Positions 1-53,657 of a stretch of 53,657 bases of DNA are shown one piece after another (position 1 is the stretch's first letter; every line of letters starts with the position of its first letter). Source of the stretch: an uncultured Candidatus Saccharibacteria bacterium. GTDB lineage: Bacteria > Patescibacteriota > Saccharimonadia > Saccharimonadales > UBA4665. Location of the stretch: NCBI GenBank assembly GCA_964493045.1, contig CAZBLZ010000004.1, positions 1,605-55,261 of the forward strand. Reading direction: 5' to 3'. The translations under genes were made by a program, and so were the position numbers. A model generated the notes under the pieces. That model did no database searches. It was not told the origin of the DNA and saw only the letters and a list, made by a program, of their open reading frames with translations.

Positions 1-2370
1 ACTGTTTTGTATGCCAAAGTAGATCCGACAGGTTTGCTACAGGCCTGGACTAAGGACACAACGACTCTGCATCTGCTGGGCACGGGAGGCGGGCTGAACT
101 GTGTTGTTGCCTACAATGGTTATCTATTCTCGATTGGCGGTAGTTCCACTGACAGTAATAACAACAATATTACGACCGTACAGTCTACCCCAATAGCGAG
201 TAGTGGGGCTATTGGTAACTGGAGCACGCTTACAGCTCTTCCGGTGTCGCGTGGTTCGTCGGGTTGTGCTGCTGCCAACGGCTTTCTGTACGTAGTGGGG
301 GGTTATACGGGGTCGGGTACTGCGGATGGGGCCGTTTTATATAACACTATTAGTACAAGCGGTACAATTGGGGGCACTTGGACAACTTCTACGACCGACC
401 CGGCACATATAAATGCCGCTTACACACCTATACATAATGGCGTATTTATATATGGTAATAATATATATTCAGTCGGTGGAGATTTCAGTTCTGGTAGTGG
501 CGCTAATCATAACATAGGGGCTTACTACGCCCCCATAAATAGCGATGGTAGCCTTGGTACTTGGGTGGCAACAAGTTCACTTTTGGCTGGATCCAATTAT
601 TCTGGGCGTGGCTATGCACTGGTGGGTAGCTATATATATGCAATGGGCGGTGTCGTTAATAGTAGCGGCACAGTACAATCTGCCGTTGAGTATACGGTCA
701 TAAACAGTGATGGTACGCTTGGTACTTGGACGGCAACTACCGCCTTACCCGCAGCACTCGGCGACCCAGGAGGAGCTACCATAAACGGCTGTTTGTATGC
801 GATTGGCGGTGAAGATGGTACAAGTACGAGCCAGAAGACAGTATATTCGGCATGCCCCAGCGCAAACGGTTCCATTGCGGCAGGAGCTTGGAAAACAACT
901 ACACAGCTTGTAACGGCCACTACCGATGGCGGTACGGTTGGCTACAACGGCTATCTGTATTTTGTCGGTGGTTGGTCTACGGTGGCTGTCAAGAATGTTG
1001 AGTATGCTGCCGTAAACAACGGTGGTAGCGGCATAACGGGCACTTGGACGACTTCTGTCCATACTATGACAACCTCAAGAGAAGGTGTGGCTAGTGTCGC
1101 GTACAATGGCTATCTCTATGTAATGGGTGGAAGTAACGGTACGACCTATACCGCTACTGTTGAATATGCGTCACTTGCCGCAGATGGGTCGATCGGTACT
1201 TGGGCATCAGCAAGTACCATGCTGGCCGGTAGGCGATTCTCGGGTGCTGTCGCGTACAACGGCTATATGTATATTATGGGCGGCGATGTGGGTAGCCCTG
1301 GTACAGTGACGACCAGTAGGGAAACGGAGTATGCAGTTATAAACAGTAACGGTACACTCGGTACCTGGGCAACGACCACACAGATACCAACGGCCCTGTA
1401 TGCATTTGGCACAGCGATATACAATGGCTATGTTTATATTACGGGCGGTAACCTGGGCGGTGCGACTGCAGTAGTTAGCTATGCTCCACTAACAACAGCT
1501 GGTATTGGAACGTGGCAGACCGGCACTAGTTTTACTACCGCTCGCTTTGCTCATGCGACAGTTGCATATGACGGCGTGCTGTATGTTATTGGTGGTTCAA
1601 CGGCATCTAATGTGCTACTCAGTGATGTTCAATACGCCCCTATAAATAGCGATGGCTCTATTGGTAGCTGGATGTTTACATCACCAATTCCGGCCCGTCG
1701 ATACCTATCGGCTATGGGTGCAAATGGGCACTTGTACATTACGGGCGGTGCAGATACAGGTACAAACGCTAAAAGTGATGTGCTTGTTGCGTCTGTAAGT
1801 AGCAACGGTGCATTAGGTAACTGGATGAGTACTGGCAGCTTCGCTACTAGTCGCTTTGGCGCTCAAGCTGTGTATTACAACGGCTATTTGTATGAGGTAT
1901 CTGGTAGGCATGCAGTCTCCACATATCAGAATGATGTCGAGTACAGCCCCTTGAGCAGTACCCCACGAGTGGCTCACTATTCAAAACTGATCGATCTTGG
2001 TTCTGTAGTCAATGTACTGAGTATTACGTACAATGGCACTTTGCCAGGTGGGACCTCTTCTATTGCATATCATGGAGCAGGCAGTAATGCAGTGTTTAGT
2101 ACGAGCGGAACTGCCAATAACATCGCTCCGACTGGTCAATGCACGGGCAATCTTTCGGGAACTCGATATGTCTGGGCGTTGATTACTCTGGATGATTCTA
2201 CTGGAGCGGGCAAGGACGGCGTATTCCCTGACGGTAATGGGACGAGCGCAAACCTCACTGACTTTACAGTTAATTACAATTCATATCACCCACAGAACGT
2301 CACTCGTATGCGTAATGGACTAACCATGCAAGCCGGCACGCTTGGTAACCTCGATACCTGCGCTTCATAG
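1..2370 (+). CDS. Kelch-repeat beta-propeller protein, 5' end cut by the window edge (about 12 blades plus a roughly 150-aa C-terminal domain)
   Basis: The reading frame is open from nt 1. There are twelve recurrences of the Kelch-type signature [YA]NG[YFH][LMV]Y..GG (AYNGYLFSIGG, ANGFLYVVGG, YNGYLYVMGG, YNGYMYIMGG, YDGVLYVIGG and others). Each is preceded by VEYA.(I)NSDG..G.W. Confidence 0.85.
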   Translation, partial: TVLYAKVDPTGLLQAWTKDTTTLHLLGTGGGLNCVVAYNGYLFSIGGSSTDSNNNNITTVQSTPIASSGAIGNWSTLTALPVSRGSSGCAAANGFLYVVGGYTGSGTADGAVLYNTISTSGTIGGTWTTSTTDPAHINAAYTPIHNGVFIYGNNIYSVGGDFSSGSGANHNIGAYYAPINSDGSLGTWVATSSLLAGSNYSGRGYALVGSYIYAMGGVVNSSGTVQSAVEYTVINSDGTLGTWTATTALPAALGDPGGATINGCLYAIGGEDGTSTSQKTVYSACPSANGSIAAGAWKTTTQLVTATTDGGTVGYNGYLYFVGGWSTVAVKNVEYAAVNNGGSGITGTWTTSVHTMTTSREGVASVAYNGYLYVMGGSNGTTYTATVEYASLAADGSIGTWASASTMLAGRRFSGAVAYNGYMYIMGGDVGSPGTVTTSRETEYAVINSNGTLGTWATTTQIPTALYAFGTAIYNGYVYITGGNLGGATAVVSYAPLTTAGIGTWQTGTSFTTARFAHATVAYDGVLYVIGGSTASNVLLSDVQYAPINSDGSIGSWMFTSPIPARRYLSAMGANGHLYITGGADTGTNAKSDVLVASVSSNGALGNWMSTGSFATSRFGAQAVYYNGYLYEVSGRHAVSTYQNDVEYSPLSSTPRVAHYSKLIDLGSVVNVLSITYNGTLPGGTSSIAYHGAGSNAVFSTSGTANNIAPTGQCTGNLSGTRYVWALITLDDSTGAGKDGVFPDGNGTSANLTDFTVNYNSYHPQNVTRMRNGLTMQAGTLGNLDTCAS
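100..1910 (+). repeat. Degenerate tandem coding repeats (Kelch blades, period about 150-160 nt)
   Basis: The DNA motif tacaa[ct]gg[ct]tat.t.tat......gg[ct]gg recurs near 111, 941, 1101, 1255, 1423 and 1876. Confidence 0.7.
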
Positions 2371-2471
2371 AAAGCTCTTTAGGACTAGTACGATAAGGCT
2401 ATAGCTAGATTGTGTTTACGCTTGGAACTATTTCTGGTAGTCTTAATGAAGACAGGGAACTACAAGGGATT

Positions 2472-3230
2472 ATGAAACATATCATTGCGATTACGAACCA
2501 GAAGGGCGGTGTAGGTAAAACCACCACTGCGGTTAATTTAGCTGCGCAACTTGCTACGGCTAATCGCCGGGTTATGCTTGTCGATCTGGACCCTCAGGGG
2601 AATGCCTCAAGTTCTTTAGGAATTGACAAAGAAGCTCTGAATCAAACATTGTACGACGTACTAGTTTCCAATGTTGAGCCAAGTAATATAGTCTTGCCGA
2701 CAAATATTCAAAACCTGTTTATACTTCCTACGAATAGCCGACTAGCTCAGGCCGAAGTAGATCTGGTAAGTGTCCCGCAGCGAGAGTTTCGTTTGAAAAA
2801 TATGCTCCAAACCATTGATGCTGAAGTTATTATTATTGATTGTCCACCAGCTTTGGGGTTGTTAACTATCAATGCGTTGAGCGCTGCAACAGATGTGTTG
2901 ATCCCTGTGCAGTCAGAGTATTTTGCACTAGAAGGCTTAGGTCAATTACTTCAAACTGTACAGTTAGTAAAACAAGGCCTGAATCCCCGCCTTGAGATTT
3001 TAGGTGTAGTGCTGACTATGTTTAATAAACGGATGGTATTAAGCGAACAGGTCCAGGCCGAAGTTGCACAGCATTTCGGCGATAAGCTTTTCAAGACCGT
3101 CATACCAAGAAATGTGCGCCTAGCTGAAGCCCCAAGCTATGGGCGAACTATCTTTGAACACGATAAGTGGTCAAAGGGCGCTCGGGCGTATAAGCAATTG
3201 GCAAAAGAAGTCGCACAGCGATTGACCTAG
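2472..3230 (+). CDS. parA: Chromosome partitioning ATPase ParA/Soj
   Basis: Deviant Walker A motif KGGVGKTTTAVNLA directly after MKHIIAITNQ. I chose the ATG at 2472 over the upstream GTG at 2412 that opens the ORF. Confidence 0.9.
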   Translation: MKHIIAITNQKGGVGKTTTAVNLAAQLATANRRVMLVDLDPQGNASSSLGIDKEALNQTLYDVLVSNVEPSNIVLPTNIQNLFILPTNSRLAQAEVDLVSVPQREFRLKNMLQTIDAEVIIIDCPPALGLLTINALSAATDVLIPVQSEYFALEGLGQLLQTVQLVKQGLNPRLEILGVVLTMFNKRMVLSEQVQAEVAQHFGDKLFKTVIPRNVRLAEAPSYGRTIFEHDKWSKGARAYKQLAKEVAQRLT

Positions 3231-3303
3231 ACTGAGTTCAGGCCTTTCATTTACGCTGAGTACTAAAAATGGTACGCTTATAGTATAAAAGGGAACAACA
3301 CGA

Positions 3304-4164
3304 ATGGCGGCAAAACAAACAGGACTTGGGCGAGGCTTTGGCTCACTTATTCCACAGAATTTTGATGCGGGGCTACTTGTCGACGATAGCGAACGCATCC
3401 AAAAACTAGCGATTGCAGATTTAAGCCCAAACCCAGAACAACCGAGGACTATTTTTGACGAAACGGCGTTATCTGAGTTAGCTGCTTCCATAAAGCAGTA
3501 TGGAATTATCCAACCGTTAGTAGTGACACCCGTTCAAGGGGGTTATCATATTATTGCCGGTGAACGACGTTTTAGGGCCGCAAAAAAGGCAGGTCTAAAA
3601 ACGGTGCCTACAATTGTACGGACTACACAGGAGCAGGAGAAGCTTGAGCTCGCGATTTTAGAGAATGTTCAGCGTGTAGATCTAAGCCCGCTTGAACAGG
3701 CCGTTTCAATTGAACGACTTCATCAGCAATTTAGTCTGACGTATGGCGAGATTGCTAAGCGACTTGGGAAGGCTGAAACTACAGTCCACAATATCGTACG
3801 CTTACTTCAACTCCCAATGGAAGCTCGTGAAGCGCTCAAAGAAGGTGCGATTAGTGAAGGGCATGCTCGGCAAGTGCTGGCGCTTAAAGATATGCCCGAG
3901 GCACAAGCAGATCTTGTTCGTTTGATTGTGCAAAATGGCTGGTCAGTACGTCAGACTGAACGATATGTTAGTTCGTTGAAAGCAGGTGCTAAAGAAACCC
4001 AGGTCAAAGAGCGAGTAACGGGTGATACTCCGGAGACAGAACGATTAAGCCATAGATTTGGTACAAAAGTACGTATTCATCGCACTGCCAAGGGCGGCCG
4101 AGTCGAAATTGCGTTTACTTCTGATGATCAGCTGACTAGGCTGCTTGGTGAACTAGAGAAATAG
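3304..4164 (+). CDS. parB: Chromosome partitioning protein ParB/Spo0J
   Basis: The ParB box GERRFRAAKKAGL and an HTH region, located immediately downstream of parA. Confidence 0.9.
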   Translation: MAAKQTGLGRGFGSLIPQNFDAGLLVDDSERIQKLAIADLSPNPEQPRTIFDETALSELAASIKQYGIIQPLVVTPVQGGYHIIAGERRFRAAKKAGLKTVPTIVRTTQEQEKLELAILENVQRVDLSPLEQAVSIERLHQQFSLTYGEIAKRLGKAETTVHNIVRLLQLPMEAREALKEGAISEGHARQVLALKDMPEAQADLVRLIVQNGWSVRQTERYVSSLKAGAKETQVKERVTGDTPETERLSHRFGTKVRIHRTAKGGRVEIAFTSDDQLTRLLGELEK

Positions 4165-4181
4165 ACCATGCGCTATCTATT

Positions 4182-4214
4182 AAAAAAACTTCGGGTGTTG
4201 CTCGAAGTTTTTTT
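4182..4214. terminator. Bidirectional rho-independent terminator between parB and lepB
   Basis: Arms aaaaaaacttcg (4182-4193) and cgaagttttttt (4203-4214), with A and T runs on both sides. Confidence 0.7.
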
Positions 4215-4238
4215 AAATAGGGCGAAGGCTTCTTAAAT

Positions 4239-4862
4239 TTAGAATCGTTTGGCTTGGGAGACTGGGAAAATGCGCGCAACAAGTTTGCCGATAACTTGCT
4301 TGGTTTCAATTGGTCCAAAAATACGACTGTCGAGGCTATCGCCACGATTATCGCCACAGATAAATAACTGAGTTTTGCTGAGTGTTACGTTCAGATCGTT
4401 AGTTGTTGGCGGGATAGCCCCATTTTTGCCATATGGTAGAGTTGCGTCTGGTTGGAACCCGTGTGGATGAGCTGTGTTGTATACGGTGATAACATTATTC
4501 TTGACGATTATGTGATCGCCTGGTAATCCAATAACACGTTTGACGAGCTGCTTCGTGTCTGAAGGGTCACCGTAATTACTGAGACCACTTTCCGTCAAAA
4601 TAACGATATCCCCACGTTTTGGAACGTACTGATGGCCGGTGATACGTGCCCAGGTCCGAGGTAATTTCCATACGATAAGCCGGTCGTTATTGTGTAGGGT
4701 ATTTTGCATACTCGGGCCATCAACTTGGTATGACTGAAAAACAAATACAGTTAGTAGAATGGCAATCGCAGGCGCAAGTAACAATATGCCGATTGCAGTA
4801 ATAGTGCTGCGCATCCGTTGCAATGGTTGATTTTCAGTAGAGGGTTGATCGTTCACTGGCAT
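4239..4862 (-). CDS. lepB: Signal peptidase I
   Basis: N-terminal TM segment, a GPSMQNTL serine box and the GDNRGDSLDSR box. Confidence 0.9.
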   Translation of the reverse strand: MPVNDQPSTENQPLQRMRSTITAIGILLLAPAIAILLTVFVFQSYQVDGPSMQNTLHNNDRLIVWKLPRTWARITGHQYVPKRGDIVILTESGLSNYGDPSDTKQLVKRVIGLPGDHIIVKNNVITVYNTAHPHGFQPDATLPYGKNGAIPPTTNDLNVTLSKTQLFICGDNRGDSLDSRIFGPIETKQVIGKLVARIFPVSQAKRF

Positions 4863-4941
4863 TACTATACGTCAGATTTGCCAAATACGCTACAGCTTTT
4901 GCAAGCTAGGCTCAAGCCGGTTATACTGATACAAGTCGCTT

Positions 4942-6378
4942 ATGAAAAAACAGGGTACCCATAGCGCCGCTGCATCTAGTCCAGCTGGCACCAAGTCGTT
5001 TCCCGTGCCGCGTTATCAGGCGCCGGTACGTCCGAAACGAATCGTTAAAAAACGATCTAGTCGTAAAATGGTTATGTTTCGTGCGGCCGCAGTTATAGCA
5101 ATTATCATGCTGGGTAGCGGTGGATTCTTGGCCTGGAAGGCATATGTAAAAATACACAAGGTCTTCCGCGGTACGGGTACAGTTGCAGCCTTATCTAGTA
5201 AGCCAGTCACGCCAGATCTGCTAAAGGGTGAGGGTGATGGGCGCGTTAACATACTATTATTAGGTGTAGGTGGCCCTGGTCACGACGGGCCTGACCTAAC
5301 TGATACCATAGTGGTTCTTAGTATTGATCCGGTCAACAACACAGCGGCAATGATCAGCGTGCCGCGTGACCTGTGGGTGAAGATGCCCGTTAATTATTTC
5401 GGCTCTCAGCAGAAAATAAATGCCGCCTATGAGAGCGGTAAGTATCACTACACTGGTAAGCTTGACCCAACCAATAAAAACACGGCAGCAGTTCAAGCCG
5501 GCTTTGCGGCTGTTGACCAGACGATGAGTGACGTACTCGGCGTTCATATTGACTACCATATGCTAGTGAACTTCCAGGCGTTCCGTCAGGCAGTCGATAC
5601 TGTGGGTGGTGTAACCGTGAACGTTCCGACTCAACTGTATGACCCAACGATGGCGTGGGAGAATCACAATAGTCCAATTTTAGCGCCCGCCGGCGTACAA
5701 CAGATGGATGGAGTTAAGGCACTCTTGTATGCTCGTTCAAGGGAGACGACCAGCGACTTTGCTCGCGCAGAACGACAGCGACAAATCTTAGTTGCGTTGA
5801 AAGACAAGGTACTCAATCTAGGAACGCTCAGTAACCCTACGAAGATCGCAGGACTGATGGATGCATTTGGGGACAATGTATATTCTGATTTGAGTACTCA
5901 AGGTGCAAGTCGATTGATGAGTATTATGAAGAAAATTGATGATAGTAAAATTGCTTCAATTGGTTTGACTAATCCACCTCATCAACTAGTTACCACTGAC
6001 CATGTAGGGTCGACATCGGTAGTAAGGCCAATAGCAGGTTTAAATAACTATACTGATATTCAAACATATGTTCGTAGCCAAATTCCTGATGGATACGTAC
6101 TTAAAGAGAAGGCCCCAATTGCGGTCGTAAGTAATACGACGGTTACTGCCACGCAAACTGCAACATTACTTAAGACCTATGGCTATAATGCAGCCGCAAG
6201 TACGGCCACCGCTCCGGCTTCAACTCCGGTGCTGGTCGACTTATCACATGGTAAGGCACCGTTTACGAAGCATTATCTAGAAGATCGTTACAGTCTTCAG
6301 GCAACCACCAGTTTACCTGCTGGAGTAGAGGCATCTGCTGTAGTAGGCGCAAAATTTGTTATAATAGGTAGCAAATGA
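4942..6378 (+). CDS. LytR-CpsA-Psr (LCP) family cell-wall glycopolymer transferase
   Basis: A TM anchor followed by NILLLGVGG...DLTDTIVVLSIDP...ISVPRDLWV, the typical LCP core. Confidence 0.8.
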   Translation: MKKQGTHSAAASSPAGTKSFPVPRYQAPVRPKRIVKKRSSRKMVMFRAAAVIAIIMLGSGGFLAWKAYVKIHKVFRGTGTVAALSSKPVTPDLLKGEGDGRVNILLLGVGGPGHDGPDLTDTIVVLSIDPVNNTAAMISVPRDLWVKMPVNYFGSQQKINAAYESGKYHYTGKLDPTNKNTAAVQAGFAAVDQTMSDVLGVHIDYHMLVNFQAFRQAVDTVGGVTVNVPTQLYDPTMAWENHNSPILAPAGVQQMDGVKALLYARSRETTSDFARAERQRQILVALKDKVLNLGTLSNPTKIAGLMDAFGDNVYSDLSTQGASRLMSIMKKIDDSKIASIGLTNPPHQLVTTDHVGSTSVVRPIAGLNNYTDIQTYVRSQIPDGYVLKEKAPIAVVSNTTVTATQTATLLKTYGYNAAASTATAPASTPVLVDLSHGKAPFTKHYLEDRYSLQATTSLPAGVEASAVVGAKFVIIGSK

Positions 6379-7124
6379 GGCCACTAATCACCAAGCTTAC
6401 TCCGAGCCGCGGCTTTTCTCATGCGTTTTATTTTGTATATAACGCTTTTTTACCGTTGCTAGTGTTTTTATTGGTTCGTACTAATTTTTCCCAGCTAGCC
6501 TTAAGTCTTATATTGTTAAGTAAATGGCGTATGTTTGCTGTACGTCCTCGATTCTGGCTTGCCAATATCCGTGCCAACGCGGTCGACATGGTGATTGGTG
6601 TTGCCGTACTTGCGTTTATGGTTTCTACAGGGAATGAGGTTACGCAGTTACTGTGGTCGGTGTTATGGGCAAGTTGGCTTATCGTCATCAAACCTCGAGC
6701 TGACACACTCTGGGTATCGCTACAGGCATTGATTAGTTTTGTTGCGGGTCTGATGGCACTCTTTCTGACATGGGATCACGCACCACTTGGCGTGTTAGTC
6801 GCCTCGGTCGGCGCGCTATGCTTTTTTGCGGCACATCACTTTTTCGATAGTTTTGATGAACCGTATACTCGGTTACTCTCACTCTTTTGGGCTTACTTCG
6901 GGGCAGCACTAGTGTGGGTATTGGGGCACTGGTTACTTTTTTACGGACCAATAGCACAACCGACTCTATTACTTTCAGCGCTTGGCGTTGGTCTCGGTAC
7001 GCTGTATTACTTGGATCATTTTGATCGGTTGAGCCTTAATGTACGACGCCAGGTCCTGTTTATAATGGTGGCGATTGTGTTGGTAGTACTGACGTTTTCC
7101 GACTGGGGCGATAAGATAGTATAA
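6375..7124 (+). CDS. Polytopic membrane protein, function unknown
   Basis: Multiple hydrophobic segments. Its start overlaps the LCP stop codon (ATGA). Confidence 0.6.
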   Translation: MRPLITKLTPSRGFSHAFYFVYNAFLPLLVFLLVRTNFSQLALSLILLSKWRMFAVRPRFWLANIRANAVDMVIGVAVLAFMVSTGNEVTQLLWSVLWASWLIVIKPRADTLWVSLQALISFVAGLMALFLTWDHAPLGVLVASVGALCFFAAHHFFDSFDEPYTRLLSLFWAYFGAALVWVLGHWLLFYGPIAQPTLLLSALGVGLGTLYYLDHFDRLSLNVRRQVLFIMVAIVLVVLTFSDWGDKIV

Positions 7125-7147
7125 GATCTGAAGAGTGGAGGGTGACT

Positions 7148-8476
7148 ATGGAACAAAATACTGAAAACAGCACGAACGATAACCTCAATAACACGGAAGG
7201 GACGGAGCTCAAGCGTGCTAAGCCAGAGCTCCTTACCGCTACGGTACCGACTACCGAAACACCTATGGCTCCGGAATTTCCTCCTGTCGGTCGAATACAG
7301 ACTGGGTTTCACCGACGTAAACGCCCTTTGACATTTGCGCTCGGAGCCATTGTTATTTTAGCTTTAGGCTTCGGTGGTGGTTGGCTGGGTGCCGCGAGTC
7401 ACGGCGACAGTGCGACAAGCGGTGTACAGCAGCAAAAAGTGGTATTGAAAAGCCAAGGCGACGTTATCAGCTCGATTGCTAAAAACGTAGGGCCAAGTGT
7501 TGTTTCAGTTAATGTTACCGCGCAGGCCCAATCAACCAACTCATACTCTAGTATTTTTGGTGGTGGTGATACACAAACCGAACAGAGTGCAGGTACGGGT
7601 ATTATTCTGACGAGCAATGGGCTTATTATGACGAACCGTCACGTAGTACCTGAAGGTACTACGAGTGTAAGTGTGACCTTAAGCGACGGTACAGTCTACG
7701 ATAACGTCAAGGTCGTCGGTCGCACGAGTAGCGGCAACAGTTTGGATGTCGCATTTTTACAGATCTCAGATACTAAAGGTAAAACTCTCACTCCTGCGAC
7801 TATTGGTAGCTCTGCGAGCGTGAAAGTAGGTGATCCAGTTGTTGCTATAGGTAACGCTTTGGGACAATTCCAGAATACAGTTACAAGCGGCATTATCAGT
7901 GGCTACGGTCGTAGCCTGCAAGCTAGCGCTAGTGATGGGTCGAGCTCAGAAAACCTCGATGATCTATTCCAGACCGATGCGGCTATCAATGAAGGTAACT
8001 CAGGTGGTCCTCTTGTGAATCTCGATGGTCAGGTGATTGGCATGAATACGGCGCTCGCAAGCGATTCTCAGAGTATCGGTTTTGCAATCCCAATTGATGA
8101 CTTAAGTGGCTTGATTGCGGGTGTTAAGTCGACTGGTAAACTACAGCAGCCGTACTTGGGCGTGGTCTACATTCCTATTACGAGCGATGTTCAAAGCCAG
8201 TACAATTTGAGTGTCAGTCAGGGGGCCTATGTACCCACAGCCGATCAGGCGAGCGGCGAAGACACTGTGATCAGCGGTGGCCCTGCGGATAAAGGTGGTG
8301 TCCAGCCAGGAGATATTATTACCAAAGTTGATGGCACAGCAATCAACCAAAACACGAGTCTGACTTCATTGCTCGATAAACACAAGGTTGGTGACAGTGT
8401 GTCTTTGACGATCGTTCGTTCGGGCAAGACTATCAACAAGGATGTAACTCTTGGGACTGCGCCTACGAGCAATTAG
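7148..8476 (+). CDS. HtrA/DegP-family serine protease with a PDZ domain
   Basis: Catalytic triad contexts TNRHVV, DVAFLQI and GNSGGPLVN, plus a C-terminal PDZ domain. GGAGG lies 6 nt upstream of the ATG at 7148 (the ORF opens at 7142). Confidence 0.9.
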   Translation: MEQNTENSTNDNLNNTEGTELKRAKPELLTATVPTTETPMAPEFPPVGRIQTGFHRRKRPLTFALGAIVILALGFGGGWLGAASHGDSATSGVQQQKVVLKSQGDVISSIAKNVGPSVVSVNVTAQAQSTNSYSSIFGGGDTQTEQSAGTGIILTSNGLIMTNRHVVPEGTTSVSVTLSDGTVYDNVKVVGRTSSGNSLDVAFLQISDTKGKTLTPATIGSSASVKVGDPVVAIGNALGQFQNTVTSGIISGYGRSLQASASDGSSSENLDDLFQTDAAINEGNSGGPLVNLDGQVIGMNTALASDSQSIGFAIPIDDLSGLIAGVKSTGKLQQPYLGVVYIPITSDVQSQYNLSVSQGAYVPTADQASGEDTVISGGPADKGGVQPGDIITKVDGTAINQNTSLTSLLDKHKVGDSVSLTIVRSGKTINKDVTLGTAPTSN

Positions 8477-8495
8477 TCGTATTTGAACGTTATGC

Positions 8496-8534
8496 AACCA
8501 CCGGTTTTCTGTGAATGAAGATCGGTGGTTTTCA
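8496..8534 (+). terminator. Rho-independent terminator after the htrA-like gene
   Basis: Arm aaccaccg (8496-8503) pairs with cggtggtt (8523-8530), followed by ttc. Confidence 0.55.
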
Positions 8535-8608
8535 TTAGATCAGCTTAATCTCTGTGGTTGTGTTTTAGTTTTTAGTGTATGCTTTTAGCATAAGTGGGTA
8601 AGGCAGGT

Positions 8609-9796
8609 ATGCAGAGTATTCTGAAAGGGCTGAAAGAGCGAGGTAACATTGTACGCACCATTATCGTGGTCGTATTCTTTGCAGGGACTGGTAGCGCTTT
8701 TTTGTTAGCTTCACATGCCGCAACTCCAACCGCATCATTAGAGGGCGAAAATGGAACTATAACATCTACTGCCAGTGTACTTACTGACACTACAGCATCT
8801 GGTGGCCAGGCGGTTAAATTCGGCACAGGTGGTGGCACTATTCCGACTCTGTGTGCGAGTGGCGGTACGTACCTGTGGAATAATCTGGAAAATTGCGGCT
8901 GGCCCGGCCCGGCAAATACCGGTGCTGTCGCTAGCCAGTGTCCGGGCGGTGTACTGACAGTAAATAGTGGTAGCGTGTCACGGACAATCACTGTCTCAAC
9001 TGCAGGCACTACTATAAGTTGTCAGAATATTACGGGGTGCCTTAATATCACTGCCGCTAATGTAACGGTCACGAATGTGAAGATTGCATGTAACAGTGGC
9101 AAAACAGGTATCTCGGCTAATGGTACTGCCGCAATATTTGTCGATGATGGTGCTAGCGCTACAGTGAACCATGTCGAAATCAATGCCATGAACGGTGTCC
9201 ATGCCTGTATTTGGCATCAGGGGACGAGCTTGTCTGTTACGGCAGTGAACTGTTACGGAGCAGATGATGGTATTTTTAGCTGGGCGGATATAAGTTATTC
9301 ATCAACGACAGGAGACCATTTCACAATTGCAGATAGTTACTTCCATGACTTTACCATCAAAACGTCAAATGGTCACATTGACGGCTATCAAACAGAGGGT
9401 GCGGGCAACGGCTTAATTAACCACAACACGTATCTCATGACTTCAGATAGCGGTAGTAATGATACCGATAGTGCAGTAGCAATATGGGACAGCCTAAAAT
9501 CAAGCCATGACATCACAGTGCAGAATAACTTAATTGCTGGTGGTGGCTTTTCAATGTATGCCGAAGACTATGATCCTTCGGAAGCCAGTCCTACGGGTGG
9601 CGCTTCGGTTACGAATATCGTATATACGGGCAATAAATTTAGTAACCACTTGTTCGGATGTGTCGGTCTGTACGGTGTGTGGTATCCGCGAGGTAATCCG
9701 ACCGATACCTGGCGCCGTAGTGGCAATACAGTACTGGAGACAGGCCAAAACGTTGACAGTGCCAACCCAACCTACCAAGGTGCATCGTGTACCTAA
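8609..9796 (+). CDS. Secreted or membrane-anchored protein, probably a right-handed parallel beta-helix fold
   Basis: N-terminal hydrophobic anchor, then LEGENGTI...ASGGQAVKFG, then repetitive N.T/V.V.N turns (NITGCLNITAANVTVTNVKIACNSG...VNHVEINAMNG). The fold call is pattern-based only. Confidence 0.5.
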   Translation: MQSILKGLKERGNIVRTIIVVVFFAGTGSAFLLASHAATPTASLEGENGTITSTASVLTDTTASGGQAVKFGTGGGTIPTLCASGGTYLWNNLENCGWPGPANTGAVASQCPGGVLTVNSGSVSRTITVSTAGTTISCQNITGCLNITAANVTVTNVKIACNSGKTGISANGTAAIFVDDGASATVNHVEINAMNGVHACIWHQGTSLSVTAVNCYGADDGIFSWADISYSSTTGDHFTIADSYFHDFTIKTSNGHIDGYQTEGAGNGLINHNTYLMTSDSGSNDTDSAVAIWDSLKSSHDITVQNNLIAGGGFSMYAEDYDPSEASPTGGASVTNIVYTGNKFSNHLFGCVGLYGVWYPRGNPTDTWRRSGNTVLETGQNVDSANPTYQGASCT

Positions 9797-10593
9797 ACCC
9801 GATCGAATAGTTGGATAAAACCGTCAGTTTTTCGTAGGCAAAAACCAGCAGTTGCTGCTAGTTTAACTATCATTGTATGCTGGTCAGGAAGACTCTCTGT
9901 GGCAAGGAAGAGGGGCTGTTTTGTGATTAGCTGTTTAAAGAATTCGCGGTACAAATCAAGACCGTCTTCGCCACTAAAAAGAGCAAGTGATGGTTCATGT
10001 TTTGCGGCTTCATTTATTGGAAAGGCAGTAGGCACATAGGGTAGGTTCGTAAGCACAACATCAAATATCTCAGGTACATCTGAAAGGAGATCGCTGTGCT
10101 TAAAATGAATTGCTGCGTCAAGATTGTTTGCATTTGTCTTGGCTAACTGGATACATGTAGGGTCTACATCAACGGCCGTAACATGTGCGTCTGGCAACTC
10201 TAGGGCTGCAGTTATGGCAATACAACCCGTACCTGTGCCGACATCTAAAATGGCTGGATTACTCGGTAATGTAAGTGATTTTAGTAAGTCGATTATTGCT
10301 TCTGTTTCGGGGCGTGGTACAAGAGCATGCTCATTAACCAGGAATGTTCGGCCATAGAATTCTGTCTTACCGCGAAGGTAGGCAAGGGGAGTATGATCAG
10401 CTCTTTGAGCAATTTTTGTATTCAATTTTTCAAGCTGCTCAATCTGTAAAATATGATTTGGATACGCAAGTAGCCACGATCTGTCATGTCCAGTTATATC
10501 CTCTAAGAGCACTAAACAATCAAGTCGTGCTGTCGCGATACCTGAGTTATTTAGTTGATTCGTTGCGGTGATAAGCCAGTTTTGTACAGTCAT
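9793..10593 (-). CDS. prmC: Release-factor glutamine N5-methyltransferase
   Basis: SAM motif LDVGTGTGCIAI and an NPPY-like TNLPYVP motif. It lies directly downstream of prfA. Confidence 0.85.
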   Translation of the reverse strand: MTVQNWLITATNQLNNSGIATARLDCLVLLEDITGHDRSWLLAYPNHILQIEQLEKLNTKIAQRADHTPLAYLRGKTEFYGRTFLVNEHALVPRPETEAIIDLLKSLTLPSNPAILDVGTGTGCIAITAALELPDAHVTAVDVDPTCIQLAKTNANNLDAAIHFKHSDLLSDVPEIFDVVLTNLPYVPTAFPINEAAKHEPSLALFSGEDGLDLYREFFKQLITKQPLFLATESLPDQHTMIVKLAATAGFCLRKTDGFIQLFDRV

Positions 10594-10619
10594 TTCTGAA
10601 GGAGATTTTGGAACAACAA

Positions 10620-11675
10620 TTACTGACCTTGGTTTATAAGCTCGCGCTCATATTCGGCAAGTCTTTCAACGAGATCATCGATTTCACCGTTAAGGGCACC
10701 TGGAATATTAGAGCGTGAGTAACCAATACGGTGATCAGTTATACGGTCTTGTGGGAAGTTGTAGGTACGGATTTTCTCAGAGCGGTCACCTGACCCAATC
10801 AGATTTTTACGCGCTTCACTGAGCTGCTTTTGCTCTTCTTCGATTTTTATCGCCAATAGGCGTGAACGCAAAACGCCCATAGCTTTGGCTTTGTTTTTAA
10901 TCTGAGATTTTTCGTCTTGGTTGGCTACGACGAGTCCTGATGGAATGTGCGTAATACGTACAGCAGAGTCGGTCGTGTTAACTGACTGCCCACCATGGCC
11001 ACCAGAACGATAGACATCTATACGCAGATCATTCGGATTGATTTCAATATCTGTTTCTTCGGCTTCGGGTAATACCGAGACTGTCACGGTTGAAGTGTGG
11101 ATACGACCCTGACTTTCCGTGCTGGGTACGCGTTGTACGCGGTGCACGCCGGCTTCAAACTTCAATTGCTTGTAGATATCATCACCGCGAACAGCGAAAA
11201 TAATTTCCTTAAAACCTCCAACTTCAGATGGGCTTTCGCTGATTAGCTCAGTTTTATAGCTATGGCGTTCACACCAGCGAATGTACATGCGATATAAATC
11301 AGCAGCGAAAAGGCTGGCTTCGTCACCACCTGCAGCGGCTCGGATTTCCACAATGACATCCTTCTCATCGTTCGGGTCTTTAGGGGTTAGTGCCTCCGCT
11401 AGCTCATCTTGGTTGGTTATAATTTTGAGCTCTAGCTCCGCCAGCTCCAGTTGAGCTAGCTCCGCCAGCTCATCACTACCACTCGCGAGTTGAGTCGCCT
11501 GCTCGCGTTCATCTAAGAGTTGCTTTTTGGCGTCAAAAAGCCCAACCACTCGTTCAAGCCAGGTTCGCCGTTTGGCGAGCTTGGGGTAGGAGGGGCTGCT
11601 GTATATATTTGGATCAGCGAGACGCGTTGTTATGTCTGCGAACTCTGTGCGGATACTGCGTTCTTTTTCTTCCAT
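10620..11675 (-). CDS. prfA: Peptide chain release factor 1
   Basis: GGQ motif ([20 protein letters not shown]) and a PST tripeptide ([13 protein letters not shown]) typical of RF1. Confidence 0.95.
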
Positions 11676-11733
11676 AAGACTACTTTCTAACTTTTAGTAT
11701 ACGGCTTTTATCACTCAAATGGGCCTCCTAAAC

Positions 11734-11770
11734 AAAAACCACCTGAGACCAAGAGGCGCAGGTGGTTTTT
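11734..11770 (-). terminator. Rho-independent terminator downstream of rpmE
   Basis: Arms aaaaaccacctg (11734-11745) and caggtggttttt (11759-11770). Confidence 0.65.
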
Positions 11771-11782
11771 ATAACGGGGTAG

Positions 11783-12121
11783 CTATTCAGCTTGAGTGTC
11801 AGCAGCTTTGGCGACTTTGGCTGCCGCACGACTGGCTTGCTTTTTAGCAGCAGCAATACGAGCGTCTTTAGCGGCCTGTGCGGCTTCAGCGCGGGCTTTA
11901 AACTTGTCGACACGACCTTCGATATCAAGCACGCGTTCTTCACCGGTAAAGAATGGGTGAGAACTGCTTGAGATGTGCACCTTAACTAGAGGGTATTCAA
12001 CACCGTCAAGCTTGATAGTGTCATCAGTAGCTACGGTAGAACGAGTTAGGTACGTTTCGTTGTTGTTAAGATCCTGGAATACTACAAAACGGTAGTTTGC
12101 AGGGTGTAAATCTTTTTTCAT
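11783..12121 (-). CDS. rpmE: 50S ribosomal protein L31, type B (no Cys), with an Ala/Lys-rich C-terminal tail
   Basis: [17 protein letters not shown]...HPFFTG. There is no CxxC motif. Confidence 0.9.
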
Positions 12122-12256
12122 TAGGATTATTCCTCATGCTCTTAAATAGTAAATCGTATGTGTGGTAGCCGGTTAGCGAAGAGCGAATCGCAGTCGGTGT
12201 ATCCCAGACAGTTGCAGGCATTATACCACCTCTGTTACGGCTCGGTCAACCAGTCC

Positions 12257-12286
12257 TTGCGTAATAGGGGTCACATCTGTTAAAAT
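12257..12286 (+). promoter_or_regulatory. Candidate sigma70-type promoter for rpsB-tsf
   Basis: TTGCGT (12257-12262), 18-nt spacer, TAAAAT (12281-12286). This leaves a leader of about 95 nt. Confidence 0.4.
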
Positions 12287-12386
12287 AACGGAGTCAACTA
12301 ATTAAGCAAGTTGGGGCAGACATCCTCTTGTGATATTCCGTGTAGGAACTCACAGGTAACCCGACCGAAGAGAAAGGATTATAAAT

Positions 12387-13106
12387 ATGGCTACAAAAGT
12401 AGACATTAAACAGCTATTAGAGGCAGGCGCGCACTTTGGTCACCAAACGAGTCGTTGGCACCCTAAAATGGCACAGTACATTCACAGTAAGCGTGGCGGT
12501 AGCCATATCATCGACCTAACTAAGACGGTTGATAAGCTGGAAACTGCACTGAGTTTCTTGAGTGAAACCGCCAGCAAAGATCGCCAGATCTTATTTGTCG
12601 GCACCAAGCGCCAGGCTCAGGACATCGTTCGTAATCTTGCAGAGAATACTAAGCAGCCTTACGTCGTAAACCGATGGCTTGGCGGTATGCTTACTAACTG
12701 GAACACCATTGGTACGCAGATTAAACGTCTAGTAGATCTCGAAACTAAGATGGCTGCAGGCGACTTGGCTGCTAAGTTCAACAAGCTTGAAGTACAGCGT
12801 TTCCAGGAAGAAATCGACCAGATGAATACGCTGTATGGTGGTATTAAAGAATTGAACGCTAAGCCTGGTGTAGTTGTAGTATTTGACGTCGTTCACGACG
12901 TAAATGCTGTCAAAGAAGCTAAGAAACTTGGCCTGCCAATTGTTGGTATCGTAGACAGCAATGCTGATCCAAGCGATATCACATACCCAATCCCAATGAA
13001 CGACGATGCTATTAAGGCGCTACAATTGGTTGCCGACTACATGCAAAGTGCAGTTGCCGAAGGTAAGGCAAAGGCTACTAAGCCAACTGACAAAACCGAA
13101 GCTTAA
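12387..13106 (+). CDS. rpsB: 30S ribosomal protein S2
   Basis: LLEAGAHFGHQTSRWHPKM at the N-terminus, with SD gagaaagga upstream. Confidence 0.95.
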   Translation: MATKVDIKQLLEAGAHFGHQTSRWHPKMAQYIHSKRGGSHIIDLTKTVDKLETALSFLSETASKDRQILFVGTKRQAQDIVRNLAENTKQPYVVNRWLGGMLTNWNTIGTQIKRLVDLETKMAAGDLAAKFNKLEVQRFQEEIDQMNTLYGGIKELNAKPGVVVVFDVVHDVNAVKEAKKLGLPIVGIVDSNADPSDITYPIPMNDDAIKALQLVADYMQSAVAEGKAKATKPTDKTEA

Positions 13107-13133
13107 GAACTTTCATTCTAAAGGAGAATAAAA

Positions 13134-13730
13134 ATGGCTATTTCTATTGAAGACGTAAAGCGCCTTAAAGACCTAACTGGTGTTGGCTTGACCGACGCCA
13201 AAAAAGCTTTGGATGAAGCGGAAGGTGATTTCGATAAGGCTCTAGAAGAAATGCGCAAAAAAGGCATGACTAAGGCCGAAAAGCGCGGTGAGCGTGAAGC
13301 TCGTCAGGGTGTTGTTGGTACTTATAACCACGATGGTCGCATCGGCGTGTTGGTTGAGATCAACTGTGAAACTGACTTTGTTGCTCGCAACGAAATCTTC
13401 ACTAACTTAGTAAAGGATGTCGCTATGCACATCGCGGCATCTGCTCCTGAGTACGTTAGCGCTGATGAAATCCCTACAGAGGCTCTTGAAGCAAAGAAGC
13501 AGGAATTGCTCGCAAGTGATGCGCTTAAGAGCAAGCCAGCTGACATGGCTGAGAAAATTGTCGAAGGCCAGTTGAAGAAGTATTTCGCAGAACGCTGCTT
13601 ACTTGATCAGCCATTCATTAAGAATCCTGATCAAACTGTAGGTGAGTACGTTAAAGAACATAATGCTCGCCTCGGCGAAAACATTATCGTACGTCGCTTT
13701 GCACGCATTGCTCTCGGTGAAGTTGCTTAA
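13134..13730 (+). CDS. tsf: Elongation factor Ts (short form)
   Basis: UBA-like LKDLTGVGLTDAKKALDEAEGDFDKALEEMRKKG and the core VLVEINCETDFVARN. SD aaggag lies upstream. Confidence 0.95.
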   Translation: MAISIEDVKRLKDLTGVGLTDAKKALDEAEGDFDKALEEMRKKGMTKAEKRGEREARQGVVGTYNHDGRIGVLVEINCETDFVARNEIFTNLVKDVAMHIAASAPEYVSADEIPTEALEAKKQELLASDALKSKPADMAEKIVEGQLKKYFAERCLLDQPFIKNPDQTVGEYVKEHNARLGENIIVRRFARIALGEVA

Positions 13731-13750
13731 GAAATAGCTTTTCACAAAAT

Positions 13751-13782
13751 AAAAACACCCTGGAATTTCCAGGGTGTTTTTA
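13751..13782 (+). terminator. Rho-independent terminator of rpsB-tsf
   Basis: Arms aaaaacaccctgg (13751-13763) and ccagggtgttttt (13769-13781), with loop aattt. Confidence 0.85.
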
Positions 13783-13800
13783 TGTGTAGCTAGTCAAACG

Positions 13801-13855
13801 GCGCGGTCTCTTCTTGTTCCCGAATGGGAAGTGGGGGAAGAAGAGGTGCGCGCCG
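13801..13855 (-). terminator. GC-rich hairpin downstream of the high-GC lipoprotein gene (weak U tract)
   Basis: gcgcg..ctcttctt..ccc pairs with ggg..aagaagag..cgcgc around the loop gaatgggaagt. Confidence 0.45.
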
Positions 13856-13868
13856 AGTGACATGAGGG

Positions 13869-14501
13869 TCAGGAAGCAGGAACGCAGAGACGAATGTCGT
13901 CGATGTAGCCGCCGGTCGTAGTGGTGAACTGACTGGTCTCCAACTGGAGGGTAGTTGCACGCCCGTGCGGCATGTTGACGACGGACTGATCGACCGGGAA
14001 GACGATGGTCTTCTTCTTGTCGCTGGTGTCGACGCTGATGGGGTCGACGATCAGAGTGACCGGGTAGTTGCTGATGGACGGGTCCGGGTTCTTGGCGACA
14101 TCGCTGATGGTGAGGCTGACGCTCTCCTGGTCGAGGGTGTTGTTGTTGATCACCTCAGATGGCGGATTGCTTTCGGTGTTGCTCTTGAAGGCGACACGGA
14201 TGCCGTTGTAGTCGATGGTCTTGTTGAAGCCGACCTTGATCGTCTTCAGGGTCCCGACACAGGTGTAGCTGATGCCGTTCCCGGTCGGATCGTCGCTGAG
14301 GCTCTTGCCGTGGGCCTTCACACCGTAGTTGGTACCGAGCTCGGGGAAGACCTTTATGGGCTTCGTCTGAGCGGGTGCACTTGATGATGTGGTGGGCTTC
14401 GGCTGGCCGTTGTCACTGGAGCCACAGGCGGTGAGCGTCAGGCTCAGGGCGGTGGCTGCGAGCGCGGCGAGGGCGAAGGTACGGCGGCTGCGGTTCTGCA
14501 T
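13869..14501 (-). CDS. Compositionally foreign (high-GC) lipoprotein with a Tat-like signal, function unknown
   Basis: MQNRSRRTFALAALAATALSLTLTACGSS contains a twin-Arg SRRxF motif and the lipobox LTAC. Nearly all codons end in G or C. GGAG lies about 9 nt upstream of the ATG. Confidence 0.8.
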   Translation of the reverse strand: MQNRSRRTFALAALAATALSLTLTACGSSDNGQPKPTTSSSAPAQTKPIKVFPELGTNYGVKAHGKSLSDDPTGNGISYTCVGTLKTIKVGFNKTIDYNGIRVAFKSNTESNPPSEVINNNTLDQESVSLTISDVAKNPDPSISNYPVTLIVDPISVDTSDKKKTIVFPVDQSVVNMPHGRATTLQLETSQFTTTTGGYIDDIRLCVPAS

Positions 14502-14563
14502 TGTGAATCAACTCCAGGTTGGTGGTTGGAGGAACTACCTGTGATCTCACGTCACTTTTTATA

Positions 14564-14592
14564 ATTATATCATAATTTAGTAAAATATACAA
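14564..14592 (-). promoter_or_regulatory. Candidate promoter for the high-GC lipoprotein gene, located in AT-rich DNA
   Basis: The minus strand reads TTGTAT, 17-nt spacer, TATAAT. On the plus strand these are atacaa at 14587-14592 and attata at 14564-14569. Confidence 0.5.
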
Positions 14593-14648
14593 TATCATTT
14601 TCAAAGGTTGAGCATCTAGAAAAGGGGAATAATAGGCACAAAAAGTAC

Positions 14649-14677
14649 TTGCAAAAAAAGCAAAAGCGGTATATAGT
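14649..14677 (+). promoter_or_regulatory. Candidate promoter for the 33-codon small ORF
   Basis: TTGCAA (14649-14654), 17-nt spacer, TATAGT (14672-14677). Confidence 0.55.
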
Positions 14678-14739
14678 ATTGATTAGTTTCTTAAGGAAAC
14701 AAAAATGTAAAAGAAACAGAAACTAAAAGGAAAAAGCCA

Positions 14740-14841
14740 ATGAATATTACAAAATTTCGGCAACATTCCCATGCCGACGCGCTCCCTGACCTAACGAGCA
14801 ATCAGTTACGTCAGATTGATGGGTTAGCCTTAGAACGTTAA
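14740..14841 (+). CDS. Small ORF, 33 aa (MNITKFRQHSHADALPDLTSNQLRQIDGLALER), absent from the ORF track; function unknown
   Basis: ATG preceded by aaaaggaaaaagcc. It has its own promoter upstream and its own terminator downstream. It could instead be part of a non-coding RNA. Confidence 0.35.
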   Translation: MNITKFRQHSHADALPDLTSNQLRQIDGLALER

Positions 14842-14863
14842 AAGCCTGTAATCTTTTACGAGA

Positions 14864-14896
14864 ATCACCGAGCCAAAATAGCTCGGTGATTTTTTA
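14864..14896 (+). terminator. Rho-independent terminator after the small ORF
   Basis: Arms atcaccgagc (14864-14873) and gctcggtgat (14881-14890), followed by ttttt. Confidence 0.8.
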
Positions 14897-14986
14897 TATC
14901 TATACAGTAACAGTGAGTATCTGGCTAAATGTGCGCGAATTCCGTACAATAAAATCAAATAACAGAGAGTAACTAGGAGTATTTCC

Positions 14987-15550
14987 GTGAATCCGAACGA
15001 GATTGTACAAGACGCTAAGGGTAAATTTGATGCCGCTGTTGCACATTACGGCGAGCAGCTTAAAAGCCTACGTACGGGTCGAGCAAGCGCCAGTATGTTA
15101 GAAGGTGTTATGGTGGAAGCATATGGGCAACCAATGCCACTTAATCAGGTAGCGAATGTAACGGCGCCAGAGGCTCAGCTTTTGCAGATTACGCCATTCG
15201 ATCCAAGTACCCTACAGGCAATTGCAAGTGCTATTCGTGATAACCCATCCCTAGGCTTAAACCCAAGTGATGATGGTCGCGTAGTTCGCGTACCTGTACC
15301 AGCACTTACGGAAGAACGTCGTCGCGACATCGTGAAGCAGTTGGGTGGTAAACAGGAAGATGCTATGGTGGCACTGCGTAACATTCGGCGCGAAGCGTTG
15401 GATGCCGCCGACAAGGCAAAAAAGGATAAAGAGATTGGCGAAGACGACGCTAAGCGTTTAAGTGCGCAAGTTGAAGAAGCTATGAACGCTACGAAAGGAC
15501 AAGTCGAAGCTGCCAGCAGGGCCAAAGAAATTGAAATCATGACTGTTTAG
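14987..15550 (+). CDS. frr: Ribosome recycling factor
   Basis: GTG start with SD aggag upstream. LKSLRTGRASASMLEGVMVEAYG...LLQITPFDPS. Confidence 0.95.
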   Translation: MNPNEIVQDAKGKFDAAVAHYGEQLKSLRTGRASASMLEGVMVEAYGQPMPLNQVANVTAPEAQLLQITPFDPSTLQAIASAIRDNPSLGLNPSDDGRVVRVPVPALTEERRRDIVKQLGGKQEDAMVALRNIRREALDAADKAKKDKEIGEDDAKRLSAQVEEAMNATKGQVEAASRAKEIEIMTV

Positions 15551-15594
15551 CGCTTTGCGCTTGCACCTGGCTCCGCTATACTGACATTAGCGAT

Positions 15595-16749
15595 ATGGGG
15601 ATATTTTTACTTGTAGTCGGTCTTATTTTGTTCATAGGTCTAGTTGTTGTACACGAACTTGGCCATTTTTGGGCAGCGCGCCGTGGTGGCGTAGATGTGG
15701 AAGAGTTTGGTATCTTCTTCCCACCTCGTCTTTATAAGAAGGTTACGAAGGCGGGGTATGACTTTACTATCAACCTCCTTCCTTTAGGTGGTTTTGTACG
15801 CCTTAAGGGCGAGCATGACAGCGACACGGGCAAGGGCTCATATGGCGCTGCTTCAACTGCTACTAAAACCAAGATTATGCTTGCAGGTGTAACGATGAAC
15901 CTGATTACTGCACTAGTACTTTTTACTTTTCTAGCACTTGTGGGCATGCCGAAATTGGTTGATCATCAGTTCACGATTAAAAGTGATACAAAAATCGCCA
16001 GGCAAGAAGTATTGATCGGTTATGTTGAGCCACATTCACCAGCGGCGAACGCAGGCTTGCTGGCCCGTGATCAATTGATTTCGATTGGTGGTAAAAAAGT
16101 AAGCGCCTCTGATGACCTGCCCGGTCTAACGAAACAATTTGCAGGTATGCATACTTCTGTAGTGTATGTGCGAAATGGCCAGACACGGACAGCTACTATT
16201 ACGTTTTTGAGTCGCACTACGGTCAATGCGAGTCTTAAGACTGATAGCCCTAAAGGCTATTTAGGAGTTGAGCCAACCGATCTAACATTACGGCGCTCTA
16301 CATGGTCTGCGCCTGTGGTAGCGGTAGGGTTAAGTGCTCAGCTGACGACATTGACATTCCAGGGCCTGGGGCACGCTTTAGCGGGTCTTGGTGGCATCTT
16401 TGCTGGTGTATTTACGGGCAACCACGTGGCACGTGAGAATGCGCAGACTACGGCTAGTAGTCAGGTCTCAGGCCCAGTGGGGATCTTTGTTATCCTCAAG
16501 GACGGAAGTCTATTGGGATATCAGTTTATGCTGCTGATCATTGCTGTTATTTCTCTAACGCTAGCGATTATGAATGTACTCCCGATTCCTGCACTCGACG
16601 GTGGCCGCTTGTTTGTGATGCTCATTTCTCGATTGTTTAAAAAACAGATTACACCCGAAGCAGAAGAAGCGATTTACGGTACAGGTTTTGCTGTCCTTAT
16701 GGTGCTCATTGTCGTAATCTCAATCGTAGATGTTAAAAGATTCTTCTAA
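15595..16749 (+). CDS. rseP: Site-2 (M50) intramembrane zinc metalloprotease RseP
   Basis: HELGHFWAARR motif, a central PDZ domain and NVLPIPALDGG. Confidence 0.9.
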   Translation: MGIFLLVVGLILFIGLVVVHELGHFWAARRGGVDVEEFGIFFPPRLYKKVTKAGYDFTINLLPLGGFVRLKGEHDSDTGKGSYGAASTATKTKIMLAGVTMNLITALVLFTFLALVGMPKLVDHQFTIKSDTKIARQEVLIGYVEPHSPAANAGLLARDQLISIGGKKVSASDDLPGLTKQFAGMHTSVVYVRNGQTRTATITFLSRTTVNASLKTDSPKGYLGVEPTDLTLRRSTWSAPVVAVGLSAQLTTLTFQGLGHALAGLGGIFAGVFTGNHVARENAQTTASSQVSGPVGIFVILKDGSLLGYQFMLLIIAVISLTLAIMNVLPIPALDGGRLFVMLISRLFKKQITPEAEEAIYGTGFAVLMVLIVVISIVDVKRFF

Positions 16750-17515
16750 CACGGCAACTGAACCGATAGCATCTACGCATGCCCCTTGGGGCCCGTGGGT
16801 GGCAGTGGTGTATGCCATAGTGATATATTTTGCCGCCCAAATGTTTGCGACTTCAATTGTGGTGTTATACCCACATGCACGTGGTTGGAGTAAGCCAATT
16901 GCTGAGCAGTGGCTAAATACATCTGTGACGGCTCAGTTCTTTTATGTATTGCTAGCCGAAGGGCTTACTTTTGGTGCTATCTGGTGGTACGTGCATCACG
17001 CAAAGGGGAGTCTGCGGGTAATAGGATGGCGTCGACCTCGCTGGGTAGACCCAGTATTGGCACTTTCGGGGTTCGCAGCATATTTTGTGGCGTATCTAGC
17101 GCTATTGAGTATTGCTACGCATCTGTTCCCATCAATTAACGTTAATCAGAAACAGGAACTAGGGTTTCAGGACGTTACTACTGATGGTAGTCTAATACTG
17201 ACATTCTTAAGTCTGGTTGTCTTACCACCAATTGTTGAAGAAACAGTGTTTCGAGGATTTGTTTTTAGCGGACTACGCACTAAACTAAAGCCTTTGGTAG
17301 CGGTTCTGATTACGAGTGCATTATTTGCAAGCGCTCACTTGCAATTTGGTAGCGGTCAGCCATTGCTGTGGGTGGCTGCGATTGATACATTTACACTTAG
17401 TCTCGTGCTATGTTATCTGCGATTTAAGACGGACAGCTTATGGCCAGGTATCATGCTGCACGCACTCAAAAACGGCATTGCTTTCACAACGTTATTTCTC
17501 TTACACGCCAGATAG
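16730..17515 (+). CDS. CPBP (CAAX) family intramembrane protease
   Basis: Motifs EETVFRGFVF, FASAHL and HALKN. It overlaps the rseP 3' end by 20 nt. Confidence 0.8.
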   Translation: MLKDSSNTATEPIASTHAPWGPWVAVVYAIVIYFAAQMFATSIVVLYPHARGWSKPIAEQWLNTSVTAQFFYVLLAEGLTFGAIWWYVHHAKGSLRVIGWRRPRWVDPVLALSGFAAYFVAYLALLSIATHLFPSINVNQKQELGFQDVTTDGSLILTFLSLVVLPPIVEETVFRGFVFSGLRTKLKPLVAVLITSALFASAHLQFGSGQPLLWVAAIDTFTLSLVLCYLRFKTDSLWPGIMLHALKNGIAFTTLFLLHAR

Positions 17516-17635
17516 CGTACAATAAAGGGCGATGTTTATAGCACGCTCTATTATTCTGACATGCATACTCCCGCCCGGGCGGTAGATTTCTTTTCATACC
17601 CACTTTTATTCAACTAATTTATAGGATTATGACTC

Positions 17636-18892
17636 ATGCGAGTAACCCAATTATTTACTAAAACTAGCAAAACAACTCCAGGAGATGAAGTCTCCAAAAA
17701 TGCTCAGCTACTCATTCAGGCGGGCTATGTACATAAAGAGATGGCGGGCGCTTATGATTATCTACCACTCGGTATCCGAGTGCTTGAAAACATCAAGCAA
17801 ATTGTTCGTGAAGAGATGGATGCTATTGGTGGCCAAGAACTAATTATGACGGGACTTCAGCGTCGTGAGATCTGGGAGAAGACAGGGCGGTGGAGTGATG
17901 AGGTCGTAGACATTTGGTTCAAATCTAAACTACAGGATGGTACTGATGTTGGTTTCGGCTGGTCTCACGAAGAGCCTATTGTGGAGATGATGAAGCGTTA
18001 CGTAGAGAGCTACAAAGACGTGCCAGCTTATGTGTATCAATTTCAAACCAAGCTACGCAATGAGCTTCGTGCCAAGAGTGGTATTATGCGCGGCCGTGAG
18101 TTTGTCATGAAGGACATGTACTCATGTAGCATCGATGCGGAAAAACATGAGGAATTCTATCAGGCTTGTATCGAAGCCTACACTCGGATTTATAACCGTT
18201 TAGGAATTGGTGACGACACATATGTTACGTTCGCGAGTGGTGGTGCGTTTACGCAGTTTAGCCATGAATTCCAAACTATCTGTGATGCAGGCGAAGATAT
18301 TATTTATCTACACCGCGAAAAGAATATTGCCCTAAACGAAGAAGTTTTGGATGATGAAAATCTCATAAAACTCGGCGTTAAGCGTGATGAGCTTGAAAAA
18401 GTAAAATCCGCAGAGGTAGGTAATATCTTTAATTTCGGTACCCAAAAGAGTGAAGAAATGGATTTCGCGTTTACGAATGAAGCTGGTGAAAAACAGTTTG
18501 TACACCTAGGATCATATGGCATTGGAGTTACGCGTGTCATGGGTGTGATTGTTGAAAAGTTCGCAGATGATAGAGGTCTCGTTTGGCCTGAAAACATTGC
18601 ACCATTTAAAGTTTATTTGGCTCGCCTAGGCGCAGATGAAGCTGTTGTAGCCGCTGCGGACAAATTATGTACAGATCTTGAGGCCGCAGGCATAACAGTC
18701 CTGTATGACGACCGTGACGCACGACCTGGTGAAAAATTCGCTGATGCAGATTTGCTTGGTATGCCACATCGCGTAGTGGTTAGTGCTAAAACGATTGAAC
18801 AGGGAAAGATCGAATATAAAAAGCGTACCGAAGCTACGAGTGATATGGTAGACTTTGAAAGTCTAAAAGAAGTCTTGACCGGGGCAAAGTAA
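17636..18892 (+). CDS. proS: Prolyl-tRNA synthetase, bacterial-type but without the INS editing domain (418 aa)
   Basis: The N-terminus resembles bacterial ProRS (MRVTQLF...AGY...LPLG..V). Class II motifs (RGREFVMKDMYS; GSYGIGVTR) and a C-terminal anticodon-binding domain are present. Confidence 0.9.
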   Translation: MRVTQLFTKTSKTTPGDEVSKNAQLLIQAGYVHKEMAGAYDYLPLGIRVLENIKQIVREEMDAIGGQELIMTGLQRREIWEKTGRWSDEVVDIWFKSKLQDGTDVGFGWSHEEPIVEMMKRYVESYKDVPAYVYQFQTKLRNELRAKSGIMRGREFVMKDMYSCSIDAEKHEEFYQACIEAYTRIYNRLGIGDDTYVTFASGGAFTQFSHEFQTICDAGEDIIYLHREKNIALNEEVLDDENLIKLGVKRDELEKVKSAEVGNIFNFGTQKSEEMDFAFTNEAGEKQFVHLGSYGIGVTRVMGVIVEKFADDRGLVWPENIAPFKVYLARLGADEAVVAAADKLCTDLEAAGITVLYDDRDARPGEKFADADLLGMPHRVVVSAKTIEQGKIEYKKRTEATSDMVDFESLKEVLTGAK

Positions 18893-18968
18893 GGCGGTAC
18901 TATACGTAACCGACCAAGATGTCGCATAAAGGCTACGGCATCAAACTCGGATAAGGAAAGGTAAACCT

Positions 18969-19424
18969 ATGAAGAAATTATTCCATCTGACACAGTCAGG
19001 CATTGATGAACTAAAATCTGAGCTAGAAGCATTACGCGTGCGTCGTGTTGCAACTGCGGAAGCTATCAAGGTAGCACGTGAGCTAGGTGACTTGAGTGAA
19101 AACGCTGAGTACCAGTCAGCGCGTCAGGAACAAGAACGCAATGACAGTCGTATTGACGAAATTGAGCACATCCTAGCGAACGTAGAAGTTATCAAATCTA
19201 CTGGCTCGAAGCAGGTAGTACTTGGTTCAACCGTTACGCTTAAGGGTGGCAAGAAGGATATGGTTTTACAGGTGGTTGGCACTATTGAAGCCGATCCACT
19301 TGCGCAAAAAATTAGCGACGAATCACCAATCGGTAAGGCATTACTCGGTAAAAAAGAAGGCGACGAAGTTGAAATCGTTACTCCCGCTGAGACAAAAGCT
19401 TACACGATTAAGTTAATTGCGTAG
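18969..19424 (+). CDS. greA: Transcription elongation factor GreA
   Basis: GDLSENAEYQSARQEQ coiled-coil tip region and a C-terminal FKBP-like domain. Confidence 0.9.
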   Translation: MKKLFHLTQSGIDELKSELEALRVRRVATAEAIKVARELGDLSENAEYQSARQEQERNDSRIDEIEHILANVEVIKSTGSKQVVLGSTVTLKGGKKDMVLQVVGTIEADPLAQKISDESPIGKALLGKKEGDEVEIVTPAETKAYTIKLIA

Positions 19425-19443
19425 AAACGTACACTATCGATAC

Positions 19444-19483
19444 AACCAAAAACGACTCTTATAAGGGGTCGTTTTTGGTTTTA
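19444..19483 (+). terminator. Rho-independent terminator after greA
   Basis: Arms aaccaaaaacgac (19444-19456) and gtcgtttttggtt (19468-19480), then tt. Confidence 0.75.
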
Positions 19484-19525
19484 CCTCTGGTAAAATTGGC
19501 TCAAATCGGCTAAGCTAGATGCATT

Positions 19526-21058
19526 ATGCAGTGGTTAAATAGTATTGTAGATGAGTTAATCGCACGTCATCCTGATGGAGACGTTATTGTTTCTTCTGGC
19601 GTATCGCCATCCGGAACGTATCATTTGGGAACACTGCGCGAAGTTTTGACTGCTGAGATCATTGCAATTGAGGTACGACGTCGTGGCCGCACTGCACGTC
19701 ATTTGCACATTGTTGATGATTTGGATATTTTTCGTAAAGTCCCTGTTGATATTCCAGCGGAGTATGAGAAATATTTAGGCAAGCCTCTGTGCGATGTGCC
19801 TGCTCCAGACGGCAGCGATCGTTCATATGCAGACTACTTTTTAGAGGATTTGGTTCGTGCTGCAGAAAAACTACATCTGCAGATGGAAATTGTGCGCTCA
19901 CATCAAAAATACCGTGAAGGTTTCATGGTGCCTGTTATTGAGCAGGCGCTTGAGCACACTGATGATATTCGTCGTGTCCTGACGGAAGTTTCGGGCCGTG
20001 ATTTGAATGCAGATTGGTCACCCATTCAGGTTGTGGAAGATGGCTATCTCAAAAACCGCTTATTTAGATCTATAGATACAAAAGCTAAAACGGTAACTTA
20101 TGTCGGCAAGGGTGATCAAGAAAAGGTTGCCAATTATTTGCATGGAGATGTAAAGCTAAACTGGCGGATTGATTGGCCGGCGCGTTGGTCATTACTACAT
20201 GTCATGGCCGAACCATTTGGTCGTGATCATGCAACCAAGGGTGGCTCATATGATACCGGTAAAGTGATCGTACGCGATGTGTTTAACGCAGAGGCACCAT
20301 TACCAGTGCCGTATAATTTCATCAATCGTACAGGTGAAACCAAGAAGATGAGTAAAAGTGCTGGTGATGCAATTACGGCTAGCGAGCTGTTAAACATATT
20401 GCCCCCGGAAATCGTCTGGTTCTTCATTTTCCGGTCTGCGCCGGATAAACTACTATTTTTCGGCGAAGGCGAAACGCTCTTACGACTCTTTGATGAATTC
20501 GCGGAGCTACTCGCAAAGCCTGATAAGACTGCAGGTGAGCAACAGCTCCTCGAGCTTTGCTTGCATGGCGTAGAGGCTCCTACAGTGAGTAACGTGCCAT
20601 TTTCGCACTTGGTAGCGAGCTATCAAGCTGCACTCAAAGACACTGACAAGACGATTGCAATTATTGCACGAACGGAACATGCAGAGACAGCCGCTCAACA
20701 GGCTGAAACTATTACTCGTGAATTGAAGTTCATTGATAGCTGGCTAGCTAACTGGGCGCCTGAAGAAATGAAATTTGAGCTCCAAAAAACAGTTAATGCA
20801 AGCCAATTCACCGACGCTGAAAAAGACTTCTTTGCATTACTCTCAGAAAAAGTTAAGGCTGCCCCAGAGGATGCTGATGGCAGCTGGTTCCATGACGCCA
20901 TTTACGACTGCAAAGACGAAACTGGGCTAGGACCTAAAGATATGTTCTCAGCTTTGTATCGACTGCTCATTGGCAAAACGTCAGGACCACGTGCCGGTTG
21001 GTTTTTGAGCATTTTGCCACGTGATGACCTTCTGGCTCAGCTCAAGTCGGTAGTGTAG
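19526..21058 (+). CDS. lysS: Class I lysyl-tRNA synthetase
   Basis: HIGH-type SPSGTYHLGTLRE and a KMSKS motif (TKKMSKSAGD). The architecture matches archaeal-type (LysK) class I LysRS. Confidence 0.85.
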   Translation: MQWLNSIVDELIARHPDGDVIVSSGVSPSGTYHLGTLREVLTAEIIAIEVRRRGRTARHLHIVDDLDIFRKVPVDIPAEYEKYLGKPLCDVPAPDGSDRSYADYFLEDLVRAAEKLHLQMEIVRSHQKYREGFMVPVIEQALEHTDDIRRVLTEVSGRDLNADWSPIQVVEDGYLKNRLFRSIDTKAKTVTYVGKGDQEKVANYLHGDVKLNWRIDWPARWSLLHVMAEPFGRDHATKGGSYDTGKVIVRDVFNAEAPLPVPYNFINRTGETKKMSKSAGDAITASELLNILPPEIVWFFIFRSAPDKLLFFGEGETLLRLFDEFAELLAKPDKTAGEQQLLELCLHGVEAPTVSNVPFSHLVASYQAALKDTDKTIAIIARTEHAETAAQQAETITRELKFIDSWLANWAPEEMKFELQKTVNASQFTDAEKDFFALLSEKVKAAPEDADGSWFHDAIYDCKDETGLGPKDMFSALYRLLIGKTSGPRAGWFLSILPRDDLLAQLKSVV

Positions 21059-21076
21059 GGCAGATACTACAAATAC

Positions 21077-21106
21077 AAAAAAGACACCCGTTAGGGTGTC
21101 TTTTTT
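21077..21106. terminator. Bidirectional rho-independent terminator between lysS and the LPXTG gene
   Basis: Arms aaaaaagacaccc (21077-21089) and gggtgtctttttt (21094-21106), with loop gtta. Confidence 0.85.
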
Positions 21107-21122
21107 GTAGAGGGGATACCTC

Positions 21123-21812
21123 TTAGTTTATGTTGCGTGCAATACGCAGCATGTTAAGAGTGTAGCCGATACCGGCGATAGCAAATACAGCGAGTGTAGC
21201 GGTCAGTGCGGTACTACCAGTATTTGGAAGCGTCTCGGCGACAGGAGCTGCTGTAGTAGGAGTCGTTGGGGTTGGAGTAGTTGTGACAGGTGGGGTCGTT
21301 ACAACAGGTACTACTACCTTTACGACTGCTACATCACAACCAGATTGTGGGCTGTCGCTCACCATACTGTTTCCTGCGAAGCAGGCTTTATTAGTGATGA
21401 TGTCACCATCTTTAGTATCGGTAACCTTCACGGCGTAAGTCTTGGTGACACTTTTGCCAGGGGCAATTGTACCCAAATCTTCGGTGATGGTCGTCTGAGT
21501 TGGGTTGCTTACTAATTGCAAACCGGCAGGTAACGTATCAGTTAGCTGAGTTTTAGCCATGTCATTGTTACCGTTGGCGGCAGCTTCACCGTCGTTCTTA
21601 ACGGTAATACTGTAGTTTAGGACATCGCCAGGGGCTGCAGTTACAGCTGATGCTGCATCGTTAGCATCTGTAAGTGCTCCGCCAGCTGTCTGGTTCTGTA
21701 CTTGCTTAACAATAGAGCCCTGAGGGTGCCAAGCGTATACGGTGCCAGCTAGGGCACCAAAGGTCACGAGGGTGGTTAGGCCTGCTGCTGCAAGCATAGG
21801 TACTTTTTTCAT
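21123..21812 (-). CDS. Sortase-anchored (LPXTG-type) surface protein with a DUF11-like repeat domain
   Basis: Signal peptide MKKVPMLAAAGLTTLVTFGALA. The C-terminus has LPNTG, a hydrophobic stretch and an RIARNIN tail. A Thr/Pro linker and LNYSITVKNDG are also present. Confidence 0.8.
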   Translation of the reverse strand: MKKVPMLAAAGLTTLVTFGALAGTVYAWHPQGSIVKQVQNQTAGGALTDANDAASAVTAAPGDVLNYSITVKNDGEAAANGNNDMAKTQLTDTLPAGLQLVSNPTQTTITEDLGTIAPGKSVTKTYAVKVTDTKDGDIITNKACFAGNSMVSDSPQSGCDVAVVKVVVPVVTTPPVTTTPTPTTPTTAAPVAETLPNTGSTALTATLAVFAIAGIGYTLNMLRIARNIN

Positions 21813-21990
21813 CTCTTAACTCCTTTAACAAGGGCTATAAGTCGCCTCAATGGCTTAAAGTCCGTTTACGAAGACAGTATACGCTAAATAATGCAACAAT
21901 TCAATAGTTTTATGCTTTAAGCAAATATATTGTATTAAAACACATGCATTTTGTTATCCTTAGGAGTGCAACCCTGATACACTACATTTG

Positions 21991-22362
21991 ATGGAAATTA
22001 TATCTGATGAGCAATTTCAGGAATTGATTGATCGGGCGTTCGATAGCTTACCAAAAGTGCATCGTGACCGAGTTCAAAACGTGGCCATATTGTTTGCGGA
22101 CACCCCTACTCAGGAGCAGCGGCTAGAATTGCAACTGCGTCATGATCAGACATTGCTTGGTTTATATCAGGGGGTGCCACTTAGCGCACGCCAGGGTAGG
22201 CCAAGCTTGCTACCGGATCGGATTACGCTGTTTAAGTTGCCGCTCATCATGCAGGCTCAGGGTGAGACTGGACTATATGAGGCGGTACGGCATACGTTGT
22301 GGCATGAAATCGCACATTATTACGGACTGAATCACGATAAAATCCGTGAACTTGAAAGTTAA
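21991..22362 (+). CDS. Small zincin-like metallopeptidase family protein (DUF1025-like)
   Basis: HExxH motif within TLWHEIAHYYGL. I chose the ATG at 21991 (the ORF opens at TTG 21988). Confidence 0.65.
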   Translation: MEIISDEQFQELIDRAFDSLPKVHRDRVQNVAILFADTPTQEQRLELQLRHDQTLLGLYQGVPLSARQGRPSLLPDRITLFKLPLIMQAQGETGLYEAVRHTLWHEIAHYYGLNHDKIRELES

Positions 22363-22446
22363 TTCTTTACTAGGCTGCTCGCTTTTCGATCTGAACTGCA
22401 CTAAAATCTAAGATTAGATGGCGGGGTAACAAAAGGGGTGAATGGA

Positions 22447-23025
22447 ATGGCACAGACAATTACAATAGCAGTATTGGCGGGTACAACCCGAGTACAGCGT
22501 GAATCAATCAAAGCGGCTCGATATGTGGCAGATTTTGCGACAAAACTACCAGATGTTGAAGTTATCTTTGCCGATCCGAAGGATTTTAATTTCCCGGGCG
22601 ATGGTAACGACCCTGAAGGAAAAGATCCGCGTTATACTGAGATTGTTGGCAAAGCTGACGCCTTTTTTGTAGTTACTCCTGAATATAATCACAGTTTTCC
22701 TGGTAGTTTGAAGCGCATGCTCGACAGTGAGCTTGCACTGTACAACCACAAGCCGATAGCTTTCGCAGGCGCTTCTAATGGCAACTGGGGCGGCGTACGT
22801 GCGGTGGAGAGCCTACTTACGGCTGTACGTGAGACGGGGTTGGTTGCTTTGAGCTGGGATGTATATTTTCCTTATGTACAGAATATTTTTGATGCAGATG
22901 GAAATATAAAAGACGAGTATCGAGAGCGCTACGAAAAATCGTTAGGTAAACTGTTCAATGAGCTGCTATGGATGGCACGACTATTTAAGCAGGGACGTGC
23001 AGAGCAGGATAGTACGAATATATGA
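22447..23025 (+). CDS. NAD(P)H-dependent FMN reductase family oxidoreductase
   Basis: IAVLAGTTR...FFVVTPEYNHSFPGSLKRMLD. AAGGGG lies 8 nt upstream of the ATG at 22447 (the ORF opens at GTG 22438). Confidence 0.75.
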   Translation: MAQTITIAVLAGTTRVQRESIKAARYVADFATKLPDVEVIFADPKDFNFPGDGNDPEGKDPRYTEIVGKADAFFVVTPEYNHSFPGSLKRMLDSELALYNHKPIAFAGASNGNWGGVRAVESLLTAVRETGLVALSWDVYFPYVQNIFDADGNIKDEYRERYEKSLGKLFNELLWMARLFKQGRAEQDSTNI

Positions 23026-23861
23026 GTGTATTTCAAACGACATCACAGATTATCGCGGTTATTGTTGGCATGAGTGTCGTACAGTGGCTTGCGGGCAAAA
23101 GCATTGATGGAGTAGTACGTCGTAGTGTACATGGCGATAAATATTCAACCAAAGCAGAGGAGTTAAAGCGAGAAGAAACGTTGATCCATGTATTTCGCCC
23201 GTTAAGTCGTGGGGTGATTTGGATTATTACATTCATCGTTGTTCTGGGCTTGCTCGGTGTTAATTTAGCTGCGCTAGTAACGGGTGCTGGTGCATTAGGC
23301 TTAGTGTTTGGTATTGTCGCCCAGAGTGCCTTTAAAGACTACATAGCCGGAATATACATTATTCTAGAGAATCAGTTTCGGGTCGGTGACGTAGTGTTGC
23401 TAGCTGGTACCACTTCAGGTGTGGTTGAAGATATAACCATTCGCGTTACTAAATTACGTGACCTTGATGGCAATGTGCATTATGTGCGTAATGGCGATGC
23501 AGGAGTCATTACTAATATGACTTCAGAATGGGCAAACGCCAACGTAGACATACAAGTTGGTTGGGACGCTAATATTGACCAAGTAGAGAAGATTATCAAT
23601 GAAGTGGGCGCTGCTATGGCTACCGAGGAGGCTTGGAAGCCAATGATTGTCGAGCCAGTGCAATTTTACCGGCTTGATAGCTTTAGCCCTTCGGCTGTGA
23701 CTGTGAAGGCGCTAGGTAAAACTACGCCAATTGATCAATGGACGGTCTCGGGTGAATTCCGCCGCCGTATCAAGGTAGCATTCGAAAAGCATGGAATTGA
23801 ACGACCATATCCGCAACGAGTGTTGCATGAAGCCAAAAGTCATAAAGGAGACAAGAAATGA
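23022..23861 (+). CDS. Small-conductance mechanosensitive channel (MscS family)
   Basis: TM helices followed by FRVGDVVLLAGTTSGVVEDITIRVTKLRDLDGNVHYVRNG. ATGA overlap with the upstream gene. Confidence 0.8.
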   Translation: MSVFQTTSQIIAVIVGMSVVQWLAGKSIDGVVRRSVHGDKYSTKAEELKREETLIHVFRPLSRGVIWIITFIVVLGLLGVNLAALVTGAGALGLVFGIVAQSAFKDYIAGIYIILENQFRVGDVVLLAGTTSGVVEDITIRVTKLRDLDGNVHYVRNGDAGVITNMTSEWANANVDIQVGWDANIDQVEKIINEVGAAMATEEAWKPMIVEPVQFYRLDSFSPSAVTVKALGKTTPIDQWTVSGEFRRRIKVAFEKHGIERPYPQRVLHEAKSHKGDKK

Positions 23862-24160
23862 AAGCAGTTTGGAATGGAGTAACTATTGCAGAAGCAGACA
23901 AAGAAGATCTGATCTACATTGAGCAGAATTGGTACTTTCCTCCGGAAAGTGTGAAGAGTGAATATCTACGCAAAAGTGATACGCCATACACCTGTCCGTG
24001 GAAGGGTGTATGCCAGTATTTTGATATAGGCGAGGGTGAAAACTGGGCCAATGATAATGCGTGGAGTTATCCAGAACCAAAACCGAGTGCTATTGATATC
24101 GTTAAAAAAGACTTCAGTAATTACGTTGCCTTTTGGCGTGACGTTACGGTTTCCGAGTAG
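23858..24160 (+). CDS. DUF427 domain protein
   Basis: AVWNGVTIAE...YFPPESV...CPWKGVCQYFDI...AWSYPEP...VAFW. ATGA overlap with the MscS gene. Confidence 0.7.
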   Translation: MKAVWNGVTIAEADKEDLIYIEQNWYFPPESVKSEYLRKSDTPYTCPWKGVCQYFDIGEGENWANDNAWSYPEPKPSAIDIVKKDFSNYVAFWRDVTVSE

Positions 24161-24176
24161 TTTGTCCGACCCCGAA

Positions 24177-25835
24177 TTATTCCTGGGAAGTTGGCGCTAG
24201 TAGTAACTCTGCGCCACCGAGGTTTTTAGCCAAATAGCTGTCATGTGAAATGTAGAGTAGTGCCCCATGGTAATCACGTAGGGCATTCTCTAACTCTTCA
24301 ATTGAAGGTAGATCTAAGTGGTTAGTTGGCTCATCTAAAATAAGCACATTTGGGTCACCTGCAAGCATCTGTATAATCTGGAGTCGTGCTTTTTGACCAC
24401 CGCTTAGATCATTCACGAGCGTCTGACCATCTTCGTATGGGTTAAACAAATAGTTACCCATCGTTCGCATTACATGTTCTTCGGTGCTTGGTAGCTCAAG
24501 CTGATCATAAATTCGAACAATTGCTTTTGAGAGGGGTAGGGCGAGCAACTCATGGCTAGCTTCCTGCTCATATACACTAAGACGTAGGCTACGGTCGCAG
24601 AAAATGCCACCAGCCCTGTATGTTGAACTGCGAACTTCGTGTGCCGCGTCCTCTAAGGCGCGTACAAGTGTAGTTTTACCTGCACCGTTTCGTCCGATAA
24701 GGCGTAGACGATCACCATGACTTAGGCTGAAATCTACAGGTTTAAATAGTGGAGTTTCGGTATAGCCCAGTTGAAGACCTTCCACGCGTAGCAATTCCTT
24801 GGAATGTTCGTGAGTAGAAGTTTTGTGTAGCTTAATATTCTTTGCCTTGAACTTGTCATAGTTATCGCTGACTTTTTTGTTAAGACCAGCAGCGCTTTCA
24901 CGGTCGATCCAGAAGTTTGGTTCAACCATGGCTGCTTCAACGTCCGCGTACTGTTTAAGCAGGCGTTTCTCAAGCGGGATGAACGGGTTTGGAGTTTTAC
25001 TCGTACTAGCTTTTTTAGCTCGAACACTCTGGATCTGTTTCTTGAGATTATCTAATGTGGCTTGAGCGGTGGCATAGTCATGCATTTGGGTTGAAGCACT
25101 TTGGACGTTTTGGCTTAAGTACGCTTCGTAGTTACCTTTATACTCTGCTGCGCTGCCGTTTTTGATCTCTATAATTCGGTCAACATAAGCTAGTACGTCA
25201 CGGTCGTGGCTGATCACGACCACTGCGCGTTTTACTGCCGTAAACCACTCTAAAAATGCTGCTTTAGCGACATAGTCCATGTGGTTGGTTGGTTCGTCGA
25301 TGAGTGCTAAGTCGGCGTCGGCATGCTCAACGGCGATCAGTTCAACAAATCGTTTTTGACCACCAGAGAGGCGTTCCATAGGTAGATCTGCCTTATTGGG
25401 TAGCTGATACTCGTCGAGTGACTGGAGAATTTTATCTTCAATATTGTAATAATCTAGCGTACCAAACCGTTCCAGCGCTTCGCTGTAGCGGGTGATTTTA
25501 CCGATGTTGTCACCCATCGTTTCGGGGTAGGTGTCGATGATGTGTTTGAGCTCCGCATACTCAGGTAGGCGGCTTAAGATGTACTGCATGACGGTCATGT
25601 CTCCAATGCCGGTATGTTCCTGCGCCGTGGCGATTACACGAGCACCTGGCTGCGCGCTCACCGTGCCGGCAAAGTCTTTGTCTACCCCTGTAAGCATGCG
25701 GAACAGGGTTGTTTTCCCGACGCCGTTCCGGCCTATAATGGCTACTTTTTCACCTTGTTCGACATGCAATTTTAGGCCCGAAAACAAATGCTTCGTGCCC
25801 ATGATCTTCTCTTCAATATTCGCAGAAAGTAACAT
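24177..25835 (-). CDS. ABC-F family ATPase (two ABC domains, no TM domain)
   Basis: Two Walker A motifs (GRNGVGKTT, GRNGAGKTT), two signature motifs (LSGGQKRF, LSGGQKARL) and an inter-domain linker. Confidence 0.85.
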   Translation of the reverse strand: MLLSANIEEKIMGTKHLFSGLKLHVEQGEKVAIIGRNGVGKTTLFRMLTGVDKDFAGTVSAQPGARVIATAQEHTGIGDMTVMQYILSRLPEYAELKHIIDTYPETMGDNIGKITRYSEALERFGTLDYYNIEDKILQSLDEYQLPNKADLPMERLSGGQKRFVELIAVEHADADLALIDEPTNHMDYVAKAAFLEWFTAVKRAVVVISHDRDVLAYVDRIIEIKNGSAAEYKGNYEAYLSQNVQSASTQMHDYATAQATLDNLKKQIQSVRAKKASTSKTPNPFIPLEKRLLKQYADVEAAMVEPNFWIDRESAAGLNKKVSDNYDKFKAKNIKLHKTSTHEHSKELLRVEGLQLGYTETPLFKPVDFSLSHGDRLRLIGRNGAGKTTLVRALEDAAHEVRSSTYRAGGIFCDRSLRLSVYEQEASHELLALPLSKAIVRIYDQLELPSTEEHVMRTMGNYLFNPYEDGQTLVNDLSGGQKARLQIIQMLAGDPNVLILDEPTNHLDLPSIEELENALRDYHGALLYISHDSYLAKNLGGAELLLAPTSQE

Positions 25836-25917
25836 AGTATCAGCGTGCAGTATAACACCTTAGGCCACGTTAGTCTTAATCTGATATGCTATACATACGA
25901 ATAAAGGGGGTGCTGAT

Positions 25918-26400
25918 ATGGAACAAGCGATATTTGCGGCAGGGCGTTTCTGGGGTGTACAGTTTTATTTTGATCAAGTGCCGGGCGTAACAAGTACGCT
26001 TGTTGGCTATACTGGCGGTACAACCGAAGACCCGACATATGAGGAGGTCTGTACGCATACAACTGGTCATGCCGAGGCGGTGCTTGTGGAATTTGACGCT
26101 GGTAAAGTCGGCTATGAGACGCTCGTGCGCCAGTTCTTCCATATGCATGATCCAACGCAGTTGAATCGCCAAGGACCTGATATCGGGGATAGCTATCGTA
26201 GTGCTATCTTTTATGTTACTGATGAACAAAAGGGGGTCGCTGACAGAGTTATGGCTGAACTGCAACCCAAATATGATAGCAATATAGTGACTGAGGTTAC
26301 GCAGGCAGGACCATTTTATAGGGCTGAGGACTATCATCAGAAGTATGCTGAGCGTACAGGGCGGGGTGCCTGTCACGTTCCGTATGATCCGAACTTGTAA
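25918..26400 (+). CDS. msrA: Peptide-methionine (S)-S-oxide reductase MsrA homolog with the catalytic Cys replaced by Arg
   Basis: AAGRFWGVQ.YF...VGYTGG...PTYEEVC...TGHAEAV...HDPTQLNRQGPDIGDSYRSAIFY. The canonical motif is GCFWG; here codon 25945-25947 is CGT. Confidence 0.8.
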   Translation: MEQAIFAAGRFWGVQFYFDQVPGVTSTLVGYTGGTTEDPTYEEVCTHTTGHAEAVLVEFDAGKVGYETLVRQFFHMHDPTQLNRQGPDIGDSYRSAIFYVTDEQKGVADRVMAELQPKYDSNIVTEVTQAGPFYRAEDYHQKYAERTGRGACHVPYDPNL

Positions 26401-26453
26401 ATATGCCGCTCAAACTACTTGTGTTTTAAGCAAGAATATGTTACATTTAACTC

Positions 26454-27023
26454 ATGTCAGAAACAACGATTGACCTTGGTCTCGAATTTGATTTTGGTCC
26501 TGAACGGCCTGATTTAGTTGCAGATGGCGAGATCCGCACGCAGCTCGAGACTATTACAATCGATGCACCTCATTTGTTTGATGCCGGACAATCCAATCCT
26601 GTGACTAAGATGTTCCGATATCTTGAGGGTCAGTCAGATGTAACTGAAAATATACATGCAGGCCACTTTATGAGTACTCAGCCTACGCAAATTGCTATCG
26701 TAACCCAGTCATCAGGGGATGCTATGTTGTACGTTAAGCCTAATGTACAAACGAGGTATCCTAAGCCGGCCGTAGCGCATCATTTGCGCAGGGATGACAC
26801 GGGGACATATACACTCGTCGCTAGTATGCCCGCTAAAGATTTGGCTGAAGTACGTTTGCGTCCAGAACAACCTGTTGTGTATGGGTGGGTAGCTAAAGAA
26901 GTCAATCAAGCGACGATTATAACTAAAGAAGGGGGTATGTTGCATGACTTTTACAAAACAATGCAAGATGCCGCCGACGCGGGTAGGAAAAGTCGACTAG
27001 GTAGGTTTTTTACTGGGCGATAA
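26454..27023 (+). CDS. Hypothetical protein (189 aa)
   Basis: Long ORF in a coding-dense context. No motif recognised. Confidence 0.5.
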   Translation: MSETTIDLGLEFDFGPERPDLVADGEIRTQLETITIDAPHLFDAGQSNPVTKMFRYLEGQSDVTENIHAGHFMSTQPTQIAIVTQSSGDAMLYVKPNVQTRYPKPAVAHHLRRDDTGTYTLVASMPAKDLAEVRLRPEQPVVYGWVAKEVNQATIITKEGGMLHDFYKTMQDAADAGRKSRLGRFFTGR

Positions 27024-27055
27024 TTTTAAGGCCTTTATGCTATAGTTTAAGGACT

Positions 27056-27730
27056 ATGCGACAGAGGAAGCGTACTCTAAAACCTGCCGACCGCCAACGG
27101 GCGGTTATTTTTGATTTCGACGGTACGATCGCCGACAGTTTGGCGGCGGTTGTTATGGTGTTTGAAGATATGACTCGCGGTCGCCACGGTCATTACACTC
27201 CCGAAGAAGTTGAAGGTATGCGTGAAATGTCGTTAGGCGAATTACTTAAGGCTATACGGCTGCCAAAATGGAAAGTACCGCTTTTGATGCTTCGTGGTCG
27301 AAAGATGCTTCGTGAACATCTCCAAGATATAGCTGTTCATAAGGGGATGTTGGATGCCATCCGAAAGCTACACGAAGACGGTATTCCACTCTATGTTCTT
27401 AGCTCGAACAGTACTGAAAACGTGGAGACATACCTGAAGCGACATCGTTTGAGTGGATATTTTTCGGGAGTGTATGGTGGTGCAAGCTTGCTCGGTAAAG
27501 CACCACAGCTACTGAAGCTGATTGATCGTGCGCATATAGATGTAGAGCAGAGTTGGTATGTAGGCGACGAAACTCGAGATGTTAGCGCAGCTCGATCAGT
27601 AGGGCTTAAAGTTGCATCGGTGACGTGGGGTTATAACAATCGAATTGCGTTAGAACGCAAGGAACCGGATGCGCTAGTTGATACAGCACCGGCATTAGTA
27701 AAGACATTGGAGCGAGCGTGGAAGAAGTAA
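27056..27730 (+). CDS. HAD-superfamily hydrolase (phosphoglycolate phosphatase-like)
   Basis: Motif I VIFDFDGTIADS, then later SSNS and GDETRD. Confidence 0.8.
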   Translation: MRQRKRTLKPADRQRAVIFDFDGTIADSLAAVVMVFEDMTRGRHGHYTPEEVEGMREMSLGELLKAIRLPKWKVPLLMLRGRKMLREHLQDIAVHKGMLDAIRKLHEDGIPLYVLSSNSTENVETYLKRHRLSGYFSGVYGGASLLGKAPQLLKLIDRAHIDVEQSWYVGDETRDVSAARSVGLKVASVTWGYNNRIALERKEPDALVDTAPALVKTLERAWKK

Positions 27731-28965
27731 AGATCGAAAAAATTGTACATGGTGGACAGGGACTCGGTGAACTACCTGATGGGCGTAAGGTGTTCGTTTG
27801 GAATGCATTGCCGGGTGAGACCGTGCGGGCAGAGGTTATAAAAAAGAAGCGTAGCTATGCTGAAGCGATTGCGCGTGAAGTTGTTACCGGCTCAGCTGAA
27901 CGGGTTGAGCCACAGGAGGAGAACTACTTAGCTACTAGCCCGTGGCAGATGATGACTTTTGAGGCGGAAAATGGTTATAAAGCAGGGATCGTGCGCGATC
28001 TTTTTACGCACGAAAAGGTGACAATACCAGAATTTGATAGTGTAGTTTGGGCGGAGCCTGAATGGCACTACCGTAACAAAATGGAATACAGCTTCTGGGG
28101 TGATGACGATGGGTTGCATCTAGCGCTTCATCAGCGTGGCAGCCATGGCAAGCAGATCGTGGCAGGTAGCAAACTAGCTCTTCCGGCGATTGATGCGGCC
28201 GCGAACGCAGTGCTGGCTGAGCTCAATAAGCTAAGCCCACGTGCTGGTGACCTGAAGACTATAATTGTACGATGTGACCAAAAGGGAAATGCGGTTGCTG
28301 CGTTGTTTACAAAGCTGGAAAGCTTTAGCAAACTAGCTCTTCCGACTGAACTTAAGGGTCTACGGGTGTATCATAGCAACCCTAAAAGTCCAGCTTCGGT
28401 GCCTACAAAACTATTGTATGAGCTAGGTGACTCTGGCTTGGAAGATACACTGCTTGGCAAGGTGTTCGTGTATGATGTTGATAGCTTTTTTCAGGTAAAT
28501 TTGCCGATTTATGAAAAAGTGCTTGGCCGTATTGCAGAGCACACAACCGCAGATCCAGTTGATATGTATGCGGGCGTGGGGAGCATTGGCCTCACGGTTT
28601 CTAAGGAACGCGCAAAGTTGGTAGAACTAGATCCAGCTACTGCGGCAATGGCGCGCATAAATTTGGCCGCAAGCGGCCTAGAAGGTGAAGTAGTTGAAGC
28701 ATCAACTGAGAAAGTACTCGAGCATATCGTAAGTGATGTGCCTGTGATCTTTGATCCGCCACGTGCTGGTCTTCATGCTAAAGTTGTCGAACGATGCCTG
28801 GAAGCATTGCCACCGCAGATTACGTATTTAAGCTGTAACCCTGCAACGCAGGCGCGTGACTTAGCTCTACTACAAGACGCTTACGAAATTACCTTCTTTG
28901 AAGTTTATAACTTCTTCCCACGAACGCCGCACATCGAAACACTAGCTGTACTCACAAAGAAATAA
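27718..28965 (+). CDS. TRAM-domain RNA (uracil-5)-methyltransferase, TrmA/RlmD family
   Basis: N-terminal TRAM domain (HGGQGLGELPDGRKVFVWNALPGETV), plus DMYAGVGSIGL, IFDPPRAGL and YLSCNPATQARDL. Confidence 0.8.
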   Translation: MEEVKIEKIVHGGQGLGELPDGRKVFVWNALPGETVRAEVIKKKRSYAEAIAREVVTGSAERVEPQEENYLATSPWQMMTFEAENGYKAGIVRDLFTHEKVTIPEFDSVVWAEPEWHYRNKMEYSFWGDDDGLHLALHQRGSHGKQIVAGSKLALPAIDAAANAVLAELNKLSPRAGDLKTIIVRCDQKGNAVAALFTKLESFSKLALPTELKGLRVYHSNPKSPASVPTKLLYELGDSGLEDTLLGKVFVYDVDSFFQVNLPIYEKVLGRIAEHTTADPVDMYAGVGSIGLTVSKERAKLVELDPATAAMARINLAASGLEGEVVEASTEKVLEHIVSDVPVIFDPPRAGLHAKVVERCLEALPPQITYLSCNPATQARDLALLQDAYEITFFEVYNFFPRTPHIETLAVLTKK

Positions 28966-29008
28966 CAGGGTTCAGCACACCTGCATCTATGCCACAGTAT
29001 TGCTAAAA

Positions 29009-29037
29009 TGCTAAAAATGTGCTAATGTTTATATAGT
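29009..29037 (+). promoter_or_regulatory. Candidate promoter embedded in three TGCTAA direct repeats
   Basis: TGCTAA occurs at 29001, 29009 and 29020. TGCTAA (29009-29014), 17-nt spacer, TATAGT (29032-29037). Confidence 0.45.
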
Positions 29038-29066
29038 TCGAAAAAAACAAAAAAAGGACAAAACAT

Positions 29067-29426
29067 ATGGCAGCAGGACAAATTTACGATCATGGATTTG
29101 GCGGAGCGGGTAAAGCCCCAATCGGAGGTGTATTTAATTCGGAGCAGTTCCCTGATAAACTTGCTACCGTGACGGCCGCAGGGGAAAAGAGCGATACCTC
29201 AAATGGTCGAGTACGTAGAGCTTTGGCTGTACTTGGTATACATGGTGCCACGGCTGAGCAGCAGTCTCATTCTGAACAAGCATCTGTGCCTAATGGTGTC
29301 GCAGGTCCGATGGAAATACAAAATGGTATCCCTCGGGGCTCTGAGGTTGACGCTAACACTGTTGCAGGCATGTCTGAAGCTCCACGAGAGTCCCTGCCAC
29401 CACCAACCCCAGATAATAGGGTATAA
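29067..29426 (+). CDS. Hypothetical Gly/Ala/Pro-rich, probably disordered protein (119 aa)
   Basis: ORF bracketed by its own promoter-like element and a strong terminator. No domain recognised. Confidence 0.5.
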   Translation: MAAGQIYDHGFGGAGKAPIGGVFNSEQFPDKLATVTAAGEKSDTSNGRVRRALAVLGIHGATAEQQSHSEQASVPNGVAGPMEIQNGIPRGSEVDANTVAGMSEAPRESLPPPTPDNRV

Positions 29427-29441
29427 GCGGAAGTATCTAAT

Positions 29442-29471
29442 AAAAAATCGCCAAAGATTTGGCGATTTTTT
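29442..29471 (+). terminator. Rho-independent terminator after the 119-aa ORF
   Basis: Arms aaatcgcc (29445-29452) and ggcgattt (29461-29468), followed by a T run. Confidence 0.8.
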
Positions 29472-29501
29472 ATTAGGCCAAACGAACGGTATACTAGAGG
29501 T

Positions 29502-30293
29502 ATGGATTATTTGAGGGAACGGTCGCTGCCGTATCAGCCGGGGCAGACGATTCCGTTTAAGGTGAGTCGCAGTAAGATAGAATTGTTTAAACAATGTCCG
29601 CGCTGTTTTTGGCTTGATACTCGGTTGAAAATCACACGGCCCAGCAGTCCACCGTTTAACATCAATAAAACAATCGATGAACTCTATAAGAAAGAGTTCG
29701 ATGTACATCGTATGGCGGGTACGCCTCATCCGATTATGACAAAAAATAAACTGAATGGTGTCATACCATATGTGCATAAAGATCTCGACACCTGGCGCTA
29801 TAACTTCACTGGTGTAGTGGCATTGCACGAACCAACTAATTTACATGTGTTTGGTGCGGTTGATGATGTATGGGTAAACGAAGCGGGTGAGCTAATCGTA
29901 GTGGACTACAAGGCTACGAGTAAAGATAAGCCGGTGAGTATAAGTAGTGGCTGGCAGATTAGCTACAAACGACAAATGGAAGTATACCAATGGTTACTTC
30001 GTCAGAATGGATTTAAAGTGAGTGATACGGGATATTTTGTATACACAAATGCCCGAATGGATGTTGATGGCTTCGGTGATCATCTTGAATTCAAGACGAA
30101 ACTAATTCCATACACTGGCAATACAGACTGGGTTGAACCTACCTTGCAGGCGATGAAAGAATGTCTAGAGGGTGAAATGCCAGCAGTCGGTGATAGTATC
30201 ATGGGCGGTCCCTGCGAACATTGTGACTATGCACGGCGGCGAACTGAGCTAACGCTTAAGCATATGCAAAGCCGGAAACAGCCTAAGAAATAA
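29502..30293 (+). CDS. PD-(D/E)xK nuclease, RecB/Cas4-like, with a probable Cys cluster
   Basis: N-terminal SRSKIELFKQCPRCFW, core GAVDDVWV...ELIVVDYKAT (D...DxK), a QxxxY motif (RQMEVYQWLL) and C-terminal Cys residues (KEC...GGPCEHCDY). Confidence 0.75.
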   Translation: MDYLRERSLPYQPGQTIPFKVSRSKIELFKQCPRCFWLDTRLKITRPSSPPFNINKTIDELYKKEFDVHRMAGTPHPIMTKNKLNGVIPYVHKDLDTWRYNFTGVVALHEPTNLHVFGAVDDVWVNEAGELIVVDYKATSKDKPVSISSGWQISYKRQMEVYQWLLRQNGFKVSDTGYFVYTNARMDVDGFGDHLEFKTKLIPYTGNTDWVEPTLQAMKECLEGEMPAVGDSIMGGPCEHCDYARRRTELTLKHMQSRKQPKK

Positions 30294-30320
30294 ACGCGGT
30301 GGAGCTGTGCTAACGGTCTG

Positions 30321-31439
30321 TTAAGCCTTTTCGTTGAAAGGTAAGTGACGATAGATCTCTTGCCAGTTTGCTGGTTGGCTGTTGGCGAGGTCACGCTCGG
30401 CTCGTTCTTGGAGTTCAATTTCAGTTAGTGGCATGATACTGAGACGTTTATCTTCAAGCAACATAGTAAGATCGGCATGAGATATAAGCATGTTTTCAAT
30501 GCGTTCTTTAGGGACGCCGGAATGTAGATTACTGTGAAGTGTCTGTTGTTTAATCCATAGGGCGAGCTCTTTTTGTGGATCATGAGTCAAACGTTCTCGG
30601 ATCTTGATTCGCTGGCTTGCGCGGCGCTCGATGGTGCGAGAACGCTTATTCCAGTGCTTGCGAACGGCTTCTATGGTTAGGGCTGTATTGCAGAGCTCTG
30701 AGTATTCTTTATGTAGAATGGTGGGCAAGTATAGGTGATCGATCTTTTCTGTAGAGAGAGCATGGCGCCACTTCTTCTCATTGATAATCGTCTCGGCCTC
30801 GTGCTGTTTTAGCGTATATTCTCCAGCATCGACTAGAATAACTTTGTTTGATTTAGTAATTACTCCAATGTTCTCTAATTTGAAGGTGGTTTCCATGATA
30901 CCGTACTCCCACAGGCGGTAATGCAAGTCAATAATTGCACGCATAACCTGGCGTACCTGATGAACGTGGTGGATGGTAATTCTCTGGGGCGGCATTTCAG
31001 CAAAACGGAATGGATGCAGGTATTCAGCCATAGGTGTCACATGGTCTTGCGTTAAATGGAGCGGCATAAAGTAGCCGTGTTCAGGCTGAATTGGTCGCGC
31101 CAGAATAGGTACGATTTTAAGGTTGCCAAGTAAATTCATAAGCTGAGGGGATGCCGCATAGATACCCTGGAGTAGCTCAGGAAGCTGCTGCTTTTGGAGC
31201 ATTAGCTTGTGAATTCGTCGATCTGCTTCGGCTTCTGACATACCGACCTCAGAGAAATAAGGTGTTAGAACGTATTTACTCTCGGTGAAATCAAGCGGTA
31301 CTTTTACTACGCGACCTGTAGGTGTGCCATCGTTCGCAAGGATAGCATAGACACGGAATTGCGCACCGTGGTCTATGTATAGATATCGGTACAAAGTTCC
31401 TGAGATGTCGTTGGTCAAGATATTGTGTTGATCGGTCAT
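30321..31439 (-). CDS. Uncharacterised protein-kinase-like paralog, long type (A1)
   Basis: Motifs DHGAQFRVYA, GRVVKVPLDFTESK, LTQDHV, WEYGIMETTFKLENIG and LVDAGEYT. AGGTGG lies 4 nt upstream of the ATG at 31439 (the ORF opens at 31457). Gene existence is solid; the fold call is motif-based only. Confidence 0.6.
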   Translation of the reverse strand: MTDQHNILTNDISGTLYRYLYIDHGAQFRVYAILANDGTPTGRVVKVPLDFTESKYVLTPYFSEVGMSEAEADRRIHKLMLQKQQLPELLQGIYAASPQLMNLLGNLKIVPILARPIQPEHGYFMPLHLTQDHVTPMAEYLHPFRFAEMPPQRITIHHVHQVRQVMRAIIDLHYRLWEYGIMETTFKLENIGVITKSNKVILVDAGEYTLKQHEAETIINEKKWRHALSTEKIDHLYLPTILHKEYSELCNTALTIEAVRKHWNKRSRTIERRASQRIKIRERLTHDPQKELALWIKQQTLHSNLHSGVPKERIENMLISHADLTMLLEDKRLSIMPLTEIELQERAERDLANSQPANWQEIYRHLPFNEKA

Positions 31440-31440
31440 C

Positions 31441-32316
31441 TTACCACCTGTCCACATAATCTATTTCAGCAGCTTTGGCGGCGATGAAACTTTGGATTGG
31501 ATCATTATCCGATGGCTGACATGCACTGCAATGATGCTTTTTATGCCAGTGCGCTCGGAAGTTTTCGACCGAGAAAGCATCGTCAAGCGTTTTACAGTAA
31601 TAATCTTGAAGTTGCTTGGGGATTTGTGGGAAATCAACCTTCTCTGGCATAGTTGATTGTAGCCAGCGTTTTTCGGTTAGAGCGCGTTCTATGAAGTCGG
31701 CATCACTAGTATATTCACCCAAGTCTACTAATACGAAATTGCCACTGCTATCTAGGCCAGTGTCACCAATTTTGAGTACGTAGTCTGCATAGCCGTGCTC
31801 CCAGGCTTTGTAGGTTTGCTGGATATACAATTCGATGAGTTGACGAATCTTACTGAGATCACCGCGTCCTAAAGAAGGAAGTGTTGCCAAGTTGCGAAGC
31901 ATATCTCCGGTCATAGTAACCTTGTCCTGAGTGTATACCACGCGGCCAACACTCCATTGTTTTTCGGTAGTGTCTTCTGGCAGACTTGTACCAACGGGAA
32001 CTATACGTGGGTTACCGAAAAGGGCTAAAAAATCAGTCTGATCGTAAAAAGGGTGCTCGACCATATCAGGAATACGCGCCTTGCCGTTAAAAAGAGTGTG
32101 AATGCGTGCCTCTATCGACGGGATTTCTTGTGGCGATACTGGGTTCACAGTATGGCGACGTTCTGAGATAGCAAGCCTAGTCTCTTCTTTGGTAAGTGGG
32201 ATCTTAAGCACACGACCATCATGCGTGTCATAAGTATGAAATTGACTGCCACTGCCGAGTTCAGGGAAGGGAACATATTCATCGTTCAGGTGCTGATTCA
32301 TGTAGAGTGTGTTCAT
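31441..32316 (-). CDS. Uncharacterised protein-kinase-like paralog, short type (B1)
   Basis: Motifs ELGSGSQFHTY, GRVLKIPL, VYTQDKV, WEHGYADYVLKIGDTG and LVDLGEYTSD, with C-terminal HHCSAC...AEIDYVDRW. Its ATG shares one nucleotide with the A2 stop codon (TAATG). Confidence 0.6.
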   Translation of the reverse strand: MNTLYMNQHLNDEYVPFPELGSGSQFHTYDTHDGRVLKIPLTKEETRLAISERRHTVNPVSPQEIPSIEARIHTLFNGKARIPDMVEHPFYDQTDFLALFGNPRIVPVGTSLPEDTTEKQWSVGRVVYTQDKVTMTGDMLRNLATLPSLGRGDLSKIRQLIELYIQQTYKAWEHGYADYVLKIGDTGLDSSGNFVLVDLGEYTSDADFIERALTEKRWLQSTMPEKVDFPQIPKQLQDYYCKTLDDAFSVENFRAHWHKKHHCSACQPSDNDPIQSFIAAKAAEIDYVDRW

Positions 32317-33479
32317 TATTGTTTAGTCCAATTCTCGTTGTGTGGCAGATGTAACACAGGAGATGACACTATGATAGGTGGATCGCCGGCTGCTATTGCG
32401 CGTTCGATTTTTTCCTCTATAAAGGCAGCGCTAGCAGGATTCTTGCGGTTACGGTCCGCTAGTAAGATACTCAGGTCTGCAACGGGTATGTCGAGGTCAT
32501 CAATACTGTGGTCTGTGAAACCACGGTAAAGAGATGTGGAGAGATTATGACGTGCAACCCAGTAGCTAACCGATTTTTTAGAGTCGAGCGTCGTGAGTTC
32601 TTTTAGACGAAGACGTTTCGCGTGCAGTTGCTCTATGTGGGTGCTTTTTTGACGCCATTTCTTATGGAGCTGGCTTACGGTGAATGCTTGGTCACAAGTA
32701 TCTGCATAGTATTCATGTAGGATAGCTGGCATAAATTGGTAATCAATCTTCCGAGGCATAAGTGGGTGTAGCCAGCGTTTTTCTTCTATGATTTTTTCAG
32801 CCTGATTAAGGTCTGTGATGTGTTCTGCTAGGTCCATCCAGATAAGCTGGGGCGAACCGGTACTCCTGAACCTAATACCGAAGTTCTCTGGCTTAAAAAC
32901 GAATTCAAAAATACCATACTGCCAGATAAGATAATGCAGTTCAATGATTTGCTCAACTATGCTTTTTAGCATGTGTATGCTCCGACCATCGAGAGTACGC
33001 GTGTACTTATTGTTGGCGAGCCTGAAGCGTTGTAGATATGTGTCGAGTGTTAGGACATAATCTTGGGTAAAAAAGATGGGTAGGTAGTATGCCGGTTGGC
33101 TTTGTTGTTCGTCGACAGGGATAGGAGTTTGTAAGATCTTGAGATTACCTAAGGATTGGTTGAAGGTAGTGTCTTCACCTAGGACTCCTTGGACTAGGCC
33201 TGGCATTGCATGCTTAAATTGCATGACCTCGCGGGCTCGGGCATCGGCAAGCACATCCAATTCTTCCTCGGTGGTGTAAGTTGCAGTGAGCTTTAGAGGG
33301 TCCCAGATTGCATCTTTACTCTCAGTGAAATCAAGCGGTACCTTTATAACCCTGCCAGTGGGCTTATCAGCGAGTGTATAGACTGCATAGACACGGAATT
33401 GCGCACCATGCCCCACAAAATAGTAATGGTAATATGTACCAATGAGGGGTGTAGTTTCTGGGGTAGGAATGCTGCTCAT
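32316..33479 (-). CDS. Uncharacterised protein-kinase-like paralog, long type (A2)
   Basis: Motifs GHGAQFRVYA, GRVIKVPLDFTESK, FTQDYV, WQYGIFEFVFKPENFG and WMDLAEHIT. Its ATG directly abuts the B2 stop codon. Confidence 0.6.
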   Translation of the reverse strand: MSSIPTPETTPLIGTYYHYYFVGHGAQFRVYAVYTLADKPTGRVIKVPLDFTESKDAIWDPLKLTATYTTEEELDVLADARAREVMQFKHAMPGLVQGVLGEDTTFNQSLGNLKILQTPIPVDEQQSQPAYYLPIFFTQDYVLTLDTYLQRFRLANNKYTRTLDGRSIHMLKSIVEQIIELHYLIWQYGIFEFVFKPENFGIRFRSTGSPQLIWMDLAEHITDLNQAEKIIEEKRWLHPLMPRKIDYQFMPAILHEYYADTCDQAFTVSQLHKKWRQKSTHIEQLHAKRLRLKELTTLDSKKSVSYWVARHNLSTSLYRGFTDHSIDDLDIPVADLSILLADRNRKNPASAAFIEEKIERAIAAGDPPIIVSSPVLHLPHNENWTKQ

Positions 33480-34325
33480 CTATAGTCTGTCAATATAATC
33501 AATTTCTGCTATCCGAGCGGATACGAATGCAGTGATAGTGGTAGCTTCCTCGGTACAGTCGGTACAGACATGTTTAGCTCGCCAGCGTTTTTTGATTTCT
33601 GTTTCTGTGAAGGCGTTTTCGAGAGTTTCTATGTAAAAAGCCTCAAGACTTTCAGGTAGCTTTGGGAAGTCGTGCTTACTATGATTGACGTTATCAAGCC
33701 ACCATTTTTCGTTGATTGCGCGGACCATAAAATCAAGGTCACTTGTCCATTCTCCTAGGTCAACGCCGATAAGGTTGCCATGAGCATCTAGGCCTGTGTC
33801 GCCCAGTTTAAAAACGTAATCACCGTAGCCATATTCCCAAATGTCGTATACGTATTGCACGTAGTCCTCAACATACCGTTTGAGTTTTTGCTTGTCACCA
33901 TTACCGAGCTGGGGCAGTGCGGTAATAGCTCGCAACATACCGTTCGCCATCTCAACCTTGTTCTGTGTATATACAAAATGTGCGCTACCCCATTTTTTCT
34001 CATGAGTATCCTCTGGAAGGGTAACTGGGGTGATGGTAGGATCGCCCAGTAGATGTAAGAAAGGTACAGGATCCTGAAATGCATGTGTCACCATGCTAGG
34101 GATACGGGCTTTGCTGTTCATGAATGTCTGTACACGCATTTCCACGCTGGCGATTTCCTCGATTGTTCCGTGCATGACATTTCGTCGTCGTCTTGCAACT
34201 TGGTAGGTTTCAGCCTCGGTTAAAGGGATTTTGAGCACGCGACCGTTTTGCATGTCATACGCCTTGAACTGCGCGCCGTGTCCAAGTTCAGAATAAGTAG
34301 CCATGTTATTTGTGAGTTGTTGCAT
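33480..34325 (-). CDS. Uncharacterised protein-kinase-like paralog, short type (B2)
   Basis: Motifs ELGHGAQFKAY, GRVLKIPL, VYTQNKV, WEYGYGDYVFKLGDTG and GVDLGEWTSD, with C-terminal HVCTDC...AEIDYIDRL. I chose the start at 34325 by alignment with B1. The ORF opens at 34397 and neither start has a clear SD. Confidence 0.6.
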   Translation of the reverse strand: MQQLTNNMATYSELGHGAQFKAYDMQNGRVLKIPLTEAETYQVARRRRNVMHGTIEEIASVEMRVQTFMNSKARIPSMVTHAFQDPVPFLHLLGDPTITPVTLPEDTHEKKWGSAHFVYTQNKVEMANGMLRAITALPQLGNGDKQKLKRYVEDYVQYVYDIWEYGYGDYVFKLGDTGLDAHGNLIGVDLGEWTSDLDFMVRAINEKWWLDNVNHSKHDFPKLPESLEAFYIETLENAFTETEIKKRWRAKHVCTDCTEEATTITAFVSARIAEIDYIDRL

Positions 34326-34461
34326 ATAAATAAATTTCACACCGTTGTACAGAATTCTGATGATAATAACATAAAAAAGTCCATTAGTGTAATTCATGTT
34401 ACGGTTATGTTTATGAGAGTAATTACTCGGGACGTGGGACAGGATAGGCTATACTAGTGGC

Positions 34462-35709
34462 ATGTTAGACATTCAATTTATTCGTGAAAACGCTGAACTC
34501 GTCCAAAAAAAGGCGGAAGAGAAAGGCTATAAAAATGTCAAGGTTGCTGAACTACTGGAGATTGATACCGAACGGCGGAGCAAGCTGACGCAGATTGAAG
34601 AGCTGCGCGCTCGACGCAATGCGCTGACTACTGAGATGAAGGGCCAGAAGCCGACCGAAGAGCAATTAACAACAGGTAGGCAATTGAAAGATGAGATCGG
34701 CAGTCGTGAAAGCGAACTTAAAGGTATTGAGGCCAAATATGATGAGCGGATTGCCGGTATTCCAAATGTAACGTTTGATGACGTGCCTATTGGCGGCGAA
34801 GAGGATAGTGTTGAAATTAAAGTTGTTGGCGATACTCCAACTGGCGCTCAAGACCACTTGGACTTTGTGACCAAACGTGACTGGGTGGACTTTGACCGTG
34901 GCGCTAAAGTTGCTGGCGCCAAATTTTATTTCTTGAAAGGCGATCTAGCGCTGCTTGAAAACGCTTTGATTCAATATGCGCTCAATTTTGTGACTGAGAA
35001 GGGCTTTACCTTCATGACTGTTCCACATATGGTTAGCTCACGCGTAGCCACTGGTACGGGTTTTGCGCCACGTACTAGTGATCAAAGTGACGAGTACTAT
35101 ATCGAAGGTGAAGATCTGTCTTTGATTGCTACGGCGGAAATGCCACTAACCGGCTTTCACGCTGATGAAATTTTAGATGAGGCTCAGTTGCCGCTTATGT
35201 ATGCAGGCTTGAGCCCAAGCTACCGTAAAGAAGCAGGAACATACGGCAAGCATACCCGTGGTTTGTTCCGTGTCCATCAGTTCAACAAACTAGAGATGTA
35301 TGTATTTGCATTACCTGAACAAAGTCGCGAGATGCATGAACGTATTTTGGCACTTGAAGAAGAGCTATGGCAGTCAATCGGAATCCCGTACCACGTCATC
35401 AACATTGCCAGTGGTGATCTGGGTGCGCCAGCCGCTAAAAAATATGACATCGAATACTGGTCTCCTGTTGATGAAAAATATCGTGAGCTTACTAGCTGTT
35501 CTAACTGCACTGATTTCCAGGCACGCAATTTAAATATTCGTGTACGTCGCAAAGATGGGCGTATTGAAATGGTTCATACACTGAACGGTACTGCAGTTTC
35601 ACTTGCGCGCTCATTAGTGGTCTTGATTGAAAACTTCCAGAATGAAGACGGAACTTTGACCGTACCGGAAGTATTGCGCCCTTACATGAGTGGCAGGGAA
35701 GTTTTGTAA
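34462..35709 (+). CDS. serS: Seryl-tRNA synthetase
   Basis: N-terminal coiled-coil arm plus class II motifs (FRVHQFNKLE; GTAVSLARSLVVLIEN). Confidence 0.95.
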   Translation: MLDIQFIRENAELVQKKAEEKGYKNVKVAELLEIDTERRSKLTQIEELRARRNALTTEMKGQKPTEEQLTTGRQLKDEIGSRESELKGIEAKYDERIAGIPNVTFDDVPIGGEEDSVEIKVVGDTPTGAQDHLDFVTKRDWVDFDRGAKVAGAKFYFLKGDLALLENALIQYALNFVTEKGFTFMTVPHMVSSRVATGTGFAPRTSDQSDEYYIEGEDLSLIATAEMPLTGFHADEILDEAQLPLMYAGLSPSYRKEAGTYGKHTRGLFRVHQFNKLEMYVFALPEQSREMHERILALEEELWQSIGIPYHVINIASGDLGAPAAKKYDIEYWSPVDEKYRELTSCSNCTDFQARNLNIRVRRKDGRIEMVHTLNGTAVSLARSLVVLIENFQNEDGTLTVPEVLRPYMSGREVL

Positions 35710-35720
35710 GAATCCTCGTA

Positions 35721-36071
35721 ATGCATATAGAAATTACAACCCAAGGATTCGAGCTGACTTCGGAACTCGACAAATATACACGAGGTAAACTTACTCGTAT
35801 AGCACGACGCATCCCTCGGACTCTACGCGAAGAATCATATTGTTCAGTACAGTTTACGCAAGCCGTCCTAAAGGATGATAAGACTAATTCTTGTGTAATA
35901 CGGCTGACGGTAGGTGATACGGTTTTTGGGGCTACAGAGACTACACTACACACATATGCTGCGCTCGATATTGTCGCTGCGCATGTCGAGAGCGAGCTTA
36001 AAATGTATCGTGCTACGCATTCAAAATGGGGTGCTTTTGCACGTATTCGGCGTACCTTTCGCGTTCTATAA
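35721..36071 (+). CDS. hpf: Ribosome hibernation factor, short HPF/RaiA (YfiA) family
   Basis: MHIEITTQGFELTSELDKYTRGKL, the typical N-terminus of this family; 116 aa. Confidence 0.75.
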   Translation: MHIEITTQGFELTSELDKYTRGKLTRIARRIPRTLREESYCSVQFTQAVLKDDKTNSCVIRLTVGDTVFGATETTLHTYAALDIVAAHVESELKMYRATHSKWGAFARIRRTFRVL

Positions 36072-36108
36072 AAGTTCTCTCGCCATTAGTGGTAAAAAGG
36101 GGTACAAT

Positions 36109-36174
36109 ATGATCAAAGGCACTTTGCTTGCCGCATGTTCCTGCACATTCATTCTAGACAAGCGACGTGCATGA
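36109..36174 (+). CDS. Possible 21-codon upstream ORF in the secA leader (MIKGTLLAACSCTFILDKRRA)
   Basis: ATG preceded by aaaaagggg. However, the TACAAT at 36103-36108 could instead be a -10 element, which would exclude this ATG from the transcript. Confidence 0.25.
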   Translation: MIKGTLLAACSCTFILDKRRA

Positions 36175-36277
36175 ACTGTTTGATCACAGTAGGCCGGGGT
36201 AGGGTTTCTAGAGGAATGTAGTGTGATCATGTGGCCTAGCGGAGCACTGAAACTAATGGAGGAATGACTGGAATCTC

Positions 36278-38881
36278 ATGAACAGCACGCTAAAGAAGTT
36301 GCTCGGCGACCCACAGGCTAAGACTATCAAACGGCTGCGCAAACGCGTACGCGTTATCAATGAGTTGGCGCCGAAATACGAGAAAATGACCGATAAGAAA
36401 CTGCAGGAACAAACTGTAGTTTTACGTAAACGACTCGCCAAGGAAACGTTAGACGCGATTTTACCTGATGCTTTCGCCGTAGTGCGTGAGGCGGCTTCTC
36501 GCGCGCTGAAGCAACGACACTTTGACGTGCAGTTGGTTGGTGGCATGGTTTTACACGAGGGTAATGTTGCTGAGATGCGTACCGGTGAAGGTAAGACATT
36601 GGTTGCTACCGCGCCTGTCTACCTGAATGCAATTGACCAGAAGGGTGTACACGTAGTCACTGTGAATGATTACCTAGCACAGCGCGATGCTGGTTGGATG
36701 GCGCAGGTGTATCATTTCTTGGGTCTTTCAACTGCTGTTATCTTGGCAGATCATAGCTACATTTATGATCCAAAATTCGTCAACGAAGAACATGAAGATG
36801 AACGATTCCGCCACCTAAAGCCTTGTAGTCGTCAGGATGCCTATGCAGCTGATATTACGTATGGTACGAACAACGAATTTGGCTTTGATTACTTGCGCGA
36901 CAACATGGTGCGTGAAGTCGACCAACTACGCCAGCGTGATTTGAACTACGCGATTGTGGATGAAGTCGACTCGATTTTGATCGACGAAGCTCGTACTCCA
37001 CTGATTATTAGTGCTCCAAGTGTGACACCGGGCAATGCATATCAGCAGTTTGCGCGCACCGTGCGTCAGCTAAAGCCGGAAGATTATGAAGTTGATGAAA
37101 AGCGTAAGACAGTCATCTTAACTGATAGTGGTGTCGATCGAATCGAAAAGATTTTAGGTATTGAGAACATTTACGCCAGCGAAAATATACGCACAATTTA
37201 TCACTTGGAACAATCATTGCGTGCTCAGACCTTGTTTAAGCGCGACAAGGACTACGTAGTTACGAATGATGGAGAGATCGTGATCGTTGACGAATTCACT
37301 GGTCGATTGCTAGCGGGTCGCCGTTACAATGAAGGTCTACACCAGGCGATTGAAGCTAAGGAAGGTGTTGAGGTCCAGCAAGAATCTATGACACTTGCAA
37401 CAATTAGCTTCCAGAACTACTTCCGCCTGTACGGTAAATTGGCTGGTATGACTGGTACGGCCATGACGGAAAGTGAAGAGTTCCATCAGATCTATAAACT
37501 GGATGTAGTGGCAATCCCTTCGAATCGTGACTTGGCGCGCCAGGATCGCACTGACCGTATTTATCGTAACGAGGCTGCCAAGTTTAAAGCGATTGTGGAT
37601 CAGGTTAAAGAACTACAAGAAACTGGTCAGCCAGTTCTGATTGGTACTGCAAGTATTGAGAAGAATGAACGCCTTGGCAACATGTTGAAAAAAGCAGGTA
37701 TTGACCACCAGGTTTTGAATGCGAAGAACAACGAGCGTGAAGCTAAAATTGTATCTGCTGCCGGTGAAAAAGGTGCAGTCACGCTTGCGACCAACATTGC
37801 CGGTCGTGGTACTGACATTGTGTTAGGTGAGGGAATTAAAGAACTTGGCGGTTTGTTCGTACTTGGTAGTGAGCGTCACGAATCACGCCGTATTGATAAT
37901 CAGTTACGTGGTCGATCTGGTCGTCAGGGTGACCCTGGTGTAACTCAGTTCTACGTTAGTACTGAGGATGATTTGATGCGCATCTTTGGCGGTGAGCGTA
38001 TTGCTGGCATTATGAACCGACTTAAGGTTGAAGATGATGTGCCAATTGAAAACCGATTGATTAGCAAAAGCCTCGAGAATGCCCAGAAGAAGGTTGAAGG
38101 CTTCCACTTCGATCAGCGTAAGAACGTCGTTCAATATGATGATGTAATGAACCGTCACCGTAAGGCAACCTACGCAATGCGCAAGGAAATTCTACGAGCT
38201 GACGATATTAGTAAACGCATCAAAGTTTATGTTGAAGATGAGGTGAAGGCTCTAGCTAACAGTCCACTACGTTTGACTGCGGAATTTGAACCGGCCGTAC
38301 GAGAATTGCTGCCTTTGGATGAAGCGGCTCTAGATCGCATATTTGCTGCTACGGCTGATAAGGTTGAGCCAGTCTTGATCGAAGAGTCCAAGGAACTTTA
38401 CCTGGGCCGCGAAGCCGCTTTCGGTGCTGAAATAATGCGTAAAGTTGAACGTGATGTGTACTTGCAGATTCTAGATAACCTCTGGATGCAACATCTGGAA
38501 AACATGGATCACTTACGCGAGGGCATTCACTGGATGAGTGTTGGTCAACGAGATCCTCTGGTAGAGTATCGACGCCGTGGTCAAATGATCTTCGAGGAAA
38601 TGCAACAAGCACTTCGTCATGAAGTAGTGCGTGCCTTATTCCACGCTGAACCTGTTGCCGAGGAAGATCTGGGTCGCCCAATCGAAACCGAACTAACACG
38701 TGCTGCTCGTAACTCAATCAGCAATGCTGGTGAAATTACCGAAGCTGATACTGAATTTGAAGAGTCTGATTTTGATGATAAAAAAGCTACCGCTAAGCCG
38801 GTGAAATCTACTAGCGTACAGCGTAAAAAAACTAATAAAGCCGAGCGACAACGCAAGGCAAAGGCACGTAAGCGTAAGTAA
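36278..38881 (+). CDS. secA: Preprotein translocase ATPase SecA (no C-terminal zinc finger)
   Basis: MRTGEGKTLVAT Walker A, DEVDSILIDEARTPLIIS and TNIAGRGTDI. The C-terminus is Lys/Arg-rich rather than the CxCxSG...C[HC] motif. Confidence 0.95.
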   Translation: MNSTLKKLLGDPQAKTIKRLRKRVRVINELAPKYEKMTDKKLQEQTVVLRKRLAKETLDAILPDAFAVVREAASRALKQRHFDVQLVGGMVLHEGNVAEMRTGEGKTLVATAPVYLNAIDQKGVHVVTVNDYLAQRDAGWMAQVYHFLGLSTAVILADHSYIYDPKFVNEEHEDERFRHLKPCSRQDAYAADITYGTNNEFGFDYLRDNMVREVDQLRQRDLNYAIVDEVDSILIDEARTPLIISAPSVTPGNAYQQFARTVRQLKPEDYEVDEKRKTVILTDSGVDRIEKILGIENIYASENIRTIYHLEQSLRAQTLFKRDKDYVVTNDGEIVIVDEFTGRLLAGRRYNEGLHQAIEAKEGVEVQQESMTLATISFQNYFRLYGKLAGMTGTAMTESEEFHQIYKLDVVAIPSNRDLARQDRTDRIYRNEAAKFKAIVDQVKELQETGQPVLIGTASIEKNERLGNMLKKAGIDHQVLNAKNNEREAKIVSAAGEKGAVTLATNIAGRGTDIVLGEGIKELGGLFVLGSERHESRRIDNQLRGRSGRQGDPGVTQFYVSTEDDLMRIFGGERIAGIMNRLKVEDDVPIENRLISKSLENAQKKVEGFHFDQRKNVVQYDDVMNRHRKATYAMRKEILRADDISKRIKVYVEDEVKALANSPLRLTAEFEPAVRELLPLDEAALDRIFAATADKVEPVLIEESKELYLGREAAFGAEIMRKVERDVYLQILDNLWMQHLENMDHLREGIHWMSVGQRDPLVEYRRRGQMIFEEMQQALRHEVVRALFHAEPVAEEDLGRPIETELTRAARNSISNAGEITEADTEFEESDFDDKKATAKPVKSTSVQRKKTNKAERQRKAKARKRK

Positions 38882-38910
38882 AGCGCCACCCATAGGGAAG
38901 TGAAATAAAC

Positions 38911-40197
38911 ATGAAACATAGTGTCGAAGAAGTTGTTTTAAAAAATGGTGCGCGCGGTTTGCTGGTACATGTACCAGATGCCATGGTGCTCGACGTGTAT
39001 CTAAACTTTCGTGCGGGTGAATATCTAGTCGATCGTGATAAATGGGAAGCCCCACACCTTATGGAGCATGTGCTCTTGGGTGCTAACGACATGTACCCTC
39101 GCGCCCGTGATTTCCAGGCAGTAGTTGAACAAAATGGCGCTTACAGCAACGCTTCTACTGATGTATACGACATTATCTACGAAACCGAATGTGCAGACTT
39201 CGAATGGGACCGTGTATTTAAGCTATTACTATTGGCGATTGAAAAACCACTGTTCTTACAAGAAGAATTCGATGCTGAGTTCGGTAACGTCCGTGAAGAA
39301 CTTAGCGCACGTGCTAACAATCACTATCGTCAACTGGGCGCGAATACGCGCAAAGCCTATGGTTTAGTTGCGGAAACTGACCGTGAACGACTAGAGCTGA
39401 TGCAGAATGTTAAGCTTGAAGACGTTCGCGAGCACTATCGCCGTACTCATACTACTGACAATATGCGTTTTGTGATTGCAGGGAACATCGGCAAGCGCAA
39501 ACACTCAATCGTACAGATGCTCGAGAATATCGATTTGCCTCGAGGGGAACGTTTTGCGATGCCAGACGAAATTGTTCGTCCTCCTAAGGTGCCAGTCTGT
39601 ATTCCAAATAACACGGTCGACACGATTTATTTCTATATCGACACATTTATGAATCGCCGTTTGGAAGAGTCCGAAGTGGATGCTTTGGCACTCGTAAACG
39701 CCATCCTAACCGAAACCTTGTACAGTAAGATCCTTGGCACTGCTCGTGAGCGTGGTCTAGTGTATGGCATGAACAGCGGGTACCAGCAGATTAAGCTAAG
39801 TAGCAACCTATGGTTTGGCAGTCAGGTCTCTGTAGCGAATGCTTCCGCACTTTTTGATATTGTTACAGAACAACTCGGCAACTTATTCCGTGGGGAACTC
39901 GCAGAATCTGATATTGCAGCGGCACAGGCATATTCCATAGGTCGCTACCAGCGTGGTGCGCAGACAGTATCAAGTACGGCCCAGGGCTACACTGGTCGCT
40001 ATTTCTTCGACGAATTCATTGATGATTATTATAAAATTCCGGAGCGTATCAAAGCGGTGACAAAACAGTCAATCGTTGATGTGACTCGCGCGATGTTTGC
40101 AGATGGTGTTGGCGGGCTAGGCTTATATGGTAAATGTACTCCAGAGCTTGCCGCGAAGCTGAATGACCATATCGATGGTCTGTGGAAACAGGGCTAG
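38911..40197 (+). CDS. M16 (pitrilysin/insulinase) family zinc peptidase
   Basis: Inverted zinc motif HxxEH (PHLMEHVLLG) near the N-terminus, in a two-domain-sized protein. Confidence 0.75.
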   Translation: MKHSVEEVVLKNGARGLLVHVPDAMVLDVYLNFRAGEYLVDRDKWEAPHLMEHVLLGANDMYPRARDFQAVVEQNGAYSNASTDVYDIIYETECADFEWDRVFKLLLLAIEKPLFLQEEFDAEFGNVREELSARANNHYRQLGANTRKAYGLVAETDRERLELMQNVKLEDVREHYRRTHTTDNMRFVIAGNIGKRKHSIVQMLENIDLPRGERFAMPDEIVRPPKVPVCIPNNTVDTIYFYIDTFMNRRLEESEVDALALVNAILTETLYSKILGTARERGLVYGMNSGYQQIKLSSNLWFGSQVSVANASALFDIVTEQLGNLFRGELAESDIAAAQAYSIGRYQRGAQTVSSTAQGYTGRYFFDEFIDDYYKIPERIKAVTKQSIVDVTRAMFADGVGGLGLYGKCTPELAAKLNDHIDGLWKQG

Positions 40198-40203
40198 ACC
40201 AAG

Positions 40204-41286
40204 ATGGACTCACTGCAAACGGCCGCACATGCTTTGCAGGTAGAAGTGCAGAATGCGCTTGAGCGAATCGGTTATGAACGGCTAGTATCTCGCAAAAAGG
40301 AACTCGACGAACAGGCTGCTCAACCTGATTTATGGCAAGACGCAGCTCAGGCTCAGACGATACTGCGCGAGCAGTCAGGATTGGAGAAACGATTAGCACC
40401 GTGGCGTGAGTTGACTCAGATTCTGACTGATGTGATTGAGCTCGCTGCACTAAATGATAAAACTCTGACGACTGATCTAAGGACACAACTTGGAGCTGCC
40501 GAACAAAGTTTCGCGGAACTTAAAGAAGAGCTTAAATTCAGCGGACCCTATGACGACCATGATGCGATTTTAAGTATCCATGCTGGAGCAGGCGGTACTG
40601 ACGCGCAGGATTGGACGCAAATGCTGCTTCGTATGTATGTTCGTTATGCCGAGAAAGCTGGTTGGTATGTTACGACAATTGATGAGTCCGCCGGTGAAGA
40701 GGCAGGCATTAAAAGTGTTACATTGGAAATTAGCGGTAAATTTGCCTACGGCAAGCTCAAAGGTGAGCATGGCGTGCATCGTCTAGTGCGCCTGAGTCCA
40801 TTCAACGCCGAGAGCCGCGAAACCAGCTTTGCTAAAGTTGAAGTTATGCCTAAAATTGATACCCCAGAAGACGTTGTTGTGGATGATAAAGACCTCAAAA
40901 TTGACGTCTATCGTAGTGGTGGTCATGGCGGCCAGTCGGTAAATACTACTGACTCCGCAGTGCGCATTACGCACCTGCCGACGGGCCTCGTCGTTGCTAT
41001 TCAAAACGAGCGTAGTCAACTCCAGAACAAAGAAACGGCGATGACTATTCTGCGGTCACGCCTGGCACAGTTGCAACTTGAGCAGCATGCTGAAAGAGTC
41101 AGTGAGCTCAAGGGGCCTAATGAGCAGGCTGCATGGGGTAATCAGATCCGCAGCTATGTACTACATCCATATAAGCAGGTTAAGGACCTACGCACTCGAC
41201 ATGAATCATCAGACCCCGATGCAGTATTGGCGGGCGACCTTGAGCCGTTTGTTACTGCCTATCTTGAGCATACGTTAGGGGAATAG
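40204..41286 (+). CDS. prfB: Peptide chain release factor 2 (single uninterrupted ORF, no programmed frameshift)
   Basis: SPF tripeptide (RLSPFNAESRETSF) and GGQ motif ([20 protein letters not shown]). Confidence 0.95.
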   Translation: MDSLQTAAHALQVEVQNALERIGYERLVSRKKELDEQAAQPDLWQDAAQAQTILREQSGLEKRLAPWRELTQILTDVIELAALNDKTLTTDLRTQLGAAEQSFAELKEELKFSGPYDDHDAILSIHAGAGGTDAQDWTQMLLRMYVRYAEKAGWYVTTIDESAGEEAGIKSVTLEISGKFAYGKLKGEHGVHRLVRLSPFNAESRETSFAKVEVMPKIDTPEDVVVDDKDLKIDVYRSGGHGGQSVNTTDSAVRITHLPTGLVVAIQNERSQLQNKETAMTILRSRLAQLQLEQHAERVSELKGPNEQAAWGNQIRSYVLHPYKQVKDLRTRHESSDPDAVLAGDLEPFVTAYLEHTLGE

Positions 41287-41368
41287 CTGTGTTTATTCCT
41301 GAGGATTTTGAATAATTCTTCTCGCAAGACCCTCTGTGTCCAGTATGTGATATGTTACAATAAGCGTA

Positions 41369-42055
41369 ATGATTTTGCTGGATAGGGTAACGAAGACATA
41401 TAACAAAAACCTAGGGCCTGCGCTTGATCGTATAAGCTTGCACGTAGAACCGAAAGAGTTTGTAATTGTCGTAGGGCAGAGTGGTGCAGGCAAGTCGACG
41501 TTGCTCAAGTTACTTACGCGCGAAGAGCGACCAACCAGTGGCAAGATAATTGTCGGCGGTATCGATTACGACAAGCTGCGCGATCGTGATATTCCACTAT
41601 TGCGTCGTAAGATTGGTACAGTATTCCAGGATTTTAAATTGCTGCCAAATCGCACCGTGTTTGAGAACGTTGCATTTGCGCTCGAAATTGTCGGTGTCAG
41701 TACGCATGAAATCAATAACACCGTACCTAAGGTGCTCGAAATCGTGAACCTTAAAGACAAGGCCGGTCGTATGCCGCAGGAACTCAGTGGCGGTGAGCGT
41801 CAGCGAGTAGCTATTGCACGCGCAATTGTTCGTCAGCCTAAAATCCTGATCGCTGATGAGCCAACTGGAAACCTTGATCCTAAGCACGCCTGGGATGTCA
41901 TACGCGTACTCGAAAAGGTTAACCGTTATGGAACTACGGTGCTACTAACTACACACAACCAAGAGATTGTGAACAAGCTTAAGCGACGCGTAGTGACTAT
42001 TAAACATGGTCAGATCGAAAGCGATCGGGCTAGTGCGGAATATAGCGTCAAGTAG
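41369..42055 (+). CDS. ftsE: Cell division ATP-binding protein FtsE
   Basis: Walker A GQSGAGKSTL, signature LSGGERQRV and Walker B ILIADEPTGNLD. It lies directly upstream of ftsX. Confidence 0.9.
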   Translation: MILLDRVTKTYNKNLGPALDRISLHVEPKEFVIVVGQSGAGKSTLLKLLTREERPTSGKIIVGGIDYDKLRDRDIPLLRRKIGTVFQDFKLLPNRTVFENVAFALEIVGVSTHEINNTVPKVLEIVNLKDKAGRMPQELSGGERQRVAIARAIVRQPKILIADEPTGNLDPKHAWDVIRVLEKVNRYGTTVLLTTHNQEIVNKLKRRVVTIKHGQIESDRASAEYSVK

Positions 42056-42057
42056 TT

Positions 42058-43011
42058 ATGATGAAGCAGCATAAATTTATTACTTTTGGTCGAATTGTGC
42101 GTACGGGGATGGTTAACTTCCTACGTAATATGTGGCTTGCGATTGCTGCTATGGCCATCATGATTGTTACATTGAGCATTATCTTGTTCTCGGTGATCGT
42201 GAATGCAACTTTCAGTAATACGGTGGCCCAAATTACTTCAAAAATCAACGTCTCTCTGTACTTGAAAGATTCGGCTACACCTACGCAGACGCAGGATTTG
42301 TTAAAGCAGTTGCGTGCGCTTCCAAGTGTGCAGAAGGTAACGTATCTAACTAAAGCTCAAGCCTTGCAGGCCTACGAAAAACAAAATGCGGGTAATCAAG
42401 GCTTACTGCAGGCAATTAGCGAAACCGACAACCCATTACCAGCAACCATACAAGTTAAACCTGTTGATCTGAATAAGATCAATCAGATCCGTGCGTTCGC
42501 CAACAAGCCGGGTGTACTTGCTTTGCAATCAGATCCCGCGAAAGCTAATGATGATCGACGTGCTGCAGTAGATAAAATCACTCAAGCAACTAATATTTTG
42601 GAGCGGGCAGGAGTTATTGCGGTGTTGGTCTTTGCAGTAATCTCTGTACTTATCATCTTTAACACTATTCAGATGGCAATATTTAACCGTCGCGATGAAC
42701 TACAAATTATGCGGTTGCTCGGGGCAAGTACCTGGTTTATCCGCGGGCCATTTGTAGTCGAAGCAGTTATTTACGGCGTACTATCAGCTGTTGCATCAGT
42801 GTTGCTTATCAACGGTATATTTATTACTGCTAGTAGCAGTCTGCAAGCGACCAGCTTTGGATTGCTCGATATTAGCTATAGCCAGTCATTCTTTGAAGCG
42901 CACTATTGGTTGCTATTGACCGTGCAGTTAGGGCTTGGTATATTCATAGGCGCTGCATCGTCCATCATTGCTACGCGGCGATATCTCAAATTTAAAGTGT
43001 CAAAGAAATAA
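42058..43011 (+). CDS. ftsX: Cell division permease-like protein FtsX
   Basis: One N-terminal TM helix, a large extracytoplasmic loop and three C-terminal TM helices. It starts 3 nt after ftsE. Confidence 0.85.
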   Translation: MMKQHKFITFGRIVRTGMVNFLRNMWLAIAAMAIMIVTLSIILFSVIVNATFSNTVAQITSKINVSLYLKDSATPTQTQDLLKQLRALPSVQKVTYLTKAQALQAYEKQNAGNQGLLQAISETDNPLPATIQVKPVDLNKINQIRAFANKPGVLALQSDPAKANDDRRAAVDKITQATNILERAGVIAVLVFAVISVLIIFNTIQMAIFNRRDELQIMRLLGASTWFIRGPFVVEAVIYGVLSAVASVLLINGIFITASSSLQATSFGLLDISYSQSFFEAHYWLLLTVQLGLGIFIGAASSIIATRRYLKFKVSKK

Positions 43012-43141
43012 TTTTTACACCAAAGAGGGTTTCTCGGTATCCGTAGACGGGGAAACACATAACAAATGAGGGGCAGGGATAAGATTGAAGCATTTGCACA
43101 AGCGTGATACACTGAAGTCAAAGGTTCGTAATACAAAAACT

Positions 43142-44284
43142 ATGAAAAAACTTTTACGAAAACCATTCAAATCTAAGCTTAATGTCGGTGTTTTAGCACT
43201 GTCAGGTGCATTGGTGGTTAGCGCTACTTGTATCCCTACACTCCGCCAGGTAGTTATGGCTGACAGCCTTCAGGATCAGATCAACTCACTAAATGCTCAA
43301 AATGCTACTGCACGATCTACAGTGAATGGTCTGCAGGCGCAGGCAGCCTCTTACCAAGATGCAATTAACCAGCTGCAAGCTCAAATTAACGGCCTACAAA
43401 GCTCCATTGATGCAAATGTAGCTCAACAGGCGCTAGTGCAGCAACAGATTGTAGATGCTCAGAATCAGATTGATCAGGAGAGGGCATTTCTTGCTAGCGA
43501 CGTGAAGGCGATGTATGTAGATGGTACACCCACGACGCTTGAGGTTCTTGCAACTAGTAAAAACTTAAGTGATTTTGTCGACAAACAACAATACCGTACA
43601 ACAGTACAGAATAAACTACAGGACACGCTTAAGAAAATTGCCGCCCTACAGGCTGAGTTACAGGCCAAAAAAGCTCAGGTTGACCAGTTATTAAGCGAAG
43701 AGAAGTCGCAGCAGAACCAATTGGCAAGTGCTCAATCTCAGCAGGCAGGCCTGCTGAATATGAATGAATCTCAACAGGCTAATTACAATGCCCAAATTAA
43801 AGCTAACAGCTCACAGATAGCTAGCTTGCGTGCTCAACAGGCTGCAGCCAACTCCAAATTAGGTAGTGGTTTGATTGCAGGCGATCCTGGTCATGGTGGC
43901 TATCCGTCGAAATGGGCGAATGCAGCTCAAGACTCGACGCTTGACAGCTGGGGGCTCTATAACCGTGAATGTGTGAGCTACGCAGCATGGCGCGTATATG
44001 ATACATATGGCTACATGCCATATTGGGGTGGTGTTGGTAACGCAAACCAGTGGCCTGGTGACGCTCGTGCGGCTGGTATAGCAACCGGTTCGACGCCAAA
44101 GGCGAACTCAGTTGCTATCTGGAATGTAGGTGTGTATGGTCATGCTATGTGGGTTGAAGCAGTCAACTCTGATGGTTCGTTATGGGTCAGTCAGTATAAC
44201 TACAGCTACAATGGTCAATATAGTGAAATGGCCGTCAGTGCTTCCCAAGCACGAACCTTCACTTATATCTACTTCGGTGGCTAG
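43142..44284 (+). CDS. Secreted coiled-coil plus CHAP-domain peptidoglycan hydrolase (PcsB-like architecture)
   Basis: Signal or anchor sequence MKKLLRKPFKSKLNVGVLALSGALVV, a long Q/A/L-rich coiled coil, and a C-terminal CHAP domain (NRECVSYAAWRV...GHAMWVEAV). I chose the ATG at 43142 over the TTG at 43085. Confidence 0.8.
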   Translation: MKKLLRKPFKSKLNVGVLALSGALVVSATCIPTLRQVVMADSLQDQINSLNAQNATARSTVNGLQAQAASYQDAINQLQAQINGLQSSIDANVAQQALVQQQIVDAQNQIDQERAFLASDVKAMYVDGTPTTLEVLATSKNLSDFVDKQQYRTTVQNKLQDTLKKIAALQAELQAKKAQVDQLLSEEKSQQNQLASAQSQQAGLLNMNESQQANYNAQIKANSSQIASLRAQQAAANSKLGSGLIAGDPGHGGYPSKWANAAQDSTLDSWGLYNRECVSYAAWRVYDTYGYMPYWGGVGNANQWPGDARAAGIATGSTPKANSVAIWNVGVYGHAMWVEAVNSDGSLWVSQYNYSYNGQYSEMAVSASQARTFTYIYFGG

Positions 44285-44313
44285 AGAAGCCCTACAGGAT
44301 TAGTGTAACTAAC

Positions 44314-44345
44314 AAAACAGCCCGATGCTCAAGTCGGGCTGTTTT
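44314..44345. terminator. Bidirectional rho-independent terminator between the CHAP gene and the FemAB-family gene
   Basis: Arms aaaacagcccga (44314-44325) and tcgggctgtttt (44334-44345). Confidence 0.8.
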
Positions 44346-44359
44346 AATGTGAAGAGTAG

Positions 44360-45376
44360 TTAACCGCGTACGCGCTTATACAAGCGGAATGCGGCGTAAC
44401 GCAAGGGTTTGTATACAAAATCTACCGGATTTGGGTGGGCAAGGCTATAACCGCCAAAACGGGTTTTAAAACCTGTCACACCTGCTAGATGTGTACCTTT
44501 GACTTCGTCAGAAACACCTCCAAAGTTGAGAGTGTGCCAACCACGTTTTTTGGCCTCTAAGATCGCGTTCCACATTACGAAGTAGGGTGGAGCAATCTTG
44601 CGGAAATCATCACTTGAACCGGCGAATACGTAATGCATGACATCGTCGTAGGCCGCAAATAGTCCGGCTGCTGCGGGCTTACCGTCTATAGTGCAGATTG
44701 CTACAAAGCCTGAATCGGCTGGGACTGATTCAAGTACGGCTTGGTAGTACTCATGGCTTTGAATGCTGAAGCTGTCGCGTTCGGCTGTAGTCTGCATGAG
44801 ATTAAAGAATGCATCAAGTGGAGCTTCGGCGGGTGCATAAAAATCCAATTTAGCATTAGCACGCTCAGCAAGCCGTACGTTATAGCGAGCATGTTTGTGG
44901 AGCCCCATCCAGATCGATTCTTGATCGCCTGAAATATCAAGCAGCCATTCAGCTCGTGGTTGCAAGCTTGCAGTGATTGCGATGTAGTTAGGAACAGCGC
45001 GTATGTTCGGTAGGGTACTCAAGCCATCCACATCGAGTCGTACGAATGTGGCGCCTACGCGCGTGGCGATCTCATCGAAAAAATGTCGTAAGCAGTCCGC
45101 TAATTCAGTAGTCCATACGTGGGCGGTAGGTCCGTACGGACAATACAGGAAGCTGATTCCTCCTGGTGCATCGTATTTGACGGCTAGTCCTGCAGCCATA
45201 ACGACACCGTCTAAAGTCACAGTGAAGTATATGACCGTTTTACCATCACGCTCCTGCCAGGCACCATAAAAAGGGGCTTGGAGGAAGGAGATCGGCCGAT
45301 CGGAATCATGGAGGGTATCAAGGGCTGCTTTGTATATTTCCGGAGAGCATTCTTGAGCCGTTAAGCTGTTCTTCAT
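44360..45376 (-). CDS. FemAB-family peptidoglycan interpeptide-bridge aminoacyltransferase
   Basis: The size and FLQAPFYGAWQ...HYVFAGSS...APPYFVMWNAILEAKKRG pattern fit the FemAB/MurM family. Confidence 0.65.
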   Translation of the reverse strand: MKNSLTAQECSPEIYKAALDTLHDSDRPISFLQAPFYGAWQERDGKTVIYFTVTLDGVVMAAGLAVKYDAPGGISFLYCPYGPTAHVWTTELADCLRHFFDEIATRVGATFVRLDVDGLSTLPNIRAVPNYIAITASLQPRAEWLLDISGDQESIWMGLHKHARYNVRLAERANAKLDFYAPAEAPLDAFFNLMQTTAERDSFSIQSHEYYQAVLESVPADSGFVAICTIDGKPAAAGLFAAYDDVMHYVFAGSSDDFRKIAPPYFVMWNAILEAKKRGWHTLNFGGVSDEVKGTHLAGVTGFKTRFGGYSLAHPNPVDFVYKPLRYAAFRLYKRVRG

Positions 45377-45440
45377 ATTGCTTTATTGTACCGCAAAACT
45401 GGATTAAAACCGCTGTACAGTGAGGTATACTACTAAGCAT

Positions 45441-46664
45441 ATGCAAATAAAACAGGTTTGGAGTCAGCTGCGTACTAAGCGCGTAGCATATGGCGTTGGT
45501 ATTACGGCAGGAGTGTTGGTAGTTTTTATATTAGGAGTCTTAACGGGCGATGGACGTCTGCGCATCATACCTACGGGCGAATTCAGCAATGTTACGGGCC
45601 TACCAAACTCGCTTGATTATATGAGTGTTAACCAATTGTATGACACGATTAGGGGCAATTATGACGGCAAGCTGACTGAGTCACAGATGCTGGACGGTAT
45701 CAAACATGGCTTAGCTGAAGCTGCTAATGATCCATATACCGTATACTTTACCCCTAAGGAAGCTAAGGCCTTCAATGGTGAGCTGCAGGGGATTAGCTTG
45801 ACTGGCATTGGCGCAGAACTAGACCAGGATGCGGACGGCAACGTTGTCGTTATGTCACCTATCGATGGTTCTCCTGCGGCTAACGCAGGTGTGCTTGCAA
45901 AAGACATCATTGCCACAATTAACGGCCAGAGTACCAGTGGTATGACCGTTAATGATGCTGTTAATAAAATTCGAGGGCCAAAGGGGAGTAAAGTTACGCT
46001 TGGGATACTACGTGGTGGTACCCAACAACTCACATTCACGATTACTCGCAATACAATCAGTGTTCCAACAGCTACCTCGAAGATCTTAGATGACAATATT
46101 GGCTACCTACAAGTAAGTCAGTTTAGTGACGATACCTATGGTCTAGTGCAGAAGGCTGTCAGTACATTCCAACAACACGGCGTTAAGAAAATCGTACTAG
46201 ACCTACGTGATGATCCGGGCGGGGAAGTTGATACGGCTCAAAATATTGCCAGTTTATGGTTACCTCAAGACAAACTGATCATGCAGGAGAAGCGAGGAAG
46301 TACGGTAGTAGACAGTTATCGCTCAACCGGTAGTGATCCACTAAAAGGCATGCCAACAGTTGTGCTCGTGAACAGTGGCTCGGCATCTGCGTCAGAGATT
46401 ACTGCTCTCGCGCTTCGTGACAATAAAGCGGCCACGATTATTGGAGAAAAGAGCTACGGTAAGGGTGTTGTACAATCAGTCATTCCGTTTAGTGACGGCA
46501 GTGAGCTTAAAGTAACGATTGCAAAATGGTACAGTCCGAATGGAACCAGTATCAATAAGAAGGGGATTACGCCAGATCAGGTGGTTTCTCTAAGTGACGC
46601 AGACGCTAAAGCCGGTACAGATACCCAACTAAATGCTGCGCTTAGCTATTTACAGACAAAATAA
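45441..46664 (+). CDS. ctp: S41 carboxy-terminal processing peptidase with a PDZ domain
   Basis: TM anchor, PDZ domain (SPIDGSPAANAGVLAKDIIATING), Ser box NSGSASASEI and Lys box GEKSYGKGVVQ. The start is uncertain (ATG 45441 or GTG 45420). Confidence 0.85.
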   Translation: MQIKQVWSQLRTKRVAYGVGITAGVLVVFILGVLTGDGRLRIIPTGEFSNVTGLPNSLDYMSVNQLYDTIRGNYDGKLTESQMLDGIKHGLAEAANDPYTVYFTPKEAKAFNGELQGISLTGIGAELDQDADGNVVVMSPIDGSPAANAGVLAKDIIATINGQSTSGMTVNDAVNKIRGPKGSKVTLGILRGGTQQLTFTITRNTISVPTATSKILDDNIGYLQVSQFSDDTYGLVQKAVSTFQQHGVKKIVLDLRDDPGGEVDTAQNIASLWLPQDKLIMQEKRGSTVVDSYRSTGSDPLKGMPTVVLVNSGSASASEITALALRDNKAATIIGEKSYGKGVVQSVIPFSDGSELKVTIAKWYSPNGTSINKKGITPDQVVSLSDADAKAGTDTQLNAALSYLQTK

Positions 46665-46726
46665 CGCTTGCGCACCGCAACGTAACCAGGTAGTATTTGA
46701 GTAAAGTGTAAGTGAGGTTAAAAATT

Positions 46727-48337
46727 GTGGCGAACAAACCTACTAAGTTCGTGTTTGTAACGGGTGGTGTCTTATCTGGACTAGGAAAAGGCATTACCGC
46801 TGCTTCGATTGGCCACCTCTTAAAAGCTCGTGGCCTTTCTGTTAATTTGCAGAAATGCGATCCGTATCTAAATGTTGATGCTGGTACGCTTAATCCACGC
46901 GAGCATGGAGAGTGCTTTGTTACCAAAGATGGGGCCGAAACCGACCTCGATCTCGGTCACTATGAGCGTTTCCTAGACCAAGAGCTCACCCAATCGAGTA
47001 GTGTTATGGCAGGGCGGATTATAAACCGTGTCCTTGACGGGGAACGTTCAGGTAAATATGCCGGCCAAACCGTGCAATACATCCCGCATGTTACGCAGGA
47101 ATTCCAAAAAGAAATCATTGCTGCTAGCGAAGGGTTTGATGTACATATCGTAGAGATTGGTGGAACCGTAGGTGATTACGAAAGCCTAGCCCTTATCGAA
47201 GCAATTCGAGAGTTGGCTCTACAAGTTGGCCGAGAAAATTGTTTATTTGTACATGTGGTCTATTTGCCGTACTTAGGCGCAAGCCATGAGATTAAAACAA
47301 AGCCTGCTCAGAACGCGGTGCGTGAACTCCGTGGCTTTGGGATAATGCCCGACGTGTTGGTGGCTCGTAGTGAACAACCAGCGCCCGAGAGTGTCATTCG
47401 CAAGCTTAGTACCTTCTCAGGCATACCAGAAGCAGCTGTTGCATTGCTTCCAAATGCGCCAAGCATTTATGAAGTACCACTGACACTTGAGGATACTGGT
47501 ATTGCAGACGTTATTTGTGATCGTCTGAAGCTTCATCACGAAAAACCTCAACTGACAGAGTGGCGTGCCATGGTACAGAAAGCGACTCATAAATATGGTC
47601 GCACAGTGACAGTTGGTGTTGTTGCTAAATATTTGGATAACGCAGATACGTACATGTCTGTGTTTGAAGCACTTAGGTCTGCAGGCTGGGAAAACGATGT
47701 AGCTGTCGACATTAAATGGGTAGATGCGGAAAAGCTCGAAAACGTTCCTGCATCGGAAGTTGCGAAGCTACTCAATGCGGTTGACGGGATTGTAGTACCG
47801 GGCGGCTTCGGTAGCCGTGGCGTAGAGGGCAAAATCGTTGCCGCTCAATATGCTCTAGAACACAAGAAACCTTACCTTGGCTTATGCTACGGTCTCCATA
47901 TGATGGTTATTGCGGCAGCGCGTGCTCACGGTCTCGACGGGGCAAACACGGCTGAGGTTGATCCTAATACTCCGCATCCAGTTATAGCGACTATGAATGG
48001 ACAAGAGGGTAAAGAGAACACTGGCGGGACAATGCGCCTAGGGGATTATGCATGTCATTTCACGGAAGGTAGTATGGCCGCAAAGTTGTATGGCACTCAA
48101 GACATACTTGAGCGTCATCGTCATCGCTATGAAGCTACGGCTAAGTATGTGTCGAATTATGAGTCATGGGGCATCCGAGCGAGCGGTATCAACCCTGATA
48201 ACGGCTTAGTAGAGGTAATCGAGGGTATAGACCATCCGTTCTTGCTCGCAAGCCAGTATCACCCAGAATTCAAGAGTCGTCCAGAACGTGCTCATCCGAT
48301 GTTCCGTGGCTTCATTGCAGCTCTCGCTAATAAGTAA
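46727..48337 (+). CDS. pyrG: CTP synthase
   Basis: KFVFVTGGVLSGLGKG N-terminus and a glutamine amidotransferase domain (GLCYGLHMM; HRHRYE). The GTG at 46727 has GAGG 9 nt upstream (the ORF opens at 46712). Confidence 0.95.
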   Translation: MANKPTKFVFVTGGVLSGLGKGITAASIGHLLKARGLSVNLQKCDPYLNVDAGTLNPREHGECFVTKDGAETDLDLGHYERFLDQELTQSSSVMAGRIINRVLDGERSGKYAGQTVQYIPHVTQEFQKEIIAASEGFDVHIVEIGGTVGDYESLALIEAIRELALQVGRENCLFVHVVYLPYLGASHEIKTKPAQNAVRELRGFGIMPDVLVARSEQPAPESVIRKLSTFSGIPEAAVALLPNAPSIYEVPLTLEDTGIADVICDRLKLHHEKPQLTEWRAMVQKATHKYGRTVTVGVVAKYLDNADTYMSVFEALRSAGWENDVAVDIKWVDAEKLENVPASEVAKLLNAVDGIVVPGGFGSRGVEGKIVAAQYALEHKKPYLGLCYGLHMMVIAAARAHGLDGANTAEVDPNTPHPVIATMNGQEGKENTGGTMRLGDYACHFTEGSMAAKLYGTQDILERHRHRYEATAKYVSNYESWGIRASGINPDNGLVEVIEGIDHPFLLASQYHPEFKSRPERAHPMFRGFIAALANK

Positions 48338-48403
48338 TTTGACTTATAATAATCCCAGTGCAGCATATTGCTTATTGTTTTGCGCTCAGGTAGTATAAAG
48401 CGT

Positions 48404-48793
48404 ATGAGCGACGAAACAAACGGCAAAAAGATCCTTCTCGTCGAAGATGACGATGCATTAGCAAACGTTTATATGATGCGCCTTCGCGCTGAAGGCTTTG
48501 ACATTAAGCGTGTCGCCAACGGTGAAGATGCGCTGGCAGCTGCCAAAGAACACCGACCTGATCTCGTACTACTTGATGCTATGATGCCGAAGGTGAGTGG
48601 TTTTGATGTGCTTGATATCTTGCGCAACACTACCGAAACTGCCAACCTAAAGATCATTATGCTAACGGCACTTAGCCAGGATACTGATAAGCAGCGTGCA
48701 CAGGGTCTAGGAGTCGATGATTACCTGGTGAAATCGCAAGTCGTTATTAGCGACGTGGTTGATCGCATCAAATTCCACCTAGGGATGCAGTAG
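48404..48793 (+). CDS. Stand-alone response-regulator receiver domain protein (CheY-like)
   Basis: KILLVEDDD, DLVLLDAMMP and DDYLVKS motifs with no output domain. I chose the ATG at 48404. Confidence 0.8.
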   Translation: MSDETNGKKILLVEDDDALANVYMMRLRAEGFDIKRVANGEDALAAAKEHRPDLVLLDAMMPKVSGFDVLDILRNTTETANLKIIMLTALSQDTDKQRAQGLGVDDYLVKSQVVISDVVDRIKFHLGMQ

Positions 48794-48808
48794 TATCAAC
48801 TAAAGTAT

Positions 48809-48836
48809 AAAAGCTCCCGCGACAGGGAGCTTTTTT
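48809..48836 (+). terminator. Rho-independent terminator after the receiver gene
   Basis: Arms aaaagctccc and gggagctttt with loop gcgaca, followed by a T run. Confidence 0.8.
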
Positions 48837-48874
48837 AATTGTGGGCTTTGGGTCTGTGTAGTAGTTAAGTTATA

Positions 48875-48901
48875 AAAATACCCCTACGAGAGGGGTATTT
48901 T
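48875..48901 (-). terminator. Rho-independent terminator downstream of rpmA
   Basis: Arms aaaatacccct and aggggtatttt with loop acgag. Confidence 0.7.
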
Positions 48902-48921
48902 GTTGGCCTTTAGGAGAAAGA

Positions 48922-49215
48922 CTATTTTTCTACTGTTTCAGCATCAACAACAGTAACTTCAGTTCGGCGAACTGAGCGACCACTGAAAGTACGGACTTTG
49001 CGGCTAGCCATTTTAACGATACCATCACGGGTTGCGTGAATAGTGAAGTTGCGGCTCATGGTAGCACCAACGCCAGGGCGCTTAGTCATACCAACTTGGC
49101 GGACAATAACCTGACCAGTCTTAACTTTTTGACCACCAAAAAGCTTCACGCCTAGGCGCTGACCGGGTGAGTCGCGGGTGTTTTTGGCTGTACCGCCGGC
49201 TTTCACATGTGACAT
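48922..49215 (-). CDS. rpmA: 50S ribosomal protein L27
   Basis: MSHVKAGGTAKNTRDSPGQRLGVKLFGGQ. Confidence 0.9.
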   Translation of the reverse strand: MSHVKAGGTAKNTRDSPGQRLGVKLFGGQKVKTGQVIVRQVGMTKRPGVGATMSRNFTIHATRDGIVKMASRKVRTFSGRSVRRTEVTVVDAETVEK

Positions 49216-49273
49216 ATAATCTCCTTAAGTCCAACCTGTTACGATCGGGCTACCTTAGAAAAAGGTGAATCTC

Positions 49274-50497
49274 TTATTGCTTTATTAAAACGAGCAGCTC
49301 GCGAGCTGTGAATTGGTCTTCTCGGTAGTAGAGAAGCTCTGCGTCCCGAACGTGCTCAAATCTGGTACGATTATAGCCCAAATCTTCAATCTGGTCAACA
49401 AGAGGAAGGTGCTTAAACTCATGTGGTCGTGTTTGCCATGCGGGTACGGCTAGACAGAGGCGTGTACCGGAGGGAATCTGAGGGCTCAAGTTTTGCAAAA
49501 AGCGCTTCAAAATAAGGTTCACTTCACTAATAGTCTGCGCGATCATTTCGGAAGACGGTTGCTCGGTAAATGGGCGTCCTAAGTAAGTCTCGCCAGCTAT
49601 AAAGGTAGGGACTGGTTTCCAAGTGTGGTTTGTGGCATCGCCGGTCTCGATCTTGTAGTAATCAGTGTCTTCATCTGGAAGGTTAATAGGATTGTCTCGG
49701 AGGGTGAGTAACCATTTGAGGTTTTTCTCCGTGTATTGGATCATACGAGGTTCTAGATCCGTTCCGTACACACCGAAGCCCATAAGTGCTGCTTCCTGTA
49801 GAACGACGCCCGTACCGCAGAAAGGGTCGAGAATGACGGCATCCTGTGAAGGCCTGGTATCTCGAGTAGTTAGATTGATAATAATTTGAGCAAGCTTTGG
49901 TGGTAGCATACCAACCCGAGCGTCACGCATAGGTCGACCACGATCACGCATAGTGTAGCTATCGATGTCTTGTACTGCAGTAGTATGAGCGAGCAGGGTA
50001 GTGCCGCGACTGGTCGCGATTACTAACATTTCAACACCAGTGGGGCCGGTGAGTTGATTGTGAAGTACTTGAGCGGTGTTGAGCTCTAGTTCAGGGTTTG
50101 GAACTAAGCGGACTGAACGGCTTGTCTTCGCTCGGAGGATTTTCTTGAGTGTAAGTCCACTGGCGTTGAGTTTAGCTGGCGTTACAGGGATACCGAACGT
50201 ACTAAGACCGATACGTAGTTTACCTTCAGGCATATCTGTGGCAAGTGCGGCAATACTCTTTGCTAGTTGCTTTTCAACATCTTTCCAGAGCTTACTAGGT
50301 ACTTCGGCTACAACTTCTGCTACGCGCGTACTGCCACCGAGTCGCTTAAAATCAACTTGTGAAGCGGGTAGGGTGAGGCCAGCAATCTGATCGCTAATAA
50401 GAGAGACTGCTGTCGAAGTGTAGAGACTTTCAAGCTCAGCAAGCCCTAAAGCGGGTTGCCGACCTAAAACGCAGACAGATAAAAAAGTGCCGTTCAT
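49274..50497 (-). CDS. THUMP-like / UPF0020-type SAM-dependent RNA methyltransferase (putative)
   Basis: ILDPFCGTGVVLQEAALMG SAM-binding motif in the C-terminal half, with an N-terminal domain of THUMP-like size. Confidence 0.55.
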   Translation of the reverse strand: MNGTFLSVCVLGRQPALGLAELESLYTSTAVSLISDQIAGLTLPASQVDFKRLGGSTRVAEVVAEVPSKLWKDVEKQLAKSIAALATDMPEGKLRIGLSTFGIPVTPAKLNASGLTLKKILRAKTSRSVRLVPNPELELNTAQVLHNQLTGPTGVEMLVIATSRGTTLLAHTTAVQDIDSYTMRDRGRPMRDARVGMLPPKLAQIIINLTTRDTRPSQDAVILDPFCGTGVVLQEAALMGFGVYGTDLEPRMIQYTEKNLKWLLTLRDNPINLPDEDTDYYKIETGDATNHTWKPVPTFIAGETYLGRPFTEQPSSEMIAQTISEVNLILKRFLQNLSPQIPSGTRLCLAVPAWQTRPHEFKHLPLVDQIEDLGYNRTRFEHVRDAELLYYREDQFTARELLVLIKQ

Positions 50498-50572
50498 GTT
50501 AAGCTATAATAACAGATATGCTTGAACTCTTATATACAGCTAGGCTTCTAGCCTTGAAAGTGGTGATCTAAA

Positions 50573-51634
50573 ATGCGTGCTCGATTGTCTGCTTTTCTAC
50601 GCCATCGATGGAAAGTAGTTGTTAATGTACTGACTTTTTTGGCATTGGTTACGCTCATAGTCGCAAGTCGACATCAACTAGCTCAAACGTTTGATAACTT
50701 GTTTAAAGTGCATGCCTGGGCACTGCTACTCATAATCCCGGTTGAATATTTAAACTACGATGCCCAAGCGCGTTTATATAAAGGGCTGTTTGCTGTGGCG
50801 GGTAATAAGCTAGAGTATTGGCCAATGTTTAAATCGTCACTTGAATTGAACTTCGTGAACAATGTGTTCCCTAGTGGTGGTGTGACTGGGATTTCGTACT
50901 TCGGAATGCGTCTTCGTGATAAGGAGATTACTGGCGCAAAAGCTACTGTAGTGCAATTACTGAAATTAGTACTCTTATTTTTGAGCTTTGAGATATTGAT
51001 TGTATTAGGTCTGTTCTTTCTGGCCATAGAAGGACACATGAACAGTATTATTCTGCTGGTTGCGGGTAGTCTGACGACACTGTTGGTTGTTGGGACTGCC
51101 GGATTCGCCTTTGTGATTGGTAGTAAGAAACGGATTGCAGGATTCTTTTCAGGTGCTACGCGACTATTGAATCGCCTTATTCATGTAGTGAGGCCGGGCA
51201 ACCACGAAACAATCAACGTGGAGCGGGCACGGACATTGTTTGAAGATCTGCACGAGAACTACGTCTTAGTAAGTAAGGACTGGCGATTGTTGAAGTGGCC
51301 GTTTATCTGGGCATTGATGGCTAATCTGTGGGAAGTATTAGCAGTGTATGTAGTGTATATAGCCTTCGGACATTGGGTTAACCTAGGTGCGGTGATCATT
51401 GCATACGCGGTAGCCAACTTTGCGGGTCTGGTGAGTATTTTACCGGGTGGGATTGGTATCTATGAAGGTCTTATGACACTAGTACTGGCGGCAAGTGGTA
51501 TTCCGTCTGGTGTTAGTCTACCGGTGACTGTCATGTACCGCGTGGTGAACATGCTCGTACAACTGCCACCGGGTTACGTGCTATATCACCGTGCACTACA
51601 CAGTGACACCAGGGCCAAGCCAGAGGTCTCATAG
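50573..51634 (+). CDS. UPF0104 / lysylphosphatidylglycerol-synthase-TM-region-like flippase-type membrane protein
   Basis: Polytopic membrane protein with the family-typical LPGGIGIYEGLM motif. Confidence 0.6.
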   Translation: MRARLSAFLRHRWKVVVNVLTFLALVTLIVASRHQLAQTFDNLFKVHAWALLLIIPVEYLNYDAQARLYKGLFAVAGNKLEYWPMFKSSLELNFVNNVFPSGGVTGISYFGMRLRDKEITGAKATVVQLLKLVLLFLSFEILIVLGLFFLAIEGHMNSIILLVAGSLTTLLVVGTAGFAFVIGSKKRIAGFFSGATRLLNRLIHVVRPGNHETINVERARTLFEDLHENYVLVSKDWRLLKWPFIWALMANLWEVLAVYVVYIAFGHWVNLGAVIIAYAVANFAGLVSILPGGIGIYEGLMTLVLAASGIPSGVSLPVTVMYRVVNMLVQLPPGYVLYHRALHSDTRAKPEVS

Positions 51635-52756
51635 ATGGATGAGCGCATGATACTTACAGTAAGCGACTTCGTGGCGCTTCTGAATCAGACGTTGGAAATT
51701 GCATACCCGTTCGTGACCATTGAAGGTGAGCTGAGTAACTTTAAAGTGAGTCGCAATCGTTGGGTGTATTTTGATCTGAAAGACGAGTCGGCGAGCGTAC
51801 GATTTTTTGGTACTGTCTATGCGTTACCCGGACCTCTTGAGGATGGTATTCGTGTACGCGTATCAGGTAATCCGCGGTTGCACTCACAGTATGGTTTTAG
51901 TGTGAGCGTGCAGTCGATCACACCAATTGGCGAAGGCTCACTAAAACGAGCAGCCAACTTACTTGAAGTAAAACTTGCCGCCGAGGGATTGTTTGCGCCG
52001 GAACGTAAACGACTACTACCATATCCGCCACAGCGAATTGCCTTAGTGACCGCGGGTAACTCTGCGGCATACGCTGACTTCATGAAGGTTTTAAATGTAC
52101 GCTGGCGCGGTGCAACGGTTGATCACTACGAAGTACAGGTTCAAGGTGAACCGGCACCAGCTCAAATCGCTGCAGCGATTACGACAGCAAATGCCAATGC
52201 CGTACCATACGATGTGTTAGTACTGACACGAGGCGGTGGAAGTGCGGACGATTTAGCTGCATTTAACACAGAAGTCGTAGTACGAGCGGTTGCGACTAGT
52301 CGCGTGCCGACGCTTGTGGCAATTGGCCACGAAATTGACACCAGCCTTGCTGAATTGGCCGCTGATAAGCGCGCGAGTACGCCGACCAATGCGGCTGAAC
52401 TATTGGCGCCAGATCGAATGGTAGAGCTTAAGCATCTGCACGAAAAGCGAATTGCCCTAGATACGGTACTACTAAGGCTAGTGGCGGATCGTAGGGCGCA
52501 TATAGTTCGTCAGCAAGTAGAGCTTAACCATGCCTTAAACAGCACGTATGAAAGGGCTCAGGCTAAGCTTAGAGCTGCGCGGCAGTTATTGGCGGCGTAT
52601 GATCCTCGGTCGGCACTGAAACGTGGCTATGCTCTCGTGCGTGCTGGTGATGTGGTCATGACTAGCGTAAACCAGTTGTCCGCAGGGACTGAGGTGAAAA
52701 TACAGTTGAAGGACGGTATAGCGACTGCTACCATAATTACAAAGGAGCAAAACTAA
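51635..52756 (+). CDS. xseA: Exodeoxyribonuclease VII large subunit
   Basis: N-terminal OB fold (LTVSDFVALLNQTLE...VTIEGELSNFK...WVYFDLKD), the catalytic region (TRGGGSADDL; GHEIDTSLAE) and an adjacent xseB. Confidence 0.9.
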   Translation: MDERMILTVSDFVALLNQTLEIAYPFVTIEGELSNFKVSRNRWVYFDLKDESASVRFFGTVYALPGPLEDGIRVRVSGNPRLHSQYGFSVSVQSITPIGEGSLKRAANLLEVKLAAEGLFAPERKRLLPYPPQRIALVTAGNSAAYADFMKVLNVRWRGATVDHYEVQVQGEPAPAQIAAAITTANANAVPYDVLVLTRGGGSADDLAAFNTEVVVRAVATSRVPTLVAIGHEIDTSLAELAADKRASTPTNAAELLAPDRMVELKHLHEKRIALDTVLLRLVADRRAHIVRQQVELNHALNSTYERAQAKLRAARQLLAAYDPRSALKRGYALVRAGDVVMTSVNQLSAGTEVKIQLKDGIATATIITKEQN

Positions 52757-52953
52757 TGGCATCTAAGCCGAAACTATTTGATTATCGTGCTAAAAGCACG
52801 GAACTGGACGAAATAATTGCAGGATTACAAAATCCTGAAGTTCAAGTTGATGAGGCTACAAAGCTACATGCTGCTGGTTTAAAATTGGTTGGCGAGATTG
52901 AGGAGTATCTCAGTCAGGCTGAAATTGAAGTAAAACGACATTTGGCGGAATAG
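52756..52953 (+). CDS. xseB: Exodeoxyribonuclease VII small subunit
   Basis: A 65-aa helical protein that overlaps the xseA stop codon (TAATG). Confidence 0.8.
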   Translation: MASKPKLFDYRAKSTELDEIIAGLQNPEVQVDEATKLHAAGLKLVGEIEEYLSQAEIEVKRHLAE

Positions 52954-52958
52954 AGATC

Positions 52959-53435
52959 ATGATCTATTTTTTTATTGTCGTTTTCGTGCTGATTTTGACC
53001 TTTGGTGGCGTAATCTTGCGTGGGGCACCATACTTGCCGACACTCGACGCTCAAGCCCAAGCAGCACTTGATTTATTACAGTTAAAACCAGGCCAAACTT
53101 TACTTGAACTCGGTAGCGGAGACGGCAAGGTGTTAGTAGCAGCCGCCCAAGCAGGACTCAATGTAGTTGGCGTAGAACTTAACCCATTCTTGGTGATTGT
53201 TTCATGGCTGCGGACACGACGTTATCGGAAACAGGTACGGATTATTTGGGGTGATTTCTGGCTTGTTGAGTGGCCCGAATGCGATGCGGTGTTCGCTTTT
53301 TTACTAAAGCAGTTCATGCCAAAGCTAGATAAGCGTATGCAGGTTATCAAGAAACCACTGGTTAGTTTTGCTTTTCAGATTCCGAACCGTAAAACTGACG
53401 CTGAAAAAGCAGGGGTATTTCTGTATGACTATTAA
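52959..53435 (+). CDS. Small class I SAM-dependent methyltransferase with an N-terminal TM helix
   Basis: Motif I LLELGSGDGKVLVAAA followed by VGVELNP. Confidence 0.6.
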   Translation: MIYFFIVVFVLILTFGGVILRGAPYLPTLDAQAQAALDLLQLKPGQTLLELGSGDGKVLVAAAQAGLNVVGVELNPFLVIVSWLRTRRYRKQVRIIWGDFWLVEWPECDAVFAFLLKQFMPKLDKRMQVIKKPLVSFAFQIPNRKTDAEKAGVFLYDY

Positions 53436-53472
53436 ATTGAAAAACAGTCGCGCTTCGGGTACCATAAGCAAT

Positions 53473-53657
53473 ATGAAACACGTGCATGATGAACGGGGTA
53501 GTGTAAATGGCCTGCTCATATCGGTAATTTTGCTAGGCGTATTATTCGTGGGTGCAGGGAGCTTTGCAGCCTGGGCTTTTACAAGCCGCCAGGACTACAA
53601 GAACAACAGTGACGCTAAGGCTGCAGTAGCGGTAGCTGCTAACAAACAGAAAGTTCA
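53473..53657 (+). CDS. Partial ORF running off the 3' window edge; N-terminal TM anchor; function unknown
   Basis: MKHVHDERGSVNGLLISVILLGVLFVGAGSFAAWAF..., open to the end of the window and not in the ORF track. A TTG at 53437 is in the same frame. Confidence 0.4.
   Translation, partial: MKHVHDERGSVNGLLISVILLGVLFVGAGSFAAWAFTSRQDYKNNSDAKAAVAVAANKQKV

Follow-up and report, generated by a model that had tools for sequence, protein, structure and literature searches.

Within the window, the 53,657-nucleotide stretch of Candidatus Saccharibacteria DNA analysed here, four contiguous minus-strand genes, B2-A2-B1-A1, encode kinase-like proteins of two alternating types. The questions raised by this locus are whether all four are active enzymes, whether they act singly or together, and whether they serve the cell's own metabolism and regulation or a conflict with phage or host.

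Organization of the operon and its two protein types

Based on the ORF list and the sequence, the four genes abut or overlap, extending from 30321 to 34325, or to 34397 with the maximal B2 ORF (Table 1). The B2 stop codon (TAG, 33482-33480) is followed immediately by the A2 ATG (33479), one base is common to the stop codon of A2 and the start codon of B1 in TAATG (32318-32314), and the B1 stop codon (TAA, 31443-31441) is one base away from the A1 ATG (31439), which is preceded by AGGTGG. The layout and all three junctions are as described in the first-pass annotation, as is the presence, confirmed by the ORF list and a domain search, of a PD-(D/E)XK/Cas4-like gene (29502-30293) that is convergent with A1 and separated from the end of A1 by 27 nt. 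The maximal B2 ORF encodes 305 aa with an N-terminal extension that is not conserved, and the true start is probably M25 or M32 (34304), resulting in a protein of 281 or 274 aa, respectively. The A1 orthologs are, as for A1, called at 372 aa. The operon is presumably transcribed from a promoter in the B2/serS intergenic region, where a consensus scan returned no promoter match; no internal terminators were found by a scan of the four genes.

Table 1. Locations of genes, predicted motifs and flanking elements in the B2-A2-B1-A1 operon
Feature	Position	Strand	Evidence or remark
B2, short-type kinase-fold paralog	33480..34325	-	ORF; B-type HMM 416 bits; position-1 orthogroup
A2, long-type kinase-fold paralog, 387 aa, C-terminal helical extension	32316..33479	-	ORF; AlphaFold2; Foldseek; position-2 orthogroup
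B1, short-type kinase-fold paralog, 291 aa	31441..32316	-	ORF; AlphaFold2; Foldseek; position-3 orthogroup
A1, long-type kinase-fold paralog, 372 aa from ATG 31439	30321..31439	-	ORF; position-4 orthogroup
Divergent intergenic region B2/serS	34326..34461	.	serS 34462-35709, + strand
B1 Gly-rich loop to beta3 Lys (GSGSQF...GRVLK38IP)	32197..32256	-	K38 invariant in 53/53 cassette proteins
A1 Gly-rich loop to beta3 Lys	31296-31373		equivalent of B1 segment
A2 Gly-rich loop to beta3 Lys	33336-33413		equivalent of B1 segment
B2 Gly-rich loop to beta3 Lys	34224-34283		equivalent of B1 segment
B1 catalytic loop to Mg-binding motif, D178-YVL-K182-IG-D185 ... D198-LG-E201	31714..31785	-	invariant in 27/27 B-type orthologs
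A2 catalytic loop to Mg-binding motif, E192-FVF-K196-PE-N199 ... D216-LA-E219	32823..32906	-	
A1 catalytic loop to Mg-binding motif, E183-TTF-K187-LE-N190 ... D204-AG-E207	30819..30893	-	
B2 catalytic loop to Mg-binding motif, D169-YVF-K173-LG-D176 ... D189-LG-E192	33750..33821	-	
B1 C-terminal module, H261-x-C263-xx-C266 and terminal AEIDYVDRW-COOH	31444..31536	-	conservation
B2 C-terminal module, ending EIDYIDRL-COOH	33483-33572		equivalent of B1 module

The A and B proteins are 24-26% identical over ~290 aa, and cross-type HMM scores (A model on B, B model on A) are 105-160 bits, values that place their homology far above chance and agree with the division into two homologous, alternating types that had been proposed. 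Every motif quoted in that proposal is present in the sequences, and the systematic A/B differences are maintained across 53 orthologs. In B1 numbering, the B-type and A-type proteins have D and E, respectively, at position 178 (8 E and 4 D in A1), G and E at 184, D and N at 185, and G and A at 200 (7 A and 5 G in A1). The A proteins do have a longer C-terminus, originally described as an extra tail of ~100 aa, but it is not wholly extra. The conserved I-D motif at the B C-terminus aligns with I/D positions within the A tail, which must therefore be an insertion plus an extension. The C-terminal module of B1 is modelled with low confidence (pLDDT 41-64), yet few parts of the protein are as well conserved, and its AEIDYVDRW end is invariant; H261, C263 and C266 could form, with the B-specific invariant H88, a His2Cys2 metal site.

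Fold and sequence relationships

AlphaFold2 models of B1 (pLDDT 85.6, pTM 0.82) and A2 (pLDDT 90.1, pTM 0.86) were used in Foldseek searches of PDB and BFVD, and nearly all matches listed at E<=1e-3 have a protein-kinase-like (PKL) fold, in line with the kinase- or APH-like fold suggested earlier. The matches include RIOK2, GAK, WbdD, AceK, APH(2'') and Bud32 for B1, and ERK2, Rio2, PINK1 and Bud32 for A2; TM-scores against all solved kinases are low (0.23-0.43), so that only the fold class is matched. The secondary structure of both models shows a minimal C-lobe that lacks an activation segment and substrate-binding elements of the APE type.

None of the four proteins matches a model in Pfam, NCBIfam, PADLOC or PHROGs, consistent with the first-pass annotation having recognised no named family. 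No known family other than the AceK kinase domain was reached by sequence. A profile of 123 relatives, searched against PDB sequences, matched AceK chains at E=1.1e-4 to 2.8e-4, with an hhalign probability of 81% (E=1.2e-5) for AceK residues 381-486, and 12 of the 123 have sub-threshold matches to Pfam AceK_kinase (PF06315), although none of the four operon proteins does so, even at E<=10. The four proteins are members of a previously undescribed family, distantly related to AceK, inside a known kinase-fold superfamily. The catalytic-loop-like pattern noted at the outset is present and is best read against AceK.

The APH(2'') matches and the minimal C-lobe would also fit separate or sequential small-molecule kinases of the APH/choline-kinase type, acting on a metabolite, a cell-envelope precursor or an antibiotic of the host actinobacterium, with the operon serving only for co-regulation. 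However, no Pfam APH, Choline_kinase, Fructosamin_kin or similar model matches, even at E<=10, the sole sequence-level link is to a protein kinase/phosphatase, and the lysine four residues beyond the conserved acid matches Lys461 of AceK (PMC3747045).

Active sites, selection and phylogenetic distribution

K38, E45, D/E178, K182, N/D185, D198 and E201 (B1 numbering) are retained without exception in all four orthogroups. Distant relatives are almost as constant, with K38 in 112, D/E178 in 111, N185 in 106, D198 in 112 and E201 in 111 of 113 sequences. Each subunit retains a complete nucleotide and Mg2+ site, made up of a GxGxQF loop, K38, D/E178, K182, Asn/Asp185 and Asp198 in D-x-[GA]-E. With an acid-to-lysine spacing as in AceK (Asp457/Lys461), this argues that all four most likely bind ATP and have catalytic competence, be it as phosphotransferases or as ATPases.

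The A/B differences at 178, 184, 185 and 200 would fit the kinase-pseudokinase heteromer considered conceivable at first, with one type being catalytically dead and serving only to scaffold or activate the other. In 12/12 A1 orthologs, Asp stands where the Gly-rich loop has its first Gly, and such asymmetry can evolve in this superfamily, as demonstrated by the fused relative P0126, in which SGFGE replaces the family's DFGE in the first domain, which therefore lacks the Mg-binding Asp. Against this, substitutions of the D-to-E and N-to-D kind are conservative with respect to the chemistry of metals and protons, and the dN/dS of each gene is 0.023-0.033, the same as for neighbouring housekeeping genes, so purifying selection is equally strong on all four. 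Given these values and the retained active sites, a kinase-plus-pseudokinase arrangement is not supported and we regard it as improbable.

In 14 Saccharimonadales genomes, the genes follow the B-A-B-A order and their junctions overlap or abut, and one further genome (L008) has only a B1-A1 pair, so the A and B types are also tightly linked outside this genome. In a phylogenetic tree, the copies sort by position into four clean orthogroups, as expected from the single duplication of a B-A pair that was envisaged, here placed as one ancient event. There is one cassette per genome, and the branching order is alike in all four orthogroups. Among more distant relatives, L014 has an overlapping pair, and two complete domains are fused in each of P0125, P0126 and P0127. 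Most of the distant relatives are single proteins of ~210 aa, and pairing is therefore not required throughout the superfamily.

Defence or conflict with a host or phage had been listed as an option, which could take the form of a mobile module for toxicity or anti-phage defence, HipA-like or based on some other kinase conflict system. The convergent nuclease gene, and the restriction of the family to this lineage and its rarity (43 and 74 clusters in a set of 5.8 billion proteins), could be taken to point that way. There are, however, no PADLOC or PHROGs matches, no relatives in phage, plasmid or IMG/VR collections, and no integrase or other mobility genes near the cassette in the genomes examined. 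Its GC content is that of the flanks, and the single copy per genome, congruent branching and housekeeping-like dN/dS argue likewise. A divergent serS lies upstream in the window and in L001, L008, L010, L016, L019, L030 and L032, and the serS-cassette-nuclease synteny is common to the most divergent clades. The nuclease is therefore an old neighbour in a housekeeping region, and a defence function or mobile origin is largely refuted.

Genomic context also bears on the small-molecule kinases considered above. In two (L011-13, L026/27) of the five distinct contexts of small relatives, NUDIX hydrolase genes are adjacent, which with the APH fold matches makes a small-molecule substrate possible, and most relatives stand alone, at ~210 aa. 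However, no metabolic gene is consistently found beside the cassette, and the domain fusions and strictly alternating order suggest physical pairing. We consider independent small-molecule kinases unlikely, although less so than a pseudokinase partnership.

Proposed pairing of B and A kinases and comparison with known systems

The reading that we prefer, with a probability of roughly 0.6, is that the operon encodes four ATP-competent PKL proteins working either as a single heterotetramer or as two atypical kinases or ATPases, each of them a B·A heteromer. The products would be cytoplasmic, single-domain, minimal PKL proteins with the B·A pair as the functional unit. This pair underwent a single duplication before the divergence of these Saccharimonadales lineages, and the cell would accordingly make two heterodimer isoforms (B2·A2 and B1·A1) or, alternatively, a single B2A2B1A1 complex. 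Translational coupling, which is also known between non-interacting proteins, could supply the subunits in fixed proportion. Docking of B could rely on the conserved, free peptide at its C-terminus, and A has a helical C-terminal extension in addition; the combination of conservation and low model confidence at the B C-terminus is as expected if folding requires a partner. By analogy with AceK, Rio2 and Bud32, the closest relatives, we prefer a role as an ATPase switch, or a substrate that is a protein or ribonucleoprotein, to a small-molecule substrate.

In AceK, Asp457 is the catalytic base and Lys461 contacts the gamma-phosphate and substrate hydroxyl (PMC3747045). Both families have the PKL fold (AceK chains give some of the highest query TM-scores for B1, ~0.40), an acid followed four residues on by a lysine (D/E178 and K182 here), an Asn 13 residues ahead of the Mg-binding Asp, and a D-x-x-E motif (D475-Y-D-E478 in AceK, D198-L-G-E201 here), with the B1 catalytic-loop and Mg-binding residues aligned with AceK N462, D475 and E478. 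In the HMM and hhalign alignments, however, Asp457 is opposite a Val (V180 in B1) and the conserved acid, two residues earlier, is opposite Pro455. Equating D/E178 with Asp457 would require a 2-3 residue insertion before Asn185, and the catalytic loop is 2-3 residues longer in the operon proteins. These are also about half the size of AceK, start at the Gly-rich loop without the AceK N-terminal regulatory domain, have Gly or Ala in place of Asp477, and are encoded near serS, a ribosome hibernation factor (Ribosomal_S30AE) and secA rather than aceBA. AceK has no counterpart to the four-paralog operon.

Rio2/RIOK2 and Bud32, top Foldseek matches for both models, are likewise minimal PKL domains with no activation segment, but have no sequence-level similarity to the operon proteins and give TM-scores no higher than 0.3-0.37; the operon proteins lack the HGDxxxxN catalytic loop as well as the winged-helix and flexible-loop elements of RIO kinases. 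APH(2'')-IVa and its relatives, small-molecule kinases of the aminoglycoside/choline type, match in fold at E ~5e-4, but the operon proteins have a different catalytic-loop signature as well as no Pfam APH match, and they lie outside any resistance-gene or metabolic-gene context. Kinase-pseudokinase pairs, as exemplified by Toxoplasma ROP18/ROP5, both of which are fold matches, are paralogous PKL domains that act together, and the A/B alternation and the fusions suggest a similar pairing; in the pairs that we infer here, however, both partner types keep every catalytic residue.

Organization and inheritance of the operon

The four genes B2, A2, B1 and A1 lie on the minus strand, and their junctions read as the first-pass annotation described them: TAG directly followed by ATG between B2 and A2, TAATG between A2 and B1, and TAA-g-ATG, positioned after AGGTGG, between B1 and A1. 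The gap of 27 nt reported between the end of A1 and the convergent nuclease gene is likewise correct. Translation of B2 probably starts at M25 or M32, resulting in 281 or 274 aa, and the N-terminal extension encoded upstream is not conserved in orthologs. The cassette has a GC content of 0.454-0.459, the same as the remainder of the window. A promoter and terminator scan detected no internal terminator-like sites in the operon, and fewer promoter-like matches than expected by chance. Two ORFs encoding 98-102 aa, which share DNA with operon genes in antisense orientation or in another frame, are most likely spurious.

Coordinates of the operon genes and associated features (positions are in the window unless a locus is named)
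Feature	Position	Strand	Remarks
A1	30321-31457	minus	ORF; likely start ATG at 31439, 372 aa
B1	31441-32316	minus	ORF, 291 aa
A2	32316-33479	minus	ORF, 387 aa
B2	33480-34397	minus	maximal ORF
PD-(D/E)XK/Cas4-like nuclease	29502-30293	plus	Pfam PDDEXK_1, E=2e-12
Overlapping ORF	32221-32529	plus	
Overlapping ORF	33788-34084	minus	
serS segment	34745-35665; L030 2294-3268		nucleotide match absent
Small relatives beside NUDIX genes	L011-L013 3506-4165 and 6001-6630; L026/L027 5001-5714		

The linkage of A and B genes extends well beyond this genome. Complete cassettes are present in 14 distinct Saccharimonadales genomes (the window and loci L001, L002, L005, L009, L010, L016, L018, L019, L021, L022, L030, L031 and L032) and in all 14 the order is B (~280 aa), A (~385 aa), B (~291 aa), A (~372 aa), with abutting or overlapping junctions; shorter contigs agree with this order. 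In a neighbour-joining tree of 53 copies, the proteins fall into four clean orthogroups that correspond to the operon positions and to each of which a genome contributes one copy. A single duplication of B-A to B-A-B-A, as had been proposed, therefore took place before these lineages diverged. At L008 (Candidatus Saccharibacteria Bin_28), a B1-A1 pair is present alone, adjoining serS.

Among the 14 genomes and L008, serS is located divergently upstream in eight, including the most divergent clade, and the PD-(D/E)XK gene is convergently downstream in 7 of the 14 complete-cassette genomes, deeply divergent ones included. In one sub-clade (L002, L005, L018, L031 and L009) the cassette sits elsewhere. 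Apart from serS and the PD-(D/E)XK gene, the genomes have no cassette neighbour in common. The genes found next to cassettes are serS, the PD-(D/E)XK nuclease, S30AE and secA or, alternatively, a sortase, a P-type ATPase and a phosphoribosyltransferase. The operon is chromosomal and vertically inherited, and is not a mobile island. A role in defence or conflict, one of the functions initially suggested, is not borne out: neither PADLOC nor PHROGs has a matching model, and relatives were not found in phage, plasmid or IMG/VR collections, an A plus B alignment being used for the viral scan. A defence island is rejected on these grounds. The adjoining nuclease is a stand-alone PD-(D/E)XK/Cas4-like protein with C-terminal Cys residues, and neither a CRISPR array nor further cas genes are seen in the flanks examined around it.

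The window and L030, its closest relative, have ~87% DNA identity across the whole region and encode proteins that are 93-96% identical, except inside serS, where ~920 bp have no nucleotide match. The two SerRS proteins (415 and 433 aa) are only 52% identical, and a serS of the window type is also present in L001 (90% amino acid identity). From these sequences, it looks as if most of serS was exchanged by recombination directly beside the operon. A full cassette is also present at L031, a contig of 957,675 bp deposited as Streptomyces caniscabiei (GCA_033792395.1, JARAUW010000001.1) with a gene content, including TsaE/TsaD, RNase Y and a sortase, that is typical of Saccharimonadales. This is probably a Saccharibacteria epibiont or contaminant of the Streptomyces culture, and its source could possibly provide a cultivable carrier of the operon.

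Kinase fold, active site and selection

As was apparent from the sequences at first reading, all four proteins can be aligned across ~290 aa; 41 columns of the alignment are invariant. A1 and A2 are 37% identical, A1 and the B proteins 24-26%, and the paralogy of the two types is certain because the cross-type HMM scores, A model on B and B model on A, are 105-160 bits. AlphaFold2 models, generated with alignments of close homologs, have pLDDT and pTM values of 85.6 and 0.82 for B1 and 90.1 and 0.86 for A2. When these models were compared with the PDB using Foldseek, the matches at probability 1.00 were almost exclusively protein-kinase-like (PKL) folds: RIOK2, GAK, WbdD, AceK, APH(2''), ROP18/ROP5 and Bud32 for B1, and ERK2, Rio2, PINK1, EphA3, ULK and Bud32 for A2. 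Matches to viral models were for the most part giant-virus kinases. The kinase or APH-type fold predicted from sequence motifs is supported by these bilobal models, although the TM-scores are only 0.23-0.43 at 9-16% identity. As modelled, the PKL fold class is secure, and a close match to any solved structure is absent.

In B1, whose residue numbering is used throughout, GxGxQF and RV.K38 are on modelled strands 1-3 and provide the Gly-rich loop and β3 Lys of a PKL protein. K38 occurs without exception in the 53 cassette proteins and is retained in 112 of 113 distant relatives. The Mg-binding D198 and catalytic-loop N/D185, also PKL hallmarks, are invariant, and G23, Q25, R35, K38, P40, E45, Q130, W172, G175, K182, G187, D198, E201, W218, K226, D228 and W257 are conserved in all four orthogroups without exception. 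In the 113 distant relatives, Q130 is present in 112, D/E178 in 111, N185 in 106, D198 in 112 and E201 in 111. The B and A types differ systematically at positions 178 (D in B, E in A), 184 (G, E), 185 (D, N) and 200 (G, A), and in A1 alone the Gly-rich loop has Asp instead of its first Gly. Judged by the residues exchanged, these differences are conservative.

Such differences had suggested an enzyme paired with a pseudokinase. They are real, but the β3 Lys, catalytic-loop residues and Mg-binding Asp are retained in all four orthogroups; the pairing of a kinase with a pseudokinase is not supported, and a classical pseudokinase partner is rejected. The dN/dS values, calculated relative to L030 (~87% nucleotide identity), are similar in the four genes (B2, 0.029; A2, 0.033; B1, 0.023; A1, 0.023), and the adjoining nuclease and a tRNA methyltransferase have values of 0.027 and 0.038, respectively. 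Each of the four subunits probably has ATP-dependent enzymatic activity.

Relatives, pairing and possible function

Scans with Pfam, NCBIfam, PADLOC and PHROGs models left all four proteins without a match, even at permissive thresholds, and a description of the family was not found in the searchable literature, in agreement with the first-pass annotation, which recognized no named family; neither a 2026 preprint on oral-microbiome PKL domains nor a 2023 Saccharibacteria Tn-seq paper mentions it. Close homologs are rare: in 5.8 billion proteins, the B type has 43 clusters and the A type 74 (90% identity). Where the sources give organism names, these are Candidatus Saccharimonadales. When 1.84 billion cluster representatives were searched exhaustively with a profile, 450 clusters were identified at E≤1e-3 and 11 at E≤1e-30, and the A/B family itself is tiny, as just these 11 reach the stricter threshold. 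A homolog search with a broad alignment returned B-type proteins already known and nothing further. Scans of GTDB genomes and metagenomes located 3 and 10 loci, respectively, counts that are not prevalence estimates because the search patterns limit both scans.

With the wider set that surrounds it, the A/B family belongs to an AceK-like branch that had not been described and that has ~450 clusters (50% identity). Most members are single-domain proteins of 205-225 aa (~210 aa) with the motifs IGxGxQYxVYD, RVxKxP, LGNP, YxQDKV, W.YGF.D.VFNF..N.G, DFGE and a C-terminal W...YY...T...W, and these small relatives likewise have no match in Pfam. In BLAST comparisons with the window and the cassette loci, the other ORFs of five loci with small relatives (L011, L014, L026, L028 and L029) had no housekeeping genes in common with them. 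In two of five distinct contexts, NUDIX hydrolase genes directly adjoin small relatives of 209-237 aa, an adjacency that could possibly reflect a functional link to nucleotide-derived substrates. At L011-L013, a second gene encoding 209-219 aa adjoins another NUDIX gene and may be a paralog. Multi-domain forms also exist: the distant relatives P0125, P0126 and P0127 have two complete domains fused in one polypeptide, and the partial protein P0146 (NCBI MCB1195470.1; 3552 aa, 'bacterium') has at least seven partial or complete kinase-like domain copies, in two clusters at residues 4-944 and 2436-3069. At L014, two genes for distant relatives overlap as a pair.

The conserved gene order, translational coupling, the isolated pair at L008, the pair in L014, the fusions, the multi-copy protein P0146 and features specific to the B type all point, indirectly, to pairing of B with A. 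The B-type proteins have invariant residues H88, H261, C263 and C266, a candidate His2Cys2 metal site, and an invariant free C-terminus (AEIDY[VI]DRW in B1, EIDYIDRL in B2). This tail is the lowest-confidence part of the B1 model, as would be expected if it needed a partner to fold against. The best explanation is that the four subunits would constitute a new branch, resembling AceK, within the PKL superfamily and be organized as B·A heteromers, either as two isoforms or as one heterotetramer.

The targets of AceK, RIO and Bud32 are proteins or ribonucleoproteins and their ATPase activity is prominent, for which reason this substrate class is slightly favoured for the A/B proteins. A small-molecule substrate is nevertheless a live rival, given the NUDIX genes that adjoin some small relatives and the presence of APH among the Foldseek matches. 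A more specific form of the heteromer explanation, to which we assign a probability of only about one in seven, is an obligate hetero-oligomeric PKL machine of one Saccharimonadales clade, with the relocated acid and longer loop supporting non-canonical chemistry or an unusual substrate. Such a machine could be an ATPase switch or a phosphotransferase with the translation apparatus as its target, as suggested by the conservation of the divergent arrangement with serS and of the hibernation-factor gene; nucleotide transfer, by analogy with other atypical PKL enzymes, is another candidate. Were this correct, the ~450-cluster family of 210-aa relatives would be a new and widespread class of minimal AceK-like enzymes. 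In the tiny genomes of Patescibacteria (~1 Mb), a large proportion of genes has no assigned function; here, 4 kb are devoted to four ordered paralogs under housekeeping-level selection, which must therefore matter to these epibionts. With an active-site signature and a predicted A·B pairing, four "hypothetical proteins" become a defined, testable object.

Comparison with AceK and other kinase-like families

A PDB sequence search with the profile of the four paralogs returned no match. When small distant relatives were added to the four window proteins, in a 123-sequence alignment, the resulting profile matched AceK (isocitrate dehydrogenase kinase/phosphatase) chains at E=1.1e-4 to 2.8e-4, and hhalign aligned it with residues 381-486 of E. 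coli AceK (81% probability, E=1.2e-5). No other known family was reached by sequence. Weak matches to Pfam AceK_kinase are present in 12 of the 123 members (best E=5e-6), confined to some distant relatives, as exemplified by P0127 with 16.2 bits and a cut-off of 29.3; the four window proteins have no match at E≤10, and so do not reach the gathering threshold. In the alignment, N/D185, D198 and E201 pair with AceK Asn462, Asp475 and Glu478. The distance of 13 residues from the Asn/Asp to the Mg-binding Asp is that of AceK, and the spacing from acid 178 to a Lys four residues downstream (K182) would correspond to D457-K461 of AceK if a loop insertion of 2-3 residues is allowed; the family has 2-3 more residues than AceK between K182 and position 185. 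As a result of these extra residues, automatic alignments place Val180 opposite AceK Asp457 and D/E178, two residues earlier, opposite Pro455, and either D/E178 or residue 180 may take the place of the catalytic Asp457. AceK Asp477 is replaced by Gly in the B type and Ala in the A type.

AceK (family PF06315 plus PF20423) also has an N-terminal regulatory domain (~300 aa) that the four proteins do not have; their Gly-rich loops begin at residues 15-25, which leaves no room for it. With E. coli aceBAK taken for comparison, neither aceBA nor IDH genes are among the cassette neighbours examined. Membership of the AceK family is rejected on the missing Pfam match of the four proteins and the absence of the regulatory domain and glyoxylate-shunt neighbours. 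Membership of RIO/Bud32 is rejected given the empty Pfam and NCBIfam scans and the absence of RIO or Bud32 chains from the PDB sequence-profile searches, and of the APH family given the empty Pfam scan of the four proteins. The fold and the PKL superfamily are well known, and further PKL families are described regularly. What is new is the family itself, a lengthened catalytic loop whose acid is shifted, in the alignments, from its position in AceK, and the conserved operon of four alternating paralogs. AceK, long seen as an isolated bacterial kinase family, would so gain minimal relatives that could reveal how its catalytic core evolved.
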